A stretch of DNA of 64,000 bases from Lysobacterales bacterium (GCA_022844165.1 JALHMH010000008.1:64001-128000); one strand, 5' to 3'; counted from the stretch's first letter, positions 1-64,000 are shown. Notes: generated by a model from the sequence alone, not told the origin. Numbers and translations are program-made.

Positions 1-1130
1 TGCGCGCGCAGCCATCGTTCGCTACCATCTGGCAATAAGATGGGATAGTCGATGGTGTCATGCTCGCCGCCACGCAGCAACGCAAAAATCCGATCGCGCA
101 ATAGATCGCGATAGTTGGGTGCTACCAATGCGAGGAGTTCTTCGGTGCTCACGATGTGAGGATGGGCTTGCCCATAAAGTTCCGAGTACGCCCCAACCAT
201 CTCCGATCGCATTGATGAGCGGTCGACGCGCAACGCGCCGACGTGAGCATCGCGCAAGATCCGATCGAGCCATTGGTGGCGGTCGATCAAGGACTGGCGT
301 TCGTGTTGCACACCGCTGGCATTGGTGCCGACAAAAACAAAGTGCCGCTGGCGCTCACCCGGGGCCGTAAAGGTGCTTGCATCGACATTCAACCAGCATT
401 CTTCGCCCGATCGTCGGCGCATGCGCCAAGTCGTATTGAGCGCACCCTTGGCCAACAGTTGCCGTGCAAATTGCGCACGATATTCGATGCCCTCCGGGAA
501 ACATAAGTCGATGATATTCAGGCTCAGCGTCTCCGAAGGAGACGCTCCAACTGCGTGGCTGAACGCCTCGTTGGCCATGACCACCTGGCCCCTGGGATCG
601 AGCATCCAAATGCAGGCGGTAGACGTATTCAAGAACGATTCGAGCCGAGCCGCAGCACGCTGCGACTCGTACTCTGCGGTGACATCACGAGAGACGCCAA
701 TGACACGGGCGACCTTTCCATTCGGACCTCGCTGGACCACGGACGCCGATCGCAGCCATCGTATCTGGCCGTCGATATGAACCCGGAAGTCCACAGTCGG
801 CAGTACGCCATCTTCAGGGTTCGTCCAGCGCTCGCGCAACCACTGTCGGTCGTCGACGTGCACCGATTTGAGCCAGTCGTCGATTTTGACTGGCACTTCG
901 ATCGTCTGGGGAATGCCGAGCAGCCGCCGGTAACCGGGAGAGGCATGAAACTCGACGCCCGGACGCCAGCTAAAGAACTCCACATCAGCGACGTGCAGTA
1001 ACAGGCGCAGCTGTTCGTTGTCGGCAGTCAGGTCATCGATCAGTCGCTTCCGCTCTTCAGCGAAAGCGCGCTCCCGATCGGCCAGAGCTGTCGTCAGCTG
1101 CTCGACTTGCGAGCGCAATTGGTTGATCAA
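1..1130 (-). CDS. Multi-PAS-domain sensor protein, partial (C-terminus runs off the left edge; not in the ORF track)
   Basis: Manual minus-strand translation from TTG at 1130, which overlaps the GNAT stop, is open to position 1. It contains PAS/PAC-like segments VHVDDRQWLRERW, DFRVHIDGQIRWLRSASVVQRGPNGKVARVIGVSRDVT, IWMLDPRGQVVMANEAF and DYPILLPDGSERWLRA. Confidence 0.8.
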   Translation of the reverse strand, partial: MINQLRSQVEQLTTALADRERAFAEERKRLIDDLTADNEQLRLLLHVADVEFFSWRPGVEFHASPGYRRLLGIPQTIEVPVKIDDWLKSVHVDDRQWLRERWTNPEDGVLPTVDFRVHIDGQIRWLRSASVVQRGPNGKVARVIGVSRDVTAEYESQRAAARLESFLNTSTACIWMLDPRGQVVMANEAFSHAVGASPSETLSLNIIDLCFPEGIEYRAQFARQLLAKGALNTTWRMRRRSGEECWLNVDASTFTAPGERQRHFVFVGTNASGVQHERQSLIDRHQWLDRILRDAHVGALRVDRSSMRSEMVGAYSELYGQAHPHIVSTEELLALVAPNYRDLLRDRIFALLRGGEHDTIDYPILLPDGSERWLRA

Positions 1131-1711
1131 CTTCGACGCAGCCAAAACTGCATCTCCTTGGCGCTTTCTTGCGCCTCTCCTAGTTCACGCCAGGAAAATT
1201 GTGCCTTCATCGCTGGCACAGGATGATAGCCCCGCGAATGCCAGAACGTGTCCAGCGAACGCGCCAATGCGGGGCGCCGCGGATCGGCCGGATGACGAAC
1301 CACTGCGCAGAATGCCGTGATCGGATAACCCAACTCTTTTGCGCAGCGCTCGCGTTCATCGAAAAAACGATGCCCGATGCCACGGCCGCGCCAGGTGTCG
1401 AGCAACACCGACTCGCCAAAGTAAAACACCTGGTCGATCGCTACGCCGGCATGCTCGAAGGGCGCGCGACAGTGGTCCGGCTCGTCTTTGAGCGGCACGC
1501 CGGTGGCGCATCCCACCAGGTCAATGCCGTCGAATGCCAGGACAAATACCGCATCAGGCGATGCTGCATAGGTGCTCAGATAATTCTGCTCGTACTGAGC
1601 ATCGCCATCGTACAGGTACGGCCACTGTCGGAACACTTGCATACGCAACGTGGCGAGTTGTGGCAAGACCGATCTCGCTTCGTCGCCCGTAGCTGTACGG
1701 ATGGAAATCAT
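1127..1711 (-). CDS. GNAT family N-acetyltransferase
   Basis: YFGESVLLDTWRGRGIGHRFF acetyl-CoA motif; ATG at 1711 overlaps the upstream stop (ATGA). Confidence 0.85.
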   Translation of the reverse strand: MISIRTATGDEARSVLPQLATLRMQVFRQWPYLYDGDAQYEQNYLSTYAASPDAVFVLAFDGIDLVGCATGVPLKDEPDHCRAPFEHAGVAIDQVFYFGESVLLDTWRGRGIGHRFFDERERCAKELGYPITAFCAVVRHPADPRRPALARSLDTFWHSRGYHPVPAMKAQFSWRELGEAQESAKEMQFWLRRS

Positions 1712-2625
1712 CGCATCGCTCGCTCGCGGGCGAGCCACAATGTGGCCGGAAAGTCACCGAACAGGCCGTCGCACCCGGCGCCATAGGCGCGAAAGGCAGT
1801 CTCCTCCGGGTCAGCGCCCGGGGTCTCGTCGTCATCGCGAAAGGTCCACGCATGAATCGCCTGTCCTCGTTGATGCGCTGCCTCGATGAACTGTGCGCCG
1901 CCATCGAGCGCGGTTCTGGCGATGCCATACCCGTCGACGCCATCGACCAGTGCCAGTGGCAAGTCAGTGCAGAGCAACGTGGTTCGCAAACCAAGCATGC
2001 GCTTGACTTCGATCAGCGTCTTCAGGTCAAAACACTGCACCCACACCGGTGCATTCGCACCCCAGCCGAAAGCGGCAAGATCCTTCGCAAGCGAGTGCAC
2101 CATCGACATCCCTTGCGCCGCGAAGTAGTCCGGGTGTTTAAGTTCAGGATAAACCAGGAGCGGGCGATCGCGGCGCCGGCGTTCCTGGTCCAGGAGCAGC
2201 AGCACGTCGGCAAAGCTCGGAATCCGATAAGCGCCGCTGCGCTCCATGGGGCGATCTGGGCGCGGCTGGATCGCCCGAAGTTGCGCTAACTCACCGGCGG
2301 CAAAGTCGCTCACCCACCAGTCGTCGCGGCCTTCGTCATGGCGACAGCGAGCTGCGAACTCGGGGCGCTCCGCGATATCAGTCGAACGCCGCAGGGTCAA
2401 ATCATGGCGCGCATGCAATATGCCATCGCCGCTCAACACCAGGTCGGGCTCGATCACATCGGCACCCTGCTCGATCGCCAGCGCATAACCCGGCAGCGTA
2501 TGTTCCGGCACAAGGCCGCTCGCGCCGCGGTGCGCGATCACCCAGGGTTTTGCGAATGGTTGCCAGCGCTGCACAAGTGCTCTCGAATACCGACAGTCGC
2601 CGAGACTAAGCCAGAAATGCGCCAC
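1708..2625 (-). CDS. Glycerophosphodiester phosphodiesterase (GDPD family); start uncertain
   Basis: VIAHRGASGLVPEHTL, IEPDLVLSGDG, YPELKHP, HAWTFR and DGLFGDFP motifs. Confidence 0.9.
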   Translation of the reverse strand: MAHFWLSLGDCRYSRALVQRWQPFAKPWVIAHRGASGLVPEHTLPGYALAIEQGADVIEPDLVLSGDGILHARHDLTLRRSTDIAERPEFAARCRHDEGRDDWWVSDFAAGELAQLRAIQPRPDRPMERSGAYRIPSFADVLLLLDQERRRRDRPLLVYPELKHPDYFAAQGMSMVHSLAKDLAAFGWGANAPVWVQCFDLKTLIEVKRMLGLRTTLLCTDLPLALVDGVDGYGIARTALDGGAQFIEAAHQRGQAIHAWTFRDDDETPGADPEETAFRAYGAGCDGLFGDFPATLWLARERAMR

Positions 2626-2658
2626 ATCGGCGGCTCGGCCACGCTAATTTGCAATCGC

Positions 2659-3309
2659 CTACGCAGAAGCGAGAAATGGTAACCAGTGTGCCAGCCAGGT
2701 TGCCGCTTCGGCACCTAGAAAATACACTGCATAAAAGAAGCCACCAAAGTAGACGGCACTGGCAATCAACCAAAAAACCGACATCGGCACCATCCAGCCA
2801 TCGCGCTCCAGGATGGCCACGGCACCAAACAAGCAGCCGAGCGCTGGAATCGTATTGTTGAACGGCAGGACCGGAACTGGAATCGCAAGCAGTACACCGC
2901 CAGTGAGGATCAGTGCGCCGCATAAACGCTCGCCTGTGCGCCCGTCAACCCATCCTGTCAGGCGCTCGCGCGTCAGTTTCGCCAGCATACGAATGACAAA
3001 TTGGCATACGCCCAATAAGCGCTCCCAGGCTTTGCGCGAAGGTTTGATGGCGTAAATGCGGTCGGGCAACCATAACTTGGTTCGTCCTTGGTACAACTGC
3101 CATCCCAGAGAGGCCAGTACCAGGCCACCCGCTGTGGACACTGGCCCCAGCGTCACCGGTGTCAAGAACGGCAAGGACAGCAGAACAGCCGACAGTGCTA
3201 ATGCAGATGTGCTCAAGCTCGCGAGCACTTCGCCCAGACTTAGGCTCTCGTGTTCAGCGCGTTCCACGCACTGCTCGAGTACACGAATCAAGGTTTGCCG
3301 ATGTTCCAT
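2659..3309 (-). CDS. ExoD family exopolysaccharide synthesis membrane protein
   Basis: LSLGEVL N-terminus, LWLPDRI, LAIPVPVLPFNNTIPA and ERDG motifs; hydrophobic segments. Confidence 0.8.
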   Translation of the reverse strand: MEHRQTLIRVLEQCVERAEHESLSLGEVLASLSTSALALSAVLLSLPFLTPVTLGPVSTAGGLVLASLGWQLYQGRTKLWLPDRIYAIKPSRKAWERLLGVCQFVIRMLAKLTRERLTGWVDGRTGERLCGALILTGGVLLAIPVPVLPFNNTIPALGCLFGAVAILERDGWMVPMSVFWLIASAVYFGGFFYAVYFLGAEAATWLAHWLPFLASA

Positions 3310-3439
3310 TGCGCAGGCGCCACCAATCAAGAAGCGCCGGAGAATAGACGTTCGCTGTGACCGGGGAGCGGTTCGAATCGCCAGCAGAAGGCCAAGTGCA
3401 TAACGGAATCGCTGATCGACGCCGATAATTCAAGCGATC

Positions 3440-4294
3440 TTAGGTTTGCGCCAGGACGGGGAACTTGTGAGGCGCGATGGGCGACATGCCGCGAACAAAC
3501 AGATATGGATCGGGATCAACGCCTGTGGCTTTTGCGCAAGGCCAGAGTCGATCCGGACAAAAGCCAAATCGGAGACGTCGGACAGGGCGCTCGATGAGCC
3601 GCGGCAGGTATTCCGTCAGATCGACTGGATGGCGGCTGATGACGTCCAGCAGATACAAGGTATCGTCGGCTTGTTGGGAAAAGACGAATGTCTCATCGTC
3701 TAACTGGCGCGGCGCCGAGACAAAGCCATTCGCCAGATACCACTGCACGATTGGGCCATGTTGCACGCAGGCAAAGCGCTCGCTGATCGGCGTTGTCGCC
3801 AGGGCATTCAGTTGCTCGCGCAGTCGGGCGTCAGTCGGGTCGATCGCCGGGGCCAACGTCGAAGGCTGGATGTCGACATCGGCAAAAAACAGAGATTCCT
3901 CGCGCGGCTCAAATCCGTATCGTGGATAGAATCCCAGAACGTCCGGGTTGGCGAACAGCAGCGCCGGGTCGTCGCCGACGATTTCCAGCGCGCTTGTCAT
4001 CAAAATCTGCGCGAGCCCTTGCCTGCGCGCTTCCGGGCGCACGCCGACAGCGCCGAACTGCCAGGCGCGCTTGCGGCCACCATCGAGCACCAGATGCATG
4101 GTTTGAAGCGAAACATTGGCCACGATGTCATCGCCCTCGAACCAGGACAATGTCCGGTAGTCTTCGGTCCACTGTTGCCACTCAATCCAGCGCTCGAAAC
4201 CGGCGCTCGGAAACACGGCACGGACATAGCGGCAGAAAGCGGCTTTGTCGAGAGCCGAGCTGTCCTGGCGAAGTTCACGGATCGGCATCGCCAT
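3440..4294 (-). CDS. GNAT family N-acetyltransferase
   Basis: QFGAVGVRPEARRQGLA and LFANPDVLGFYPRYGF motifs. Confidence 0.85.
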   Translation of the reverse strand: MAMPIRELRQDSSALDKAAFCRYVRAVFPSAGFERWIEWQQWTEDYRTLSWFEGDDIVANVSLQTMHLVLDGGRKRAWQFGAVGVRPEARRQGLAQILMTSALEIVGDDPALLFANPDVLGFYPRYGFEPREESLFFADVDIQPSTLAPAIDPTDARLREQLNALATTPISERFACVQHGPIVQWYLANGFVSAPRQLDDETFVFSQQADDTLYLLDVISRHPVDLTEYLPRLIERPVRRLRFGFCPDRLWPCAKATGVDPDPYLFVRGMSPIAPHKFPVLAQT

Positions 4295-4477
4295 TTCTCT
4301 AGACCAGGCACAAAGTCTGCTGCGTGGATTCCAGCCCCCACTCACTCGACATGAGTTCCCTTTTTTGCCACATCTGTGATTTGCCGAGCTGAGCCCAGGC
4401 ACCCGGCAAAACGCCGGGTCTAAAAGCCAATCCGGACACGAATTCTCAATGGACTCACGTGACGCAGATCGCTGCTT

Positions 4478-5512
4478 TCAACGCCGCGGCAACAGCGGCA
4501 TCGGGTCTACCGGTTTGCCATTGCGCCGAATTTCGAAGTGCACAAGCACTCGATTGGCGGCGTTTTTGCCCATTTCGGCGATCTTCTGACCGGCTTTGAC
4601 CTTATCGCCTTCCTTCACCAGCCGCACTCGATTGTGGCCGTAAGCACTCAACAGTTCAGGCGAGTGCTTGATGATGATCAGTTCGCCATAACCAATCAAT
4701 CCGGCGCCGCTGTACACCACTTCGCCGTCGCGCGACGCGACGATGGATGCGCCCGGTTCGCCAGCGATGTCGATGCCCTGGCGCGTCGGATCGCCCGCTG
4801 CGTAGGTTACGACGACGCGCCCCTGGGCGGGCCAGATCCAGCCCGCCGAGCTGGGTTGCTCGATAGACACCGGCTTGGGCGCTGCACTGGGCGTCGCGCC
4901 GGCCGCTGTGTTCGCACCAGTCGCTGGGGTGGTGTCAGTCGCTGCCGTCGCAGGCGCGGTAATTGGGGCAACTGCGGGCGCAACGACGGGCTCTGGGGCG
5001 CTCGTGATCGGCGTTTCGGCGGGCGTCGGCGCGGGTGGAGCGGCAATGCCATCCAGTGGGACAGCGCCCTCAGGTACGGTGACGCCGTACCGTTGGTCAA
5101 ACCCCGGATCGCGTGGGCCAACCACCGCGCCGCCAACCCGTTCGCCGCCGACGGGCATTGGTGCACTGGCGATCGGCGCAACAGCCGACGTCGGCTGCTC
5201 TGCCACCGGAGGGGAGGGTGCTTCGGCCGTGACTGCCGGCTGGCCTTCGTTGCTGGCGACTTGCAGGCGCTGTCTTGGGTAGATGGTATATGGCGCTTCG
5301 ATGCCGTTCCATGTCGCCAGATCGCGGTAGTCGACGCCGTACTGCACGGAAATTTTGTACAGCGTATCGCCTGCCTGGACCTCGTGATACCGCGGCGCAT
5401 CGCCGGATGCCTGTATCGCTGGCGGCGGCTCGGTCACTGCCGCCGGTCGCACGACGACCGACTGTTGGCAAGCCGCCAAACTCAGCAGAATCAGCGGTCC
5501 CAGTGCTCTCAT
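4478..5512 (-). CDS. nlpD: LysM / M23 peptidase-domain lipoprotein NlpD
   Basis: Lipobox LAAC, Lys[14 protein letters not shown], Pro/Ala linker, M23 domain GIDIAG...YGHN...HFEIR; downstream of pcm with ATGA overlap. Confidence 0.9.
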
Positions 5513-6183
5513 GCCACGCCCTTTACCCAGGGCACGAAACTGACCGCGCCGAGCGATTCTTTGGTCCATCCCTCTGTTCCCCTTGTCATCCGAACCAACG
5601 TTTGTTGTCCTGGCGGCCCGACCGGTGCGACCACGATACCGCCAACGCGGACCTGATCGAGCAGTGTCGGGTCGATGGATTCGCGCGCCGCAGTGGCCAG
5701 CACGGCATCGAAAGGTGCGCATTCAGGCCAGCCCACGTTGCCGTCGTCGTGTTTCGACCGAATGTTCAGTGCGAGTTTGCGAAAGCGCTTGCGCGCCAGT
5801 CGCAGCAGTTCGTCGATTCGCTCGATGGTGAAAACCTCTTTGAAAAGTGCCGCCAGCACCGCCGCCTGGTAACCCGATCCGGTGCCGATCTCGAGCACTT
5901 TTTCGACACGATCGACATGCAACGCCTGAGTCATCAGAGCGACGACATAGGGTTGCGAGATGGTCTGTCCCATGCCAATCGGTAACGCCGTGTCCTCGTA
6001 GGCGCGGCTCGCCAATGCCTCATCGATAAACAGATGCCGGGGCAGGGCACGCATGACTTCAAGCACAGCTTCGTCCTTAATGCCGCCCGCGCGCAAGCGC
6101 TCGATCAGACGATCGCGCGCGCGTTGACTGGTCATGCCGGCGCCTTTCATTGCAGACGGCGGCGGCGCGGTGAAGCGCGTCAT
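5509..6183 (-). CDS. pcm: Protein-L-isoaspartate O-methyltransferase
   Basis: [17 protein letters not shown] and [15 protein letters not shown]; surE-pcm-nlpD synteny. Confidence 0.95.
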
Positions 6184-6956
6184 AGCGCCAACTCCGCACG
6201 CCCGCCGCTGGGATTGACCCAGGCACTGAGTTTTTCGAGCGCCGTGTAGCGCGTCAAATCCACCGTCAGCGGGGTAATGGAGACAAAACCGGTGCGCACG
6301 GCGTGAAAATCGGTTCCCGGGCCGGCATCTTGCTCCGGACCGGCAGGCCCGATCCACCAAACCGGCCGCCCGCGCGGATCGGTCTGCCGAATGCAGGCCT
6401 CGGATCGATGCCGATGGCCCAAACGTGTCACTTCAAAACCGCGGATCTCACTGACGGGGCGATCGGGCACGTTGACGTTGAGGATCGTGTCCGCTGGAAG
6501 AGGATCGGACAGCAGCCGCAACACCAACTTGACGGCGACTTGCGCGGCAGTTTCGTAGTGTCTGCCGAGGTGCTCGCTGGTCACCAGCGACATGGCGATC
6601 GCCGGCAAACCGAGAAATCTCCCTTCCATCGCCGCCGCCACGGTGCCCGAATAGAGCACGTCATCGCCCATATTTGCCGAGTTGTTGATGCCCGAAACGA
6701 CAATGTGCGGTAGTTCGTCGAGCAGTCCTGCCAAGGCCAGGTGCACACAATCGGTGGGAGTTCCGGCGACACGGTAGCGCCCGCCACCAAGCTCGAATGC
6801 GCGAATCGGTTGGTCGAGCGTCAGTGAATTGCTCGCGCCGCTGCGGTCGCGATCCGGGGCGACGACGCTGACGCGCCCCAGTGCACGCAGCGCGTCGCTC
6901 AAATGCGCTATCCCTGGCGCATCCACGCCGTCATCGTTGCTGACCAGTAAATGCAT
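6180..6956 (-). CDS. surE: 5'/3'-nucleotidase SurE
   Basis: LVSNDDG, GTPTDCV, VVSGIN and [11 protein letters not shown] motifs. Confidence 0.95.
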
Positions 6957-7046
6957 CGCTGATACGCACCAACCGCTAGTCTTAATGCCCGGGATCATAC
7001 GCGGGGCGACGCAAGCATTAACGTCAAAGCGAAAACGCGCCGTATC

Positions 7047-7565
7047 GTGGTCAGCAATGACGACCGCGAACTTTTCCGTGGGGCCATAGGGCCGGTTCGG
7101 AAGCTTGATGCTGCGCCCGATCTGCGCCGGGAGACAGCGCCCCAGCCGGCGCCGCTGCCCGTACAGTCGGAGGCGGACGAACGTGCCGTAATCCGCGAAC
7201 TACTGGCCAGCGATGAAACTGCCAGTGGCGCCACGAGTGGCGAAGCGTTGAACTTTTTGCAAAACGGTTACCCGCCCAGGCTGCTCAAGCAACTGCGCCG
7301 TGGCCAGTTCCGAATCGAAGACGAGATCGACCTGCATCACTTGCGGGTCACGGAGGCTAAACAAGTGCTCGCCGAGTTCTTTGCCGCTGCGCGAAATCAC
7401 CGTCGCCGCTGCCTGCGAATCGTCCACGGCAAGGGCCGCAGTGGTGAGGGTATTCTCAAGTCATTGGTGGATGGCTGGTTACGGCAGCGCAGCGAGGTTA
7501 TCGGCTTTGTCTCCGCACGCCCGGCCGAAGGTGGTACTGGCGCCGTTCTCATCCTGCTGAAATAA
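7047..7565 (+). CDS. Smr/MutS domain protein
   Basis: [14 protein letters not shown] and GGTGAV Smr motifs; divergent from surE. Confidence 0.9.
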
Positions 7566-7701
7566 CCTGCCCGGAACGATGGCGATAATCCTCAGGGGCT
7601 GCGGGCTTGACCTTGGCGCCGCGACCAGTCCACGATAGGTCATTGATCGCGAATCTGTGGCTTTTTGAGATCGCAGAGTGATTTCCAAGAGGGGTTGAAA
7701 A

Positions 7702-8502
7702 ATGAAGTTGGCCATTCGAACGCTGGCATTGGTGTGCGCATTCTTGCTTACCGCGTGTGCGACGAATCCAGCCGGGCGCAATACGCTGAACATGATTCCA
7801 GCTTCGCAAGTCAATCAGATGGGCCTGGCCGCATTCGCTGAATACAAGACCAAGAAGCGGGTCGCAAACGCACCGCGAGAACAGGCTTACGTCGAATGTG
7901 TCTCGCGAAATCTGATCGCCCAGCTGCCGGATCAGCAGCGCAGCCTGCCATGGGAAACCGTGCTGTTCGATGACGAGACGCCAAATGCTTTTGCGCTTCC
8001 AGGCGGAAAAATCGGCGTGCATACCGGTTTGCTTGCGGTCGCTCAATCCGAGGACCAGCTGGCCAGCGTGATTGGCCACGAAATCGCGCATGTCTGGTAT
8101 GGGCACGGCGGCGAGCGCGTCTCGCAGCAGTTTGCGGCTCAAGCCGCGTCGGCGGCAGTGAACGCATACGCCGGATCTCGGCAGGATGGCAACTCGCAAC
8201 AGGTTGTTGCGCTCTTGGGGCTCGGTGCGCAAGTGGGTGTTCTGCTGCCATTTTCGCGCAAACATGAGACTGAGGCCGATGTTGCTGGCGCAAGGCTGAT
8301 GGCTGAGGCTGGTTATGCACCCGGCGAAGCCGTGGCGCTCTGGGAGAACATGGCGCGCGCTGGCGGGCCGAACGTGCCGACGTTCTTGTCCAGTCATCCG
8401 AACAATCGCCAACGCATTGAAGGGCTGCAGCGCATGCAAGACGAGTTGTCGCAAATCGCCGCTGTCGCCCAGGCAGCGGGTCGGCCGAAGCGTTGCCGTT
8501 GA
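7702..8502 (+). CDS. M48 family metallopeptidase lipoprotein
   Basis: Lipobox LTAC, NAFALPGG, HEIAH, ETEAD and LSSHP motifs. Confidence 0.92.
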   Translation: MKLAIRTLALVCAFLLTACATNPAGRNTLNMIPASQVNQMGLAAFAEYKTKKRVANAPREQAYVECVSRNLIAQLPDQQRSLPWETVLFDDETPNAFALPGGKIGVHTGLLAVAQSEDQLASVIGHEIAHVWYGHGGERVSQQFAAQAASAAVNAYAGSRQDGNSQQVVALLGLGAQVGVLLPFSRKHETEADVAGARLMAEAGYAPGEAVALWENMARAGGPNVPTFLSSHPNNRQRIEGLQRMQDELSQIAAVAQAAGRPKRCR

Positions 8503-8646
8503 CCGTGCAGCGGTCGTGACATACCGAGAGAGTCTCACCGGCTTCCCGAACAACGATCATTGATCCAGTTGCCTCGTAAAACGCAACTGCGCAATAACGT
8601 CTATCCGGTCTTGGCGTGACGTCCCGAATGTGCTGCCGAACCCGCT

Positions 8647-9564
8647 TCAGCCAACCAGGTGTGCACCCGCCGCGTTCACAGCGCTGACGATCACATCGCT
8701 GTCCAGGCCAGCTTGCCCAAACGCTTGCTGCATCGCGGCACCCGCCGCGGCCGCAGTCGGGCGATCCATGAACCACGCGAACACGCTCGGGCCGGCTCCG
8801 GAAATGGATGCGCCGATCGCTCCGGCATCGATGGCCGCTTTCTTGACTGCAGCGAAGCCCGGAATCAGCGCCGCTCGCCGGGGCTCGATGAGTACATCGC
8901 GAAGTCCACTACGCAGCAACCCGATATCGTTGCTGAAGCAACCCGCCAGCACAAGCGCCAGTCCCTCCGACTGATGGACGAACTCGCTCAGTGCGTACAC
9001 ACCTTGCAGCGCTTCTCGTGCTCTTCGTGTTTCCAGCACAAAGTGCGGGTGGACGACGACAGCGATGAGCCCCGGTGGCGTCGGAATCGGCACTACCCGA
9101 TCGCGCGTCGCCAGCACCAATCCGCCGTAGAGCTGCGGACCGATATTGTCACCGTGTACGCTGCCGCTGGCTGCGGCTTCCCCCTGCAGTGCATGAAGAT
9201 AAAGTGTCGATAGCGGCAGCGGTTGATCGAGCAGCGCATTGGCCGCAACGACGGCAGCGCAAGCAGATGCGGCGGAGCCACCCAGTCCCGAGCCTAAGGG
9301 TATGCCTTTGTGGATCGTAATCTCGAACCCAAAGTGCAGCTTTTCGCCATCAATCAGCGACTGCAATGCGCGTGCCGCTGTGTTCTTCTGGTTGTCGACA
9401 GGCAAGTCCGTCACAACACCGTCGATCCGTGCGACGCGGGCGATCCTCTCGGGGATGCGCGATGCTGTGACGGTATCGCCCAGTCCTTCCAGTGCGTGGC
9501 CGAGCAAATCGAAGCCGACGCCAACATTGCCGACGCTCGCCGGTGCGAATGCGCGCACACTCAT
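8647..9564 (-). CDS. thrB: Homoserine kinase
   Basis: [17 protein letters not shown] motif [16 protein letters not shown] and ISGAGPS. Confidence 0.95.
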
Positions 9565-12017
9565 ACGCGCGCGCCCAGCGCTGCGGCAACCCGCAGCAGA
9601 TCGGCAAACACACCGGCAGCAGTGACATCCGGGCCTGCACCTGGTCCGCGAACGATCAACGGGTTGCGATGGTAGCGTTCAGTGGTAAAACTGACGATAT
9701 TGTCCGTGAGCGCGATATGCGCGAACGGATGGTCTGTCGGCAGTGCTCGCAACTGCACCGCTGCGGCGCCATCCGCCTCCAGCAGCGCACAGTAGCGCAG
9801 CACTTGTCCGCGTTCTTTGGCCTCGCGAAATCGCGTCGCCATCGCGGCATCAAAACTCGGAAGTCCGGCGAGAAACGCTGCGCTGTCACCGTCGAGTAAA
9901 GCGTCCGGAACCAGACTCTCGACCGTCACCTGTGAGAGTTCCAGTGCGACACCCATTTCGCGCGCCAGGATGACCAGCTTGCGCGCAACATCAAGGCCGG
10001 ACAAATCGTCGCGCGGATCGGGCTCGGTATAGCCTGCTTGTCTGGCCTCCAGCACCAGTGCCGAAAATGGCTGACTGCCATCGAAACGGTTGAACAAATA
10101 CGCCAGGGTGCCGGAGAAGATTCCCTCGATGCGTTCGATGCGATCGCCGGTGTCGATCAAGTCGCGCAATGTGCCGATCACTGGCAGGCCGGCGCCGACC
10201 GTGGCCTCGTAGCGCCAGCGAGCACTTTGGCGCGCCGCATCCTGGATAGCGCGATAGCGCGCAAGCGGCCCTGCGCCGGCTTGTTTGTTGGGCGTCAGGA
10301 CGTGGATGCCGGCTGCCAACCACTTGGCGTAGTGTTCGGCGACGTCCGAACTGGCCGAACAATCGATGATCATCGCGTGCGGCAGATGCTCGGCGCGCAC
10401 ATGCCGGGCAAGGGCATCGAGATCGCACGACAGGTCGCTGCGTTCGAGCGCCGCTTTCCAGTCGCTCAGATCCAGCGTCAACTCGTCCAGCACCATGCGT
10501 TTGCTGGCTGAAATCGCGCGCACGCGAAGGTCGATATTGTTGTCGCGCAACAGGCGCGGTTGGGCCATCCGGATTTGTGCAAGAAGGGCTTGCCCGACAT
10601 GCCCCGGGCCAATGACCCCAATCGACAGGGTTTGAGCCGAAAGATAAAAGCCGGCGTGCACGGCGCGCAGAGCGCGGGTCGCTTCGCCTTCCGCCAATGC
10701 AACCGAAATATTGCGCTCTGACGAACCTTGGGCAATCGCGCGCACATTGACTTTGGCGCGCCCTAAAGCGTTGAACACCTGCGCGCAGATGCCCGGCGTG
10801 CCTGCCATGCCGTCGCCGACCACGGCAAGGACGCTGATGCCGCGTTCGCTGACGACCCGTTGAATGAGGCCTAGCGTGATCTCCCGGCCAAAGGCGTCGG
10901 CCAGTACTTCGCGCGCCCGATCGGCGTCGCCGGCATGGATGACGCAACAGATCGAATGTTCGCTGGAGCCCTGCGAAATCATGGTCACCGACACCTTAGC
11001 CGCGCGTAACGCTGCGAACACGCGTTCGGCGGTGCCCGGCACGCCAATCATGCCAGCGCCTTCGATGGTGATCAGTGCGAGGCCGCCGATCGTTGTGATG
11101 CCCTTGATCGGCGGTTCGCGCCCCCCGTCGTGATCGATGCGCGTACCGGGGTGGCTCGCGTTAAAGGTGTTGCGGATATAAACCGGTATTGACTTGGCGG
11201 TTGCCGGTGCCATCGTTTGTGGGTGGATGACTTTGGCACCGAAATACGCGAGTTCGAACGCCTCGTCGTAGGAAACGTGGTCGAGCACTACAGCCTCGGG
11301 CACCCGCCTGGGATCGGCCGACAGGACACCATCGACATCGGTCCAGATGTGGATCTCGGCAGCATCGAAGAGCGCGCCAAAAATGCTTGCCGAGTAGTCG
11401 CTGCCGTTGCGGCCTAACGTAGTGATTCGATCGTTCTGATGGCGCCGCGCAACAAAGCCGGTAATAACATAGCGCTTCGATGGATGGTCATGCCGGAATC
11501 GCGCCAGCAATTTCTCGCTCGGCAACCAGTCGACCCCAACGTGCAACTCGTTCGGTGTCACTCTCAACACATCGCGCGCATCGAGAAAAACGCCGGGTTG
11601 ATCGAGTTCGTGAAAGTGTGCCGCGAGCAGCATCGCCGACCAGACTTCTCCGAGGCCCTGCACAATTTCGACCATTTCTTCAGGCGCAGAACCAATCAGC
11701 TCCATCGTCCGCAGCAGATGCGCAAGATCCTCGAAACCGGTCCGATAGGCGCTCAGGATCTGGCCGGGGTCGGAAAGCAGTTCGCGCGCGGCGGTGTTGT
11801 GTTTGTTGTGCAGCGCGGTGAGTTTTTCCACCCAAATCGAATTCTTGGCACTGGCCAACTGCGTGAGCTCGATGAGCAGATCGGTCACGCCTTGCATCGC
11901 CGAAACGACAACGACCTGCTCAGTGTCGCCTCGAGCGATCATCAATTGCGCAACGTGTCGGTAGCGCTCGGCGCTGGCGACACTGCTGCCGCCGAACTTG
12001 TGGGCAATAAGGGGCAT
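9561..12017 (-). CDS. thrA: Bifunctional aspartokinase / homoserine dehydrogenase
   Basis: [18 protein letters not shown], two ACT domains, [10 protein letters not shown] and [10 protein letters not shown]. Start placed at MPLIAHKF (12017). Confidence 0.95.
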
Positions 12018-12254
12018 GGGTTTCGATTGGTTGGATAGTGATGGTTGGTGGTTGGTGGCAAAGCTGCACGCAACCGCTGGGCCGAAAACTAGCAGTTTTC
12101 CAGAACGCAATGACTCGATCGCGATAATTGCAAGAATCCCGATGTCACGACCACACATCCCCGTGCACACTGAGCGCTCTAGAATCATCGACCACCAATC
12201 GATTCCGTGCGGTGGCGCTATTGACAGATGGGAAAGCCGCGTCGCCAAAGGGTG

Positions 12255-12457
12255 TTTTGCACAGCGCGCCAATCGGCCGAACTTTTGTTGCAGGATTGTC
12301 AAGGAGCTGTCTTGCCGAAACTGCAAACGTTTGATTTATAAGCATTTTACCCAGTCGGCAAGGAACTGCCCAAGAGGCGAAAAAGGGCGTCCCGACGCGG
12401 TTTTTGCGGTCGTCAAGAGGCATGCTCCACAGGGTTATCCACAGGCAGTGTGGATAA
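12255..12457. promoter_or_regulatory. DnaA-box cluster with IHF site (DARS/datA-like)
   Basis: TTATCCACA 12435-12443 and inverted TGTGGATAA 12449-12457 (5-bp spacer), degenerate TGCTCCACA 12423-12431, TTTTGCACA 12255-12263. IHF consensus AATCAAacgtTTG on the minus strand at 12324-12336. Confidence 0.7.
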
Positions 12458-12545
12458 GGAGGAAAGCGCCTTTGTTGGCAACCACTTAGCTCGAATTGCT
12501 GAAGCAGGCGTCAAGAATGGGCTGCAAGTGACGCATAAGGTCAGA

Positions 12546-14681
12546 TCACGAGAAATCGAGCGGGTCAACATCAATCGAATAGCGAAGTTTAATCTTCGAT
12601 GCGCGCATCCGTGCAACGCGATCCCTGAGAGCCGAATGCAGCAGCGCTCGTTGCGTAGACAACACAATCAACTGGTATCGATATCGATCCTGACGTTTCC
12701 TGTTGGGGGCTGGCAGTGGTCCCACGATTTCGACGCCGGCCATTGGCGGATGAACCAACTCGCCAAGAAAGGACTCGGCAACCTGAGCATCGCGATGTTC
12801 GGCGCGCAGTACGGCAGCATGTTGAAGCGGCGGCAATTCTGCTTGTGCGCGTTCCGCCAGCGCGGCTTGTGCGTATGCGCCGTAGCCTTGGGCAATCAGC
12901 ATGGTCAGCATCGGGTGTTCGGGCAGGTGCGATTGCAGCAGTACCTCGCCAGCGCGCGAAGCGCGTCCGGCGCGCCCAGCGACCTGCACCAGCAGCTGCG
13001 CCAAATGTTCGGCGGCGCGAAAATCCGGGCTCATCAAGTGTTCGTCGACGCCGGCGATTACCACCAGCGACACGTCCGGCAAGTGGTGGCCCTTGGCCAA
13101 CATCTGTGTGCCGACGATGAGCATCGGCTGGCCTCTCAGTACCGTCGCGATCGCATCCTCGAATGCATTCTTTCGCGCTGTCGTGTCGCGATCGAGTCGC
13201 AGCAATGGTGTTTGCGGAAAGTGTTCCGCAAGCGCGACTTCCAGCCGCTCGGTGCCGCTGCCCTGCGGCATCAGCGCCAGACCGTGGCACTGTGGACAGG
13301 ATCGCGGTGCGCGGATCTGATAACCGCAGGTATGGCAGCGCAACACGCCTTCCCCGCGGTGCCACGTCAGGGCGTGTTCGCATGCTTCGCAGTAACCGTG
13401 CCAGCCGCAATCGTGGCACATCATCGCTGGCGCATAACCGCGGCGATTCTTGAAAACCAGCACTTGTCCGCCGGCATCGAGATGGCGGCGAATATGCACA
13501 AGCGACTCGGGCACGAGGCCATCGCGCAGCGATCGCTGGCGCAGATCGATGGTGGTCCATGTGGGTGGCTTGGCGGAGCCGATTCGCACCGGCAGTTCGA
13601 GGCGCCTGAACTTTCCCGAAGCGACGTTGTGCAGCGATTCGAACGACGGCGTTGCGCTGCCGAGCAGCACCGGCGCACTCGCAGCCTGCGCGCGCAGCAA
13701 GGCGACATCGCGCGCGTGATAGCGAATGCCATCCTGCTGTTTGAACGAGGCATCATGTTCTTCATCGACAACGATCAGACCCAGCCGCGGTAGGGGCGTC
13801 CAAACGGCAGAGCGGGTGCCAACCACAACATCGACCTCGCCCCGTGCAGCGGCGGCATAGGCGGCCGCACGTTCGCCGTCGCCGAGGCTCGAATGCAACG
13901 CCGCAACTCGTGCCGGTAAACGCTCCCGCACACGCGCCAGCAGTTGCGGCGTCAATCCAATTTCCGGCACCAGCAACAAGCCTTGTTGGCCGGCGCACAC
14001 GATATCGGCCAGGCGCTGCAAATAAACCTCGGTCTTGCCGCTGCCGGTGACACCATCGAGCAGACAAACATCAAAACCAAGTGAGGCCCGCAATGTGGTC
14101 AGCGCGCTGTTTTGCGCAATGCTCAGCGGCGGCGCTGGCGCGAGGATCGGCGGCGGCGAATATGGCGAGACCTCGGTGACACTGACGAGGCGCTTGTCGC
14201 TCCAGCGGCGCACGATGGCTCGCCAGGGACCATGGATCGTGGCCAACTCTGCGCCGAATGCCGGCCCCGCCAGGAGGCGTTGCCAGAGCGCTTTGGCGTG
14301 CGCGCCGCGCATAGGGCCCGGCGCAGTGCGATCAATAAGCGCGATCAGCGTCTCGCGCTGCACGTCGATGGCTTCGGACCGCTTCAGTCCCGAGGGGAGT
14401 GCCGTTGCGATCAACTCACCCAGCGGCGCATGGTAATAGCGCGCCGCTCGCTCCAAGGTCTGCCACAAGATGGGATCGAACAGCGGTTCGCGATCGAGCA
14501 CTTCGGCGATCGATTTTAAGTCGCCATCGTGCTCCTTGCCGATGGCCGCGACCACACCAATCACTTCGCGTTTGCCGAATGGCACGCGCACGCGACAGCC
14601 GACTGCTGGCGGGTCGCCGTCATAGCGATAATCGAACAGCCGGTCGAGCGGCACGGGAATAGCGATTTGCAAAATTGACAT
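12546..14681 (-). CDS. priA: Primosomal protein N' (PriA helicase)
   Basis: GVTGSGKTEVY, DEEHD, Cys-rich zinc region and C-terminal IDVDPL. Confidence 0.97.
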   Translation of the reverse strand: MSILQIAIPVPLDRLFDYRYDGDPPAVGCRVRVPFGKREVIGVVAAIGKEHDGDLKSIAEVLDREPLFDPILWQTLERAARYYHAPLGELIATALPSGLKRSEAIDVQRETLIALIDRTAPGPMRGAHAKALWQRLLAGPAFGAELATIHGPWRAIVRRWSDKRLVSVTEVSPYSPPPILAPAPPLSIAQNSALTTLRASLGFDVCLLDGVTGSGKTEVYLQRLADIVCAGQQGLLLVPEIGLTPQLLARVRERLPARVAALHSSLGDGERAAAYAAAARGEVDVVVGTRSAVWTPLPRLGLIVVDEEHDASFKQQDGIRYHARDVALLRAQAASAPVLLGSATPSFESLHNVASGKFRRLELPVRIGSAKPPTWTTIDLRQRSLRDGLVPESLVHIRRHLDAGGQVLVFKNRRGYAPAMMCHDCGWHGYCEACEHALTWHRGEGVLRCHTCGYQIRAPRSCPQCHGLALMPQGSGTERLEVALAEHFPQTPLLRLDRDTTARKNAFEDAIATVLRGQPMLIVGTQMLAKGHHLPDVSLVVIAGVDEHLMSPDFRAAEHLAQLLVQVAGRAGRASRAGEVLLQSHLPEHPMLTMLIAQGYGAYAQAALAERAQAELPPLQHAAVLRAEHRDAQVAESFLGELVHPPMAGVEIVGPLPAPNRKRQDRYRYQLIVLSTQRALLHSALRDRVARMRASKIKLRYSIDVDPLDFS

Positions 14682-14968
14682 GCGACGGGCGTCTCGTGGG
14701 TAGGCGAACGCTACGCTAAGAAGAACGGTCTCAGGGATTGAGAATAGATCCGCGCCTCGTCTGCAGGCGTTGGCTTGGGGCAGCAATCCAATGGCAGAGG
14801 GACACGATCAGCAACACGATAGGCAGTACCGTTGACCGAGGCGCATGTACACCTGAAAGCACGGGAACCGTGCGGTTTGCCTGAACTGCTCGCTGAAGCC
14901 GCTCGCCCAATCACGCCCTCCCGACGGCGGCGAACGCTAACATGCGCATCAGAACTGAGTACATCATC

Positions 14969-15553
14969 ATGATCGATATTGACGCTGCTGCCACTTCGTA
15001 CTTTCAGAAGCTCATTGCGCAACAGGGCATCAAAGACCTGAGCATTCGCCTTCGTGCATTGCATGCGGGCACGGCGAAGGGCGATTGCCGGCTGGAGTTC
15101 TGCGAGCCGAGTGAGGTGGAGAGCGACGATTGGCGCATCGACTGCGAGGGGTTTTCGCTGATCGTCGATAGCGCCAGCGAGCCGTTCTTGCGCGAGCTAT
15201 CGATCAGCTATCAGCCGGATCGTACCGGTGGTCAACTCACGATCCGTGCGCCGCAGCTGAAGGGCAAGCCGCCGGAAGCAGGTGCGGGTGTGATCGAACG
15301 TGTGCAGTACGTTCTGGCCAGTGAAATCAATCCTGGTGTTGCCGCGCACGGTGGCAAGGTGAGCCTCGTCGAAGTGACATCCGAAGGGGTGGTGGTGCTG
15401 CAGTTCGGCGGCGGCTGTCACGGTTGTGGGCAAGTCGATGTCACGCTCAAACAGGGTATCGAGAAGACCTTGATGCAACGCGTGCCCGAAATCTCCGCCG
15501 TCCGCGATGCCACCGATCACTCCACAGGACATGCGCCGTACTTCAAGCGCTGA
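14969..15553 (+). CDS. nfuA: Fe-S biogenesis protein NfuA
   Basis: Degenerate A-type N-domain plus NifU-like INPGVAAHGG and FGGGCHGCG. Confidence 0.92.
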   Translation: MIDIDAAATSYFQKLIAQQGIKDLSIRLRALHAGTAKGDCRLEFCEPSEVESDDWRIDCEGFSLIVDSASEPFLRELSISYQPDRTGGQLTIRAPQLKGKPPEAGAGVIERVQYVLASEINPGVAAHGGKVSLVEVTSEGVVVLQFGGGCHGCGQVDVTLKQGIEKTLMQRVPEISAVRDATDHSTGHAPYFKR

Positions 15554-15559
15554 CGGCAC

Positions 15560-16948
15560 TCAGGCTTCACGCATGATCGAGCGGTAGTGGTTGCCCGCCT
15601 GGAGCGCGGCGAGCGTGCGAGAGGCCAATGTGTCGAGGTTCAGCGCCTGAACGTCGACCGTCGGTTTTCGCGGCTCGGCAAACGCCGGTGCAAAAAGGCC
15701 GCGTTCGCGAGCGATACGCCAGGCGGCGACGAAGTGCGTGCCGTCCCAACGGGGTGCCAGATCGAAATCATTGCGTTGCCAGGGCTCGTACGGCAGCGAG
15801 TCGGCCCCCGGTAACTCGGCAACGAGCGCCGCACTCCAGCGGGCACTCTGACTCGAAACTGCCGCATCGATGAATCCCAGTTCGCGCGCCACTTCGGCCA
15901 CGGGTCCGATCAAATCCGATGGTTCAAAGTTGCCTTGAGTCTCGCCATGCAATGGCAGATCGACGCGCAGACAGGGCGTTTCGGTATCGAAGGGATCGGC
16001 AGCCATCGACTCACATGGCGCATGCAGACGGATGATTGGCCGACCCTGGCCTTCCGTTTTCAAGCACACATGCAACACGCCATCCCGCACCGGTTGAAAG
16101 CGCTTTGCCGCTGCGCAAGGCGTTGGCGCCTCTTGCCATTCGCCAACCTCAAGCGTCGCACGGATGACGGCAAAACGCTCATCGGGACCAGCGTCGGCCA
16201 CGCGAACGCAAGATGGCAATCCATAAGCGATGAGCGCATCGATCTGTCGCAACAGCAGACTCGATTGCCATCGAATCAATGTTGTTGGCACGGTGAGGCC
16301 GGCATATCGTGAGGCATGTTCATTGCAAAACGCAGCGCGATAGGCGCGGTGGTAATCGGCGCCTGCGCGGAGCGTATCCAGAGCCATGTGGTGGATCACT
16401 TCGAGCGGCGGCAGCTCGCGCCGCAGTCGCGCTTCCGAGCTTTGTTCGAACCACGGGAAAAATGTGTAGATTTCGCGCGCGAAATGCCACAGCTCAGCCA
16501 AATGTGCGCCGCTGGCACGTGGCGACAGGTCTGGGAAATAGGCTTCCAGAATTCGTGCGCGCTCCGGCTCTTCAAAATGCGCGGCATTGTCCAAAACCAG
16601 ATGCGCCAGCCGCTCCGGATAGCGTCGCGCAAATTCCAGTGCGATCTGCGCGCCCGTAGCGCTGCCATAGAGCGCAAATCGTGTCAGGCCCAGCGCATCA
16701 GCCCACTCGCGCAATCCGTCGGCGTAATCGGCGACGCTCTTTGGGTTCTTCGGATCCGCACTCGACAAGCCGTAGCCCGGTGTATCCGGCGCCAGCACAG
16801 TAAATCGATCCTCGAGCGCCTGCATCAGCGGCAACATTGCTGCCGAGGACATTGGCGACGGATGCAATGCGACCACCACCGGACCGCGCCCACAGCGGCG
16901 GTAGTGAATGTGCCGCGATTCCAGTGCCGTGAAGTAGCGGCCGATCAC
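15560..16948 (-). CDS. Alpha/beta fold hydrolase with a degenerate second domain
   Basis: VVALHPSP, APDTPGYGLS, ALYGSATGAQIA; second partial repeat RVDLPLHG. GTG start overlaps the sufE stop. Confidence 0.75.
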   Translation of the reverse strand: MIGRYFTALESRHIHYRRCGRGPVVVALHPSPMSSAAMLPLMQALEDRFTVLAPDTPGYGLSSADPKNPKSVADYADGLREWADALGLTRFALYGSATGAQIALEFARRYPERLAHLVLDNAAHFEEPERARILEAYFPDLSPRASGAHLAELWHFAREIYTFFPWFEQSSEARLRRELPPLEVIHHMALDTLRAGADYHRAYRAAFCNEHASRYAGLTVPTTLIRWQSSLLLRQIDALIAYGLPSCVRVADAGPDERFAVIRATLEVGEWQEAPTPCAAAKRFQPVRDGVLHVCLKTEGQGRPIIRLHAPCESMAADPFDTETPCLRVDLPLHGETQGNFEPSDLIGPVAEVARELGFIDAAVSSQSARWSAALVAELPGADSLPYEPWQRNDFDLAPRWDGTHFVAAWRIARERGLFAPAFAEPRKPTVDVQALNLDTLASRTLAALQAGNHYRSIMREA

Positions 16949-17349
16949 GCAGCAGCCCGAGCGTAATCCCGGATCTTGGCGAGCACAGCCGACAAGCCGT
17001 TTTTTCGCGTTGGCGACAAGTGCGCCGAGAGTCCGATTTGCTCAATGAACTGCGGTTCCAGCCTGGCGACGTCGGCCGCTGGCCGGCCGCTGTAAACACG
17101 TAACACCAAGGCCAGCAATCCAGAGACGATTGCCGAGTCGCTTGCTGCCTTAAAGACCAGCGTGCCATTGGACTGCGCAGGCTTGAGCCACACCATCGAT
17201 TGGCAACCAAGGACTCGGTATGCGTCGATGCGATCCTCAGCGGGCAGCGCATCCAGTTTCTTGCCCAGATCAATCAGGTACTGATAGCGATCCGACCAGT
17301 CCGTGAACAGCGCGAACTCATCGACGATGGTCTGCTGAATTTCATCCAT
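16945..17349 (-). CDS. sufE: SufE family Fe-S metabolism protein
   Basis: WSDRYQYLIDLG, VLGCQSMVW, SDSAIVSGL and LSPTRKNGL. Confidence 0.9.
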   Translation of the reverse strand: MDEIQQTIVDEFALFTDWSDRYQYLIDLGKKLDALPAEDRIDAYRVLGCQSMVWLKPAQSNGTLVFKAASDSAIVSGLLALVLRVYSGRPAADVARLEPQFIEQIGLSAHLSPTRKNGLSAVLAKIRDYARAAA

Positions 17350-17362
17350 TGTCGGTGTCCGT

Positions 17363-18661
17363 CTATAGCAACAAGCGTCGAATATCAGCCAGCTGTTGTG
17401 CAAAGTAGCTGGTGAATCGCGCGGCATCTGCGCCGTCGATAACGCGATGATCGTAGCTCAGGGACAGCGGCAACATCAGTCGTGGCGCAAATTCACTGCC
17501 GTTCCAGACCGGTTCCAGGGCACTCTTTGAGACGCCCAAAATCGCCACTTCGGGTGCGTTGATGATCGGCGTAAAGGCATGGCCGCCAATGCCGCCCAGA
17601 CTGGAGATCGAAAAACACCCGCCGGACATGTCTGCGGGCCCGAGCTTCTTGTCGCGCGCTTTGGCGGAAATCGTTGCCATTTCCCTGGCCAGATCCAAAA
17701 GCCCCTTTTTGTCGCAATCGCGAAGCACCGGCACCACCAGTCCATCCGGTGTGTCGACCGCAATGCCAATGTGGAAATAGCGCTTCAATATGAGGATTTC
17801 GCCGCTCGCATCCAAAGACGCATTGAAGTTCGGGAAGCGTTTGAGCGCGGCTACGGCTGCCTTGATCAAGAACACCAAAGGTGTGACTTTGACGTCCTTT
17901 TGCTCATCCGCGAGGCGCTTGCGGAATGCTTCCATCTCGGTGATGTCGGCTTTGTCGAACTGCGTAACGTGCGGAATGCGGATCCAATTTCGCGCAAGAT
18001 TGGCGCCCGAAATCTTCTTGATGCGCGATAGCGGCTGCGATTCGACCGCACCGAATTTGCTGAAATCGACTTGCGGCCAGGGCAGTACATCGAAACCCAG
18101 GTTGCCACCTGCGGCGGTTTTCGCCGGTTCCGCCAATGTGCGTTTGACGAAGCCCTGGACGTCCTCCCTGGTGATGCGTCCCTTGCGGCCAGTGCCAGTA
18201 ATCCGCGTCAAATCGACACCGAGTTCGCGAGCGAACAGGCGAATGGCCGGCGAAGCATGAGGGCGATCGCCGGGCTTGGGCTGCGCGGCGGTCGTCACCG
18301 GTGGCGTGACGCTGGTCGCTTTTGCTGGTGTCGACGCCGGCGCGGCTGGCGGTAGGGCGACCGGTTCTGAAGGTGCCGCCGGCGTGACTGGAGCGACCGG
18401 GGCACTCGCAGCAGCACTTGCCGCAGCAGGTTCAATGATCGCGACCAGACTGCCCTCTTTCAGAGAATCGCCCAGTTTCACTTTCAATTCGCGAACGATA
18501 CCCGCCACAGGCGAGGGTACTTCCATCGTCGCTTTGTCCGATTCCAGGGTCACAAGTCCCTGATCGAGTTTCACGGTATCGCCTGGTCTGACCAGGATTT
18601 CGATCACCGGCACATCCTGATAGTTGCCGATGTCCGGCACTTTGGCTTCGATTGTGGCCAT
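17363..18661 (-). CDS. aceF: Pyruvate dehydrogenase E2, dihydrolipoyllysine acetyltransferase (single lipoyl domain)
   Basis: Lipoyl LESDKATMEVP, E3-binding HASPAIR...GTGRKGRIT, catalytic SYDHRVIDGA. Confidence 0.95.
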   Translation of the reverse strand: MATIEAKVPDIGNYQDVPVIEILVRPGDTVKLDQGLVTLESDKATMEVPSPVAGIVRELKVKLGDSLKEGSLVAIIEPAAASAAASAPVAPVTPAAPSEPVALPPAAPASTPAKATSVTPPVTTAAQPKPGDRPHASPAIRLFARELGVDLTRITGTGRKGRITREDVQGFVKRTLAEPAKTAAGGNLGFDVLPWPQVDFSKFGAVESQPLSRIKKISGANLARNWIRIPHVTQFDKADITEMEAFRKRLADEQKDVKVTPLVFLIKAAVAALKRFPNFNASLDASGEILILKRYFHIGIAVDTPDGLVVPVLRDCDKKGLLDLAREMATISAKARDKKLGPADMSGGCFSISSLGGIGGHAFTPIINAPEVAILGVSKSALEPVWNGSEFAPRLMLPLSLSYDHRVIDGADAARFTSYFAQQLADIRRLLL

Positions 18662-18857
18662 TCGCGATCCCTTGAGAGCTTTGCGCCAGCCGCGATTGAT
18701 AGCAGTAAGCCGGGTGCGAGTCGAGCTTGCCAGAGACAGACGCTTGCGACGGATCGCGAAACGAGCGGCCACGATAAACCCGACAAAGATGGAAGAATCG
18801 TCCGGGAGCGGTGTTTGGATCGATTTTTCGGATTGGCTTTGATTTTGCAGCCCAAAA

Positions 18858-19412
18858 TCAAGGTGCTTCGACCCCTTGCGCGATGCGTGCCAGGGCGCGA
18901 TTGACACGCATTCGAACAGCATCCGGTGTGTCGTCCAGCTCGGACGCGATTTCGTGAAAACTCATGCCGAACTCGAAGCGCATCAAGACCAGATTGCGCA
19001 AATCGGCGGGCAGCGATTGCAGTGTTTGTTCATAGGCCAGCCAATCGTCGAGCGCTACCGTATCGGCGGGCAAGATCGCATGCGCCGCATCAAAGCCGAT
19101 GTGGTCGATCGGCGCGCGGCCATGGCGTCGCAGCGCTTCTCGCAGCGCGTTGATCAGAACCGTGCGTAGGTAGGCGAAGAAGTCGCCGGGGCCGGTGGTT
19201 GAGATTCCGTCCAGTTTGTCGAGTACTTTGAGCCAGGTGAGCTGCACCAGATCCGACGTATCTTGTTCGTGGCGCAGCAGCTGTGGCACCCGGCCATGCG
19301 CAAAGCGCTGCAACAGAGGTTCAATACGGGCCACCAGAAGTGCGCGGGCGCTGGTATCGCCGCTGCGCATCCGACCGAGCAGGAACTGGGTTGTGTGGGT
19401 GGCGTTGTTCAT
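18858..19412 (-). CDS. ECF sigma-70 factor
   Basis: Region 2 DTSDLVQLTWLKV and region 4 GMSFHEIASEL...AVRMRVNRAL; ATG overlaps the DUF2062 stop. Confidence 0.88.
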   Translation of the reverse strand: MNNATHTTQFLLGRMRSGDTSARALLVARIEPLLQRFAHGRVPQLLRHEQDTSDLVQLTWLKVLDKLDGISTTGPGDFFAYLRTVLINALREALRRHGRAPIDHIGFDAAHAILPADTVALDDWLAYEQTLQSLPADLRNLVLMRFEFGMSFHEIASELDDTPDAVRMRVNRALARIAQGVEAP

Positions 19413-19978
19413 CGGTCTGCGTTGCCACGGCGGTGCCTGGCCTTGCTCACGGCGGCAGCCAGCTGGGAGGCTTCCCAGGCAAGAAACCGCCAGGCCAGAT
19501 CGCTGAGGAGGGCAGCGACCAGGCCCACCAGCACCCCACCGATCATCAGCGCGTTGGCGTAAAACATGGCCGTTGGCCACTCGGTCCCGATGTTCAGAGC
19601 GCTCATGAGAGACGCACCGGTCCAGCCGGTAAATGCGTACACAGGTACGATCGTCAGTGGGTTGGTGACGAACTGCAGGGCTACCATGACCGTTACGTTG
19701 GCGCGCAATCCTAACGCGACAACGAATGCAATGAAGAATTGCACGCCATACAGCGGCAGCAGCGAAATAACCCATCCGGCGTAGAGCGCAGGCACGATCT
19801 GCGCGCGCTTGAACGACCAAAGATACGGGCGCGCTCGTGCGGCGTCGCCGAACCAGCGGATGACCGGGTAGCGATGCGCGTTGTCGCGCCTGGGCAGATG
19901 CTTGAGCAGACGGCGCAAACGCGCGCGGCGCCGATTTCGGCGCTGCGTCAGCGAATCGAGATCATCGTTGTCAGACAT
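19409..19978 (-). CDS. DUF2062 family membrane protein
   Basis: PYLWSFKR, SLLPLYGVQ, RANVTV and VTNPLT motifs. Confidence 0.8.
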   Translation of the reverse strand: MSDNDDLDSLTQRRNRRRARLRRLLKHLPRRDNAHRYPVIRWFGDAARARPYLWSFKRAQIVPALYAGWVISLLPLYGVQFFIAFVVALGLRANVTVMVALQFVTNPLTIVPVYAFTGWTGASLMSALNIGTEWPTAMFYANALMIGGVLVGLVAALLSDLAWRFLAWEASQLAAAVSKARHRRGNADR

Positions 19979-20357
19979 ACTGGATCAAGTCCCATCGATT
20001 ACCGTACAAATCCTCAAACACGGCAACCACGCCGTAGCTCTTTGTGTCCGGGCCGCGCACAAAGTGCACGCCGTGACTCTGCAGGCGCGAGAACTCTCGG
20101 TAGAAGTCGGTCGTTTCAAGAAACAAGAACACACGTCCGCCGCACTGATCGCCGACGAACCGCGCCTGCTCTTCGGTTGTCGCGCGTGCCAACACCAACG
20201 CAGCGCCGCCGCCGCGTGGGCCAACACGAACGAAACGTTTGTTCTGTTCCGGGACGGCGCGATCCTCGATCAATTCGAAGTCCATCGTATGACAGAAAAA
20301 TTCAATTGCCTCGTCGTAGTCGCGGACCATCAGCGCCACATGCGCCAGTTTGTTCAT
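19971..20357 (-). CDS. VOC/glyoxalase family protein
   Basis: VRDYDEAIEFF, GGRVFLFLETTDF and YGVVAVFEDLYGNRWDL. Confidence 0.9.
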   Translation of the reverse strand: MNKLAHVALMVRDYDEAIEFFCHTMDFELIEDRAVPEQNKRFVRVGPRGGGAALVLARATTEEQARFVGDQCGGRVFLFLETTDFYREFSRLQSHGVHFVRGPDTKSYGVVAVFEDLYGNRWDLIQYV

Positions 20358-20854
20358 CGAGAGTCTCCGCGAAGTGCAGCCAGCCAGGCCGACTGCTTGC
20401 GTGCGAAGGTCCAACTGGCGTTGGCCGGGCTGGTCGATGGCAGTTTCAATACTTGAAGGTCTGGGCGCTGGGCCGCAATCGGGGCAAACCAATAGGCAGC
20501 TGTTGCCCCGTTCAACAGAATACGGCGAAGATTGTGATGCTCTTGGAGGAACGGTCCAAGCGGATTGATCACTGCGCTCGACCTGTCGATTTTGCTGTCG
20601 AGGCTTCCCAGGCGTCGACATTGTGCGAGCACGTCCCATAAGGCAATGCCATGTGCGACCAATGCGGCGCAGCGTTCGCTATAGGGTGCTGCGGCGGCAA
20701 CGCCCGTGACTGTCGATGCGATCGACCAGAAGACATTGCGTGGGTGTGCATAGTACTGGCCCGCGGTCAGCGAAGCTGCGCCCGGCATCGAACCGAGCAC
20801 AAGGAGGTTCGCGGAAACATGCGACAGCGGCAAGAAAGACTGTATTGCGGACAT
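20354..20854 (-). CDS. DNA-deoxyinosine (hypoxanthine) glycosylase, UDG superfamily
   Basis: LGSMPG, YYAHPRNVFW, IALWDV, GSLDS and LPSTSPAN motifs. Confidence 0.88.
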   Translation of the reverse strand: MSAIQSFLPLSHVSANLLVLGSMPGAASLTAGQYYAHPRNVFWSIASTVTGVAAAAPYSERCAALVAHGIALWDVLAQCRRLGSLDSKIDRSSAVINPLGPFLQEHHNLRRILLNGATAAYWFAPIAAQRPDLQVLKLPSTSPANASWTFARKQSAWLAALRGDSR

Positions 20855-20959
20855 GCTCGCCAAAGTCCGAATTCTGTCAAAAGGGCATGGACCGAAGTGT
20901 CGCTGGACACAAGGGTTTTCTGCAAGCGGCCTTTTTGATTTGGACGGGCGGAAGCGGGT

Positions 20960-21451
20960 TCAGTGGACCTTATGTAACGCGTCGAGAAGTACAGCGCAAG
21001 CGGTGCCCGCAGCCGCCGCCCACAACAGCGGACTGCCCAGCAATCCGACCCCCGGTAGTAGTGTCAGAGCGTCTGAAGTGCGCAGAGAATCCACGAGTAT
21101 CGGACCCGCAAAGACAGCCAGGCAAACCGTGGCGACAGCACCAGCAACACGGGTCACCCAGCGCTCGATATGCTCGTCGACTTGCGCATCGCGCACCGCG
21201 CGCGCAACTGCGGCTGCAAAATCGTCCGGCGGTTCGGAGCGCGGCATTTGTGTGAGTGCGTGAAACAAGAGACGGTACTCGCCGATCGTGTTGGTATCGG
21301 TGCAACCGCCACTGGATGCGGTTGGGGACAACGGATCAGGCTGTTGATCGCCAGGCAAAGCGCATCGCCCTGACGCATATCTGCGTAACAGCTCCAGTGC
21401 CCTTTCCTGTGCCAACCACTCGTTCTGATTCGGCTGCGATGGCTCGTTCAT
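20960..21451 (-). CDS. Putative membrane anti-sigma factor
   Basis: Overlaps the ECF stop; EWLAQERA, PPDDFAAAVA and two C-terminal hydrophobic segments. Confidence 0.65.
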   Translation of the reverse strand: MNEPSQPNQNEWLAQERALELLRRYASGRCALPGDQQPDPLSPTASSGGCTDTNTIGEYRLLFHALTQMPRSEPPDDFAAAVARAVRDAQVDEHIERWVTRVAGAVATVCLAVFAGPILVDSLRTSDALTLLPGVGLLGSPLLWAAAAGTACAVLLDALHKVH

Positions 21452-22017
21452 GCGACTACTCCAATGGCCTGCTCCAGACACGCGCGCAATCGTTTGCGCG
21501 CGCGAAACAGGCTGTTCTTGACCGTTCCTTCGGGTAATCCCGTCATTTGGCTGATCTCGCCGATTCCCAACTCGTCGAAATGATAAAGACTGATCAGCGT
21601 TCGCTGCACGGGAGGTAGCGCTTCGACCGCGGCGGAAACGGCGGCGCCGAGCTCCGCATCGGCATAAGCATCGGCGAAGTCGAAGTCGTCGGCAATTCGC
21701 GTCAGCGGATCCTCCGACGAACTGTCTATGCGATGATCGTCGTTGACAGGCAGCTGTTTTCGTTGCAAATGGCGGGTCGCCAGCGAGAATGCGATACGCC
21801 CGATCCAGGTCGCCAGCGAGCTGTCGTACCTGAACTGCGACAGCTTTTGGTACACGCGAACGAAGACCTCCTGGCTGAGTTCGCGCGTGTCCTCCGGGTG
21901 CCGCACCATACGCTCGACCACATGCCAGACCAGCCGCTGGTGTTGCCGCACCAAACGATCGAACGCACCCGGGGCATATGCCAGTGCTGCTTCCACCAGA
22001 GTGCGGTCATCGTTCAT
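21448..22017 (-). CDS. ECF sigma-70 factor (SigW/RpoE-like)
   Basis: ELSQEVFVRVY, SLATWIGRIA and GTVKNSLFRARKRL. Confidence 0.92.
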   Translation of the reverse strand: MNDDRTLVEAALAYAPGAFDRLVRQHQRLVWHVVERMVRHPEDTRELSQEVFVRVYQKLSQFRYDSSLATWIGRIAFSLATRHLQRKQLPVNDDHRIDSSSEDPLTRIADDFDFADAYADAELGAAVSAAVEALPPVQRTLISLYHFDELGIGEISQMTGLPEGTVKNSLFRARKRLRACLEQAIGVVA

Positions 22018-22026
22018 GGAAAGATG

Positions 22027-22129
22027 GATACCACGACCGCATCTTCGGTTGCAGTGCCGCCGCGAGTGAGCGTCATGCCGTGGGCGCTTTTTTGGTACCG
22101 CATGCAACCGTAGCCACCTTCCCCGTATC
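22027..22129. promoter_or_regulatory. Pair of divergent ECF-type promoters TGCAACCG-N14-GTATC
   Basis: Minus copy 22053-22027 upstream of the ECF gene and plus copy 22103-22129 upstream of the membrane protein; identical boxes and spacing. Confidence 0.7.
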
Positions 22130-22170
22130 TGTCGGATGCAACGGGCAATTCGACCCGAGCCACGAGGAGC

Positions 22171-22500
22171 ATGGTTGTGAACCTGGAATTTTTGATCCCG
22201 ATCGTTTTGTTCGTTTGTATCGCAGCGGCCGTCAAGTTCGTGATGGACGGCCGGGTGCGGCAACGATTGGCGCAGTCCGGCACATCGGAAGATCTGGTGC
22301 GAATGATGCTGGCGGCCGACGAAGTGAATCGTAAAGTGTCTTCTCTCAAATGGGGACTGGTGCTGGTTCTGATCGGAATCGCCTTTGGCATCATCGATAT
22401 CGCAAACCTCGACGGCAACGATCCCGCCACCTTCGGCATCGTGATCGGCGCTGCCGGACTGGGTATGCTCGGATTTCATGCGCTGGCCAATCGCAAGTGA
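22171..22500 (+). CDS. Small membrane protein (DUF6249-like)
   Basis: Three hydrophobic segments and SSLKWGLVLV; AGGAG RBS; divergent from the ECF gene. Confidence 0.65.
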   Translation: MVVNLEFLIPIVLFVCIAAAVKFVMDGRVRQRLAQSGTSEDLVRMMLAADEVNRKVSSLKWGLVLVLIGIAFGIIDIANLDGNDPATFGIVIGAAGLGMLGFHALANRK

Positions 22501-22539
22501 CGAGGGAACGATCTTGAACGACTGCCGTTCAAATCGTCC

Positions 22540-23232
22540 ATGAGCGCGCCAGCAGGGGATGCCTGCGGAAATTCGCGATCCGTGACGAGCAACCAGGATG
22601 GCGTGCATCCGCGCTTGTTTGACGTGGTATCCCGCCATCGGAGGCATCAAGATCGGACGCCGATTCACCCGCGCGATGCGGCCGTGGTCGATCAGTGGTT
22701 GCAGTTTTCCAGCCCTTTTTCGGCCACGGCCTTCGATGCTGGCTGCGGCACCGGTGAGAGTACGTTGCAACTGGCGCAACGCCGGCCAGACCGGGCGGTG
22801 CTGGGTGTCGATCAATCGGCGCATCGTTTGTCGCGCATCGGGCGCCATGCGATGCGCAACGCGCTGCTGATTCGCGCCGATTGTTCGGGCGTATGGCGCG
22901 CGATGGAGCGGCGCGATGTCACAGTCGATGAGTTGTATCTGCTGTATCCCAACCCTTGGCCGAAAGCGCATCACTTGTTGCGGCGTTGGCATGCGCATCC
23001 GGTGTTCCCGGCGTTAGTAAAAAGCGCGCGAGTTATCGAGTTGCGGACCAACTGGCTGATCTATGCGGAGGAATTTGCCGCCGCGCTGGGGGTTTTTGGC
23101 ATCGATGTCACGGTTGAGCCATACCTGGCGCAAGAGCCCATCAGCCCTTTCGAACGCAAATACCGCGACTCGCACCATCCGCTCTGGCGTCTAAAATCGA
23201 AGGAAGCCGCCTTGTCGCGAACAGGCGTATAG
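22540..23232 (+). CDS. TrmB-like SAM-dependent methyltransferase
   Basis: DAGCGTG, GVDQS, LYPNPWPK, ELRTNW and SPFERKY. Confidence 0.8.
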   Translation: MSAPAGDACGNSRSVTSNQDGVHPRLFDVVSRHRRHQDRTPIHPRDAAVVDQWLQFSSPFSATAFDAGCGTGESTLQLAQRRPDRAVLGVDQSAHRLSRIGRHAMRNALLIRADCSGVWRAMERRDVTVDELYLLYPNPWPKAHHLLRRWHAHPVFPALVKSARVIELRTNWLIYAEEFAAALGVFGIDVTVEPYLAQEPISPFERKYRDSHHPLWRLKSKEAALSRTGV

Positions 23233-23262
23233 ACGTCTAAACGTCTAGCGGTTTAGAATGCT
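23223..23262. promoter_or_regulatory. Five tandem 8-bp Met boxes (MetJ-type operator) overlapping the metB promoter
   Basis: AGGCGTAT AGACGTCT AAACGTCT AGCGGTTT AGAATGCT score 6, 8, 7, 5 and 5 of 8 against AGACGTCT in exact register; -10-like TAGAAT at 23254-23259. Confidence 0.8.
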
Positions 23263-23289
23263 TTCATCGATCGCCATGACGAGGGCAGC

Positions 23290-24474
23290 ATGAGCAACAC
23301 TTCCACCACCACCAAAGCGGTTCGCGCCGGGATCGATACCGATCGTGGTCACGGCGCAATCGTGCCGCCACTGGTGTTATCCAGCAACTTCTCGTTCGCG
23401 GGATTTGCGCAGCCGCGCCGCTACGACTACACACGCTCCGGCAATCCAACGCGCGACACTCTGGCCGACGCTTTGGCGGAGCTGGAGGGTGGCTGCGGCG
23501 CGGTGGTCACGGCGACCGGGATGGCCGCGATAACGTTGGCGCTGCAGTTGGTGCCTGAGGGTGGTCATCTGGTCGCGCCGCACGACTGTTATGGAGGAAC
23601 CTGGCGGCTGTTCGATACTCTGGCGAACCGCGGGCGCTTTCGGCTCACGCTGGTCGATCAAGGCAATACCGCTGCGGTTGTGGCAGCGCTGGCAGACGGC
23701 GCCGATTTGTTTTGGATCGAAACCCCAAGCAATCCGCTCTTGCGCGTTGTCGATATCGCGGCCTTGGCCGCTGCTGCCAAGGCTCATGGCACCATTGTTC
23801 TGGTCGACAACACTTTCTTATCCCCGGTTTGGCAACAGCCTTTGCAATTCGGCGCTGATCTGGTTTTGCATTCGACCACCAAATACTTGAATGGTCATAG
23901 CGACGTTGTCGGCGGCGCTATCGTCGCCGCAGGGCCAGAGCATCTGGAGACGCTCAAGTGGTGGAATAACTGCATGGGCCTGGCGGGTGCACCTTTCGAC
24001 AGTTACCTGACACTGCGCGGTCTGCGTACGCTGTCGGCGCGGCTCCGGGTGCATGGCGAGAATGCGCAAGTGCTGGCGGAACTACTGGCCGCACATCCGG
24101 TCGTCGAGCACGTGCATTTTCCGGGCCTGACCGAGCATCCGCAGCACGATCTCGCGGCGCGCCAGCAGCGCGGTTTCGGCGCGATGATCAGCTTTGAGGT
24201 CGCCGGTGGTGAGCCCTCTGTTCGAGCACTGATTGATGGCCTGAGGCACTTCTCGCTTGCCGAATCCTTGGGCGGTGTCGAGAGCCTGATCGCACATCCG
24301 GCGACGATGACGCATGCCTCCATGACGCCAGAAGCGCGCCAGGTTGCAGGCATCTCCGATCGGTTGTTGCGCCTGAGTGTTGGCATCGAGGAGGTGGGGG
24401 ATCTTGCCCACGACCTGCGCCAGGCCCTGGACCGTGCCGCTGCGGCCCGGCCTGGGCTGAGGCGGGCCGCGTAA
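23290..24474 (+). CDS. metB: Cystathionine gamma-synthase
   Basis: YDYTRSGNPTR, ETPSNP, DNTF, HSTTKYLNGHSDV (PLP lysine) and AESLGGVESL. Confidence 0.92.
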   Translation: MSNTSTTTKAVRAGIDTDRGHGAIVPPLVLSSNFSFAGFAQPRRYDYTRSGNPTRDTLADALAELEGGCGAVVTATGMAAITLALQLVPEGGHLVAPHDCYGGTWRLFDTLANRGRFRLTLVDQGNTAAVVAALADGADLFWIETPSNPLLRVVDIAALAAAAKAHGTIVLVDNTFLSPVWQQPLQFGADLVLHSTTKYLNGHSDVVGGAIVAAGPEHLETLKWWNNCMGLAGAPFDSYLTLRGLRTLSARLRVHGENAQVLAELLAAHPVVEHVHFPGLTEHPQHDLAARQQRGFGAMISFEVAGGEPSVRALIDGLRHFSLAESLGGVESLIAHPATMTHASMTPEARQVAGISDRLLRLSVGIEEVGDLAHDLRQALDRAAAARPGLRRAA

Positions 24475-24887
24475 GCCAGTGCGATTCCGGAGCAGCGCTT
24501 TGAACGCGCACCGCACAGGCTGGCGAACGGAATCCGCGTTCAGTGTCGGCGAGCGCTGACAGCGAGCGGCTTGCGGCAATATTTTTGGCCGGGCTCGCGG
24601 AGAATATGCCTGTCGGCGATTCGTGCGGACCGAGATCGCGCACTCGCGCAAGCACGATCTGGGATTGGCGCAGTTGCTCAACGGCGAAACTTCACATATG
24701 AACCGGGTCAGCCCCCGGTTTTGAGCGACCGCGCAGCCGTCATTGACCTGATACTTCGCATTGAGCTCGATCAACAACCCGTCACGGTCGATGGATCGGT
24801 CGAAGTCCTCGCAGGGCGTCTCTCCCTTGCCATCGCAGGCCGGGCCGATGATCCGCACCACGACCAATGGCAACTAAAGGCACTGCG

Positions 24888-25676
24888 TCATCGCGCCGTG
24901 TGATGCTGCACCCACCATTGCCCGGCGGTGCGCACAACGAATGCGCGCCCGTTCGGTTCACCTGACGAGACCTCGCCATGGAACAAGACTTCAGCACCAT
25001 CACCGTCGATGCGTACGCGGTCGACGACTGCATTGCTCATGGCGAACGGGCGCCACAGCCTGAAATTCTCCCGATGCTCGGCGATCTTGTCAGCACTGCG
25101 TGGATCCTGATAGCCGGGTGGAAGAGAGAGTTTCCTGGCCAGATCGTAGTCGCCATTGGAGCGTGCCTTCAGCAGCGCCAGCAGAGCCTCGGCGGGCGCC
25201 GAATCGTTGGCGGCGGGCGACCCGGGAGTAGAGAGTGTGTCGCTGATCGGAACATCAATGACGAGATCGGATTGGGCATAGCGCCAAGTCGCCTGGACTC
25301 TGCCGGTATCGACAGATGCGGATAAGCGCCATCCGCCAATCGGGTTTCGGTCGTCTTCCATATCCGGCGTGCCAGCACTATCGAAGGCGCGAAATTCGCC
25401 ATCAGGATGCAGCTCGAAAATCGCAGTTGCGTATGAATGCCGCGCCTGATGTTCGTCGCGAATCACTCTCTTATTGACGATGCCGGCGTCGGCAATCGCG
25501 AAGCGATCGAAGCGATAGTCGCTGATCGCTACGTACAGCCGTTTCTCCTCGCGCCAGGCAATGGCATCCACCACGTCCCAATGGCGACCTGCATCGAAAA
25601 ACGTCCCAGTGACGGAACCTGATTGGGCCAGCGCAGATGTTGCGATGGCGAACAGAACGACTGCGATCCGGAACAT
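24888..25676 (-). CDS. Hypothetical secreted protein
   Basis: Signal peptide MFRIAVVLFAIATSALA-Q; GGGAG RBS; no family recognised. Confidence 0.7.
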   Translation of the reverse strand: MFRIAVVLFAIATSALAQSGSVTGTFFDAGRHWDVVDAIAWREEKRLYVAISDYRFDRFAIADAGIVNKRVIRDEHQARHSYATAIFELHPDGEFRAFDSAGTPDMEDDRNPIGGWRLSASVDTGRVQATWRYAQSDLVIDVPISDTLSTPGSPAANDSAPAEALLALLKARSNGDYDLARKLSLPPGYQDPRSADKIAEHRENFRLWRPFAMSNAVVDRVRIDGDGAEVLFHGEVSSGEPNGRAFVVRTAGQWWVQHHTAR

Positions 25677-25758
25677 GCCTGACTCCCGCTCAAGTGATGT
25701 ACTCAAATCACCTACGCATGATCGCAGCAAACCGGGTCACCAAGTCGCCAGCCGCGGG

Positions 25759-26679
25759 TTAGGCTGCCTGAGCGCTGGTGCGAACGAAATCCACGATCAC
25801 CTGCGCCAATTCCTCGCCACAATCTTCCTGCAGAAAATGGCCACCGCCAATGAGCGTGGTATGGCGCTGCTGATTGCAGCCCGGGATCAGCTTCTGCAGA
25901 ACAGCATCGGCGCCGCGTGTGATCGGATCGCCGTCGCTGAACGCAGTGAGAAAGGGTTTGTCGAATCGCATCAGCTGCGCCCACGCCTGGCGATTGGGCT
26001 CCGCGGCCGGGTCATCGGGACTTGCAGGCACGAGTGTCGGAAACGCGCGTGCACCGGCCTTGAAACGTTCGTCGGGGAACGGCGCATCGTAGGCGGCCTG
26101 TTCTGCCGCGGTCAGCGATTTGACGGTGCCCCTGGCGATGATTTGTCCTGTTGGGAACACCGGTACGGTTTGCGAGAACTCGCGCCACGCCAGGAAAGCT
26201 GCGCCGGGTTTGCTGTCGCCGGTTGGCAGGAACGTATTCGCGGCGACCACGCGCGCAAAGCGTTCGGGCATGGCTGCGACCAGGCGCAGCCCAAGCAGGC
26301 CGCCCCAATCCTGGCAAACCAGTGTGATGGAATTCAGATTGAGCGTGCAGACAAAGTGTGTGAGCCAGTCGACATGTCGTTGGTAGCTGTAATCGCTGCG
26401 CTCAGCGGGTTTGTCGGAGCGACCAAATCCCACGAGATCCGGCGCGATGACCCGGTGACCCGCAGCCGCAACGATGGGAATCATCTTGCGATACAGATAC
26501 GACCAACTAGGTTCGCCGTGCAGCATCAACACCGGTGCGGCGGCGGGCGGTCCCTCGTCCACATAGTGCATGCGCAGAGTTTGTTCGCCTTCGCCGGCCT
26601 GGATGTGGACAAAGTTCGGCGCGAAGGGAAACCCAGGCAGTTCGGAGAAGCAGACATCTGGCGTACGTAGCACTTGCAT
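25759..26679 (-). CDS. Haloalkane dehalogenase
   Basis: LRTPD, HGEPSWSYLYRKM, QDWGG nucleophile motif and GHFLQED. Confidence 0.92.
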   Translation of the reverse strand: MQVLRTPDVCFSELPGFPFAPNFVHIQAGEGEQTLRMHYVDEGPPAAAPVLMLHGEPSWSYLYRKMIPIVAAAGHRVIAPDLVGFGRSDKPAERSDYSYQRHVDWLTHFVCTLNLNSITLVCQDWGGLLGLRLVAAMPERFARVVAANTFLPTGDSKPGAAFLAWREFSQTVPVFPTGQIIARGTVKSLTAAEQAAYDAPFPDERFKAGARAFPTLVPASPDDPAAEPNRQAWAQLMRFDKPFLTAFSDGDPITRGADAVLQKLIPGCNQQRHTTLIGGGHFLQEDCGEELAQVIVDFVRTSAQAA

Positions 26680-26814
26680 GGCGGGATCCTTCGACGGTGC
26701 GGCATCGGTGGGCGGATCATCGCTGCTTTCCTGATATCAGAGTACTTGGGCACCAGGGTACTTTGCGGCTCACCAGCCGCGTATTGTGGCAACAACTTTG
26801 TAGCCATTCTTTCT

Positions 26815-27969
26815 ATGACTCGATACTTCGCGCCACTCGGCACATTGGTTCTCTGCGCTGTCGCTGGCGCAACTTTGCAGGCCGCAGTGCCGGAACTAGA
26901 GCGCTTCGATCAGCGCTTTCGTGAGGTATTGATCGAACAATCCATCCCAGGTGGCGCTTACATCGTCGTTGGCAAAGGCCAGGTGCTAAGGTCGGGCGCA
27001 CACGGTGTGCGACAGATCGGTCAGGTGGAGCCGGTGGATGTCGACACCGTGTTTCGTCTCGCCTCGGTGTCGAAAACCTTCGCCGGACCGCTGGCGCTCC
27101 AGCTGGTTGCCGAGCAACGGATCGATCTTGCCGATTCGTTGGTCACGCAGCCGCCCGACTTTCGCTTGAAGCCCGCACTGATGAAACAACTGCGCGTCGA
27201 AGATTTGCTTGGGCAATCGACGGGGCTGGTGGCGAATGCCTACGACAATCTGCTCGATGACGGTCTGCCTTTGGCCAAGATTCTCCCGCAATTCCGCACA
27301 CTGGAGCCGATTTGTGCGCCCGGTCGCTGTTACAGCTACCAGAACATCGCTTTTGCGCAGATTGCGCCCATCCTGTCCAGGGCGGCCGGCACTTCTTACT
27401 CGGAGTTAGTCACGCAGCGTCTGTTCGATCCGCTGGGGATGCGCAGTGCGACGTTTGGACGAGACGCATTGCTGGCCGAAGCGAATGTCGCGCGACCGCA
27501 TCGCCGCAGGGACGGCGTCTGGGTTCCTGCAGAGTTGAACGAAGCGTATTACCAATTGCCGGCGGCAGCAGGCATCAATGCCAGTGTCAACGATTTGAGC
27601 AAGTGGTTGCTTGCAATGCTGGGCAGCCATCCGGACGTATTACCGGCCGAGCTGATTGAGGCAACGACGCGCAAGCGCGTGCGTACGCCACGCGAACTCA
27701 AACGGCAATTATGGGCCGATCTGCTCAGCGATGCCCACTATGGTCTGGGTTGGCGCATCTACCAAATCGGCGAGGATGAGCTGTATTTGCACAGTGGTTG
27801 GGTCAGAGGTTACGTCACCGAGATCGCGTACTCGCGCAAGCACGATCTGGGACTGGCGCTGCTGCTGAACGGCGAAACTTTGCACATCAATCGAATCAGC
27901 ACCTGGTTTTGGGCCACCACACACGGCCGCTCCGTGCCTGGCGACCCAATGCCGGCTGCTTCGAAGTGA
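26815..27969 (+). CDS. Serine hydrolase (beta-lactamase/AmpC-like family), exported
   Basis: Signal peptide; FRLASVSK (SxxK), YSYQN and HSG motifs. Confidence 0.88.
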   Translation: MTRYFAPLGTLVLCAVAGATLQAAVPELERFDQRFREVLIEQSIPGGAYIVVGKGQVLRSGAHGVRQIGQVEPVDVDTVFRLASVSKTFAGPLALQLVAEQRIDLADSLVTQPPDFRLKPALMKQLRVEDLLGQSTGLVANAYDNLLDDGLPLAKILPQFRTLEPICAPGRCYSYQNIAFAQIAPILSRAAGTSYSELVTQRLFDPLGMRSATFGRDALLAEANVARPHRRRDGVWVPAELNEAYYQLPAAAGINASVNDLSKWLLAMLGSHPDVLPAELIEATTRKRVRTPRELKRQLWADLLSDAHYGLGWRIYQIGEDELYLHSGWVRGYVTEIAYSRKHDLGLALLLNGETLHINRISTWFWATTHGRSVPGDPMPAASK

Positions 27970-28176
27970 GCGCAGGCCGAACGAGGAATCCGCTATGGGT
28001 TGGATAAAGACGGGTGGGATCAGGACAGCCTCGCCGGTACGGTTGCTGGAGCTGTTGATTACCCGGTCCGCCGCTTAAGCGGTTGCACTTTTTGCTTCGC
28101 TCTTGCTGTCAGCATTCAGGCAGCGCAAGCCTGATCACACTCACTTTTCGCATTCGTCCGAGTTCACCCATGCGGG

Positions 28177-29046
28177 CTAAGGCATCCCGTCGTGCAATGC
28201 TTCCGCTTCGTCACGACCTTGCTGGCGAATCGCTGCGACTTGTCGCGCGTCTTCGATGGCGTCGAGGACTGCATCCACGTCGGCCGGACTTTCGTCGAAA
28301 ACAAACGTGCCGGTCAGCTCAATATCCGGAGTGAGCGCGCCGGCCTCGAACAGCGCCCACATTTCTTCGCCGTAGTGCGTGAGCATCAGTTCCGGTGCGA
28401 AGCGGCTGAAGCTGGCGCGCAGGTTATGGACATCGCGCAACAACATGTCACGCGCGGCATTGTTGCCAGCTGCGCTCACGACCTGCGGCAAATCGATAAT
28501 GACCGGACCGGCGGCCTCGATCAGTACGTTGTACTCGGATAAATCGCCATGGATCAGGCCCAGACACAACATACGCACCACATCGCGCATCAGCCGCGAG
28601 TGCCAGTCGAGCGCTTGCGCGTGAGTCAGCTCGACTTCGCCCAGGCGTGGCGCTGGGTCGCCATGTTCGTCGGTGACCATCGACATCAGCAGTACGCCGT
28701 GGAAGTAACCGTGCGGCTTCGGCACCGACACACCCGCGGCCGCAAGACGGTAGAGCGCATCGACTTCGGTGTTCTTCCACACCGCTTCTTGCTCCCGGCG
28801 GCCAAACTTGCTGCCGCGATGGATCGCCCGCGATTGCCGGCTGCCGCGCACATTGCGGCCTTCCTGATATTGCACGCGCGCTTTGAAACTGCGCTGCGCC
28901 ATATCCTTGTAGACCTTGGCGCACAGCCGGTTCGGCCCAGATCGCACGACAAAAACCGAGGCTTCCTTGCCACTTTTCAGCGGCAGCAGCACCTCATCGA
29001 CAAGGCCATCGTCGACCAGCGGTTGCAGGCCTTTGGGTATTTTCAT
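28177..29046 (-). CDS. RIO1-like protein kinase (PA4780 family)
   Basis: LKSGKEASV, CAKVYK, IHGDLSEYNVL and IIDLPQ. Confidence 0.9.
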   Translation of the reverse strand: MKIPKGLQPLVDDGLVDEVLLPLKSGKEASVFVVRSGPNRLCAKVYKDMAQRSFKARVQYQEGRNVRGSRQSRAIHRGSKFGRREQEAVWKNTEVDALYRLAAAGVSVPKPHGYFHGVLLMSMVTDEHGDPAPRLGEVELTHAQALDWHSRLMRDVVRMLCLGLIHGDLSEYNVLIEAAGPVIIDLPQVVSAAGNNAARDMLLRDVHNLRASFSRFAPELMLTHYGEEMWALFEAGALTPDIELTGTFVFDESPADVDAVLDAIEDARQVAAIRQQGRDEAEALHDGMP

Positions 29047-29131
29047 CTGCAGTGACCGAAGAACTAAGCGCCCTAGTATGGCGCAAGCGTCCCCGAGAGC
29101 ACCTTCAATTGCCAATGCACGCAGCTGAGCG

Positions 29132-31870
29132 TCACTTCGCCAACCACCGATCAGCCAACCGCACGGCGTAGTGCCGTTCGCCACGCCGTGCCGCGACGAT
29201 GTCTCGGGCCTGCTGTACTGCAAGGCGATCCAAGGTCGGGCCTTGCATGAGCCGTTCGAGCAACGTTGCGATTTCGGAAAGTCTGGTCGAGTCGTCGCGC
29301 GCAATGCGCTCATTGGCAGCGTGCAGCGCCGAGCGTGCGTTGTCGAGTTGTTGCTGTTCAATGGCGAGAGCGGCAATCGACAAGCACACGCTGGCGATGT
29401 CGCGTGGGGCCTTGGTTTCGACGGCCATGGTACGTATCAGCTCAGCCATCGCGCTGGCATCCGGAGCAAGGCGTAGCCGTATGGCGACAAGCTCGAAGTA
29501 GCGCCAACGAGCGTTGCCCGCGATCTGGGGCGGCGGGTCTGGGCCGCCCGGTGGCAGAAGCTCGAGTGCGCGGGCAGCGCGACCGGTTTCGGCGAGCGCG
29601 ATAGCGGCGTAACTGACGGCGTCCAGGTAGAGCGGATGCGCCTGGCCGACTTCGCGTTTCAGGTCCGCAAGCGCTCGTTGTGCCTCAGTTGCGGCATCTT
29701 CGTAGCGTTGTTGGCGATTCAGACTCATCGCGAGAAACGAACGCGAGCGAGCCGCCGCATAACTTTGCGGGCCGTAGTGCTGTTCGCGAATGCCAAGTAC
29801 CTCGCGCCACAATGGTGTGGCATCCGCGCTGGGGTCACTTCGGGTGCGAATACGGGCAAGCTCTTCCAGGATTCTGGCCAGCTGAGGATGCTGGTTTGGA
29901 TAGGCGCGCCGTGCGACGCTCGCGGCGCGCTCGGCAAAGGGCAGCGCTGCTGCGATATCGCCTTTGATGCGTAGAACGCCGGCGACCCGCATGGCAGCGT
30001 AAGCGGTCTCCGCATGGTCCTGTCCGAATCGTCGCTCGGAGAGCTGCAGCGCGCGACGCGCGAGGGTTTCGGCTTGCGCACGGTAGATTTGATCGTGCGA
30101 ATAAGCGACCACGGCCTGAGTGAGTGCGCCGATTTCCCGGTCGGCGTCTGGTGCCGTACGCGCGATCAGATCCAGCAACTCATCGGCCAGAGAGCGTGCG
30201 GTATCGCCATCGTCGCTATCGACGTTGGCGCCGATCATCTCCATGAATTTGCCCATCAGCCAATCGTTGGGCGCGCCTTGCGCACGCGCTTGCGCAACTG
30301 CGCTGCGCAAGGCATCCAGCCCGTGCGCGCGGTTGCCAGGATCGAGTTGCGTGTGTACCGTGGCCAGATCGGCTTCGATGGCTGCGCTTTGCCAGATCGG
30401 TGCGTCGGCGATTTCAGGAACCAACGCCTGGGCGGCTTCGAAACTGCGGCGCGCTGCAGACCATTGACGCTGTCCTCCCTGGATGCGGGCCAGGGACAGC
30501 AACAGCGACAGCCGAGCGCCGGGCTCGGCATTGGTGTCGGCCAGCGCCTGCTCGGTGCCGCGGGCCAGCAGTTCAGCCGTGCTCGGAAGTTCGTCGCGCG
30601 GCGCTCCGGGCAGTTCGTTGGCGAACAGGTCCTCAAGAAACGACTGCACATACGCTGCACGCTGCGCCTCGCGGCGAGCGATGTGCGACTGTTGCCAGGC
30701 GCCGATCGCGCCGACCATGCTGGCCAGCAGGCCAATCGCGATTGCGCTGCTGGCGACACGATTTCGAGCGATGAGCTTGACCAGCCGATATCCGGCGCCC
30801 TCGCGTACGCGCACGGGCAAACCATCGAGCCATGCCGACAGTTCTTCGGCGAGCGCTTGCGCATTGCCGTAGCGGCGCGCGGGATCGGCCTGCAGCGCGC
30901 GCGCGAGTACGGCATCGAGATCGCCACGCAGCTCACGCGTTCGCTGACGCACCGCTGGATCTTCAGTTCGCGCAACGACGCGCGAGGCAGGCAATAGCAT
31001 CTCACCCTGGCGCTGCGGCCGCTGTCCGACCAGGAGTTCGTGCAACACCACCCCAAGGGCGTATACATCGCTCGCTGTACTGACCGGCTCTCCGCGCAGT
31101 TGCTCGGGTGCCGCATAGGCTGGCGTCAACGCGCGTCCCATGGCATGCGTCAGTTCGGTGCTGTCGCCGAAGCCGCTGTGATCCAGCAATTTGGCGATGC
31201 CAAAGTCGAGCAGCTTGGGTATGCCGGAGCGATCGATCAGAATATTGGCAGGCTTGATATCGCGATGGACAATCAGCTGGGCTTGTGCAGCGGCGACCGC
31301 ATCGCAAATCGCGCGCATCCAGAGAACGCGACCGCGCACGTCCAGCTTGCTGCGGTCGGCAGCGTCCAGCAGCGGCTGGCCATCGACGAACTCGATCACC
31401 AGAAACGGCTCGCCCGAGGCCGTCATACCGCTATCGAGCAGTCGCGCGATGTTCGGGTGTTTCAGGCGCATCAAGATGTCGCGTTCGCGTCGCAAACGCT
31501 CGCCGAGCACGGCTTGCGACAGGTGGCTGCGGATCAGCTTGAGCGCGACATCGATATGCGCTTCATTTTGTGCGAGCCATACCTCGCCCATCCCACCCGT
31601 GCCAAGCATTCGTTGCAACCGATAGCGCCCGATCGTATCCCCGGGTGCGTGCGATGTGCCGAGATTGGGTTCCAGCCGTGCCCAGGGCCTGGCATCGAGC
31701 ATCGGGTCGTCTTGCTCCGCCGCATGGATCAGTTGCCGCAGCTCCACTGCCAGGGTTGCGTCTTCGCCATCGAGCGTATCGAGCATTGCGTCCCGCTCGG
31801 ACGACGTCGCATTCAGCGCTGCGTCGAGCAGCGCATCCAGTCGCCGCATTCGCCCGATATCCCGGTTCAT
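29132..31870 (-). CDS. Hanks-type Ser/Thr kinase with transmembrane segment and TPR repeats
   Basis: LGTGGMGEV, VALK, HRDIKPANIL, DFGIAK and YAAPEQ; translationally coupled to the ECF gene. Confidence 0.92.
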   Translation of the reverse strand: MNRDIGRMRRLDALLDAALNATSSERDAMLDTLDGEDATLAVELRQLIHAAEQDDPMLDARPWARLEPNLGTSHAPGDTIGRYRLQRMLGTGGMGEVWLAQNEAHIDVALKLIRSHLSQAVLGERLRRERDILMRLKHPNIARLLDSGMTASGEPFLVIEFVDGQPLLDAADRSKLDVRGRVLWMRAICDAVAAAQAQLIVHRDIKPANILIDRSGIPKLLDFGIAKLLDHSGFGDSTELTHAMGRALTPAYAAPEQLRGEPVSTASDVYALGVVLHELLVGQRPQRQGEMLLPASRVVARTEDPAVRQRTRELRGDLDAVLARALQADPARRYGNAQALAEELSAWLDGLPVRVREGAGYRLVKLIARNRVASSAIAIGLLASMVGAIGAWQQSHIARREAQRAAYVQSFLEDLFANELPGAPRDELPSTAELLARGTEQALADTNAEPGARLSLLLSLARIQGGQRQWSAARRSFEAAQALVPEIADAPIWQSAAIEADLATVHTQLDPGNRAHGLDALRSAVAQARAQGAPNDWLMGKFMEMIGANVDSDDGDTARSLADELLDLIARTAPDADREIGALTQAVVAYSHDQIYRAQAETLARRALQLSERRFGQDHAETAYAAMRVAGVLRIKGDIAAALPFAERAASVARRAYPNQHPQLARILEELARIRTRSDPSADATPLWREVLGIREQHYGPQSYAAARSRSFLAMSLNRQQRYEDAATEAQRALADLKREVGQAHPLYLDAVSYAAIALAETGRAARALELLPPGGPDPPPQIAGNARWRYFELVAIRLRLAPDASAMAELIRTMAVETKAPRDIASVCLSIAALAIEQQQLDNARSALHAANERIARDDSTRLSEIATLLERLMQGPTLDRLAVQQARDIVAARRGERHYAVRLADRWLAK

Positions 31871-32376
31871 CGCGCAGCGCTGAGTTCGCCCAACCACGCT
31901 TTGGCGCGTTTCCAGTCGCGCTGCACCGTGCGCACATCGACGTCCAGAATATCGGCCGTTTCTTCTTCGGTGTAGCCGGCAAAAAAGCGACACATGACCA
32001 CTTCTGCGAGGCGCGGTTGGATCTCGGCGAGCGCCTTTAGCGTCTGGTCCATTTCGACCAGACGTTCGGCATCCAGCTCCGGTGCCAGCGCGACAGGGTC
32101 ATGATCGTCCGTTGCCGCAGTCTGCCGGACGCTACGGCGTCGCGCATCGTCGATCAGAATTTCGCGCATTGCTCGAGCTGCCAGCCCAAAGAAGTGCTTC
32201 CGATCCACCGCAACGGCGCTGCGTTCGCGGCTCAGCTTCAGGTACACCTCGTTGACCAGAGCTGTAGTCGCCAGCGTTTCGCCATGCGGCATACGCCGCC
32301 GCGCGGCATGCGCAAGGGTGCGCAGCTCATCGATGAGCGGTGCCAATGTTGCGGGGTCGGAGTCGAAGAAGCTCAT
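31867..32376 (-). CDS. ECF sigma factor of the kinase-associated (ECF43/EcfK-like) type
   Basis: ETLATTALVNEVYLKL, HFFGLAARAMREILID and RTVQRDWKRAKAWL. Confidence 0.9.
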   Translation of the reverse strand: MSFFDSDPATLAPLIDELRTLAHAARRRMPHGETLATTALVNEVYLKLSRERSAVAVDRKHFFGLAARAMREILIDDARRRSVRQTAATDDHDPVALAPELDAERLVEMDQTLKALAEIQPRLAEVVMCRFFAGYTEEETADILDVDVRTVQRDWKRAKAWLGELSAAR

Positions 32377-32465
32377 AGCACGGAGAATAGTCGTCCTCTC
32401 AAAGCTTCCCAAACCTTACGTCGGCGTTGTGCATATCAGCGCACAACACCATTGAAGGTTCGCGA

Positions 32466-33119
32466 TCAGCCGCGCACCATCGCCACCGTTATCCGCCGCT
32501 TTTCCGCTAGGCTCGTGCGGTGCAGGGCGTCCAGACGCGTCATCAGCGCTGCCAAGTCACGCGAGTGGTGGCGCAACAAGTACTCGATTGCGGCCGGCTC
32601 CAACGGGATTCCGGCATGCCTGGCCTGCAATTGCAGAATGTGCCGACGGTCGTCGTCACTGACGAGCGGCAACAGCAGTTGTTCGGCGCGCGCGAGGCGC
32701 GAGTGCAGATCGGGCAAACACGTTGGCAATGCCGTGCCGGCGCAGAGCACTGCTCGCCGCGCGTCGTGCTGGCGATTGAGCAGCGCGAACAGGGCCAACG
32801 CTGCGTCAATCTCACCAATGGCATCAACATCATCAACGGCGATCAGCGCGCCATCGGCGTTGCGTAACCACTCGACCGCATCGGCGCGCCGCAGCGAAAC
32901 GTAAAAGGCGCCAATGCCGTGTTCGCGCGCGCGCTCGCAGACCGCGTGCAACAAATGCGACTTACCGCTGAGCGACGGGCCCGTCAGCACAATCTGCGCT
33001 TCGCCCGGGCTGGCTGCGAACGCGATCAGGCGCTGCGCAACGATGTTGCCGGGCGCGGCGTAGTAGTTCTCGAAACCTGGAGCGCCGATGCCGGGCAGCG
33101 CGAGTGCGAGTTGATTCAC
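32466..33119 (-). CDS. hda: DnaA regulatory inactivator Hda
   Basis: Clamp-binding QLALAL, GKSHLL, DDVD and LPDLHSRL; follows the AI-2E gene. Confidence 0.9.
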   Translation of the reverse strand: MNQLALALPGIGAPGFENYYAAPGNIVAQRLIAFAASPGEAQIVLTGPSLSGKSHLLHAVCERAREHGIGAFYVSLRRADAVEWLRNADGALIAVDDVDAIGEIDAALALFALLNRQHDARRAVLCAGTALPTCLPDLHSRLARAEQLLLPLVSDDDRRHILQLQARHAGIPLEPAAIEYLLRHHSRDLAALMTRLDALHRTSLAEKRRITVAMVRG

Positions 33120-34186
33120 GACGGCGGCGCAGCATTGTCTTGATAGAGTCGGCTTTGCAGATACTGCTCGTGCAGATGACGCAGGATGACCATCAGCACT
33201 GCGGTGACGGGTAAAGCCAACAACACGCCGACAAAGCCAAACAATTGCCCGCCCGCGAGAATGGCGAAGATAACCGCCACCGGGTGCAGGCCGATGCGAT
33301 CGCCTACCAGCCACGGCGTCAGCACAAAACCCTCGAGCGTCTGGCCGACGCCGAACACGATCAGAACGTACATCACGTGGACCAGATCGCGATGCTCCAC
33401 CAGCGCCGCTATCACCGCGCCGCCGACGCCGAGAATGCCGCCCAGGTAAGGCACGAAACTCAGCAACCCGGCGCACATGCCGATCAGAAACGCCAGCTTG
33501 ATGCCGGCAAGCCAAAGTCCGATCGAATAGATCAAACCGAGCGCCAGCATCACCGCCAACTGACCGCGTAAGAACGCGCTCAGCACCACGTTCGATTCGC
33601 GAGCGATTTGCGAGACCTTTGGCTCGATATGCCTTGGCAGCAGCTCGCGCACACGTTCGATCATGGTGTCCCAGTCGCGGAGAAAGTAAAACGTCACGAC
33701 CGGAATCAACAGCAGGTTCATCGCGAATGCGACGATCGCCAAACCGGACTTCGACACTTGCTCAAGCACGGTGGCTGCGATGCCGCCCGCTTGCTGCCAA
33801 TGTTGCTGCAGGACTGCCATGATTTGGTCGGTGGAGAACACGTTTGGATCGACGCCGAGGCGGTCAACGAGAATCGGCATCAGTCGCTCGCGGACCCAGC
33901 TGATGTAAGCCGGCAGTTTTTCGATCAACAGCCGGATCTGGTCTTCCAACAACGGCACCAGCACCAGCGGCACCAGCAGCAGAATCAAGGTCATTGCCGT
34001 GAATACGATGCCCACGGATGCGCTGCGCGAGAGCTTCAGGCGTTCCAGTGCGTCGACGATAGGATCGCCCAGATACGCGAGCAGCGCAGCGACCGCAAAT
34101 GGCGTCAATATAGGACCGAGCAGAAACAGAAAGAGCCCAACGACGGCCAAGATGGCGGCCAGCTGCGCGCGATAACTCCAAGTCAA
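33116..34186 (-). CDS. AI-2E family transporter
   Basis: LAYLGDP, FLRGQL, FVPYLG and IGLHPVAVIFAILAGG. Confidence 0.9.
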   Translation of the reverse strand: MTWSYRAQLAAILAVVGLFLFLLGPILTPFAVAALLAYLGDPIVDALERLKLSRSASVGIVFTAMTLILLLVPLVLVPLLEDQIRLLIEKLPAYISWVRERLMPILVDRLGVDPNVFSTDQIMAVLQQHWQQAGGIAATVLEQVSKSGLAIVAFAMNLLLIPVVTFYFLRDWDTMIERVRELLPRHIEPKVSQIARESNVVLSAFLRGQLAVMLALGLIYSIGLWLAGIKLAFLIGMCAGLLSFVPYLGGILGVGGAVIAALVEHRDLVHVMYVLIVFGVGQTLEGFVLTPWLVGDRIGLHPVAVIFAILAGGQLFGFVGVLLALPVTAVLMVILRHLHEQYLQSRLYQDNAAPPS

Positions 34187-34743
34187 GTCAATTTCTCCTT
34201 CGTCAGACGCCGGGCCTTCTCGCGCCAGCGTCGCACATAGTCGATGCCGCTGGATACAAGAAATATGGCGGTCGCCACAAATGCTGCCTGTACCGCAAGC
34301 ATTGGCACGTGCGCAGGATAGGCATTTGCGACCAACAACAGCAGAACCATTAATACTTGCGCCAACATGGTCATCTTGCCGAGCAACGTCGGCGCAGCGC
34401 GCAGGGGCGCATAGTTGAAATGAAAAGCGACAGCGCCCCAGACGATGACGATATCGCGCATCGCGATCAGCGCAAACAACCACAGTGGTAGATCGCCATG
34501 CCAGGCCAGCGCCGCGGTGGCGCACAGGATCAGGGTTTTATCGGCCAGTGGGTCCAGCCAGCCACCGAGGCGGCTGATCCAGCCGAATCGTTTGGCCAGG
34601 TAACCATCGATCGAGTCTGTCAGGCCAGCGGCAAGGAACAGCCAGAGCGCCATCTGCGCCTGTTCGTGCGCGATCAGCCACGCGATCGGCGGCGCCGCGA
34701 GCAGCCGCAGAAGCGTCAGGGTATTGGGCAGGTGGCGGAGCAT
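34183..34743 (-). CDS. CDP-alcohol phosphatidyltransferase
   Basis: PNTLTLLR and TDSIDGYLAKRFGWISRLGGWLDPLADK. Confidence 0.9.
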   Translation of the reverse strand: MLRHLPNTLTLLRLLAAPPIAWLIAHEQAQMALWLFLAAGLTDSIDGYLAKRFGWISRLGGWLDPLADKTLILCATAALAWHGDLPLWLFALIAMRDIVIVWGAVAFHFNYAPLRAAPTLLGKMTMLAQVLMVLLLLVANAYPAHVPMLAVQAAFVATAIFLVSSGIDYVRRWREKARRLTKEKLT

Positions 34744-34856
34744 CGGGTTGCCGGTCACTCGTCAAAACAACCGGTGCGGTGCCGAATGGTCGCAAGCCAC
34801 CGGAAGCTGCGGGCGCGGCCCTGCCGCGTCATCGGAGATTGTACGACCAAGAGCAC

Positions 34857-35858
34857 TCAGCGCAAATCGAGCACCACCTCACCGTCGATCGACTCGCCGG
34901 CGGCGGTCATGACATCGCCCAGGCCGACGATCGACTTGAGCCGATCGCCACCGCCGGCAACGCTCATGTCCAGCGTCAGCGTATTTCCGGCAGCCGCGCT
35001 GGCGCGCAGATCGCGCACGATCGAAAGCGACGCCAGATAACTCTGAGCGCGCGCATAGGCGCCAGCATCGCCGATGTTGCGCACCACGGCGCGCACAGCC
35101 ACCGGCGTCGAGTCGGCTGCGTCGAAGGCATATCGCTGCGCAAGGCGATTGGCGGTTTCGTCGCCTGCGGCGCGCAGTGCTTCGAGCTGAGTCATACCGC
35201 TGACCTCGAAACTCTCGGTTTTTTCGCCATCGTTAAACGCGAATCGACCGATCACACCGCTGCTCGACGGAAACAAGCGGCCCGCCAACACACCAGGAAC
35301 ACCCGCGCGCGAAGCGATCTGGCGCAATACATCCACATCCCGTGCATCCAGGCTGCCGCTGGCGGCCGCGTCTTCATCCAGGCCTCGTTTCAGTAAGATC
35401 CCGCGTTCAGTGCCGCGACGCAGCAGCGGCTGCAACTCGCTTTCGGACAGGGCCGATCCCGAGTCGGCCCCGGCCACCCAGACCATCAATGTCGGCCGCT
35501 CGCGCGCCCACTGCGACAGCCCGCTCGACGATAACAGCCGGGTGACTGCGCGCGGCTCGAAGCTGGCGACGTAGTACAGTTTGAGCTGCGGCACGGCGCC
35601 GCTGCGATCGACATCCTGGCGATAGTGGTAGGCCTGCACCAGCGAGCTTGGATCCTTCAGCGCGCTTGCGACCTGCGGGCGCTCCGCAGCGGATTGATCG
35701 CCCGAAACTTTGATCAGAACCTGCTTGAGCGCACTGATATTCGCCGCCAATCGTTCCGCTTCGGACTGGTCGGCGACGGCAACCTCGCCGCTGTACAAAT
35801 CGGCCAGCGCCGGTAGCGCAACCAGCATGCACATCAGGAAAAAGGCGTATCGCAGCAT
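34857..35858 (-). CDS. DUF2066 family exported protein
   Basis: Signal peptide, LYSGEVAVADQS, ALKQVLIKVSG and ERPTLMVW; synteny with AI-2E and hda. Confidence 0.82.
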   Translation of the reverse strand: MLRYAFFLMCMLVALPALADLYSGEVAVADQSEAERLAANISALKQVLIKVSGDQSAAERPQVASALKDPSSLVQAYHYRQDVDRSGAVPQLKLYYVASFEPRAVTRLLSSSGLSQWARERPTLMVWVAGADSGSALSESELQPLLRRGTERGILLKRGLDEDAAASGSLDARDVDVLRQIASRAGVPGVLAGRLFPSSSGVIGRFAFNDGEKTESFEVSGMTQLEALRAAGDETANRLAQRYAFDAADSTPVAVRAVVRNIGDAGAYARAQSYLASLSIVRDLRASAAAGNTLTLDMSVAGGGDRLKSIVGLGDVMTAAGESIDGEVVLDLR

Positions 35859-36078
35859 GTTGTCGAATCCATGGACCGATTCGCAGAGTATGCCGGTTTG
35901 CGTCCGGGTCGCGCGCGGCGGGAACCGTCGGGTGAAGCCGCAGACAAATCGCAGCCGGTGTGAGCCATGCACGATCGGCCGCCCACCCTGTGCGGATCGT
36001 CGGCGAATCCAGGTACGGCCTGCTCTTCGCGTACGGGTTTTTGCCCCTTAAACATCGCCTTGCATTTATGCTCCGGGC

Positions 36079-39000
36079 ATGAACCCTACGCCTGCTTCCG
36101 TCGACGCCTTTCTCGCCCGCTGGTCGGTGCGAAGCGGCAGTGAGTTGGCAAACTACCAGTTGTTCCTGACCGAGCTGATTGCCCTGCTGGAACTACCGCG
36201 TCCCGATCCGGCCAGCGAGGACACGCGCGACAACGCGTACGTGTTCGAGCGCCGCGTGCAGTTCGCGCATGGCGATGGCAGCAGCTCGCTGGGGCGCATT
36301 GATCTGTATCGCCGCGGTCATTTCGTCTGCGAGGCGAAGAAAGTCAAAGCTGGCGCGCACACAAAGGGCTTCGATCTGGCGCTGATGCGGGCGCGTTCGC
36401 AGGCCGAGGAATATGCTCGGGCGCTGCCTGCGGAGGAAGGGCGGCCGCCGTTCCTGCTGGTCGTCGATGTCGGCCATACGATCGATTTGTACGCCGAGTT
36501 CTCGCGCTCCGGTGCCACCTATACGCCTTTCCCCGATCCCTCCTCGCATCGCATTCGCCTGCCCGATTTGCATCGGCCCGACGTGCTGGAGCGCTTGCGT
36601 GCGATCTGGCTGGATCCGCTGTCGCTCGATCCCTCGCGCGTCTCGGCGCGGGTCACGCGCGCCATCGCCGCCGATCTGGCGGAATTGGCGCGTTCGCTGG
36701 AAGCCACGGGCCTGGACGCCGAAACCGTGGCCGGCTTCCTGACGCGCTGCCTGTTTACGCTATTTGCCGAGGATGTGGAGCTGTTGCCCACCGGCAGCTT
36801 CACGGGGCTTTTGGCCGAATGCGAGCGCCATCCGGCACAGTTTGTGCCGCTGCTCACCGAGTTGTGGCGGGCGATGGATGTCGGCGGTTTTTCGGTGGCG
36901 CTGCGCGCCGATTTGCTGCGCTTCAACGGCAAGCTCTTCAAGCAGCCGCTGGTGTTGGCGCTCAGCCGCGAACAAATCGAGTTGCTGACGCGCGCGGCGA
37001 AGCACGACTGGAAACACGTTGAACCGGCGATCTTCGGCACGCTGCTCGAACGCGCGCTCGATCCCACCGAGCGGCACGCGCTCGGCGCGCACTACACGCC
37101 GCGCGCGTACGTGGAGCGCCTGGTGCTGCCAGCGGTGATCGAGCCGCTGCGCGCCGACTGGAACACCGCGCAAGCGGCGGCGCTCACGCTGCTGGCGGAG
37201 GGCGACGCCAAAGGCGCCATCGCCACGGTACGCACCTTCCATCATCAGTTGTGCAGCGTGCGCGTGCTCGATCCGGCCTGCGGCAGCGGTAACTTTCTCT
37301 ATGTCACGCTGGAGCACTTGAAGCGCCTGGAAGGCGAGGTGCTCAATCGCCTCACAGAACTCGGCGACACCCAGGGCCTGCTCGATTTGTCCGGTGTCAG
37401 CGTCGATCCGCATCAGTTCCTGGGCATCGAGTTGAATCCGCGCGCAGCGGCGATTGCCGAGATGGTGCTGTGGATCGGCTATCTGCAATGGCACTTCCGC
37501 ACCCGCGGCCACGTCGCGCCGCCGCAGCCGGTGCTGAAGGATTTCCACAACATCGAATGCCGCGACGCCGTGCTCGCCCACGATGGCGCCGAGTTCGTGT
37601 TGGATGAGTCGGGCAAACCCGTCACCCGCTGGGACGGCCGCACGATGAAGCCGCACCCCGTCACCGGCGAACCCGTCCCCGACGACACCGCCCGCGTGCC
37701 GCTGTATCGCTACCAGAACCCGCGCAAAGCGCAGTGGCCCGAGGCGGATTTTGTGGTGGGGAATCCGCCGTTTATTGGTAGCAAGCGCATGCGAGAGGCG
37801 CTCGGCGATGGATACGTCGATGCGCTACAAGCGGCGTTTCCTGAGGTGCCCGAAAGCACAGACTTGGTGATGCGCTGGTGGCATCACGCTGCTTGTCTTG
37901 TGCGTGATGGCAGAATTAGGCGGTTCGGCTTAATCGCTACTAACAGTTTGCGCCAGTCATACGTTCGGCGGGCAGTCGAACCTCACCTGCTTGGTGACCC
38001 CCCGCTCAGCTTGATTTTTGCCGTCCCGGATCATCCGTGGGTGGATAGTGCGGATGGAGCAGCCGTTCGCATATCAATGACTGTGGGTATTCGCGGCAGC
38101 GAACCAGGGAGACTAGTCAAGGTTAACGAGGACAGGACAACTCCGAACCAGGACAGCGAAGATCTTGTGTCATCGGTAGAGAGTCGCACGGGAAAGATCC
38201 ACCCAGATCTCTCGATTGGTGCCGACCTCACCACCGTGGCGACTCTCGCAGCAAACTCGCAAATATGCTCCGTGGGCATGAAGACAATAGGCGAGGCATT
38301 TCAGATCGGGTACGAGAGGGCTAAGCAAATCGGCCTTGGCACGAGCGAAGAAATTGGGTGTTACATTCGCCCGTACCTGAATGGGCGCGATTGGGTGAGC
38401 AAGAGCCGCGGGATTTGGCTCGTGGACTTCTTCGGCCTAGAAGCAGAAGAAGTTCGCGATCGATTCCCTGCGGCTTACCAGCACTTGCTCGACAATGCCA
38501 AGCCGATGCGTGAGCAAAACCGGAACTCGGTGTTTCGTGATCGATGGTGGGTCATCGGTCATCCGCGGCAACAGTTCCGGGCGGCCATGGTGGGCTGTCG
38601 GAAGTACATCGTTACGGTCGAAACTCAGAAACACCGATTCTTTGGATTCGTGGACGAAGCTGTGACTCCGGACAGCACGCTGGTGACGTTCGCGTTGGAA
38701 GATCCGTATCTATTGGGCCTGCTATCGGCTCGTTCGCACGTCACTTGGGCATTAGCAGCAGGTGGAACACTCGAAGACCGACCGCGCTACAACAAAACCC
38801 GCTGCTTCGAGACCTTCCCGTTTCCGTCTTTCGACAATCCGAATACCGCCAGCCACCAATCCCGAATCCGTACCCTGGCCGAAGACCTAGACGCCCACCG
38901 CAAACGCCAACAAGCCGCGCATCCAGAACTCACGCTCACCGGCATGTACAACGTGCTGGAGAAACTCAAATCCGGCGAGGCGCTGAGTGCGAAGGAGAAG

Positions 39001-39567
39001 CTGATCCACGAGCAGGGCCTGGTGTCGGTGCTCAAACAACTGCACGACGATCTCGATTTCGCGGTGCTCGCCGCGTACGGCTGGGAGGATCTCGCGCCGC
39101 TGATGCAGGCGGTCAACGGCAATGCCGCGCACCCGGAGGGCCGCAGCCGCGACGAGGCAGTGCGCGAGTTGGACGAAGTGCTGCTCGAACGCCTCGTGGC
39201 GCTCAACGCCGAACGCGCCGCCGAAGAAGCGCGCGGCCATATCCGCTGGCTGCGCCCCGAGTTTCAGAATCCCGGCGCGGCTGCTCCAACCCAGGTCGAG
39301 ATCGACACCGCGGACGAGACGAGCGATGAGACCATCACCGCCGCTGCGATTACACGCCGGCCGTGGCCCAAAGACATCATCGAGCAGATCAAGAGCATCG
39401 CCGACACCGTCGCGCAATCGCCGGTGCCGCTCACCGAAGCTGCCATCGCCGAGCGCTACACTGGCCGCGGTCGCTGGCGCGAACGCCTACCGCGCATTCT
39501 CGAAACCCTGCTCGCACTGGGCAACCTCAAGCATGCCCACGGCACCTATCGCCGCTCGGCGGTCTGA
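36079..39567 (+). CDS. MmeI-like Type IIL restriction-modification enzyme (endonuclease + m6A methyltransferase + TRD)
   Basis: PD-(D/E)xK-like RIDLY...EAKK, GAHYTP, motif I DPACGSGNFL, motif IV GNPPF, and RYNKTRCFETFPFP. Confidence 0.92.
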   Translation: MNPTPASVDAFLARWSVRSGSELANYQLFLTELIALLELPRPDPASEDTRDNAYVFERRVQFAHGDGSSSLGRIDLYRRGHFVCEAKKVKAGAHTKGFDLALMRARSQAEEYARALPAEEGRPPFLLVVDVGHTIDLYAEFSRSGATYTPFPDPSSHRIRLPDLHRPDVLERLRAIWLDPLSLDPSRVSARVTRAIAADLAELARSLEATGLDAETVAGFLTRCLFTLFAEDVELLPTGSFTGLLAECERHPAQFVPLLTELWRAMDVGGFSVALRADLLRFNGKLFKQPLVLALSREQIELLTRAAKHDWKHVEPAIFGTLLERALDPTERHALGAHYTPRAYVERLVLPAVIEPLRADWNTAQAAALTLLAEGDAKGAIATVRTFHHQLCSVRVLDPACGSGNFLYVTLEHLKRLEGEVLNRLTELGDTQGLLDLSGVSVDPHQFLGIELNPRAAAIAEMVLWIGYLQWHFRTRGHVAPPQPVLKDFHNIECRDAVLAHDGAEFVLDESGKPVTRWDGRTMKPHPVTGEPVPDDTARVPLYRYQNPRKAQWPEADFVVGNPPFIGSKRMREALGDGYVDALQAAFPEVPESTDLVMRWWHHAACLVRDGRIRRFGLIATNSLRQSYVRRAVEPHLLGDPPLSLIFAVPDHPWVDSADGAAVRISMTVGIRGSEPGRLVKVNEDRTTPNQDSEDLVSSVESRTGKIHPDLSIGADLTTVATLAANSQICSVGMKTIGEAFQIGYERAKQIGLGTSEEIGCYIRPYLNGRDWVSKSRGIWLVDFFGLEAEEVRDRFPAAYQHLLDNAKPMREQNRNSVFRDRWWVIGHPRQQFRAAMVGCRKYIVTVETQKHRFFGFVDEAVTPDSTLVTFALEDPYLLGLLSARSHVTWALAAGGTLEDRPRYNKTRCFETFPFPSFDNPNTASHQSRIRTLAEDLDAHRKRQQAAHPELTLTGMYNVLEKLKSGEALSAKEKLIHEQGLVSVLKQLHDDLDFAVLAAYGWEDLAPLMQAVNGNAAHPEGRSRDEAVRELDEVLLERLVALNAERAAEEARGHIRWLRPEFQNPGAAAPTQVEIDTADETSDETITAAAITRRPWPKDIIEQIKSIADTVAQSPVPLTEAAIAERYTGRGRWRERLPRILETLLALGNLKHAHGTYRRSAV

Positions 39568-39764
39568 GGCGACACCGGAGTTCTTGACAGAGCGAGATCT
39601 GGACAATTGAGTCGAATTTTCTTCGAAGCGACTTTGGCTTTTGCAGCCCCTTAAGCTACGGGGTGAGACTCGGCGCTGACACGCCGCAGGCGTGTGCCAA
39701 GTCAAACGCCCAGCGGCTGCGCCGCTGGGCCGGAAATGCGAAGCGCGGTTGTGGCGAGCGATTT

Positions 39765-39847
39765 CGCCTTTTCAGGGCTCTGCTGCAACGGTGCGATCCG
39801 ACCCAGGGCTTGCGCCCTGGGCTATTGCCTTACGCCCCTGCGGGGCT
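39765..39847. repeat. REP-like palindromic unit
   Basis: CGCCTTTTCAGGGCT, ACCCAGGGCTTGCGCCCTGGGCT and CGCCCCTGCGGGGCT: two similar short palindromes flank a central hairpin between convergent genes. Confidence 0.6.
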
Positions 39848-39911
39848 TGCCATTGCGCGCCTGTATCGTTCAGCGAGACATCGAATTCCTCGCCACCGGG
39901 CAGCGCACAGT

Positions 39912-42647
39912 TCAACGCGACCTGGCCAGCTCCGCGCGCAGCCAACGGCCATCGGCGCCGGCGTTTTGAATGAGCTCGCGCGCCATCGCGAGTGCTTCCG
40001 TGCGCGCCGCGCCTTCGCTGCGCATGCCGCGCGCGTAGTGCCAATGCGCGCGCGCCAGCGGCGATAACTCATCGATATCCGGGTACTTCTCGAGCAGCGC
40101 ATCGACGCGTTCGGCATCGCCCGGTGCGCCCCGTTTGGCGAGCGTGGCCATGAGTTGAATCGCCGCTGCAATACGCGTGGAGTTGCGTGGCGGCAGTTGC
40201 ATGTCCAGTTGCTCGTCGCCCGCAGTGAGCAGGTCCACGGCGCGATCCAAATGCCCGGCCAGACGCTCGGACGTGCCCTCGTTGACGTCTTGAAAAGCGA
40301 GCTCCAGTTTTGCGCTGGGCCCGAGCGCCGCGTAGCCGGCGCGTGCTCGTTCGCGCGTCGCGCGCGACTCGCTGTGACGCCCGAGCGCGGCAAGGGCGTT
40401 TGCCATGGCTGCCAGGCGCAACCACGTTTGAATGTGCTGCGGACCCTGGCGCTGCTCGGTGAACTGGTGCGCCTGCGCGAACCAGTCCAGGGCTTCTTCG
40501 GGCTGGTCGCGGTCCATTGCCAACATACCCAACATGAAGAGGCTCTCGCCCAATTCGGCATATCTCCCCTTGGCCTGGATCGCGCGCGCGGCGTCGGTGA
40601 GTGTGCGGGCTTGCTCGAGTTGCCCGAGCTGTCGGTACACCGAGCCCAGGCGCTGCAGCGCTGCCGCATAGCGCGGGTGATTCTCGCCAACTTCGATGCG
40701 CAATATGTCGCGCATACGTTGGTAGTGCACCAGGGCTTTGTCGTAATGGAAGGTGTTACGCTCGATATCGCCGAGATTGAGCAGCGGAAAGAGCAGAATG
40801 GCATGGTTCGCGCCGCGCGCCTTTTCCAGAATGCGCAGCGCACGTTCGCCGTTCTGACGGGCCTCATCGTATTGGTTCATGCGTGCCAGAAAGCCCGCAA
40901 GATTCGACAGGCGCAGTGCCGTATCGGCATGTTCCGGGCCACGGATCTTCTCGAAGCTGGCGATGACCTGACGCATCAGTTCGACCGCTTCGGCGTAACG
41001 CGTCTGCGCAAAGCGGACGCGTGCGAGTTGCGCGTCGAGACCGGCGATCTTCAGATCGTGATCGCCTGCGGCCTGCGCGTAGATGGCGCGGGCCCGAGCG
41101 ATGTCGGCCTCAGTCTCGGCGAAGCGTCCGAGCTGAAATCGCGCAGCAACGCGGGTCATCAACGCATCTGCCAGGCGCGGATCGGCGCCATAGCGTTGCT
41201 CGCGGAACGCGATGATTGCGTTGATGCGCGTCAGTTCTGGATCGTTGCCGCCCAGGCTGATTTCCAGGTCGGCCAGATCGCCAACAACGGCATCGCGTAG
41301 CTCTTCGTCGCCGGCAAGTTCGCGCTCCGCGCTGTCGATGCCGGTGCGCACGAGCTCAAGCGGCGTTCGCGCTTTTTCGCCACTTCGGTTGATGCCGTCG
41401 CTTTCGCCAAAGATCTGAATCACGAAGTCCTTGACCTTGTGCGCTCGCTCGGACTCCGCTTTAGCGCGCGCAGCCTCGGTCCGTGCAATCTGCGCTTGCT
41501 GCTCGGCGCGCCGCGCCTCGATCAGCGCCAGTGCGCTGCCGGCGATCAGCGCAACCGCCGCCAACAAGGCGAAGGCGGCGGCATACCGATGGCGGGCCAG
41601 GAATTTGGCCAACAGATAGCGTCGCGTCGGGCGCCGCGCTTGCACCGGTTCTTTGCGTAAAAAACGGTCGATGTCGTCGCTCAAGGCCATCACGCTGGCG
41701 TAACGTCGTTGCGGTTCGGCGCGCAGCGCGCCAGCCACGATGGCATCGAGATCGCCACGCAGCGTCTGCGCGGGGTAGGGAAGGCCCACGCCAGCGGCCT
41801 GGCTCACGCGCTGCGACTCTTCGGTATCGATTGATGCAACCAGCGCCAATGCGGACCCGGTGCGGCTTTCCGGCAGTCGTCCTGCGACCAGCTCGAACAA
41901 CATCAGGCCCAGCGCATACACATCCGTCGCAGTCGACACCGGTTCGTTGCGCAACTGCTCGGGTGCTGCATAAGCGGGCGTCATCGACGCGAGCGTGGAC
42001 TCGTGCTGCGTCTCGTCCAGGAGCTTGGCGATACCGAAGTCCAGGAGTTTCGGCTCATGGTCGGGATTGACCAGAACATTGCTCGGTTTGAGATCGCGAT
42101 GCACGATCAAATGACGATGCGCAAAAGCCACCGCAGCACAGATTTTTTGGAACAGACGCAATCGTTCGATCAGGCTGCGGCCGTTTGCCCACTGCGTGAG
42201 GACAACGCCCGGCACGTATTCGATCGCCATCCACGGTGCACCGCGTTCATCGACACCCGCATCGATAAAACGCGCAATGCCAGGATGCTCAAGGCGCGCC
42301 AGGATCTGCCGTTCGGCGCGCAGTTTTGCGCGAAAACGCTCGGTGTCGACGCGCAGGCGTTTGATCGCTACGTGCTGAATCACCGCGCCATCGCGGCGTT
42401 CGCCCAGCCACACCTCGCCCATGCCCCCGCTGCCGATGCTGCGGATGCAAAGCCAGGGACCCAATTGCTGATTGCCAGCTGCGGACGGCGCAGCAGAACT
42501 CAAACCTTCGGCGACCCGCGCAAACGCCAGCAAGCGCTGCACTTCCGGCAGTGCGCGCAACGCTTCGGGCAGGCTCTCCGGATCGATCGGCTCACCCGCG
42601 CCGATGCGCTCAACCAATTGTTCAAAGGTGATCGTTGTTTGCGTCAT
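39912..42647 (-). CDS. Hanks-type Ser/Thr kinase with transmembrane segment and TPR repeats (no adjacent ECF)
   Basis: IGSGGMGEV, VAIK, HRDLKPSNVL, DFGIAK and YAAPEQ; TPR-like C-terminus. Confidence 0.92.
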   Translation of the reverse strand: MTQTTITFEQLVERIGAGEPIDPESLPEALRALPEVQRLLAFARVAEGLSSAAPSAAGNQQLGPWLCIRSIGSGGMGEVWLGERRDGAVIQHVAIKRLRVDTERFRAKLRAERQILARLEHPGIARFIDAGVDERGAPWMAIEYVPGVVLTQWANGRSLIERLRLFQKICAAVAFAHRHLIVHRDLKPSNVLVNPDHEPKLLDFGIAKLLDETQHESTLASMTPAYAAPEQLRNEPVSTATDVYALGLMLFELVAGRLPESRTGSALALVASIDTEESQRVSQAAGVGLPYPAQTLRGDLDAIVAGALRAEPQRRYASVMALSDDIDRFLRKEPVQARRPTRRYLLAKFLARHRYAAAFALLAAVALIAGSALALIEARRAEQQAQIARTEAARAKAESERAHKVKDFVIQIFGESDGINRSGEKARTPLELVRTGIDSAERELAGDEELRDAVVGDLADLEISLGGNDPELTRINAIIAFREQRYGADPRLADALMTRVAARFQLGRFAETEADIARARAIYAQAAGDHDLKIAGLDAQLARVRFAQTRYAEAVELMRQVIASFEKIRGPEHADTALRLSNLAGFLARMNQYDEARQNGERALRILEKARGANHAILLFPLLNLGDIERNTFHYDKALVHYQRMRDILRIEVGENHPRYAAALQRLGSVYRQLGQLEQARTLTDAARAIQAKGRYAELGESLFMLGMLAMDRDQPEEALDWFAQAHQFTEQRQGPQHIQTWLRLAAMANALAALGRHSESRATRERARAGYAALGPSAKLELAFQDVNEGTSERLAGHLDRAVDLLTAGDEQLDMQLPPRNSTRIAAAIQLMATLAKRGAPGDAERVDALLEKYPDIDELSPLARAHWHYARGMRSEGAARTEALAMARELIQNAGADGRWLRAELARSR

Positions 42648-42741
42648 GGCTGAACGATGTCAATCTTGATTCGGGCCTGTGAGTATTCGGACGTCAAGTC
42701 GAATCATGAACGCCCACACAGTTGCGCCAGTCCGCGACCGC

Positions 42742-44736
42742 TCAATCGCCGATGCCGAGTTTCTTGCGAATCGCGGCGGTGTTGTAGCGCCGATCGCCAC
42801 GGATGACGGTCGATACTTTGCGCAGGTCGCTGATGTCGACGGAAGGGTCGCCATCGACAAGAATCATGTCGGCGACCATCCCGGGGGCGATTTTGCCGTA
42901 CCGATCACTTTCGCCCATGACCCTCGCGGCATCCCAGCTGGCGATGCGCAGTGCGTCGGCTGGGGGAATGCCTGCGCTGACGTACAGCTCCAGTTCTCGC
43001 TGTAGCGCCCAAACCGGCGTGGCATCTGTGCCCGCCACGATTTGCACGCCAGCACGATGCACCACGCCGACAATATCGATCATGCGCTGATACGACAGTT
43101 TGTAATGCCGATCGTTGCTGGCATCGGTGGGTAAACCGCCCGTCGCGGCGCGGATCGCGCGTTGCCAGGTGGGTGGCAGGCTGCTGATGCTGGTGGTGAA
43201 GGTTGGCCCCATTCTGCCGGGGCGATCCAGGAACAAACCCTCGAATGTCACCAGGGTAGGATCGATGACTGTGCCCTTGTCCTTCATCAGCGCAATCAGG
43301 CGGCGCACCGGCGAGCCGGTCAATGCAACGCCATATGCATTCTGTGCGACCACCGTAAAGCGCTGCGGTGTGCGCGTGTCGACGGTTGGGCCCGCCAGGA
43401 AATTGAGAAACAGAAAGTTCGCATGCTGCAATTCATCGGCGCCCTGAGCAATGAACTGTTCCGCATTCATGCCCTGCGGAACGTGGCCTGAGAGCCTCAG
43501 TCCGCGTGCCTTTGCCGTTTGCGAAATGATCGGCACGAGTTCAGGCTTCAGCGAACTGTAGACCTTGATTTGGCGATACCCTGCGTCGGCGTAGTCATTG
43601 ACCGCCTTGATCGCTTCCGCCTCGGTATCGGCAAACACTTTGGTCGGGCCAGCGTAGGGACCGCGACCATCGATGAAACCAGCTCGTACGATACGCGGAC
43701 CAACATCCTCGCCGTCTTCGATGGCGCGTTCGAGTGCGTCGAGTGCGGATTGTTCGTTGGCCATGTCGCGCACGCTGGTCACACCGCTCATCAGGTGCAG
43801 CATCCCATCCGAACCGGCGCTGATGTGCACGTGCATATCCCAGAGGCCCGGCATCAGGAACTGCCCCTTCGCATCCAGAATCTCTGCCTTGGGTGGGGCC
43901 TCGATGTTCGGGCCCACGGCAGCAATCTTGCCATCGGCGATGAGCACGGATTGCGGATGGCTGACAGTCTTGTGCTCGGCATCGAAAACGCGCGCATTGG
44001 CGATCAGGAGGGGTCGACGGATCCACAGCGTCAGATCTTGAGCTCGCACCTTTGCCAGCCGAGCCTCTTCGCTGCGCTGTCGCTCTCCGATCGTCTCAAG
44101 CGCATCTTCATAACCCTCGCGCACAAGTGAAAACCAGGGCGACCAAGACGCGAACATCTCCTGATCGCCGTCCAGCCAGATCAGTGCCGGCATCATGTCC
44201 AGACCTTCGATGGCATACAGCGCAACACGCCTCCGCTGCTTGCCTGAGCCAACCTTGGTATCGCCAATCTTGCGCACGTGCGCCTGTCCGGAAGGCAACA
44301 GCGGCAAAGGCTGCTGGCTGTTGGCTAATGCGGCACGGGCCAACATGGCCAGGTCTTCGGGTGTCCCTTCGAGCGACAGGTAAAACGCATCCAGTTGATC
44401 GCTTGATTCGTCTTCCGCCGAGTTTCTCCATTGCGCGCGGGTATCGTCGCGATGAAACGACTCGTCGACCGGCGATTTCATGTAGCTGACCCCGCGGATG
44501 CGGAGCGAGCGCTGCAGGCCGCGTTCGTCGACGCGGTACTCGCCGTCGAGATTCGGGCCGCGGCCGCGATCATTGAACTCGTAGTGCACGACGCGCGTCA
44601 GCGGATCGGGCCGCTCGATCAGCATATGGCCCGATGCTTTGCCCATGGTCAGCATGGTGTAGCGCTGATTTTCTGCCAATGCGCGCGTTGATGTGAGCGT
44701 CAGAGTGGCGGCCAGCAGGAACCATGCAGCGCGCAT
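42742..44736 (-). CDS. Exported amidohydrolase family protein
   Basis: Signal peptide; MPGLWDMHVH, LSGHVP, VAGTD and GKIAPGMVADMILVDGDP. Confidence 0.88.
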   Translation of the reverse strand: MRAAWFLLAATLTLTSTRALAENQRYTMLTMGKASGHMLIERPDPLTRVVHYEFNDRGRGPNLDGEYRVDERGLQRSLRIRGVSYMKSPVDESFHRDDTRAQWRNSAEDESSDQLDAFYLSLEGTPEDLAMLARAALANSQQPLPLLPSGQAHVRKIGDTKVGSGKQRRRVALYAIEGLDMMPALIWLDGDQEMFASWSPWFSLVREGYEDALETIGERQRSEEARLAKVRAQDLTLWIRRPLLIANARVFDAEHKTVSHPQSVLIADGKIAAVGPNIEAPPKAEILDAKGQFLMPGLWDMHVHISAGSDGMLHLMSGVTSVRDMANEQSALDALERAIEDGEDVGPRIVRAGFIDGRGPYAGPTKVFADTEAEAIKAVNDYADAGYRQIKVYSSLKPELVPIISQTAKARGLRLSGHVPQGMNAEQFIAQGADELQHANFLFLNFLAGPTVDTRTPQRFTVVAQNAYGVALTGSPVRRLIALMKDKGTVIDPTLVTFEGLFLDRPGRMGPTFTTSISSLPPTWQRAIRAATGGLPTDASNDRHYKLSYQRMIDIVGVVHRAGVQIVAGTDATPVWALQRELELYVSAGIPPADALRIASWDAARVMGESDRYGKIAPGMVADMILVDGDPSVDISDLRKVSTVIRGDRRYNTAAIRKKLGIGD

Positions 44737-44800
44737 AACGATCCTTGATCGAAAAGACACGCTGCAAGATCGGCGCGCGCGGCTGGCGCGTCAAGTGCCT

Positions 44801-45808
44801 TCAAGGCGCACAGTCGACGTTGGCGCACACGGTGACGCGGACCTGGCCCCGATCCTCGTAGGCGAAGACGGGGCGACCATCGGTGCGCAGTGCGAGCGAC
44901 GGATTGTCCCCGCGCTCCGGTGCCGGATCGGGTGTGCGCAGCGTGGTCGTTGCGCAAGCGACATCGGCGCACACGCGCAGCGAAATGCCATTCACGCTGC
45001 GATAGGCGACCCTGGGATAGCCGTCGGCGGCGAACGCGATATCCGTTCCGGTATCGGCGTTTCCAGTGCCCAGGACAACCGAAGTGCCGGTCTGGCAGAT
45101 GCCCAAACCGCCTGCGCAACGAAGCACTCGGATGGTGCCGGTTTGGTCGCGATACGCCAGCGTGCCGATGCCATCTGGCGCCATCGCTGAGGATAGCCCG
45201 CCGTAGATGCCGACAGCCAATCGGTAGGTTTCATCCACCGAGCACGCGTTGTTCAAGCAAACCACTGCTTCGAGATCAACTACGTTTGCGGAGAAACTCA
45301 GCGGCAAGCCTGTAGCGCTGACGATAGCGGCCAGCGGTGCGACGATTTCCCCGTCGGCCCTCAATCCGTGCCAGGTCGAACTCGTACAACCGCGATCTAC
45401 GCAATCTTCGCCGGTGATCCGGAAGGCGATCTCACTGTGGACGAACCATGGAAGCTCGGACGAACGAAGGACCAGGGCGACGCCCGAACCTGCATTGAAC
45501 GAACCAACATCGACGGCCCGCAAACTGCCGTTGGCGCAGGTTTCGTCGCTACAGTCGAAGCCGTACAAGTCTTCGCCGATCGCGTCGCGATAGGCGATCA
45601 ACGCGGTGTCGTCGGCGCGCAATACCAGATCGATAGACCCCTCGAAGGCTGCGCCGACCGCATCGATGGTCCGCACGATGGCGGTGGCGCAGGTTGCATC
45701 ACCGCAGGTTGCCAGCTTGATCTCATCGGTGTCGGCGTCATAGAACGCGGTCACTGGCCGCCCGTCGCTGCGCAACACCAGCTTTGGCCACAGCCCCGAA
45801 TCGTCACC
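44801..45808 (-). pseudogene. N-terminally truncated Cys-repeat beta-propeller-like protein
   Basis: Several ~50-aa repeats of the form DG-x-P-x-x-A-Y...C-x-D-x-x-C; begins mid-repeat (GDDSGLWPKLVLRSDGRPV) with no signal peptide or RBS. Confidence 0.6.
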
Positions 45809-45960
45809 AAGTCTGGTGCCCGTGTTAGCAGCATGTGCAGAACGGCGTATGCCTGGGGACGAAGCGCGCGCTGCCCCTCAGGTGTTGAAAGTCGTTCGCA
45901 GGCTGTATCGAGCTCATACGCATCAAGTTCGTCCGTGAATGAGCAAAAGCACAAACGCAT
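45802..45960 (-). pseudogene. Fragment of a CadC/OmpR-type winged-helix regulator
   Basis: YELDTACERLSTPEGQRALRPQAYAVLHMLLTRAPDLVT resembles the start of a Trans_reg_C domain, then breaks off. Confidence 0.6.
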
Positions 45961-46068
45961 CGCGGCATCCTGGGCTGTCAGTCTTTAGATGCTCACGCGA
46001 AATCCGGAAAAACTTCGCCACTCCCGAAGCGATCTTGCGAGCGTTGTAACCGCTTTTGCCATGGCAAC

Positions 46069-47493
46069 CTACTCGAACCCATTGCTGAGCAGGTCTTGCT
46101 GGACGCCGAGTCGAATCAGTCGGACGCGGCCGTTGGCGAGGCTGTCGGTCAGCAGCAGCGGGCGTCCGGCGGCATCGACGGTGATGTCGAATATCCGTGG
46201 TGTGTCGAGCCCATCGAGTCGCGGGCAGAAGTCGTAGTCGCACGCGCCGCGGCGATCGAGTCGCGAGACCAACATCCGGTTGTCTTGCGGCGTGCCGCCG
46301 TTGAGTTCGGCAACGCCGCCCAGCAGCACTCGTCCGCCGGGTGTGGCGTACAGGCTCTTGATCTCGGTGGTCAGCGCCGGATTGGTGGTCGTCACCGAGC
46401 GAAATCCACCCGGTCCGAATTCGGCTGCGAGCGGACCTTCTTCTCTTAGTGCGACGATATGGCCGTTGCCGAACGTGGCCGAGTCCTGCACGGCGACGAA
46501 AATCCGGTTTGTCGCCGCGACGATCGCGCTCGCAAGGCTGTTGTTGGCGACGCCGATCTGTGCGGCGGTCAGCAGATGCTGGAAGCCGGCGCTGTTGCCG
46601 CAGCTCGATGCATCGGCGCAGAAGCTGCCGTCGGTAACGCCGGTGCTGGTCAGCCGGGCGATGCCGAAGGTCTTCACGCCGTCGCGGGTCCAATCGCCGA
46701 GGACCACCAGCCGGCCGCTTGGGTCCAGCGTCGAGCGCGCGAAAAATGCCAGGCCGGTGCCGGGAAAACTCACGCTGGCATAACCCGCGAATCCGTAGCT
46801 GGTATCGATCGTGCCGTTCTCGGCGTTGACACGGAGCACGCCCACCGAGCGCTCGCCGCTGGCGCCGCGGCGGTCGGCGACAACGTAAAGCAGCTCGCCG
46901 ATGGCGTGCAAGCCGTAGACCGTGCCGCCGGTGGTTCCGCCGAAGTCTTCGAATCGATAGCCGGCGCAACCGCCGGCCGCAAAATTCGGATCGAGCTGGG
47001 CGGTTGGGGTGATGCTGCACAAGCGCAAGCGTGGGCTGCCATTGAACTGATCGCTTCCGAGAACGAAGATCCGATCGAATACGGTGATCGTTGGGCCGAC
47101 GTTGCGCTGCCAGCGCGTGTAGGCGAAATGGACCACCGAATCCATGCTCACGGCCGTAACCGCTTTGCCGATGCCGAAGGAGCCATAGGTGGTGTCCAGC
47201 AGGCCACTGTTGGTGAATCGCGCGGTCGCCACCGCTCTCGACACGCCGGTGACCGGGTCCGGGTTGTATGCGGTCATGACCCAATAGCGCGGTGCTTCGA
47301 ATATCGTGCGTCCTGGTACTTCAACGACTTTCCGGCCGATGCCGACCGAGCCGGGCAGGGTGTCGAATTGCAGGGAGAAATCGTGGATCCCGTTGGCGTT
47401 CGGGCCGAACTGGATATCGAAACTGCCATCGTCGGCCATCGCCGTCGCAACGCAAAACGCGAACCAGAGGCCTACGCAAAAACGAATGATCAT
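46069..47493 (-). CDS. Secreted delta-60-repeat beta-propeller protein, C-terminus DLLSNGFE
   Basis: Signal peptide MIIRFCVGLWFAFCVATAMA; repeats ARFTNSGLLDTTYG, NGTIDTSYG and ARLTSTGVTDGSF. Confidence 0.8.
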   Translation of the reverse strand: MIIRFCVGLWFAFCVATAMADDGSFDIQFGPNANGIHDFSLQFDTLPGSVGIGRKVVEVPGRTIFEAPRYWVMTAYNPDPVTGVSRAVATARFTNSGLLDTTYGSFGIGKAVTAVSMDSVVHFAYTRWQRNVGPTITVFDRIFVLGSDQFNGSPRLRLCSITPTAQLDPNFAAGGCAGYRFEDFGGTTGGTVYGLHAIGELLYVVADRRGASGERSVGVLRVNAENGTIDTSYGFAGYASVSFPGTGLAFFARSTLDPSGRLVVLGDWTRDGVKTFGIARLTSTGVTDGSFCADASSCGNSAGFQHLLTAAQIGVANNSLASAIVAATNRIFVAVQDSATFGNGHIVALREEGPLAAEFGPGGFRSVTTTNPALTTEIKSLYATPGGRVLLGGVAELNGGTPQDNRMLVSRLDRRGACDYDFCPRLDGLDTPRIFDITVDAAGRPLLLTDSLANGRVRLIRLGVQQDLLSNGFE

Positions 47494-47527
47494 GATCGGG
47501 GACCGTGCCGTGAAGGGTACTGTCCGC

Positions 47528-47555
47528 TCTCGTAATCGGGCGCCGAAGACTGACA
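47528..47555 (-). promoter_or_regulatory. Putative ECF promoter TGTCAGT-N16-CGAGA
   Basis: Same boxes and spacing as the motif at 48160-48187; faces the delta-60 gene. Confidence 0.6.
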
Positions 47556-47620
47556 TCGCCGTTCGGACGCCGCGGTCGCTCCGATATGATGACCGCCGCC
47601 AGGCGAGCGCCACGCACGGG

Positions 47621-48148
47621 ATGCAAATGACGGACGCCACACTGCAGGCATTGGTCTATCGCGAGCTCAAGCAGCTCGCTCGACGCGCGCTCAAGCCCTT
47701 TGCGATGCACGAGACGCTCAATACCACTGCTCTGGCGCATGAGGCCTACGTCAAGCTCGCGCAGCACGCCGCGCGGCATGCGATGGCGCCGGAGCATCTT
47801 CGCGCCCTGGTGGCGCGTACCATGCGCCAATTGCTGGTCGATCGAGCGCGCCGCCGGTTCAGCGAAAAACACGGTGCGACTGCGTTGGCGCCGCCGGCAT
47901 CAGCGGAGCCGGGCGATCTGCAGTTCGACGGCCAACCGATCGACATCGTGCTGGTCGATGACCTGCTGGTACAGCTCGCCGCGCTCGATCGCCGCCAGGC
48001 GGAGATCGTGGAGCAGCATGTGTTCGGCGGCATGAGCTTTGCCGAGATCGCGAACCTGCATCAGCTGACCGAGCGCACCATTTTTCGCGATTGGCGCAAG
48101 GCGCGGGCATTCCTGATCGCACGAATGGATGGTCTGGCGTCGCCGTGA
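47621..48148 (+). CDS. ECF sigma factor of the kinase-associated (ECF43/EcfK-like) type
   Basis: VYRELKQLAR, ETLNTTALAHEAYVKL and RTIFRDWRKARAFL; directly upstream of a kinase. Confidence 0.9.
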   Translation: MQMTDATLQALVYRELKQLARRALKPFAMHETLNTTALAHEAYVKLAQHAARHAMAPEHLRALVARTMRQLLVDRARRRFSEKHGATALAPPASAEPGDLQFDGQPIDIVLVDDLLVQLAALDRRQAEIVEQHVFGGMSFAEIANLHQLTERTIFRDWRKARAFLIARMDGLASP

Positions 48149-48159
48149 GGCCAGCCGAT

Positions 48160-48187
48160 TGTCAGTGTTTCTCCCCCGGCGTCGAGA
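48160..48187 (+). promoter_or_regulatory. Putative ECF promoter TGTCAGT-N16-CGAGA
   Basis: Lies in the ECF-kinase gap, 23 nt before the kinase ATG; matches the motif at 47555-47528. Confidence 0.6.
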
Positions 48188-48210
48188 AGGGGACTATTTG
48201 AGGTCTGCCC

Positions 48211-51147
48211 ATGGACATTAGCGCGGCCCGGCTGGCAAACATCGGCGAACACTTCGACGCGCTGCTCGATCTCGATGCGGCCGGTCGCGAGGCTTATCTG
48301 CGCGATCTAAACGCCGACCCGGCATTGGTGCGGGAACTTCGCGCGATGCTGGCGGCGGACGCGCAGCCGCTGGATCTGGCGGCCGCCGTGGCGCAAGCGT
48401 ATGCCGATGTGACGCAACCGATCGGCACGGCGGAGGACGCGAATCCCGATCCCGCACAGTTCGGCCCGTGGATCGTCCGCGGCGTTCTTGGGCGAGGCGG
48501 CATGGGTGTGGTGTATGAAGTCGAGCGCGAGTTCGAGGGTTCGTGGCAACGAGCGGCGCTGAAGCGCATTCGTGGCGGCGTGGATCGAAGCTCGGCGCTC
48601 GCGAGATTCGCCATGGAGCGCAGCATTCTGTTGCGCCTGCAGCATCGCAACATCGCCGCATTCCTCGACGCGGGCGCTGAGGCCGACGGCACGCCGTGGC
48701 TGGTGATGGAACGTATCGATGGTGTTCCGCTGCTCGATTGGTGCGCACAACGCCAGTGCGGGATCAAGGAACGCGTGCGATTGTTCGCCCAGCTCTGCGA
48801 AGCGGTGCAGTTCGCACATCAACACTCGGTGGTGCATCGCGATATCAAGCCGGGCAACGTACTGGTCGACACGACCGGCACGGTGAAACTGCTGGACTTC
48901 GGCATCGCCAAGTTTCTGGGTGAGGCATCGCATAGCGTGCTCGCGGTGACAATCGACGGGCCGATGACGCCGCAGTACGCTTCGCCCGAACAACTGCGCG
49001 GCCAGCCGGCCAGCACGCTGACCGATGTCTACGGACTCGGCACCGTTCTCTACGAACTGTTGTCCGGCCAACGGCCGTACGCGCGCGCTGGCGACAGCGC
49101 GCCCATGGCCTGCGCCCGTGTCTTGAGCGATGAGCCCTGTCGTCCTCCCAGTGTTGTTGTGCGCGAGACGCGCGAACTTGGCGGCAGCGTCGATTCGCGC
49201 GGGCTGCGTGGCGATCTGGACGCCATCGCGCTGCGGGCGCTCGCCCGCGAAACCGATCGCCGTTTTGGCAGTGTCGACGCTCTGCTCGACGATCTGCGCC
49301 GCTATTTGTCCGGGCATCCGGTTCGCACCCGCGGTAACGCCTGGCACTATGTGTTCGGTCGCTTCCTGAGCCGGCATCGGGCGGCCTCCGCCGCGGCCGG
49401 CGTCGTATTGTTTGCGCTGATAGCCACCAGCATCGTTTCCTGGCAAGCGGCCGAGAAGGCGCGTCTGGAAGCCGAACGAGCGGAAGCCGCGCACGCTTTT
49501 TTGCTGTCGCTGTTCGACGCTGCCGATCCGATGCGCGAGGGCTTCAAACTGTCGGCGCTCGATATCGTCTCCGCTGGCGCGCAACGCCTGGCGTCTGGTT
49601 ATGCCGAACAGCCCGAAGCGCGGGCCGAAGCGGCACTGACCATCGGCACCATTTTAGGTCGACTGGGTGACGCGAAAGGGGCGGTGGAGCAGCTGGCCTG
49701 GGAAGATACGGTGAGCTTGCCGGGCAGCGAGCGTCGGGCGGGCGATCGTTTGACCTTTCTTGCGCTCGCGCAGTTGCAACTGGGCGAACTGGCGGCAGCC
49801 GAAAGCGCCGCCAAGCGCGCACTCGACATCGGCACCGCAGCGGATCGACCGATGGCCACGGCGCGGGCGCTGAGCCTGCTCAGCGAGATCGCTCGCCAAC
49901 GCGGCGATCGACAAACGGCCGTGGCGTTGGGGGCGCGCGCGGCGTCGTTCGCGCGTCGCAACGAGGCGTTGCCGGAGGCGGTCGATGTCTTGTTCCAATA
50001 CACCAATGTGCTGCGCGAGAGCGACGACATCGGCGCGGCAAGAGACGTTGCAGAAGAGGCTATCGCCATCTGCGCGACAGCACCGGTCGCCTGCGGTTAT
50101 CGATTGCCGAAAGCGCGCATTCAACTGGCGCCGCTGCAACTCAAGGTGGGCGATATCGATGGCGCCCGAATCGGGCTGGAAACCGCGCTCGCCGAAGCCG
50201 AGCAGTGGCTACCGCCCTCGCACCCGATCCGCATCGACGCGCTGTCCCTGCTGGCGCGAATCGAGGGTGATCTTGGGCAGCACGAAACCGCCATCGAACA
50301 CGCCAAAGAAGCGGTCGACCTGCAGCGCAGGATCGGCAGCAAAAGCGTTCTCCTGGGCGGTTATCTCAATGCACTGGGCGGGCGCTATTCGGCGGCCGGT
50401 CGCGAGCACGATGCGCTCGCCAGTTATCGCGAATCGGTGGCGCATTTCGAAGCCATCGGTCAATCCGATCACCCCTACGCGCTGGCGGCGCTCGGCAATC
50501 GTGGTTCCGTATTGGCCAGGCTGGCGCAGTATCCCGACGCCTTGGCCGATTCGGCCGCCGCGTACTCGGCCTCGCAGCGCGTCTCCGGTCCGGAAGCGCT
50601 CACCACCTTGGCCAAGGGCGTGCAGCTGATGCGAATTCGCGCCCAGGCCGGCGAAAAGGATCTTGCCCGCGAACTCGCGCAAACGCTTGCCCAATCGTTG
50701 ATCCGGCAGCGGCAGCAGGCGCCGATGCTGGTCGATCTCGCCATCCCAGTGAGCGTATTGCTCGCTGGCGAGGACGAGCACCAGGCGGTGCTGGACCTGT
50801 CCGGCCTGGCTCTCGAAGGGCTGCGTTCGCGATCGCAACCGCAACCTCTTCGAGAGAGCGAGGTGCTCAGGCGCCAGGCCGACGCGCTGCGCCAGATCGG
50901 ACAGTTGCCGGCCGCCATCGCCAGCGCAAACGAGGCGCTCGAACTGGCGCTGGCCGCCGATCCCGATGGCAGCGACCAGCGCACGCCTGCCGCACGGATC
51001 GCGCTGGCGCAATGTCTGGCCCAATCGGGCAACTTGCCGCGCGCCCGCGAGTTGCTGAGAACCGCCATCGCCGAACTGCGCGCCACCGAAGATGGCGACA
51101 GCCCAAGAATCGCCGCCGCGACGGCGTTGCTGGATTCGATACGGTAG
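48211..51147 (+). CDS. Hanks-type Ser/Thr kinase with transmembrane segment and TPR repeats
   Basis: LGRGGMGVV, AALK, HRDIKPGNVL, DFGIAK and YASPEQ. Confidence 0.92.
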   Translation: MDISAARLANIGEHFDALLDLDAAGREAYLRDLNADPALVRELRAMLAADAQPLDLAAAVAQAYADVTQPIGTAEDANPDPAQFGPWIVRGVLGRGGMGVVYEVEREFEGSWQRAALKRIRGGVDRSSALARFAMERSILLRLQHRNIAAFLDAGAEADGTPWLVMERIDGVPLLDWCAQRQCGIKERVRLFAQLCEAVQFAHQHSVVHRDIKPGNVLVDTTGTVKLLDFGIAKFLGEASHSVLAVTIDGPMTPQYASPEQLRGQPASTLTDVYGLGTVLYELLSGQRPYARAGDSAPMACARVLSDEPCRPPSVVVRETRELGGSVDSRGLRGDLDAIALRALARETDRRFGSVDALLDDLRRYLSGHPVRTRGNAWHYVFGRFLSRHRAASAAAGVVLFALIATSIVSWQAAEKARLEAERAEAAHAFLLSLFDAADPMREGFKLSALDIVSAGAQRLASGYAEQPEARAEAALTIGTILGRLGDAKGAVEQLAWEDTVSLPGSERRAGDRLTFLALAQLQLGELAAAESAAKRALDIGTAADRPMATARALSLLSEIARQRGDRQTAVALGARAASFARRNEALPEAVDVLFQYTNVLRESDDIGAARDVAEEAIAICATAPVACGYRLPKARIQLAPLQLKVGDIDGARIGLETALAEAEQWLPPSHPIRIDALSLLARIEGDLGQHETAIEHAKEAVDLQRRIGSKSVLLGGYLNALGGRYSAAGREHDALASYRESVAHFEAIGQSDHPYALAALGNRGSVLARLAQYPDALADSAAAYSASQRVSGPEALTTLAKGVQLMRIRAQAGEKDLARELAQTLAQSLIRQRQQAPMLVDLAIPVSVLLAGEDEHQAVLDLSGLALEGLRSRSQPQPLRESEVLRRQADALRQIGQLPAAIASANEALELALAADPDGSDQRTPAARIALAQCLAQSGNLPRARELLRTAIAELRATEDGDSPRIAAATALLDSIR

Positions 51148-51348
51148 ATTTCCGCGTCATGAGTGTTGTAGCTGAATCGTGATCCCTTCGTGGAACCGGT
51201 GCTTTTCGTCGCCAGGGCAGGCGGCGATGGTAGCGCAGGTACTGCGACAAATCGGCATCCCCCATTCATGGGACGACACTCAGCAGCGCCGATTGGACAA
51301 TTTTCCTGTTGCTTTACGCGACGCTTCCTATCCCTGCTGAGAACAACG

Positions 51349-53322
51349 ATGACCGTGTTATCGATGCTGCGCCGTGGCGCATTGTGCCTGTGTTTTCTCG
51401 TATCCATCCCCGGCCAGTCGCATGCCGCGGTCGACGAACTGCCCACGCAGGTGCTGGCGTCCATCGCCGCGCGTGAGTACCACGCGAGCGTGCATGCCAA
51501 CGAACTTCAAGCGCCGAACCGAGCGCAGGGTTTTCGCACCAGGTTCCGCGACCACGGGGTCGAGCTTGTCGACCGGGATCAGGCGGCGCAGCCGCTGCTT
51601 CGCCTGAGCCTCGTGCAATGGGGCCGAGTCGATCGCCTGCAGTCGGCCGAACTTGGCGTTCTCATTGCGGATGGGGTTCGCGTCGAACGCCGCAGCAAGT
51701 CGCTGACCGAGTGGTATATCAACTCCTCGGACGGCCTCGAACACGGCTTCGATCTTGCCCACTCGCCGCCCGGTCGCGGCGAACTTGAGTTTCATCTGCA
51801 GAGCGATCGTCCAGCGCATCTGGTGCACGCCGATCTGATCGAATTCGGCAGTGGCGACGACAAGCTGCGCTATAGCAAACTCAAGGTATGGGACGCTGAC
51901 GGCCGAATCTTGCCGGCGCACATGCGCGTGAGTGGTACGCATCGTGTGGTGATCCGTGTCGACGATGCCGGCGCACGCTATCCGGTCACGATCGACCCGC
52001 TGCTGCAGCGCGCTGCCGACATCGTCCGCTCCGGAACCCAGAGCGGCGCTCAATTTGGGGTTCGCATTGCCAACGCCGGCGACGTGAACAACGACGGGAT
52101 AGACGATTTGGTCGTCGGTGCCTTCCTCTGGGACAACGGCCAAACCGACACCGGCGCGGCGTTCGTTTACACCGGTCCGAGTTTCAATAACCCCGTCTTA
52201 CTGAGCCTGACCCAAGCGGGGGCCGCTTTCGGCGGCGGCGTCGGCGGTGCCGGCGATTTGAACAACGATGGTTTCGACGATGTCGTGATCGGCTCACCAA
52301 GCTTCGATGGCGCCGCAGGCACCAACTCGGGCGCGGCCTTCGTGTACTTCGGTGGTTCGGGCGCCTTCGATCCCACGGCCGATGCGACCATCAGCTCGCC
52401 GTTGTCGGGGGCGAACATGGGCTCTGCGGTGCGCGGCGTGGGCGATGTGAACGGCGACGGGATCGATGATCTTGCGGTCGGTTTGTCGCGTTACAACCCC
52501 GGCGGCAGCCCCGACCAGGGCGCGGTCTTCATCTACTACGGCAGCACTAATTTCAACTCGACATCGGATGCGTTGCTCACCCTCAACCAGATGTCCGTCA
52601 ATGCGGGCGCCGCGCTTGCCGGTGGCGATGTCAACGACGACGGAGTCTCCGACGTGATCGTTGGAGCGCCAGGTTATGAGTCAACGAGCGCTCTGGTCAA
52701 TGAAGGCGCGGCGCTGGTGTTCTTCGGGGGCTCCGGCGCGATCGACACGACGGTCGATGCCATTCTGCGCACAGCCCGGGCCAACGCCGCAGGCGGTAGT
52801 TCGGTCGCGACGGGCGACTTCAATGGCGACAATATCGATGACGTGATCTCCGGTGCCCCTCTGAATTCCGTAGCGATCAGCGAAGGCGGGACGGCGCAAA
52901 TCTGGTTCGGTGGAACCGGTCCCTTCAATACCCTGGTCGATGTCACGTTTTTCGGCAATGCGGACTCTGAGGACCTCGGTCGTAGCGTCGCCGCCTTGCC
53001 CGACTTCAACGGCGACAACCGAGACGAGATTGTGGTTGGCGCGCCCGGTGCTGCCAACGCCAGCGGGCTGATCAGCGGCGCAGTCAAGCTCTACTTCTCC
53101 GCACCGAACGGATTCTCCTCCAACCCCAGCCTGGTGCTGCTCGGCACACAGACCAGCGACATTTTCGGCACCACAGTGGCGACCGGACGCTTCAACAGCG
53201 ACGCCCTGTACGACGTCGGCGTTGGCGAGCCTGGCGTCGACATCAGTCCGGGCGCAAACAATGGTGCCTTCCGTCTCTATTTTGGCCAGAGCAACGATGT
53301 CTTTCGAAACGGATTCGAGTAA
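51349..53322 (+). CDS. Secreted FG-GAP (integrin-alpha-like) repeat protein, C-terminus NDVFRNGFE
   Basis: Signal peptide; N-domain EWYINSSDGLEHGF...YPVTIDP; about seven GDxNxDGxDD-x-x-VGA repeats. Confidence 0.88.
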   Translation: MTVLSMLRRGALCLCFLVSIPGQSHAAVDELPTQVLASIAAREYHASVHANELQAPNRAQGFRTRFRDHGVELVDRDQAAQPLLRLSLVQWGRVDRLQSAELGVLIADGVRVERRSKSLTEWYINSSDGLEHGFDLAHSPPGRGELEFHLQSDRPAHLVHADLIEFGSGDDKLRYSKLKVWDADGRILPAHMRVSGTHRVVIRVDDAGARYPVTIDPLLQRAADIVRSGTQSGAQFGVRIANAGDVNNDGIDDLVVGAFLWDNGQTDTGAAFVYTGPSFNNPVLLSLTQAGAAFGGGVGGAGDLNNDGFDDVVIGSPSFDGAAGTNSGAAFVYFGGSGAFDPTADATISSPLSGANMGSAVRGVGDVNGDGIDDLAVGLSRYNPGGSPDQGAVFIYYGSTNFNSTSDALLTLNQMSVNAGAALAGGDVNDDGVSDVIVGAPGYESTSALVNEGAALVFFGGSGAIDTTVDAILRTARANAAGGSSVATGDFNGDNIDDVISGAPLNSVAISEGGTAQIWFGGTGPFNTLVDVTFFGNADSEDLGRSVAALPDFNGDNRDEIVVGAPGAANASGLISGAVKLYFSAPNGFSSNPSLVLLGTQTSDIFGTTVATGRFNSDALYDVGVGEPGVDISPGANNGAFRLYFGQSNDVFRNGFE

Positions 53323-53398
53323 GTGCGCCGGTGAAACCGGCGGAGTGCCAGGATGAGAGTCTTCGCCAACAAAGGTGGGATCGAACATCGATTCGGTC

Positions 53399-54892
53399 TC
53401 AGCGCGACCCACGGAGCGATTCGTGCGGCCCGCCGTGTTTACCCTTTGCAGGTGCTCTGTCGGCGCTCATTCTCAGCTCCAGCACGGCGGCCGGCAGGCG
53501 TGCGCGCCAGCCCTTTTTGCTGGCGCGCAACTCGTAGAGTCCGAACGGTGTGACCAGGGCGGCGCGGGTCAGAGTACCGTCGTCGCTGAGGCTGACGATC
53601 AGCAGCTTGCCGCCGGGCCAGGCGCGGGCGGTGGCGAAGGTCGCCGTCAGCGCCGGGTCTGGGTTGAGTATCCCGACGCAACGCCCATTTTCCAGCTCGA
53701 ATTGCAGCGCGCCTCTGATTTTCGCCTCACCCAAAGTGCCCTGATAGCGCTGTGCTGGCAGTGGACAACTGCGCTGAACCAAGCGTTTGGGCTGCGGGCG
53801 AAATGGCGCTGCGAGCAGCATCGCCGAGCGCTCGATAGAAGAGACCCAGATGGCATTGGACATCAGACTGACCGCGGCGCGTTCGTCCGGCCAAAGCACC
53901 AACCCGGCGCGAGCACCTTCGGCGATACCAGCGTGATGTGCGATGGCAGCGCCATCCTCGTCGTGGCCGATGCGCCAGCCCAGGCCTACCTGATAATCGC
54001 GCTCGCCTGCCAATGTTCCGTCGTTGAGAGCAAAAGGCTCGCGCATTGCCATCCAGGTATTGGGCGAGACGATCTTGCCTTGCATCAATCTCCCCGCAAA
54101 ACTGGCGGTTGCCGTGGGCGCTGCCGCCATTCCGCCGCCGGGTACGGTGTAGCTCATGTCATCGCCTGGCAGCAGGACCGGCGCATCACCATCGATGTTG
54201 TACAGCCGCGATACCTGCGCGCCCTTGCCGCTGGTGTCTTGCAGTACGTCCAGCCCTTGGGTCAGTTCGCGCTGGACGTAGTCGATGTAACTTGTGCCGA
54301 CCGCTGCCTCGACCACGGCACCGATGAGTGTGTAGCCCCACGACGAGTATTCGTAACGCGCGCCCGGTTCAGCCCCGAGCGGGCGATCAAAAAACCAACG
54401 AACCGCAGCGCGAGCGTTACCGAAGTTCCGTTGACCCAGCGCCTGATCGGCATCGATGTAGTGATCCAGTCCCGAAGCGTGGGCCGCGAGTTGGCGCAGG
54501 CTGATCTGCGGCCAGCGCGAACCCAGCCAGGGAAGATGGTCTGCAACGGGTGCATCGAGGTTGAGTTTTCCCTGTTCGGCCAGGCGCGCAATGGCCGTGG
54601 CGGCAAAGACTTTCGATACACTCGCCAGGCGAAACACGGTGTTGGCCTCGACCGGTAGTCGCGCCTCCCGATCGCGCCAGCCTGCGCATCCGGCCCACAC
54701 AACCTGGTCGTCCAGCCATATCGCTGCGCCCATTCCCGGCACGCCACTGACATCGACCAGGGCCTGCAGCATGCGCTGCGAGCTGCGCCCAGCGGCGCTC
54801 GTTTCGCCGTCGCAGGAAGTGCTCTTTGCCGGGTGCGAGACGCAGAACGAGAACGACAACAGCAAACCGATATGAAATTTCTTGAACAACAT
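53399..54892 (-). CDS. Exported serine hydrolase (beta-lactamase family)
   Basis: Signal peptide; FRLASVSK, YSS and HAG motifs; GAGGAG RBS. Confidence 0.88.
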   Translation of the reverse strand: MLFKKFHIGLLLSFSFCVSHPAKSTSCDGETSAAGRSSQRMLQALVDVSGVPGMGAAIWLDDQVVWAGCAGWRDREARLPVEANTVFRLASVSKVFAATAIARLAEQGKLNLDAPVADHLPWLGSRWPQISLRQLAAHASGLDHYIDADQALGQRNFGNARAAVRWFFDRPLGAEPGARYEYSSWGYTLIGAVVEAAVGTSYIDYVQRELTQGLDVLQDTSGKGAQVSRLYNIDGDAPVLLPGDDMSYTVPGGGMAAAPTATASFAGRLMQGKIVSPNTWMAMREPFALNDGTLAGERDYQVGLGWRIGHDEDGAAIAHHAGIAEGARAGLVLWPDERAAVSLMSNAIWVSSIERSAMLLAAPFRPQPKRLVQRSCPLPAQRYQGTLGEAKIRGALQFELENGRCVGILNPDPALTATFATARAWPGGKLLIVSLSDDGTLTRAALVTPFGLYELRASKKGWRARLPAAVLELRMSADRAPAKGKHGGPHESLRGSR

Positions 54893-55010
54893 GAGTGTGC
54901 TCCTCGACCTTTGAGGAGCCGCACTGTAATCGCATCAAACCGGCTTGTAGCGAGCAACGCCGTGGGTCGTGCTCGTATTGCGCCGGGACGGTTGGAACCG
55001 TGAGTTGTGG

Positions 55011-55736
55011 CTATCCGCGACGCGCGTGCAGCGATGCCAGCAGTGCATCGATGTAGCTGCGACTGACGCGCACTGGCGTGCCGTCGTCGAGTTGCAATAT
55101 CGCATCGCGATTGCTCAGTGGTTTGAGTTCTGCGATGCAGTCGATGCGCACGATGGCCGACCGGTGGACGCGCACGAAAGATCGTGAGTCCAGCAATTGC
55201 GATAGCTCGTGCAGGGTTTGTCGGAGTGGGTGCGCGCTGTCTGCAGTGTGGAGCGTGGCGTAGTCGCCATCGGCTTCGATCCAACGGATGTCAGCCGTCG
55301 CCACGTAGCGCTCACGGCGCCCAACACGGACTGCAAATCGTCGTGGTGCTGCCGAAGCTTGCGTCGGCGTCCCGAGTTGCCATTGCCAGCGTTGTGTGGC
55401 GCGTGCCAATGCTTCGGCGAAGCGCAAGGGATCGATGGGTTTAAGCAGATAATCGACGGCACCCAGCTCGAAGGCACGTACGGCGAAAGCACTGTGCGCC
55501 GTCAGCAGAATGGCCAGCGGACGCACCGCGGGTGGCAACGCGGCAAGCACCGCCAACCCATCCATGCCCGGCATCGACACATCCAGAAATGCCAGATCCG
55601 TGGGCGTTGCGCGTAGCCCCTCCAATGCGGACACACCGTCGGTGTACTCAACGACTGCCCGGAGACCTGCCGCAAACAGCTGTGTCAAAATGGCCTTCCG
55701 TGCCGGCGCTTCATCGTCGATCACAGCGATGCGCAT
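55011..55736 (-). CDS. LytTR family response regulator
   Basis: IDDE, FLDVSMP, DYLLKP and FVRVHRSAIV. Confidence 0.93.
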   Translation of the reverse strand: MRIAVIDDEAPARKAILTQLFAAGLRAVVEYTDGVSALEGLRATPTDLAFLDVSMPGMDGLAVLAALPPAVRPLAILLTAHSAFAVRAFELGAVDYLLKPIDPLRFAEALARATQRWQWQLGTPTQASAAPRRFAVRVGRRERYVATADIRWIEADGDYATLHTADSAHPLRQTLHELSQLLDSRSFVRVHRSAIVRIDCIAELKPLSNRDAILQLDDGTPVRVSRSYIDALLASLHARRG

Positions 55737-56788
55737 CACGCACTCCTGAGGTTCTGCAACGGAATGCGTAGGCGAACGCGGAACTGCGTGCCGTCGTTTA
55801 GCGCATGCAGTGATGCGTCGCTCCCGTAAAGTTGCGTCAGTCGTTTTTGCAGGTTGGCAATACCCAGGCCGCCACCGGTGGCTTTTGACCCCGGCTGCTC
55901 CGGCAGATCGTTGGCGATGTCGATCGACAGGCGGTCCTGTTCCCGCCAGATGCGGACGTGCAACTGCCCGGGCGCGCGACGCAGCGACAAGCCATGCCGA
56001 ACGGCGTTCTCCAGCAACGGTTGCAGGCACAATGTCGGGACGGAGCAATCGAGAAGTTCCTTGCCGAGCTGCCAATCCAGGCGTATGCGAGCGCCAAAGC
56101 GGGCCCGTTCGATGTCGAAATAGGACTCGGCGAGCGATACTTCCGCGGCCAGGCTTTGTGTGGGTTGGCCGCTCAACTCCAGTGTGGCGCGCAACAGATC
56201 GCCAAGCCGCGCGAGCATTTGCTGCGCGATTGCAGCGCGGCCGTCGCCGACTTCGGCAGAAATCGCATTCAATGTGTTGAACATAAAGTGCGGCTGCAGT
56301 TGCAGCTGCAGGGCGTGCAATTGCGCTTCCCGAGTCAATTGTTCGGCCAGTTGCAAACGGCGACGCGTTGCACGCAGGGCCCATGCATGGGCGATGGTGG
56401 CATGTAGCGTGGCGAAAGCCAGCAAGCCCAACCACGGCGCTTCCAGCCCGCGCCACAACCAGTCCAGATCCAGCACCTGCCTGTGAGATTGCTGCGGCAC
56501 AAAATGCACAAGCTTAGTAATCAGCACCATGGCGAATGTCAGTGGCAACAAGAGCAGCCAGGTTCGGCGCACGCTTAAACCGCGACGCCACCAGTGGCGT
56601 TGCAGCAGCGCCAGTGGTAGCAGCCATAGCAACAGGTTCGTCAGGAATACGGTGCGAGACCAGCTCGCCGCGCCGTAGCCGTAAAGCGGTATCGCCAGAA
56701 CGGCCATTATCGCTGCCAGCACACCGCCGGCTGCGATAGGCAGCCACAAGGGTGGCTGTTCGAATGTCGGATCTGACTCGGCGCGCAT
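55736..56788 (-). CDS. LytS-type sensor histidine kinase
   Basis: N-terminal transmembrane helices; QLQPHFMFNTLN, LQPLLENAVRHG and GLGIAN. Confidence 0.92.
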   Translation of the reverse strand: MRAESDPTFEQPPLWLPIAAGGVLAAIMAVLAIPLYGYGAASWSRTVFLTNLLLWLLPLALLQRHWWRRGLSVRRTWLLLLPLTFAMVLITKLVHFVPQQSHRQVLDLDWLWRGLEAPWLGLLAFATLHATIAHAWALRATRRRLQLAEQLTREAQLHALQLQLQPHFMFNTLNAISAEVGDGRAAIAQQMLARLGDLLRATLELSGQPTQSLAAEVSLAESYFDIERARFGARIRLDWQLGKELLDCSVPTLCLQPLLENAVRHGLSLRRAPGQLHVRIWREQDRLSIDIANDLPEQPGSKATGGGLGIANLQKRLTQLYGSDASLHALNDGTQFRVRLRIPLQNLRSA

Positions 56789-57111
56789 GCCGCAACTATC
56801 GGCGATTCGGCGTTTCGCTGCGAGCAGGGGTGACTTTCGTGCGGTGAACCGGTACACCGTCGCGTTCAGTTGGTGGGTTCTTGCGGCGATCGGAGTGAGT
56901 GGCACGCGTCCCGTTTCAGGACGCACCGCACGCGAACAGGCATCGATGGTTTTGGGCTGCAAACCCTTGAGTTTGAGGTGCTTCAGGTGGCACTGATACA
57001 GCGCACAAAGCGCTCACGATCTTGCTCGCAGGACAAGCCTGTCAAGGTAGTCATTCCTCACGGTTGAAGGCACAATCACTCCCCCGGTCCGCGAAGGAAT
57101 GCCCGTGAAGG

Positions 57112-57167
57112 TTACGCCGCAATCCTCATCCCGAAGACCACTTCTCCGCGTAGCGGCTTCGTTCAAC
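57112..57167 (+). repeat. Left copy of a perfect inverted repeat of at least 56 bp bracketing the cassette region
   Basis: TTACGCCGCAATCCTCATCCCGAAGACCACTTCTCCGCGTAGCGGCTTCGTTCAAC is the exact reverse complement of 63945-64000. Confidence 0.95.
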
Positions 57168-57181
57168 TTTGCGTGTTAGAG

Positions 57182-57625
57182 ATGAAGAGGATGCGCGTAC
57201 TGTGCAGTGACAACTTCTACCACGACGGCCGCGGTCCAACGTTGGTCCGTGTTCACTTGGCGGATGGGTCCGCGCACATCGAGGCGATCGACTATCAGCT
57301 ACCCGATTCGGACGGCGGTCCGGAATTCAGTCGGCATCTGCTGTTCAGTCGCGCACAGGTGTACATGTTCACGCCCGAAGAGGTGGAGAACTACATGACT
57401 GCGCAGTCAGACTGGAGCAAGTCAGATCGTGGCGCGCTCGTTTCACTCGGCAAAAGCAGCTGGTTGTCATCGTTCAGTCAGCGGCACCTCGAGCGCTGTG
57501 AACACTATCGGGCGATGTTCTATGACGAGTTCTTGGACATTATCTGCGAGGGAATCACCAGCGAGCCCGGGTACTTCATCTCTAACAAAACCATGCAGCC
57601 GACGGGCCAGGGCGCGCGCGGCTGA
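57182..57625 (+). CDS. Hypothetical protein in gene cassette A
   Basis: ATG directly follows core site GTTAGAG (57175-57181); the ORF reads through the complementary CTCTAAC into the attC. Confidence 0.75.
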   Translation: MKRMRVLCSDNFYHDGRGPTLVRVHLADGSAHIEAIDYQLPDSDGGPEFSRHLLFSRAQVYMFTPEEVENYMTAQSDWSKSDRGALVSLGKSSWLSSFSQRHLERCEHYRAMFYDEFLDIICEGITSEPGYFISNKTMQPTGQGARG

Positions 57626-57640
57626 TGGTTGTCGTTGGGC
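57580..57640 (+). other. attC site (61 bp)
   Basis: R'' CTCTAAC, L'' ATGCAGC, L' GCTGAT, R' GTTGGGC; R'' is complementary to the cassette's own GTTAGAG. Confidence 0.85.
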
Positions 57641-57692
57641 CCCGCATGCTAGTTCTCGGTAACTCGTCCCATGCTTATTAGGAGTGAATTTG

Positions 57693-57967
57693 AGTGAACG
57701 TCTCGGAAAGCGCTCGCTTAGCTATTATGGCCTCTTTGGAAAATGCTCCATCAGGCTCCTTGCCTGTCTTGGTGGTCGGCTATCGCTATCACGAAGACCA
57801 ACGCATTCCTTTTGTGGAAATTGAGTTTTATCCGCCGAAGAGCATTAGCGAGGATTCCTGCAGGTGATGGATTGACCTTTTATGAGGTACTCCCTGATTC
57901 CAGCGAATTGATTCGTGATAGAACGCTTCTGTTTCAGGACGGCAGTTTTCTTCTTTCCACGCAGTAA
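57693..57967 (+). pseudogene. Probably frameshifted hypothetical gene in cassette B
   Basis: AGGAG RBS then GTG; MNVSESARLAIMASLE...FYPPKSISEDSCR stops near 57865 and a second frame continues GDGLTFYEVLPDSSELIRDRTLLFQDGSF; AT-rich. Confidence 0.45.
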
Positions 57968-58006
57968 GAAGAAAATTTGGTTGAATGGCTGGCAGATTGA
58001 AAATGA

Positions 58007-58089
58007 ACTTAACGCTTGTTGGCAACCTGCCAAAGGTGCGAAGGCGACAGTACCTGCCTCCACGGTCAGGGTTAGCTCGAACGTTGGGC
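58007..58089 (+). other. Degenerate attC site
   Basis: ACTTAAC...GCAACCTG...CAGGGTTAGCTCGAAC-GTTGGGC; R'' does not match the upstream core. Confidence 0.6.
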
Positions 58090-58337
58090 TGCGGATTGAG
58101 CGTGCGGCTTGATCGCGCTTTGGTCACATCGCGCAGCGCGTCACCAGCGGCTTATTGCGCTCATCCAGTGGGCGACTTCGCCGCAGCATTCCAGACAACA
58201 GCGTCGCGCCATGCCGCGACCCACGGGACACGTCGCTCTTGTGGGTCGCGCTACAGCGCGACGCTCTTTTCTGTTCCGGTCGGGCAGCGTTTGCCAAACT
58301 GTCGACGTCAGGTGCCTAAGTGCACCAAAACACCGTA

Positions 58338-58421
58338 GCCCAACAGCAAGCTCAATCGGACCGACGCTCTGCTGGGTTGCTTCGACCAATCATCCCTAAG
58401 CGGCGGCCGCTTAGCTCGAAC
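58338..58421 (+). other. attC site truncated just before R'
   Basis: GCCCAAC (complement of GTTGGGC at 58083), CTCAATC...GCTTAG-CTCGAAC, then no GTTRRRY. Confidence 0.75.
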
Positions 58422-58582
58422 TGGACGACTTCTCGAATCGACTACGATTCGGGTCTCTTTACCGTTCATGCTACCGCGCAGTCCACCATGGCCTACGCGG
58501 CGCGACAGTCGGGGGTGCGAGCCAGCTCGGTGGAGGTCCGGTTAGGGGAAATCTGGGCCACCCTTGCGGATAGTCGATGCTC

Positions 58583-58849
58583 CTAACCAGCGTGGAGTTC
58601 CTCCCGGATGATCCGCCTCAGCGTGCGCTCAAGCGTCCCTTCACTCTCTGCGATGTGCCCACGAAGCACCTCATTGATAAGGGTCTGGTAGTTGCCGCCG
58701 CCCACGACGCGACCGCGAAACCACGCCAAAACATCTGCATCCAGGCGGATTGTGATGCGTTCTTTCCCCAGGCTCTCGGCCTGCAAGCGCGCAAGCGCTG
58801 GGACATCCTTGATGGACCTGGCTCCCGAAAAATCGTATTCGTCGCGCAT
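58583..58849 (-). CDS. brnA: BrnA family antitoxin
   Basis: MRDEYDFS, KERITIRLDADVLAWFR and NYQTLINEVLR. Confidence 0.9.
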   Translation of the reverse strand: MRDEYDFSGARSIKDVPALARLQAESLGKERITIRLDADVLAWFRGRVVGGGNYQTLINEVLRGHIAESEGTLERTLRRIIREELHAG

Positions 58850-58851
58850 AT

Positions 58852-59130
58852 TTAGCTCACCAACTCTCGATAGTGACGCGCTTCGCCAGGGCTGGCACTG
58901 CGCGCCGAAATGATTCGGACTACGTCTTCATCGCGCTCGGTCCAGACCACGAGCAGAACCGACCCGATGAATCCGCAACCGAGTGTCACGAACCGAGCTT
59001 CTTCTTCTGCATCAGGGTCTTCCCGCGTGATGCTCAGCGGATCAAGCAACGCTCCGATGGCGTCGGCAAAGTCAACATCGTGACGCTTGATGTTGGCAGC
59101 ACGCTTTGATTCATCCCACTCGAAGTTCAT
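58852..59130 (-). CDS. brnT: BrnT family toxin (RNase)
   Basis: FEWDESKRAANIKRHDVDFADA and VRIISARSA. Confidence 0.92.
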   Translation of the reverse strand: MNFEWDESKRAANIKRHDVDFADAIGALLDPLSITREDPDAEEEARFVTLGCGFIGSVLLVVWTERDEDVVRIISARSASPGEARHYRELVS

Positions 59131-59136
59131 GCCGCC

Positions 59137-59165
59137 AGTGTATGCACATCAAGCATACGACGCAA
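59137..59165 (-). promoter_or_regulatory. Leaderless sigma-70 promoter and palindromic operator of brnTA
   Basis: TTGCGT-N17-TACACT-N6-ATG; GTATGC-N7-GCATAC palindrome at 59140-59158. Confidence 0.75.
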
Positions 59166-59171
59166 GGGCGC

Positions 59172-60214
59172 GAAGCGCTGATCGCGCAGTATGGATCGCA
59201 ATAGCAAGCGCATCAGCGGCGTGCGATGAGCGCCATTCTTACCTGCCGCAGCATACTCGGCTGCCTGGATTGGCGCTGCCCGGACTGCGCGGAGCGGCGC
59301 GAAACGCCGCGATCCTGCGGCCATCGCAATTGCCCGCAGTGTCAGAACCACACGACCACCGAATGGCTGGAGCGACAACGCGAGAAGCTGCTGCCCGTCG
59401 ACTATTTCATGGTCACGTTTACGCTCCCTGCGGGGCTGCGAGCGCTGGCGCAAGCGCAGCCAAAGACGATGTACTCAGCCTTGTTCTGCGCCGCCTCCGA
59501 GACCCTCAAAGGCTTCGGCGAGCGCAAACTGCACGCCGAACTCGGCCAGTGCGCGGTGCTGCACACGCACAACCGTCGACTCGATCTGCACCCGCACGTG
59601 CACATCGTCGTACCCGGCGGCGGCATCGACCGCAAACGCAAACAGTGGCGCAAGATTCAAGGCAGGTACTTGTTCAACACCTTCGCCCTCGCGCGCGTAT
59701 TCCGCGCCAAAATGCTGCGCGCGCTTGAGCGTGCGGGCGTGTCGATACCGATCGGCTTGCCACCGAAGTGGGTGGTCGATTGCCGCAACGTCGGCCGCGG
59801 CGAACCGGCGCTTCGTTTCGTTTGCCTTGGCAAACGAACGAATCAAAGACAGCTGTCGCGTTAACTCTATCGCGGCGTCATTCGCGAGCGCGATCTCGTG
59901 TCTTACGATGCGCAATCCGGCACTGTGACCTTCCGCTATATCGACGCCAGCACACAGCGGCCGGCGTATGCGAACTGCCCATCGCACAGTTCCTCTGGCA
60001 TGTGCTGCAACACGTGTTGCCCATCGGTTTGCGTCGCGTGCGCGACGATGGGTTCCTGCACGGCAAAGCCAAAGCGCGACTGACGCTCGTGCAGCTGATC
60101 CTGCGCGTGCTCATCGCGCAGCGCGAACAAAAACCCCGGCCGCCGCTATGCTGTCCGAAGTGCAAAACGCCGATGCGCTTGATTGGACCAATCTTGCGCA
60201 GGCCGGATGGATAA
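59172..60214 (+). pseudogene. IS91-family (HUH/Y2) transposase, inactivated
   Basis: Zinc domain SCGHRNCPQCQ, YFMVTFTLP, HUH motif HPHVH and QHVLP...RRVRDDGFL. 5' truncated; stops at 59202 and 59862; insertion at 59817-59852; frameshift near 59970. Confidence 0.9.
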
Positions 60215-60322
60215 ACCACCGATTGCGGATCGGCTTTTCGGTAAGCGTCCGACGCCGCACATCTAGATTCGGAGTTTTGTCTTCGCCAATCCTGTTCTCA
60301 ACGCGACGTTGAGGCTAGATCG

Positions 60323-60511
60323 ATGCGAGGTGAGCGGTTGGGGGCGAGCGCGTGGTTTGCGCGGGTTTGGTTCTTTCAGCGTAGCGGCCTGAGTGCCCGA
60401 GCGTACTGCGCGGCGCAGGGCATTTCGTACTCGACGTTCATGGGGTGGCGCTCGCGGCTGGTGCGCGAGCTGGCGGGTGGCCGTTTGCCGTTTCGGCGCT
60501 TCGTGCGATGA
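60323..60511 (+). CDS. tnpA: IS66 accessory protein TnpA
   Basis: FQRSGLSARAYCAAQGISYSTFMGWR HTH motif. Confidence 0.8.
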   Translation: MRGERLGASAWFARVWFFQRSGLSARAYCAAQGISYSTFMGWRSRLVRELAGGRLPFRRFVR

Positions 60512-60837
60512 CACCGACGCTGCCGTTGTTCGTGTGCGCTGAGGCGGTGGATTTTCGTCTCGGGATCGATGGTCTGGCGCTGCGGGTGCAGGCGAGTCTG
60601 GGTCCGCAGCGGGCGTTGAATGCTGCGCATGTGTTTTTCAATCGGGGGCGGGACAAGGTCAAGGTGCTGTGGTACGACCGGCACGGCTGGTGGTTGATGT
60701 ACAAGCGCCTGGAGCGCGGTCGATTTGCCTCAATACCGAGCGGCGCGCTGAGCGATGTTGAGCTGCGGTTGGTGCTCGAAGGCGTGGATTTATCGGTGCG
60801 TCGATTTGCCCCGGTACGCGGGGTGCGAGTGGCATGA
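60508..60837 (+). CDS. tnpB: IS66 accessory protein TnpB
   Basis: VDFRLGIDGL, VFFNRGRDKVKVLWYD and KRLERGRF. Confidence 0.92.
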   Translation: MTPTLPLFVCAEAVDFRLGIDGLALRVQASLGPQRALNAAHVFFNRGRDKVKVLWYDRHGWWLMYKRLERGRFASIPSGALSDVELRLVLEGVDLSVRRFAPVRGVRVA

Positions 60838-60911
60838 GAAGAGTATGGCTTTTTGCCGGCAATATGCTGATTTTGCTGGCTTTTTGCGTGGCGATTCGTA
60901 GTGTTTCTGAC

Positions 60912-62444
60912 ATGCAGATTGCCACCGACGATGCCCCAGTTCCTGCCGAAGTCCACCGCGCTGTGGTGGCCAAGCTTGAGGCGCTGACGATCGCATTCGA
61001 GAAACTTCAATTGCAGTTCCAAACGCTGCTCCGCCAGCGCTTCGGATCGAGCAGCGAGAACATCAAACAAATCCCACTGTTCGGCAGCATGGATGTCGAA
61101 GTTATCGAACAGGACAAGGTGTCGACGCCCGCGCCGCCGGCGAAGAAGGTCGTGGCGCGCGAGCGCGTGCTGTTGCCCAAAGACTTGCCAGTGATACGCG
61201 AAGTGATCGATGTGCCGGAGGCCGACAAGCTCGCGGCCGACGGCACGCCGAAGACGCAGATCGGCGAAGAGATCACGGTGAAGCTGGGCTATCGCCCGGC
61301 GGCATTCTTCAAGCGCGAGATCGTGCGGCCGAAGTACGCCGATCCGGCGGTGCCGGAGGCGGGCGTGACGATCGCTGCGCTGCCGCCGCAACTGCTCGAT
61401 GGTTCGTTTCTTGACGCCACCTTAGGCGCTCACCTGCTGGTCTCGAAATATGGCGATCACCTGCCGCTGTATCGCCTGGAAGACATCTACGCACGCGGCG
61501 GCGTGGCGCTGTCGCGCAGCACCTTGTGCGATTGGGTGATCGTGCTGACGGATCGCTGGCTGCGGCCGCTGGCGCAGGCGCTGAAGGTGCAACTGCTGCA
61601 GCAGAACGTGATCCATGTCGATGAGACGCCGCTGCCGCTGCAGCGCGATGGTCGGGTGGTCAAAGCGCGGCAATGGACCTACACCAGCCGCGATCCGAAG
61701 ATCACGCTGTACGAGTTCACCGAGGACAAGGAAGGCGTGCACGTTCGCGAGTTCTTGCAAGGCTGGCGCGGGTATCTGCAAGCCGATGCCGCGAGCAATT
61801 ACGATGCGCTATATCGCACGCGGCCTGAGGTGGTCGAAGTCGGATGCTGGGCGCATGCGCGGCGCAAGTTCTTCGATGTCGCAGCGGCAGCGGATAAGAA
61901 CGCCAAGCCGGGCGAGAAGCCGCAGCGCATCCTCGCGCATGATGCGCTGGAGATGATCGGCGAGCTGTTCGCCATCGAACGCGCGGCCACTGAGGCGGGC
62001 GACGATCACAAACAGCGGCGAGCGCGGCGACGATCGCAGGCGCAACCTGTCCTCGACAAGATCAAAGCCTGGTGCGAAGACAAACTTGCAGACGTCCTGC
62101 CGAAATCACCGACGGCGGGTGCGCTCAGCTATCTGCTCAAGCGCTGGGACGTGTTCACGCGTTACTTAGAAGACGGTCGCATCGCCATCGACAACAACGC
62201 CGCCGAGCGCGCATTGCGGCCGGTGACGATCGGTCGCAAGAACTGGCTATTCGCCGGTAGCAACCGCGGCGGCGACGCGTGCGCCATCGCCATGAGTTTG
62301 ATCGCCACCGCCAAGGCACATGGCCACGATCCGCTCGCGTATCTCACCGATGTGCTGGCGCGATTGCCGACGCTGAAGGCCAAAGACATCGACAGCTTGC
62401 TGCCGATGAATTGGACAGCGCCAAAACAACCAACGACTGCCTGA
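60912..62444 (+). CDS. tnpC: IS66 DDE transposase TnpC
   Basis: FGSSSE, KYGDHLPLYR, HVDETP, GCWAHARRKF and IDNNAAERALR...GRKNWLFAGS. Confidence 0.95.
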   Translation: MQIATDDAPVPAEVHRAVVAKLEALTIAFEKLQLQFQTLLRQRFGSSSENIKQIPLFGSMDVEVIEQDKVSTPAPPAKKVVARERVLLPKDLPVIREVIDVPEADKLAADGTPKTQIGEEITVKLGYRPAAFFKREIVRPKYADPAVPEAGVTIAALPPQLLDGSFLDATLGAHLLVSKYGDHLPLYRLEDIYARGGVALSRSTLCDWVIVLTDRWLRPLAQALKVQLLQQNVIHVDETPLPLQRDGRVVKARQWTYTSRDPKITLYEFTEDKEGVHVREFLQGWRGYLQADAASNYDALYRTRPEVVEVGCWAHARRKFFDVAAAADKNAKPGEKPQRILAHDALEMIGELFAIERAATEAGDDHKQRRARRRSQAQPVLDKIKAWCEDKLADVLPKSPTAGALSYLLKRWDVFTRYLEDGRIAIDNNAAERALRPVTIGRKNWLFAGSNRGGDACAIAMSLIATAKAHGHDPLAYLTDVLARLPTLKAKDIDSLLPMNWTAPKQPTTA

Positions 62445-62761
62445 TCCGGCGATGTTTGGCTAGATGTGCGGCGTCGGACGGATACGCTTTTCGCAACTCC
62501 AACAAGCCCACCGATCCGCAGCCCCGCGCACTGTTTGACGACAGCATCGAACACAGCGCCGGCCACTCATTTTGCAAAGGAGATTACGCAACGACTCGAC
62601 GATTCAACCGCATCGCAAACGCACCGCTCAGCGCAGAGCACGGCTAAACTCGGCCAACGTTTATCGATGCGCCCACAGCCAATCGGCAACGCGCCAGACA
62701 ACAGCCAAAGCGCGAAGATCTTTCCCCTATAAAGATGACACCAACCTGCGAGACCGGGCTT

Positions 62762-62814
62762 GTTCAACCCGGGATAGATCGCGGCTTCGCGCGATCTATC
62801 CCTATTCGTTAGGC
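62762..62814. other. attC-like hairpin at the 3' end of the IS91-like element (53 bp)
   Basis: GTTCAAC-cc-GGGATAGATCGCG-gcttcg-CGCGATCTATCCC-tattc-GTTAGGC. Confidence 0.75.
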
Positions 62815-63210
62815 CGCACTCGTGGCAGTGGAAGGCTGGAAGTAGATGTAGCGCCAGACTACCTGCCAGCCAGATGAGCCAAGTTCGAAGAAGAGTTGGT
62901 CTGTTCCTTCCTCCGACTTGGGTCCGCTCTCGCGCTGGTAGGTCATTCTCCAGTTAAACGTGTAGACAGCGCTTGTTTCCCAAGTCCTGAGCACGTGACT
63001 CGACTCTGAGTACTCGAGCACAGCAGCGTTGCTTGCGAACTCTCGATAGCTCTCGGCGCACTTCTCCCCACCAGCGGCAAACTCGACAAACCCTGGGCCA
63101 ACTATGACCGCCTTTTGGTGAAAGCAGTCCTCCAGTCCGTCAAACTGCTTCGTCTTCCATGCGGCATCGATGATTCCAATTACCTTCCGTATAGCGGTCT
63201 CGTCTGGCAT
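62809..63210 (-). CDS. NTF2-like / DUF4440 protein in a gene cassette
   Basis: SnoaL-like pattern (AAWKTKQFDGLEDCFH...GWQVVWR); GGAGG RBS; stop lies in GCCTAAC; cassette ends are 12-bp inverted (GTTAGGCCGCAC). Confidence 0.8.
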   Translation of the reverse strand: MPDETAIRKVIGIIDAAWKTKQFDGLEDCFHQKAVIVGPGFVEFAAGGEKCAESYREFASNAAVLEYSESSHVLRTWETSAVYTFNWRMTYQRESGPKSEEGTDQLFFELGSSGWQVVWRYIYFQPSTATSAA

Positions 63211-63283
63211 CTTGGTCCTCCACGGGTTCAAGGCGCTTCGCCCGGATTCTGCTGCAGAAGAGGGGCAGTGCGGTTCCTGTGCG

Positions 63284-63418
63284 GCCTAACGTTGCGATAA
63301 GCGGTAGTTTTTCTGTTGCGCTTTTGAGTTACACTCAATGAGCACCGCGAATTTAAAAGCGCAACAGAAAAACTATCCAGTGGAGCGAAGCGGAACGAGC
63401 TTGATCGCCTTGTTAGCG
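63284..63418 (-). other. Long attC site (135 bp)
   Basis: Minus strand: CGCTAAC, ATCAAGC...GCTTAT, GTTAGGC; perfect internal 21-bp stem 63305-63325 / 63355-63375. Confidence 0.88.
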
Positions 63419-63419
63419 A

Positions 63420-63854
63420 TTACCAAAATTTCCACCATGATTTTTTCGCGTTGCCACTTCCAAAGCCTTCAGGGTGCTTCACGCCAGAATCACCGATTAT
63501 TTCCCAAGACGCTTTTGAGTCAACATACATATGATGAGCCACCTTTAGCTTTTCTTGGCCAACAGTAATGGTGCCCACAGGAATGTACATATTGCTTTCG
63601 TCATTCTCTCCAGGAAGCGCTGACCCACAAACACTGCAAAAGTATGAATGCCAATCATGCTTGGGCTTTGACCAGTAAGTTATCTTGTCTTGGCCTCTTA
63701 TCCAAGTGAACTTGTCGCGCCCGACTATCGACACAGCGATTCCACCGCTACCGGTCGATTTGCGACAGATCGAACAATGGCAGATGAACACGTCCGAAAT
63801 TTCGGTATCTACTTTGTACGCAACAGCTCCGCAGTTACATTCTCCCTCAATCAC
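63420..63854 (-). CDS. GFA / CENP-V family protein in a gene cassette
   Basis: GECNCG, CHCSICRK and FCSVCGS zinc motifs; GAGGAG RBS; AT-rich; flanked by GTTAGCG and CGCTAAC. Confidence 0.9.
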   Translation of the reverse strand: MIEGECNCGAVAYKVDTEISDVFICHCSICRKSTGSGGIAVSIVGRDKFTWIRGQDKITYWSKPKHDWHSYFCSVCGSALPGENDESNMYIPVGTITVGQEKLKVAHHMYVDSKASWEIIGDSGVKHPEGFGSGNAKKSWWKFW

Positions 63855-63878
63855 GTTTTGACTCCTCTTCGTGTGCCC

Positions 63879-63951
63879 CGCTAACGCTGGAGCTAAGCGG
63901 CCACATCAATCGCGAAGCGATTGATTGGTCCGCTTGAGCGAACTGTTGAAC
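63879..63951 (-). other. attC site (73 bp) whose R'' box is the end of the right inverted repeat
   Basis: Minus strand: GTTCAAC, CTCAAGC...ATCAATCGC-ttc-GCGATTGAT...GCTTAG, GTTAGCG. Confidence 0.88.
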
Positions 63952-64000
63952 GAAGCCGCTACGCGGAGAAGTGGTCTTCGGGATGAGGATTGCGGCGTAA
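63945..64000 (-). repeat. Right copy of the inverted repeat (reaches the window edge)
   Basis: Exact reverse complement of 57112-57167. Confidence 0.95.

Follow-up and report, generated by a model that had tools for sequence, protein, structure and literature searches.

Insertion sequences of the IS91 family insert beside a GTTC/CTTG tetranucleotide at their origin end, and they do so without target duplication. ISAzo26 and similarly named elements in ISfinder are presumably IS91-family members with an extra tyrosine-recombinase gene. ISShvi3 has this make, as it is an IS91-family element in which an extra tyrosine-recombinase gene lies upstream of the Y2 transposase gene (PMC9229058). The same source describes IS1111 elements as able to invade the attC sites of gene cassettes in the manner of class C-attC group II introns, which usually lie opposite to the cassettes (PMC9229058).

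The window analyzed here is a 64,000-nt stretch of a Lysobacterales bacterium genome (GCA_022844165.1, JALHMH010000008.1:64001-128000; contig C8 below). A first-pass annotation of its last part described two convergent cassette arrays that are bracketed by a perfect inverted repeat, and it took the repeat for a portable, attI-like cassette entry site. We find that the repeat marks an integron parasite and not a new cassette entry site. Judging from the comparisons below, its two copies are, with a probability of roughly 0.88, oppositely oriented left termini of a ~2.4 kb, cassette-built element of the IS91 family that homes to attC.

The inverted repeat is perfect, as had been stated. An inverted-repeat search showed that window positions 57112-57167 are the exact reverse complement of 63945-64000 (56/56 bases), with 6777 nt between the arms. 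The match had been noted to reach the window edge, and in the whole contig the arms align over ~247 bp at 96% identity (window 56922-57167 vs C8:127945-128191). The right copy could have been a contig-end artefact, the explanation named in advance as fatal to the proposal, but it is internal to C8, which extends 9.8 kb further. BLAST and alignment revealed six copies in the genome (two each on C8 and C42, one each on C13 and C55), which bears out that the repeat is portable; two of the six are cut by contig ends, and three touch contig ends. Searching 59 genomes, 58 relatives and its own, gave no match to the repeat DNA outside its own genome, so that the repeat is not conserved at the DNA level in kin. 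When aligned, all six copies stop sharply at ...GGCTTCGTTCAAC, with GTTCAAC as the terminal 7-mer. Inside the repeat is the start of an outward-pointing tyrosine-recombinase gene, which had been overlooked. The repeat thus comprises a left end (LE) and the first ~45 codons of this gene (int); its N-terminus was identified by tblastn, and it encodes a Phage_int_SAM_4 domain (Pfam).

The assembly, in which no contig is shorter than 13 kb, holds no intact copy of the element, and its anatomy is therefore taken from relatives with an Int N-terminus identity of 62-78%. Relatives of the Int N-terminus (n=321) were collected from species-representative genomes and 80 loci were retained. The LE motif is present in 74 of these 80 loci (76 copies), and 11 contigs start exactly at the first base of the element. 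A right end (RE) was found in 30/31 candidate full copies. Element length is 2399-2528 bp in 29 of the 30 full copies, while the remaining one measures 2087 bp and has an internal deletion. The element encodes two proteins, first a tyrosine recombinase that is Xer/IntI-like (Int) and then a Y2 (HUH) transposase. For the transposase of a full relative the NF033538 score is 356 bits (cut-off 125), and the decayed transposase in the window, copy b below, has the two domains that define membership of the IS91 family (PF14319, 3.9e-22; PF04986, 1.5e-18). Int is related to the integron integrases and yet distinct from them. Among NCBIfam models it matches that of the integron integrases, TIGR02249, best, at 162 bits and thus below the cut-off of 265, and in an alignment with the host IntI it lacks the ~25-aa IntI-specific insertion.

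The termini of the element are those of a gene cassette. The element starts at G|TTG(G/A)AC and finishes in an attC-like hairpin of the order R''-L''-loop-L'-R', so that it possesses both the 3' attC (R''-L''-L'-R') and the G|TT boundaries by which a cassette is recognized. The R'' box of the RE is the exact complement of the first 7 bases of the element: LE GTTGGAC is paired with RE GTCCAAC in 30/30 full copies, and the variant pair GTTGAAC/GTTCAAC occurs in this genome and in a plasmid copy described below. Helix 2 of the RE hairpin is 99.2% paired, 5 of its 12 pairs are changed on both sides, and the observed covariation was reached by none of 500 shuffles. Beyond the RE, all 30 copies have TTRRRY-type sequence (exact GTTRRRY in 14), and not GTTC/CTTG.

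In most scorable junctions the element occupies a resident attC at its R'' (1L) box and is inverted relative to the cassettes. The repeat copies had been said to be followed directly by cassettes. Sequence of attC type and cassettes do follow, but five of the six genomic copies run first into the remainder of a resident attC (spacer, L'', L', R'), after which comes the next gene; three of these five remainders pass a strict architecture test and two more were judged by eye. Because the repeat precedes the L''-L'-R' of a pre-existing attC, the element entered the cassette site and not the reverse. Across the relatives, 37 of 61 LE junctions passed the attC test, compared with 20/618 control GYYYAAC sites. 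Of these 37 junctions, 33 have the extra base on the top-strand arm of the array and 1 has it on the other arm, and the arms are equal in 3; the junction is at the R'' box, and the orientation is accordingly inverted in 33, co-oriented in 1 and undecided in 3. By the strict architecture test, 19/61 junctions pass in the inverted sense, 0/61 in the same sense and 1/454 among controls. Other strict attCs in the element flanks are likewise inverted in 24 cases and co-oriented in 8. A cassette lies in array orientation and is inserted at R' or attI, and the element does neither. The target preference is strong and not absolute, since 24 of the 61 junctions fail the attC test and several of these are clearly outside any attC (e.g. 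L045, L071, L081, L090). All attC calls come from a home-made detector, not the standard covariance model, and rest on the strict architecture test and an arm-alignment test with controls. An early loose detector was dropped (2.2 hits per kb genome-wide), as was a fold-based one that proved over-strict (10/61 passed). Complementarity between the RE-side core and the upstream R box was also tried and dropped: shuffled flank pairings scored equally, and the measure is uninformative because attC R boxes all look alike.

An element of the same kind is present on the E. coli IncC plasmid NZ_LT985243.1. There it occupies the space from aadA1 to qacEdelta1 of a class 1 integron, in the inverted sense. 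Its RE and the aadA1 stop codon are 1 nt apart, its LE abuts the remainder of the aadA1 attC, and the junctions show no target duplication. This lineage can thus reach mobile resistance integrons.

These junctions bear on the reading that the repeat is a portable attI-like site with captured cassettes, served by an integrase in trans. The terminal 7-mer fits RYYYAAC and, when reverse-complemented, GTTRRRY; attC-type sequence and a cassette gene come after five of the six copies; and an intact intI is present elsewhere in the genome. The hybrid sites made by insertion also retain full attC architecture and might still recombine. This reading is nevertheless very improbable. The supposed entry site is the conserved left terminus of a two-gene, 2.4 kb element in 74 of 80 loci, what lies downstream is a resident L''-L'-R' remainder and not the start of a cassette, and the class 1 integron copy splits the attC of aadA1, a cassette native to that array. 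The repeat adjoins no integron integrase, its neighboring recombinase being the low-scoring Int without the IntI-specific insertion, and the first cassette does not begin directly at G|TT. The real attI of this genome, moreover, has a different sequence.

An attI-like sequence occurs in five copies in the genome, four of them without an intact intI, and it differs from the repeat. One copy lies beside the intact intI at C27:827-1771, which scores 465 bits, above the TIGR02249 cut-off. An integrase is thus available in trans, as had been proposed, and none was found within the window, as had been noted. A homologous attI-like site is located at C8:130312-130342. The minus-strand array has its start at this site, ~2.3 kb beyond the window. 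No IntI similarity was detected near it (tblastn of C8:129500-133500, best E 0.71). A further attC is found beyond the window at C8:129886-129976; together with those at 57580-57640, 63284-63418 and 63879-63951, it forms an attC cluster of the kind by which integrons and CALINs are defined. Three decayed copies of the element (a, b and c) lie within this ~10 kb cassette array.

Copy a is a truncated remnant on the minus strand (56922-57167), recognized by BLAST, alignment and tblastn. It retains the LE and the first ~45 int codons, with TTG in place of the ATG start codon and with a deletion of 1 nt; 57112-57167 are its outermost 56 nt. It abuts a histidine kinase gene on the left, an assignment that Pfam confirms. 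On its right, sequence and alignment place a junction, TTTGCGT-GTTAGAG (57168-57181, plus strand), in which GTTCAAC is only 7 nt from a GTTRRRY core and the L''/L' arms are missing. It is the sole such copy among the six, and a similar short junction is present in L050. Three plus-strand cassette cores had been listed. The GTTAGAG core is present at 57174-57180, and a strict attC ends cassette 1 (57173-57640, plus strand), whose 150-aa ORF belongs to no Pfam family; this attC (57580-57640, plus strand) passes the strict architecture test and has R'' CTCTAAC and R' GTTGGGC. Cassette 2 (57641-58090, plus strand) contains short ORFs without a Pfam family, and the GTTGGGC that ends it belongs only to a weak attC candidate (~58007-58090, plus strand), which is tentative because the fold gave no single clean hairpin.

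The plus- and minus-strand blocks meet in a non-coding zone (58091-58582), seen from an inverted repeat and folds. A strong palindrome lies within it at 58193-58279, both strands carry attC-like fragments, and folding of the zone gave no clean recombination sites. On the minus strand there follows a type II toxin-antitoxin pair (58583-59130) that had been overlooked, consisting of the antitoxin BrnA (58583-58849; PF14384, 1.4e-13) and the toxin BrnT (58852-59130; PF04365, 3.7e-23).

Copy b is a Y2 transposase gene of IS91 type that is interrupted by an element of the IS66 family, and both had also gone unnoticed. Its first part (59178-60240, plus strand) was recognized by Zn_Tnp_IS91 and Y2_Tnp in Pfam and by tblastn with a full relative. 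Some 14-22 codons are missing at the 5' end, a frameshift lies near 59860, and neither int nor an LE is found upstream. The IS66-family element (60241-62485, plus strand) has 26-bp terminal inverted repeats, an IS66 Orf2-like TnpB (PF05717) and a DDE transposase (PF03050), and it is flanked by an 8-bp target duplication, GCTTTTCG, at 60233-60240 and 62486-62493. The last part of copy b (62486-62814, plus strand) was aligned with the RE of 29 relatives. Its attC-like RE (62762-62814) consists of GTTCAAC and a perfect 13-bp hairpin, followed by TATTC-G|TTAGGC.

Two minus-strand cassettes had been named as GFA and NTF2-like, and Pfam agrees. The DUF4440/SnoaL-like cassette gene occupies 62809-63231 (minus strand), and the R'' box of its attC, GCCTAAC (62808-62814 on the minus strand), is immediately adjacent to the copy b RE. 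The GFA cassette gene (glutathione-dependent formaldehyde-activating enzyme family; PF04828, 6.4e-23) lies at 63420-63854 on the minus strand, and it has a long attC of ~135 nt (63284-63418, minus strand), recognized by an inverted repeat and its fold, with R'' CGCTAAC, 26-bp arms at 63305-63375 and R' GTTAGGC. A hybrid attC (63879-63951, minus strand) comes next, identified by the strict architecture test and alignment. The GTTCAAC of the element serves as its R'', followed by a 5-nt spacer and then by the resident L'', L' and R' (GTTAGCG). The LE of copy c begins within it (63945-64000, plus strand; sequence and Pfam), and the copy runs beyond the window to C8:129503. Copy c is degenerate: its int contains an inserted ~160-bp repeat and, as the result of a deletion, is joined to the C-terminus of the transposase (Y2_Tnp). 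Its RE is at C8:129449-129503. Of the two RE types, the one matching the GTTGAAC of the repeat is found in this genome on copy b, and copy c has the other, which makes copy c a chimera.

The opposite orientation of copies a and c, together with the small plus-strand block, is most likely the outcome of one inversion with a breakpoint inside an element. If so, the left part that copy b lacks may be copy a. A related idea, namely that the whole 6.8 kb segment inverts by homologous recombination between the 247-bp, 96% identical repeats, is quite unlikely. RecA-dependent inversion is in general possible with repeats this long, and either order would leave one cassette block co-oriented with the attI-proximal cassettes. 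We looked for inversion in the contigs of four metagenome runs; the runs found contained 0.05-0.39 of the sampled words. No strand-changing joint was seen among the matches listed, in metagenome contigs that are short, at 2-5x, with 0.16-0.39 of the sampled words, a cover too thin to weigh for or against inversion. In one metagenome contig, at 63941, the same attC arms run into GTTAGGC without the element; this contig is not proof of an empty site, because this attC type is repeated in the genome.

The cassette block might instead have reached this place in the chromosome as cargo of the element, by one-ended (read-through) transposition in the style of IS91, and would then be a mobilized unit. 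According to one source, IS91 and ISCR elements mobilize the DNA adjoining one end when termination fails (PMC7923331). On the left the block is bounded by a truncated element, immediately adjacent to a kinase gene of housekeeping type, and four of the five attI-like sequences in the genome stand without an intact intI. On the other side, the right boundary of the block is the attI-like site and not an element end, and we know of no target-site signature for this IS91 subgroup, which also counts against such an event. The closest relative genome is too diverged to reveal an empty site: its kinase ortholog is at 67% identity, and no such site can be defined because the right-hand neighbor has dozens of paralogs. 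We consider this origin of the block improbable.

How the element might enter attC can be outlined as follows. The Y2 transposase would produce a single-stranded circular copy of the element, and the RE-LE junction of this circle would fold as an attC. Either the Int of the element or, possibly, the IntI of the host would then exchange the bottom strand of the element with the folded top strand of the resident attC at RYYYAA|C, and replication would fix the insertion. Such an exchange would yield the inverted orientation. The larger proposal is that this IS91 lineage, widespread in Beta- and Gammaproteobacteria, is a self-mobilizing pseudo-cassette that combines a HUH circle with an Int of its own using the attC top strand. 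Its Int, without the IntI insertion, would pair the attC of the element with the strand that integron integrases avoid, and the element would colonize, split, invert and perhaps seed cassette arrays, a clinical class 1 integron being one that it has entered already. We offer this tentatively, at somewhat less than even odds.

The same insertions could be the work of the host IntI, which would act on the attC top strand on rare occasions, with Int in another role. The element ends look like a normal attC, down to the customary extra base in the 5' arm, and an intI is found in this genome and, above the curated cut-off, in all 5 other element-bearing genomes tested. Inverted insertions would on this account persist, since an inverted cassette is not easily excised. 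We hold it to be unlikely. Across the surveyed relatives int is conserved and stays linked, and the integron-integrase model is the best NCBIfam match of its product, though below cut-off. Many copies per genome and element-sized contigs of high stated coverage suggest frequent transposition and not rare accidents, and some copies are far from any intI (L088, L073, L027).

The anomaly of this locus, two entry sites without an integrase, gives way to a decayed integron platform riddled with insertion sequences. Chromosomal integrons that contain the element are broken up in short-read assemblies, and within arrays it gives rise to hybrid attC sites and inverted repeats. It also provides a naturally occurring test of how strands are chosen in attC recombination. 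If the IS91-plus-recombinase lineage does home to the R'' box of attC as a cassette mimic, it would be a third attC-targeting parasite, beside IS1111-attC and group IIC-attC introns, and of the three only this lineage would carry an attC of its own. To our knowledge, neither the IS1111-attC elements nor the group IIC-attC introns have one. The searched literature, which did not extend to ISfinder, TnPedia and subscription journals, held no account of an attC-like RE, an R''-specific target or the inverted orientation.

Among known systems, the element is most similar in gene content to the ISShvi3 type of IS91 elements: a Zn_Tnp_IS91 and Y2_Tnp transposase follows a phage-integrase-type gene, in ~2.4 kb. 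It shares attC homing and a fixed orientation with the IS1111-attC group of the IS110 family and with group IIC-attC introns, but its enzymes are unrelated to their DDE-type transposase and to their reverse transcriptase and ribozyme, respectively. The repeat resembles attI in having a GTTRRRY-type core at its boundary and a divergent tyrosine-recombinase gene adjoining. Unlike attI, it is multi-copy and is the end of a transposable element, and its recombinase is without the IntI hallmark insertion. The element and gene cassettes have the same G|TT boundaries and a 3' attC made up of R'', L'', L' and R', in which the spacer measures 5 nt and the 5' arm has an extra base following 3 bp; in both, R'' and R' are complementary across the junction. 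Unlike a cassette, it carries two genes for its own mobility enzymes, and it is inserted in inverted orientation at R'', whereas cassettes are co-oriented at R', with some of its copies outside attC.

The segment at 57112-57167 recurs at 63945-64000 as its exact reverse complement, all 56 bases matching, with 6777 nt between the two, as the first-pass annotation had reported, and a repeat of this kind is far above chance expectation. The assembly comprises 59 contigs, the smallest not below 13 kb, and as the window makes up C8:64001-128000, the sequence of contig C8 beyond it could be used to extend the repeat to ~247 aligned bp at 96% (56922-57167 versus C8:127945-128191). The genome holds six copies: two each on C8 and C42, and one each on C13 and C55. 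Contig C13 opens within the gene int described below, with its copy of the repeat right at the start, and contig ends cut the C55 copy and one of the two on C42. Similarity among all six stops at one common base, after ...GGCTTCGTTCAAC. Because the repeat can be followed past the window edge and the six copies share this end base, the right copy is real, and the suspicion of a contig-end artefact is ruled out.

Read outward from the cassettes, the repeat consists of a leader of ~115 nt and a gene start, MTGLSDEQDRARFDALYQCHLKHLKLKGLQPKTIEAY... By Pfam, the gene of the right copy encodes a Phage_int_SAM_4 domain and then, past frameshifts and a deletion, runs on into the C-terminal portion of a Y2_Tnp transposase. 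In the left copy it is cut at 56922 after ~45 codons, has TTG in place of its ATG and lacks 1 nt. The 95-aa N-terminus of this tyrosine recombinase (Int), used as query against one genome per species, gave 321 relatives, and 80 loci were retained. Many of these are contigs of ~2.4 kb, 11 of which start exactly at GTTGGACGAAGCCGCTACGCGGAG; this terminus, in 76 copies, is shared by 74 of the 80 loci. Among 31 candidates for full copies, 30 have a right end (RE) that could be located; 29 of these span 2399-2528 bp, and one copy with an internal deletion is 2087 bp long. Int usually occupies positions 112-1023 and the transposase 1020-2130. Phage_integrase and SAM_4 domains are both present in a full-length Int (303 aa), and the transposase scores 356 bits against the IS91-family model. 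The conserved terminus and the gene content of the relatives thus identify the repeat as the left end (LE) of an element of the IS91 family that encodes a tyrosine recombinase as well. ISfinder catalogues IS91-family members with an added recombinase gene. An intact copy is absent from this assembly, which has no contigs below 13 kb.

We put the probability that insertion-sequence ends explain the repeat at roughly 0.88. The earlier idea of a portable, attI-like cassette entry site was rejected: the repeat is a conserved IS end with the remainder of a resident attC alongside. Membership tests spoke against the repeat as an attI and against the element as a regular cassette, and both were rejected. 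Int was likewise rejected as an integron integrase (IntI); its best NCBIfam match, TIGR02249 (integron integrase), scores 162 bits where the cut-off is 265, and XerA, XerC and XerD follow closely. A separate feature of int is a run of eight A (CTAAAAAAAAG) at element positions ~800-815, kept in 56 of 70 copies examined (loci L015-L094; e.g. L016:795-815). Relative to the upstream ORF, the catalytic C-terminus (HSLRHSYATHL...Y) is encoded in the -1 frame; the plain int ORF is therefore 246 aa, and the 303-aa Int requires a -1 ribosomal shift or transcriptional slippage. At one locus, L035, int has nine A and reads through in a single frame. Two independent LE stumps, at C42:35577 and 56922, end near the same point of int (236 versus 246 bp from the terminus) with unrelated DNA beyond, which may hint at a fragile or preferred break or recombination point.

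The ends of the element are built like those of a cassette. The RE reads GTCCAAC-AAACG-GTTCAGATCGTGG-loop-CACGATCTAAC-CTTATTC-G|TT. Similarity between copies ends with GTT, and the bases downstream differ (AGGC, GGGC, AGCC and others). This sequence matches the attC plan R''-spacer-L''-loop-L'-spacer-R', down to the one extra base that follows the third pair on the 5' arm. In an alignment of 30 RE the L''/L' helix is 99.2% paired, with two-sided changes in 5 of 12 pairs; none of 500 shuffles reached this covariation, and slid registers fall to 21-39% paired. In all 30 full copies the first 7 bases of the element complement the RE R'' box exactly (GTTGGAC/GTCCAAC), and the variant seen in the window, as well as on a plasmid of E. 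coli, has the two boxes altered jointly (GTTGAAC/GTTCAAC). An element joined head to tail would therefore hold a complete attC, and its limits are placed as those of cassettes are, at G|TT.

In five of the six genomic copies the LE is followed by a 5-nt spacer, an attC L''-L'-R' and a cassette gene, so placed that the element's GTTCAAC occupies the R'' position of the flanking attC; three of these junctions pass a strict architecture test and two were assessed by eye. Among the relatives, most 100-nt LE flanks hold an attC-like hairpin, and 70-nt flanks fold more strongly than random windows (median -14.6 versus -10.6 and -9.0 kcal/mol; Mann-Whitney p = 6e-10 and 1e-14). An arm-alignment test was passed by 37 of 61 LE junctions and by 20 of 618 control sites (GYYYAAC). 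For 33 of the 37, the arm with the extra base is the one that the resident array's top strand would have; for one it is the other arm, and in three the arms are equal. Under the strict test 19 of 61 junctions pass in the inverted sense and none of the 61 in the opposite one, with 1 pass among 454 controls; of the further strict attC sites in the flanks, 24 run against the element and 8 are co-oriented with it. RE flanks start with TT and RRRY-like bases in 30 of 30 copies, the remainder of the resident R'' box on the other strand. The arm-alignment test failed at 24 of 61 LE junctions, several plainly outside attC, so the preference for attC is not absolute. At 57161-57180 and at the related locus L050:5867-5896 the element end lies only 5-7 nt from a GTTRRRY/RYYYAAC box and attC arms are absent; these junctions may be later deletions or insertions at another type of site.

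A class 1 integron offers a case in which the target is known. The E. coli IncC plasmid NZ_LT985243.1 (10950-13288) carries a relative, with Int at 54% identity and an IS91-family transposase, between aadA1 and qacEdelta1 and on the strand opposite to aadA2, cmlA1, aadA1, qacEdelta1 and sul1. Its RE terminus is ...TTATTTG|TTAGAC, with the aadA1 stop codon 1 nt away, and its LE (GTTGAAC) is preceded by the reversed remainder of the aadA1 attC, ATCTAAC-GCTTGA-GTTAAGCC...GGCTTGAAC-GAATT. The attC is split at the R'' box and there is no duplication; the insertion follows the rule deduced from the other junctions. A DNA-level search of 72,556 plasmids found NZ_LT985243.1 to be the sole carrier of this element; over 252 bp, the element's RE shares 95% identity with a plasmid of Shewanella sp. 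ANA-3. In Photobacterium damselae, a plasmid-borne relative (NZ_CP065043.1:80953-89807) adjoins a RelE/ParE toxin-antitoxin pair and the reverse transcriptase gene of a group II intron, a neighbourhood typical for cassette arrays.

The window locus can now be read again. Copy a (56922-57167, minus strand) is an LE stump adjoining a histidine kinase gene. On the plus strand, copy b (59178-60240 and 62486-62814) comprises a frameshifted IS91-type transposase gene but neither int nor LE. An IS66-family element (60241-62485) with 26-bp inverted repeats, TnpB and a DDE transposase interrupts this gene, with an 8-bp duplication, GCTTTTCG, and the RE of copy b abuts the R'' of a DUF4440-type cassette. 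Copy c (63945 to C8:129503, plus strand) has a deletion and, within int, a ~160-bp repeat. This repeat (C8:128377-128539; L007:578-740) matches more than 70 other places in the genome at 75-98% identity and so looks like a high-copy miniature element. Beyond copy c, on the minus strand, follow a barstar-like cassette, an attC and a DUF6959 cassette, and past the latter ...GTCGTCTATTTTTA-GTTAGGT, homologous to the C27 sequence between an intact intI and its first cassette. Because of this attI-like site, the minus-strand block reads as an ordinary array from an attI ~2.3 kb outside the window. A tblastn search of C8:129500-133500, covering the site and ~3 kb beyond, found no IntI similarity (best E 0.71). 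The intact intI is found at C27:827-1771 (465 bits); the first cassette there is followed by an element RE at the contig start, likewise inverted. Five attI-like regions occur in the genome (C27:676-830, C32:2481-2596, C3:25062-25116, C9:650-698 and C8:130312-130342). Only that on C27 has an intact intI; those on C32, C3 and C9 have decayed intI starts, and that on C8 has none. The genome thus has several integron platforms, most without an integrase.

In the convergent layout of the first-pass annotation, the small plus-strand block (57168-58090) and copy a alone face the other way. Every copy is inverted relative to its neighbouring cassettes, copy a (minus) beside plus-strand ones and copies b and c (plus) beside minus-strand ones. 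A single inversion would be the simplest history, with one break inside an element, at about int codon 45, and one close to the kinase gene. On this view copy a would have started as the left part of copy b and become detached from it, the intervening piece having been lost. Homologous flipping between copies a and c is possible.

The junctions are compatible with a single strand exchange. The element attC would be cut in its bottom strand, at GTCCAA|C, and the resident attC in its top strand, at RYYYAA|C; the cut strands would be joined and the insertion fixed by replication, giving a back-to-front element. The single-stranded circle may be provided by the Y2 transposase, by analogy with IS91 rolling-circle transposition (PMC7923331). 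Integron integrases are described as using the bottom strand of both attC partners (PMC2727003; PMC3458562), and a canonical IntI reaction would therefore yield the other orientation. As for the inserting enzyme, we favour the element's own Int, at about even odds. Insertion by a host IntI acting, rarely, on the attC top strand seems less likely. All five other host genomes tested have intI above the cut-off, and of the six element copies in them two lie 2-11 kb from intI, one ~8 kb from a partial intI and three far away. It is also possible that the HUH (Y2) enzyme alone chooses the target.

Descriptions of an attC-like RE, an R'' target or a fixed inverted orientation were not found in the literature searched; subscription journals, ISfinder, TnPedia and supplements lay outside that search, and an earlier description is possible. 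The interest of the element, whose proposed insertion chemistry is deduced from its junctions, is that of a cassette-mimicking, attC-homing IS91 lineage. It works as IS1111-attC elements and group IIC-attC introns do, but its enzymes are unrelated to theirs and, unlike them as far as is known, it bears an attC of its own.

Follow-up and report, generated by a model that had tools for sequence, protein, structure and literature searches.

IS91-family elements with an attC-like 3' hairpin and an integron integrase-like recombinase, inserted antiparallel in integron attC sites

Introduction

Integron cassette arrays are usually viewed as being reshaped by the integron integrase IntI alone. ISfinder lists IS91-family members with an extra integrase gene, such as ISShvi3. 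To our knowledge, two kinds of element invade the attC sites of arrays, IS1111-attC elements and group IIC introns, and we know of neither kind carrying an attC-like site of its own. The excerpt available of one article cites IS1111-attC group ISs and group IIC-attC introns as attC invaders, describes the introns as antiparallel to the cassettes, as is the element reported here, and names ISShvi3 (PMC9229058). For the IS91 family, the functional intermediate is given as a bottom-strand single-stranded circle with a terIS-oriIS junction, and the terIS of IS801 and IS1294 as a palindrome followed by a terminal GTTC, in the portion available of a second article (PMC13181058). In our literature search we found no published description of the conserved site, R'' target or fixed antiparallel orientation reported below, only a passing remark.

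Results and discussion

Decayed copies in a Lysobacterales cassette cluster

The window analysed here is a stretch of 64,000 nt from a Lysobacterales bacterium (GCA_022844165.1 JALHMH010000008.1:64001-128000). A preliminary description had singled out three related motifs in it as IS91-type ends, and all three are present: CGGCTTCGTTCAAC at 57154-57167 (+) and, read on the minus strand, at 63945-63958, and CGGGCTTGTTCAAC at 62755-62768 (+). The common pattern GGCTT-N0-1-GTTCAAC has three matches in the window against 0.00 expected (100 shuffles, none with a match). The first and third motifs lie within a longer inverted repeat, of 56 nt at 100% identity in the window (57112-57167 / 63945-64000) and extending to 247 bp at 96% in the contig. 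These ends belong to three decayed copies, el1, el2 and el3, of one IS91-family element type, all of them broken and none active. Sites were scored with an independent stem scorer and with a covariance model built from resident attCs (R1), whose seeds are mostly junction sites including the element's GTTCAAC and which favours junction matches and element hairpins; its 36 non-junction matches are free of this seed bias.

Copy el1 is frameshifted and lacks both its 5' end and the recombinase gene. Its left part (59226..60240, +) is a transposase pseudogene in two frames (59226-59864 and 59768-60214) matched by Zn_Tnp_IS91 (3.9e-22) and Y2_Tnp (1.5e-18 and 9.9e-06), with 76% identity to the best intact homologue. 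An IS66-family element with inverted repeats (60241..62485, +), encoding TnpB (60445-60837) and TnpC (60834-62444) matched by PF05717 and PF03050, sits in the 3' non-coding part of el1 between 8-bp duplications, GCTTTTCG, at 60233-60240 and 62486-62493; an IS91-family transposase with an IS66 insertion had been correctly recognized here. The right part (62486..62808, +) is the 3' non-coding region, which ends in CGGGCTT-GTTCAAC (62755-62768) and the element's own attC-like hairpin (62762-62814; R1 match on the plus strand, included in hairpin alignment A6), the final element base being G 62808. A copy of el1 on another contig (C13) has no IS66, and the two are the same through the hairpin and different past GTTAGGC. 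Adjoining el1 is a DUF4440 cassette ORF (62809..63231, -; PF14534), whose stop codon TAA (62809-62811) lies within the R'' GCCTAAC (62808-62814; GTTAGGC on the plus strand), the el1 insertion point.

The 5' end of el2 (63945..64000, +) closes the window, and the element extends to window-equivalent 65503. It is interrupted by a 160-bp repeat, and an internal deletion joins the recombinase N-terminus to the transposase C-terminus in a fused ORF (L001 8058-9218; PF13495 and C-terminal PF04986). Its first heptamer occupies the R'' position (63945-63951) of the resident attC of a Barstar cassette (63879..63951, -; body 63879-63944; minus polarity; R1 seed, 60.1 bits), while the Barstar ORF and the true R'' (GTCTAAC) lie beyond el2, outside the window (L001 9491-9503). 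Copy el3 (56922..57167, -) is a 247-bp stub of an element 5' end, cut off beside a chromosomal two-component system, that retains the terminal GTTGAAC (57161-57167, read as GTTCAAC on the plus strand) together with the mini-palindrome and the beginning of the gene for the tyrosine recombinase. Across 247 bp it has 96% identity to the el2 5' end. The preliminary description had placed an att site at each of the three ends. The 53-nt hairpin (62762-62814) and 73-nt attC (63879-63951) are both as described, the former being the element's own and the latter the interrupted resident site. The third is no attC: the letters of the supposed site with a 7-bp spacer (57161..57180, +; GTTCAAC TTTGCGT GTTAGAG) do exist at the junction of el3 with the first plus-strand cassette, but they form no stem, and neither the stem scorer (call 'none') nor R1 finds a site there.

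Several other cassettes and sites lie between the copies. Cassette A (57173..57640, +) comprises a 150-aa ORF (57173-57625) with no Pfam family and an attC (57580-57640) of plus polarity (R1 seed, 47.7 bits). Two further attC-like sites follow on the plus strand, one identified by eye (58011-58090), where R1 gave no plus-strand match, and one with a degenerate R' (58338-58426) and a weak R1 match (L001 2338-2426, 12.3 bits, E 0.76). A BrnA antitoxin (58583-58849, -; PF14384, 1.4e-13) is paired with a BrnT toxin (58852-59130, -; PF04365, 3.7e-23). A GFA-family cassette ORF (63420..63854, -; PF04828, 6.4e-23) has a long attC (63284..63418, -; CGCTAAC ... GTTAGGC, with an internal 26-nt inverted repeat) that is assigned by eye only because R1 did not detect it.

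Anatomy of the element

Contigs from one genome per species gave 595 pattern matches, of which 571 encode transposase relatives, and 79 loci were kept. Hosts belong to many phyla, from Gammaproteobacteria to Desulfobacterota. Judged from these sequences, the intact element is an IS91-family member of about 2.3 kb, in which the 5' end is followed by a tyrosine recombinase gene, an HUH Y2 transposase gene, about 200 nt of non-coding sequence and the 3' end. The 5' end reads GTTGAAC-G-AAGCCGC and continues into a small GCCGC-loop-GCGGC palindrome. Its motif was found in 50 of 57 loci, and 56 of 62 5' ends have a subterminal palindrome (CCGC-N2-5-GCGG) at a distance of 11 nt from the terminus. On the bottom strand it finishes ...CTTC-GTTC-AAC, which is the layout of an IS91-type terIS ending in GTTC. 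The 3' end consists of GGGCTT-GTTCAAC and a conserved attC-like hairpin of 50-64 nt with GTT last. Downstream of intact homologues the motif, hairpin and variable cassettes recur (3' motif in 51 of 58 loci), in line with the preliminary description.

Comparison of copies within genomes places the boundaries at the same points. In the Lysobacterales genome there are six 5' ends, all beginning GTTGAACGAAGCCGC and each preceded by a different sequence, and four el2-type and two el1-type 3' ends that are identical up to the hairpin end and divergent past GTT. In each of five other assemblies, the copies have about 2.3 kb in common, from GTTGAAC... at one edge to ...TTCGTT at the other. Of 49 pairs of 5' and 3' heptamers, 42 are complementary (GTTGAAC/GTTCAAC 29, GTTGGAC/GTCCAAC 13), and the pairing reaches 5 bases past the R box, in ends that also have the IS91-type palindrome. 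These findings support the original suggestion that the ends are IS91-type ends doubling as parts of an attC-type site.

An attC-like hairpin at the 3' end

The hairpin is laid out as R'', a short spacer, L'' with one extra base, loop, L', a 6-nt spacer and GTT. The alignment of 49 hairpin sequences has 97.7% of its cells paired and double changes at 7 of the 12 stem pairs; none of 500 shuffles does as well, and slid controls give 30-42%. Its polarity is that of a canonical attC and coincides with element orientation in 50 of 50 cases, and R1 matches the element hairpins on the element's strand. The claim that the element carries its own att site is therefore borne out by a conserved 3' hairpin with compensatory changes and attC polarity. 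As in a gene cassette, there is a 3' attC with R'', L'', L' and R', an extra-helical base and conserved structure (matched by R1, with the seed bias noted above), the boundaries are G|TT, and the first bases complement the element's own R'' (42 of 49 pairs). The first heptamer of the element itself supplies the missing R' half, so that one complete attC-like site would be present on a circular form.

Encoded proteins

Transposases of intact homologues score 355-383 bits against NF033538 (cut-off 125). The predicted upstream tyrosine recombinase was also found: among the 66 loci that have 1000 nt or more upstream, 56 have an ORF of at least 150 aa ahead of the transposase, and in all seven tested it carries Phage_int_SAM_4 and Phage_integrase domains. 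Membership of the IS1111-attC group was rejected, as no IS110-family DEDD transposase was found, only Y2_Tnp and Phage_integrase domains. The best family match of the recombinase is to the integron integrases (TIGR02249), six full-length proteins scoring 143-165 bits and a 251-aa ORF cut at an A-run (locus L057) 90 bits, and its best solved relative by sequence is IntI4 (2A3V). With scores below the cut-off of 265 bits and the ~31-residue IntI-specific insertion absent from all eight aligned recombinases, it falls outside IntI itself; identity to the host IntI is 28-34%. The catalytic R, K, HxxR, H and Y are invariant, both element genes are intact across phyla, and in 35 of 61 loci the recombinase is apparently under the control of a frameshift site. 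IntI is encoded in nine of ten host genomes tested.

Target site and orientation

In oriented loci, R1 gave 78 matches. Of these, 35 are attCs ending exactly at the first heptamer of the element (35 of 54 loci with enough flank), 36 are further resident attCs in 23 loci of 19 assemblies, and the remaining seven, the only ones on the element's strand, are element hairpins; all 71 resident matches are thus on the strand opposite the element. No attC was detected by R1 at the 5' junction in 19 of the 54 loci. The independent stem scorer, applied to 60 junctions, called 26 sites opposite, one on the same strand (another element's hairpin), two undetermined and 31 none.

The element is inserted without target duplication at the GTT that complements the inverse core (RYYTAA|C-AA) in the R'' of a resident attC. 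The element thus always runs antiparallel to the cassettes of the array; its terminal GTTCAAC takes the R'' position of the interrupted attC, while its hairpin ends up adjoining the true R'' and stop codon of the upstream cassette. An empty and an occupied aadA1 attC illustrate this: plasmid R100 reads ...gaacgaattGTTAGACattatt..., and E. coli RCS41_p, an IncC plasmid with the element in the aadA1 attC of a class 1 integron, between aadA1 and qacEdelta1, reads ...gaacgaatt|GTTGAAC...element...CCTTATTTG|TTAGACattatt..., placing the insertion at G|TT with no duplication. In one non-attC insertion (locus L014), within a cheR-like gene, the target is GGCATTG|TTAGGC, again without duplication, and by our reading the frame is restored across the site. 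The target consensus is S-N-N-T-T|GTT-A-K-R-Y, the commonest of 50 flank heptamers being GTTAGGC (10), GTTATGT (8) and GTTGGGC (4). The four bases ahead of AAC on the bottom strand are GCCT, ACAT, GCCC and so on, rather than the GTTC or CTTG of IS91 targets. Since element end and target share AAC/GTT, an HUH-style cut (RYYY|AAC) and a recombinase-style cut (RYYYAA|C) give the same sequence; the junctions are compatible with both and do not decide which enzyme cuts where. One copy (L006) has ATT in place of GTT at its 3' junction, which fits neither position unless it mutated later.

How the element may move

We favour, with slightly better than even confidence, the reading that this IS91-family element with its own attC-like site travels as an HUH-generated circle and enters the R'' of resident attCs by means of its own recombinase. 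The HUH transposase would nick GTTC|AAC and release the bottom strand in the form of a single-stranded circle, a step that has been demonstrated by experiment in IS91. The terIS-oriIS junction of the circle would fold into a complete attC-like hairpin, and the element's recombinase (less probably host IntI) would exchange a single strand with the top strand either of a resident attC or of a look-alike 12-nt sequence. No 3'-to-5' circle joint was present in contigs of four public runs compared with an active-looking copy, although a rare form would not show up in contigs. From an attC-type hairpin on the bottom strand one would expect pairing with the bottom strands of resident sites and direct insertions at R'; only antiparallel R'' insertions are seen, and the model alone gives no explanation of this.

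It is unlikely, in our view, that this is a plain IS91-family IS moved by its HUH transposase alone, with the hairpin merely an oriIS palindrome, the target overlapping the inverse core by chance and the recombinase an accessory such as a regulator or multimer resolver. The transposase is indeed a full IS91-family member, target duplication is absent and the junctions fit an RYYY|AAC cut; in the excerpt available of PMC13181058, the palindrome-then-GTTC layout of the 5' end is that of IS801 and IS1294, and IS91 likewise has an upstream accessory ORF and palindromes in oriIS. Against this, the tetranucleotides adjoining the hairpin (GCCT, ACAT, GTCT, GCCC and so on) mostly have C at position 2, where IS91 targets keep T, with GTTC or CTTG in >90% of events according to the same excerpt (PMC13181058), and such a cut would leave the conserved target letters (TAAC-AA) on its far side. 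With the polarity and unpaired features of an attC, the hairpin is more than a plain palindrome, and the recombinase is IntI-like, catalytically complete and conserved, with apparent frameshift control in 35 of 61 loci.

Less probable still is an ordinary, if selfish, cassette moved by host IntI through its attC with the two genes as cargo. The G|TT at both boundaries, the first six bases complementing the element's own R'' (42 of 49) and the attC-like hairpin would all suit a cassette, as would the presence of IntI in nine of ten host genomes, several copies within ~10 kb of intI, and a copy (contig C27) within the attC of the first cassette, next to attI. Bottom-strand insertion by IntI, though, would lead to R' or attI in array orientation, and here none of the 71 matches is on the element's strand and 35 junctions are at R''. 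Being always antiparallel and at R'' rather than at the normal crossover R', the element does not behave as an ordinary cassette; its ends, moreover, pair 5 bases past the R box and include an IS91-type palindrome, which cassettes do not need, and both genes are intact across phyla.

The preliminary description had further proposed that the element collects or moves gene cassettes. One-ended rolling-circle transposition, a process known for IS91 (PMC13181058), could take neighbouring cassettes along and would have built the window's cluster (56922 to ~66430). That cluster has element remnants at its left edge and inside and lacks intI, although its right end is similar to the attI region belonging to the true integron of the genome; in a same-genus relative the adjacent two-component genes are present, with no attC in the 17 kb around them. 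Such collection or carriage of cassettes we regard as very improbable: the flanking cassettes belong to resident arrays, no copies were found that share flanking cassettes past the ends (except a 26-nt flank common to loci L036 and L037), similarity in multi-copy genomes stops at the element ends, and the attI-like end of the cluster suggests a decayed integron rather than a transposed block.

Significance

Extending the favoured circle-and-recombinase reading, we put forward tentatively, and as somewhat short of an even chance, a widespread class of integron parasite whose HUH-generated bottom-strand circle would join its ends into an attC-like hairpin and whose IntI-like recombinase without the IntI insertion, made in most lineages by programmed -1 frameshifting, would insert it into the top strand at R''. 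The element separates a cassette from its attC, and therefore should change which cassettes stay mobile. If the reading is true, insertions sever the cassette from its attC and introduce an attC of inverted orientation into the array, which could freeze cassettes, promote inversions such as the convergent sub-arrays of the window, and help to seed intI-less clusters. The element is already in a clinical class 1 integron, and its position in the aadA1 attC on an E. coli IncC plasmid makes it relevant to reading resistance arrays. It would also offer a natural example of two enzymes, a rolling-circle transposase and a tyrosine recombinase, that may use the same folded single-strand site, which bears on the origin of integron recombination from Xer-like enzymes, and it accounts for a recurrent annotation puzzle, the pairs of 'integrase + IS91 transposase' inside integrons.

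Comparison with known systems

With IS91, IS801 and IS1294 the element shares an HUH Y2 transposase with a zinc-binding N-terminus (NF033538), the absence of target duplication, a terIS with subterminal palindrome and GTTC, a palindrome at the oriIS end and an accessory ORF upstream of tnpA. It departs from that family in having an oriIS palindrome that mimics an attC and shows compensatory changes and an extra-helical base, in targeting the attC inverse core (RYYTAAC-AA) rather than GTTC/CTTG, and in an accessory gene that encodes a complete IntI/Xer-like recombinase. Like integron cassettes, it has the order R''-L''-loop-L'-R', G|TT boundaries and first bases complementing its own inverse core, and is found in arrays in genomes with IntI; unlike them, it has its own recombinase and transposase, is inserted inverted at R'' and has ends paired past the R box. 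The recombinase resembles IntI/Xer enzymes in its full catalytic set and in scoring best against the integron-integrase model and IntI4 (2A3V), but differs from IntI in its 143-165 bits against a cut-off of 265 and in missing the ~31-residue insertion of the host IntI. As do IS1111-attC ISs and group IIC-attC introns, the element invades attC specifically, in a fixed position and orientation. The DEDD transposase of the former and the reverse transcriptase and ribozyme of the latter are both unlike its own enzymes, and it represents a third kind of attC invader, built from different enzymes.

Element copies in the window

The three GGCTT-N0-1-GTTCAAC motifs of the preliminary description were present in the window sequence exactly where it had placed them (3 matches versus 0 in 100 shuffles). 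Two of them are the tips of one inverted repeat, which measures 56 nt (100%) inside the window and 247 bp (96%) in the contig. The window (G000:C8:64001-128000) and a further 9.8 kb past its end, read as L001, contain three decayed copies of one IS91-family element type. The first, el1 (59226-62808), has lost its 5' end and is frameshifted, with an IS91-type transposase recognized by Pfam in two frames (59226-59864 and 59768-60214), and carries an IS66-family element (60241-62485), identified by Pfam, with an 8-bp duplication. The second, el2, runs from 63945 to window-equivalent 65503 and has an internal deletion and a 160-bp genome-wide repeat, and of el3 (56922-57167, minus strand) only 247 bp from the element 5' end are left. 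Just beyond the window end, Pfam identified an ORF in which a tyrosine recombinase N-terminus is fused to a Y2 transposase C-terminus. No intact copy was found in the host genome, where all four Y2_Tnp matches are partial. The window copies are wrecks, and the point of interest is the element family. The repeat of ~160 bp has internal hairpins and lies in the el2 recombinase gene, a little past the window end (L001 8377-8536; window-equivalent 64377-64536); dozens of copies with 80-98% identity occur on most host contigs, and it resembles MITE or REP-type elements.

Distribution and gene content of the family

Intact members of the family are ~2.3 kb long and comprise a tyrosine recombinase gene, an HUH Y2 transposase gene and a 3' attC-like hairpin. 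The N-terminal transposase frame had 267 longer homologues (E <= 1e-10) among 2912 candidates, and a contig scan using one genome per species returned 595 pattern matches, 571 of which encode transposase relatives; 79 loci were kept for analysis. They span the Gammaproteobacteria, Desulfobacterota, Acidobacteriota, Chlorobiaceae and others. Copies within the same assembly have ~2.3 kb in common, with the limits GTTGAAC... and ...TTCGTT. Both transposases tested belong to NF033538. The upstream tyrosine recombinase predicted for homologues was borne out: 56 of the 66 loci with sufficient sequence have an ORF of 150 aa or longer upstream, and all seven such ORFs tested contain Phage_int_SAM_4 and Phage_integrase domains. 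On plasmids, a PLSDB DNA search with the copy from a Klebsiella MAG as query matched the hairpin only, and a protein search of the same database found relatives in only 5 records. An active-looking element copy was found in 20 public sequencing runs. Contigs of four of these runs end at the element termini, several different flanks begin past the terminal GTT, and element depth is 4-7 times flank depth; a 3'-to-5' joint was not seen in these contigs, which are uninformative on circles either way. In an Endozoicomonas MAG (L052 2900-3000 and 5315-5430; L049), tandem element copies are separated by runs of the 13-mer GTTAGAAACTATC, which begins with the crossover triplet.

The recombinase is related to integron integrases, its best model being integron-integrase (143-165 bits, below the cut-off of 265) with XerA and XerD about equal, and its best solved relative by sequence being IntI4 (2A3V). 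It is 28-34% identical to host IntI, does not have the ~31-residue insertion of IntI, and retains the R, K, HxxR, H and Y residues. Of 10 host genomes tested for IntI itself, 9 encode it. The recombinase gene is a single ORF in 19 of 61 loci; in 35 its reading frame breaks at an A8 or A9 run (...GGCATTAAAAAAAAG...), the catalytic C-terminus (HxxR..GH..Y) of the split genes being open in the -1 frame (loci L019-L078, e.g. L057 3700-4000 and L031 3720-4010). This pattern suggests programmed -1 frameshifting, or else slippage during transcription, and argues for a recombinase that is in use and regulated.

Element ends and the terminal hairpin

All six 5' ends in the host genome start with GTTGAACGAAGCCGC and are preceded by differing sequences, mostly attC sites. 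The 3' ends, four of el2 type and two of el1 type, are alike through a 53-55-nt hairpin and part company directly past its last GTT, indicating that the hairpin at 62762-62814 belongs to the element. The proposal that the element carries its own att site is thereby upheld, and the reading of all three ends as sites of the element holds for this 3' hairpin and fails for the attC at 63879-63951, a resident site in which the heptamer alone comes from the element. Among homologues, the 3' motif was kept in 51 of 58 loci, as the preliminary description had anticipated, and the 5' motif was found in 50 of 57. A GCCGC-loop-GCGGC palindrome is present in 56 of 62 5' ends. In 42 of 49 pairs the two terminal heptamers are complementary, and they covary (GTTGAAC with GTTCAAC, or GTTGGAC with GTCCAAC). 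Such covariation is expected of an attC split over the ends of a cassette, and also of inverted repeats to which a single protein binds.

The hairpin is conserved as a structure. Across 49 sequences, 97.7% of cells are paired, compared to 30-42% with slid partners, and two-sided changes occur at 7 of 12 stem pairs (56 cells), a result matched by 0 of 500 shuffles. The 5' arm has the shorter spacer and one extra base in 50 of 50 cases, which is the canonical attC polarity along the direction of the element. Minimum free energy folding was too noisy for assigning the polarity of attC sites, and an anchored stem scorer and a covariance model were used in its place. The covariance model (R1), seeded with 17 resident attCs, matches element hairpins on the element strand, a result favored by the seeds, most of which have the element's own GTTCAAC as R''. 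Long attCs escape R1, among them 63284-63418 and a site at L001 9888-9975. There is no attC family in Rfam, and the sole Rfam match in the region is a chance microRNA below threshold. The terminal hairpin is duplicated in tandem, partly or wholly, in L005 (~2700-2730), L043 (~2420-2470) and L067 (~5310-5360), the second unit beginning inside or right after R''; these junctions fit neither proposed cut position cleanly.

Insertion into resident attC sites

R1 gave 78 matches on the oriented loci, of which the element's own hairpin accounts for 7, all on the same strand as the element. The remaining matches are on the opposite strand: 35 are attCs ending exactly at the first heptamer of the element (35 of the 54 loci whose flank is 100 nt or longer) and 36 are other resident attCs on either side, from 23 loci in 19 assemblies. 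With a threshold set at 1% of shuffles, the stem scorer called 26 of 60 junctions opposite, 1 same, 2 undetermined and 31 none; many of the last resemble attCs by eye, and the single same-strand call is the hairpin of another element in a tandem case. The 3' flank begins GTT-A-(G/T)-(G/A)-(C/T), which is complementary to the usual inverse core; it often includes the stop codon of the neighboring cassette. The 5' flank ends S-N-N-T-T. The opposite-strand matches and flank consensus therefore place the element inside a resident attC, between R'' and the remainder of the site, and running antiparallel to the array. This agrees with the suggestion that, in an IS91 subgroup, the ends also serve as components of integron-type sites, the hairpin being attC-like and the R'' heptamer being supplied to resident attCs. 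Resident attCs are entered at R'' and in reverse orientation, and nothing supports the further suggestion that the element gathers cassettes. In L014 the insertion is outside an attC, splitting a cheR-like gene at GGCATTG|TTAGGC, which matches the same 12-nt pattern.

A class 1 integron provides an empty and occupied pair. Its occupied form, on the IncC plasmid NZ_LT985243.1 of E. coli, carries in this order aadA2, cmlA1, aadA1, an inverted integrase and IS91 transposase, qacEdelta1 and sul1. The inverted genes, which bear no annotation beyond 'site-specific integrase' and 'IS91 family transposase', belong to an intact family member in the aadA1 attC, between aadA1 and qacEdelta1 (L086; 7945-14008), whose transposase is 49% identical to that of the window. 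Plasmid R100 has the aadA1-qacEdelta1 junction without the element, and comparison of the two places the insertion at G|TTAGAC, with zero bases duplicated; read on the cassette strand, this point is GTCTAA|C in the inverse core of aadA1.

Possible origin of the cassette cluster

The cluster (56922-64000, continuing to 65503) includes cassette-like small ORFs identified by Pfam as DUF4440 and GFA in the window and Barstar and DUF6959 past its end, and a BrnT/BrnA toxin-antitoxin pair (58583-59130; Pfam) immediately upstream of the truncated el1. No intI was found in the cluster; the intI of the host genome is on another contig, C27 (465 bits), where another element copy occupies the attC of the first cassette beside attI. 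The right end of the cluster (L001 10296-10440; window-equivalent 66296-66440) resembles the C27 attI and intI-upstream region in near-identical blocks. Lacking intI and having this right end, the cluster looks like a decayed second integron that lost its integrase, with two convergent sub-arrays (plus-strand cassettes at 57168-58426, minus-strand cassettes at 62809-66300). Both sub-arrays are flanked by inverted 247-bp copies of the element 5' end, and an inversion via element copies or their inverted att sites may have produced the convergent arrangement. The idea that el3 and the plus-oriented sub-array came from el1 through inversion of its 5' part was considered and dropped as unproven, as a simple inversion restores no intact element. 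Empty sites for el1 and el2 were looked for in the host genome and none was found. Among 29 relatives searched for the chromosomal site in a state free of the entire cluster, the neighboring genes were found in only one, a same-genus genome with a non-syntenic other flank and no attC within 17 kb. The region is bordered by two large Pkinase + TPR proteins of opposite orientation (window 48211-51147, plus; L001 11162-13843, minus); in the stretch from the left one to the cluster, Pfam identified an FG-GAP repeat protein, a PF00144 serine hydrolase and a LytTR two-component pair.

Proposed mechanism and relation to known systems

The element combines its anatomy and conserved attC-like site with duplication-free insertion at R'' in a fixed antiparallel orientation. 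According to one published account, the form in which IS91 inserts is a single-stranded circle of the bottom strand that carries a terIS-oriIS junction; in IS801 and IS1294, terIS has a palindrome followed by a final GTTC; and IS91-family targets are GTTC or CTTG, with T at position 2 (PMC13181058). We propose that the transposase would cut GTTC|AAC, freeing the bottom strand, that the circle junction would constitute a complete attC-like hairpin, and that the element's recombinase would carry out a single-strand exchange between this hairpin and the top strand of an attC already present in the array. Integration by the recombinase is favored on sequence grounds because the conserved target letters (TAAC-AA) sit where a core-binding recombinase reads, and because the four bases relevant to an IS91-type enzyme vary (GCCT, ACAT and others), breaking the rule of T at position 2. 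A full-text search of the literature found no description of such an element; ISfinder includes IS91 members with an integrase gene. IntI uses the bottom strand, whereas the element is proposed to use the top strand of the resident attC, for which the greater accessibility of the lagging-strand template is a candidate reason.
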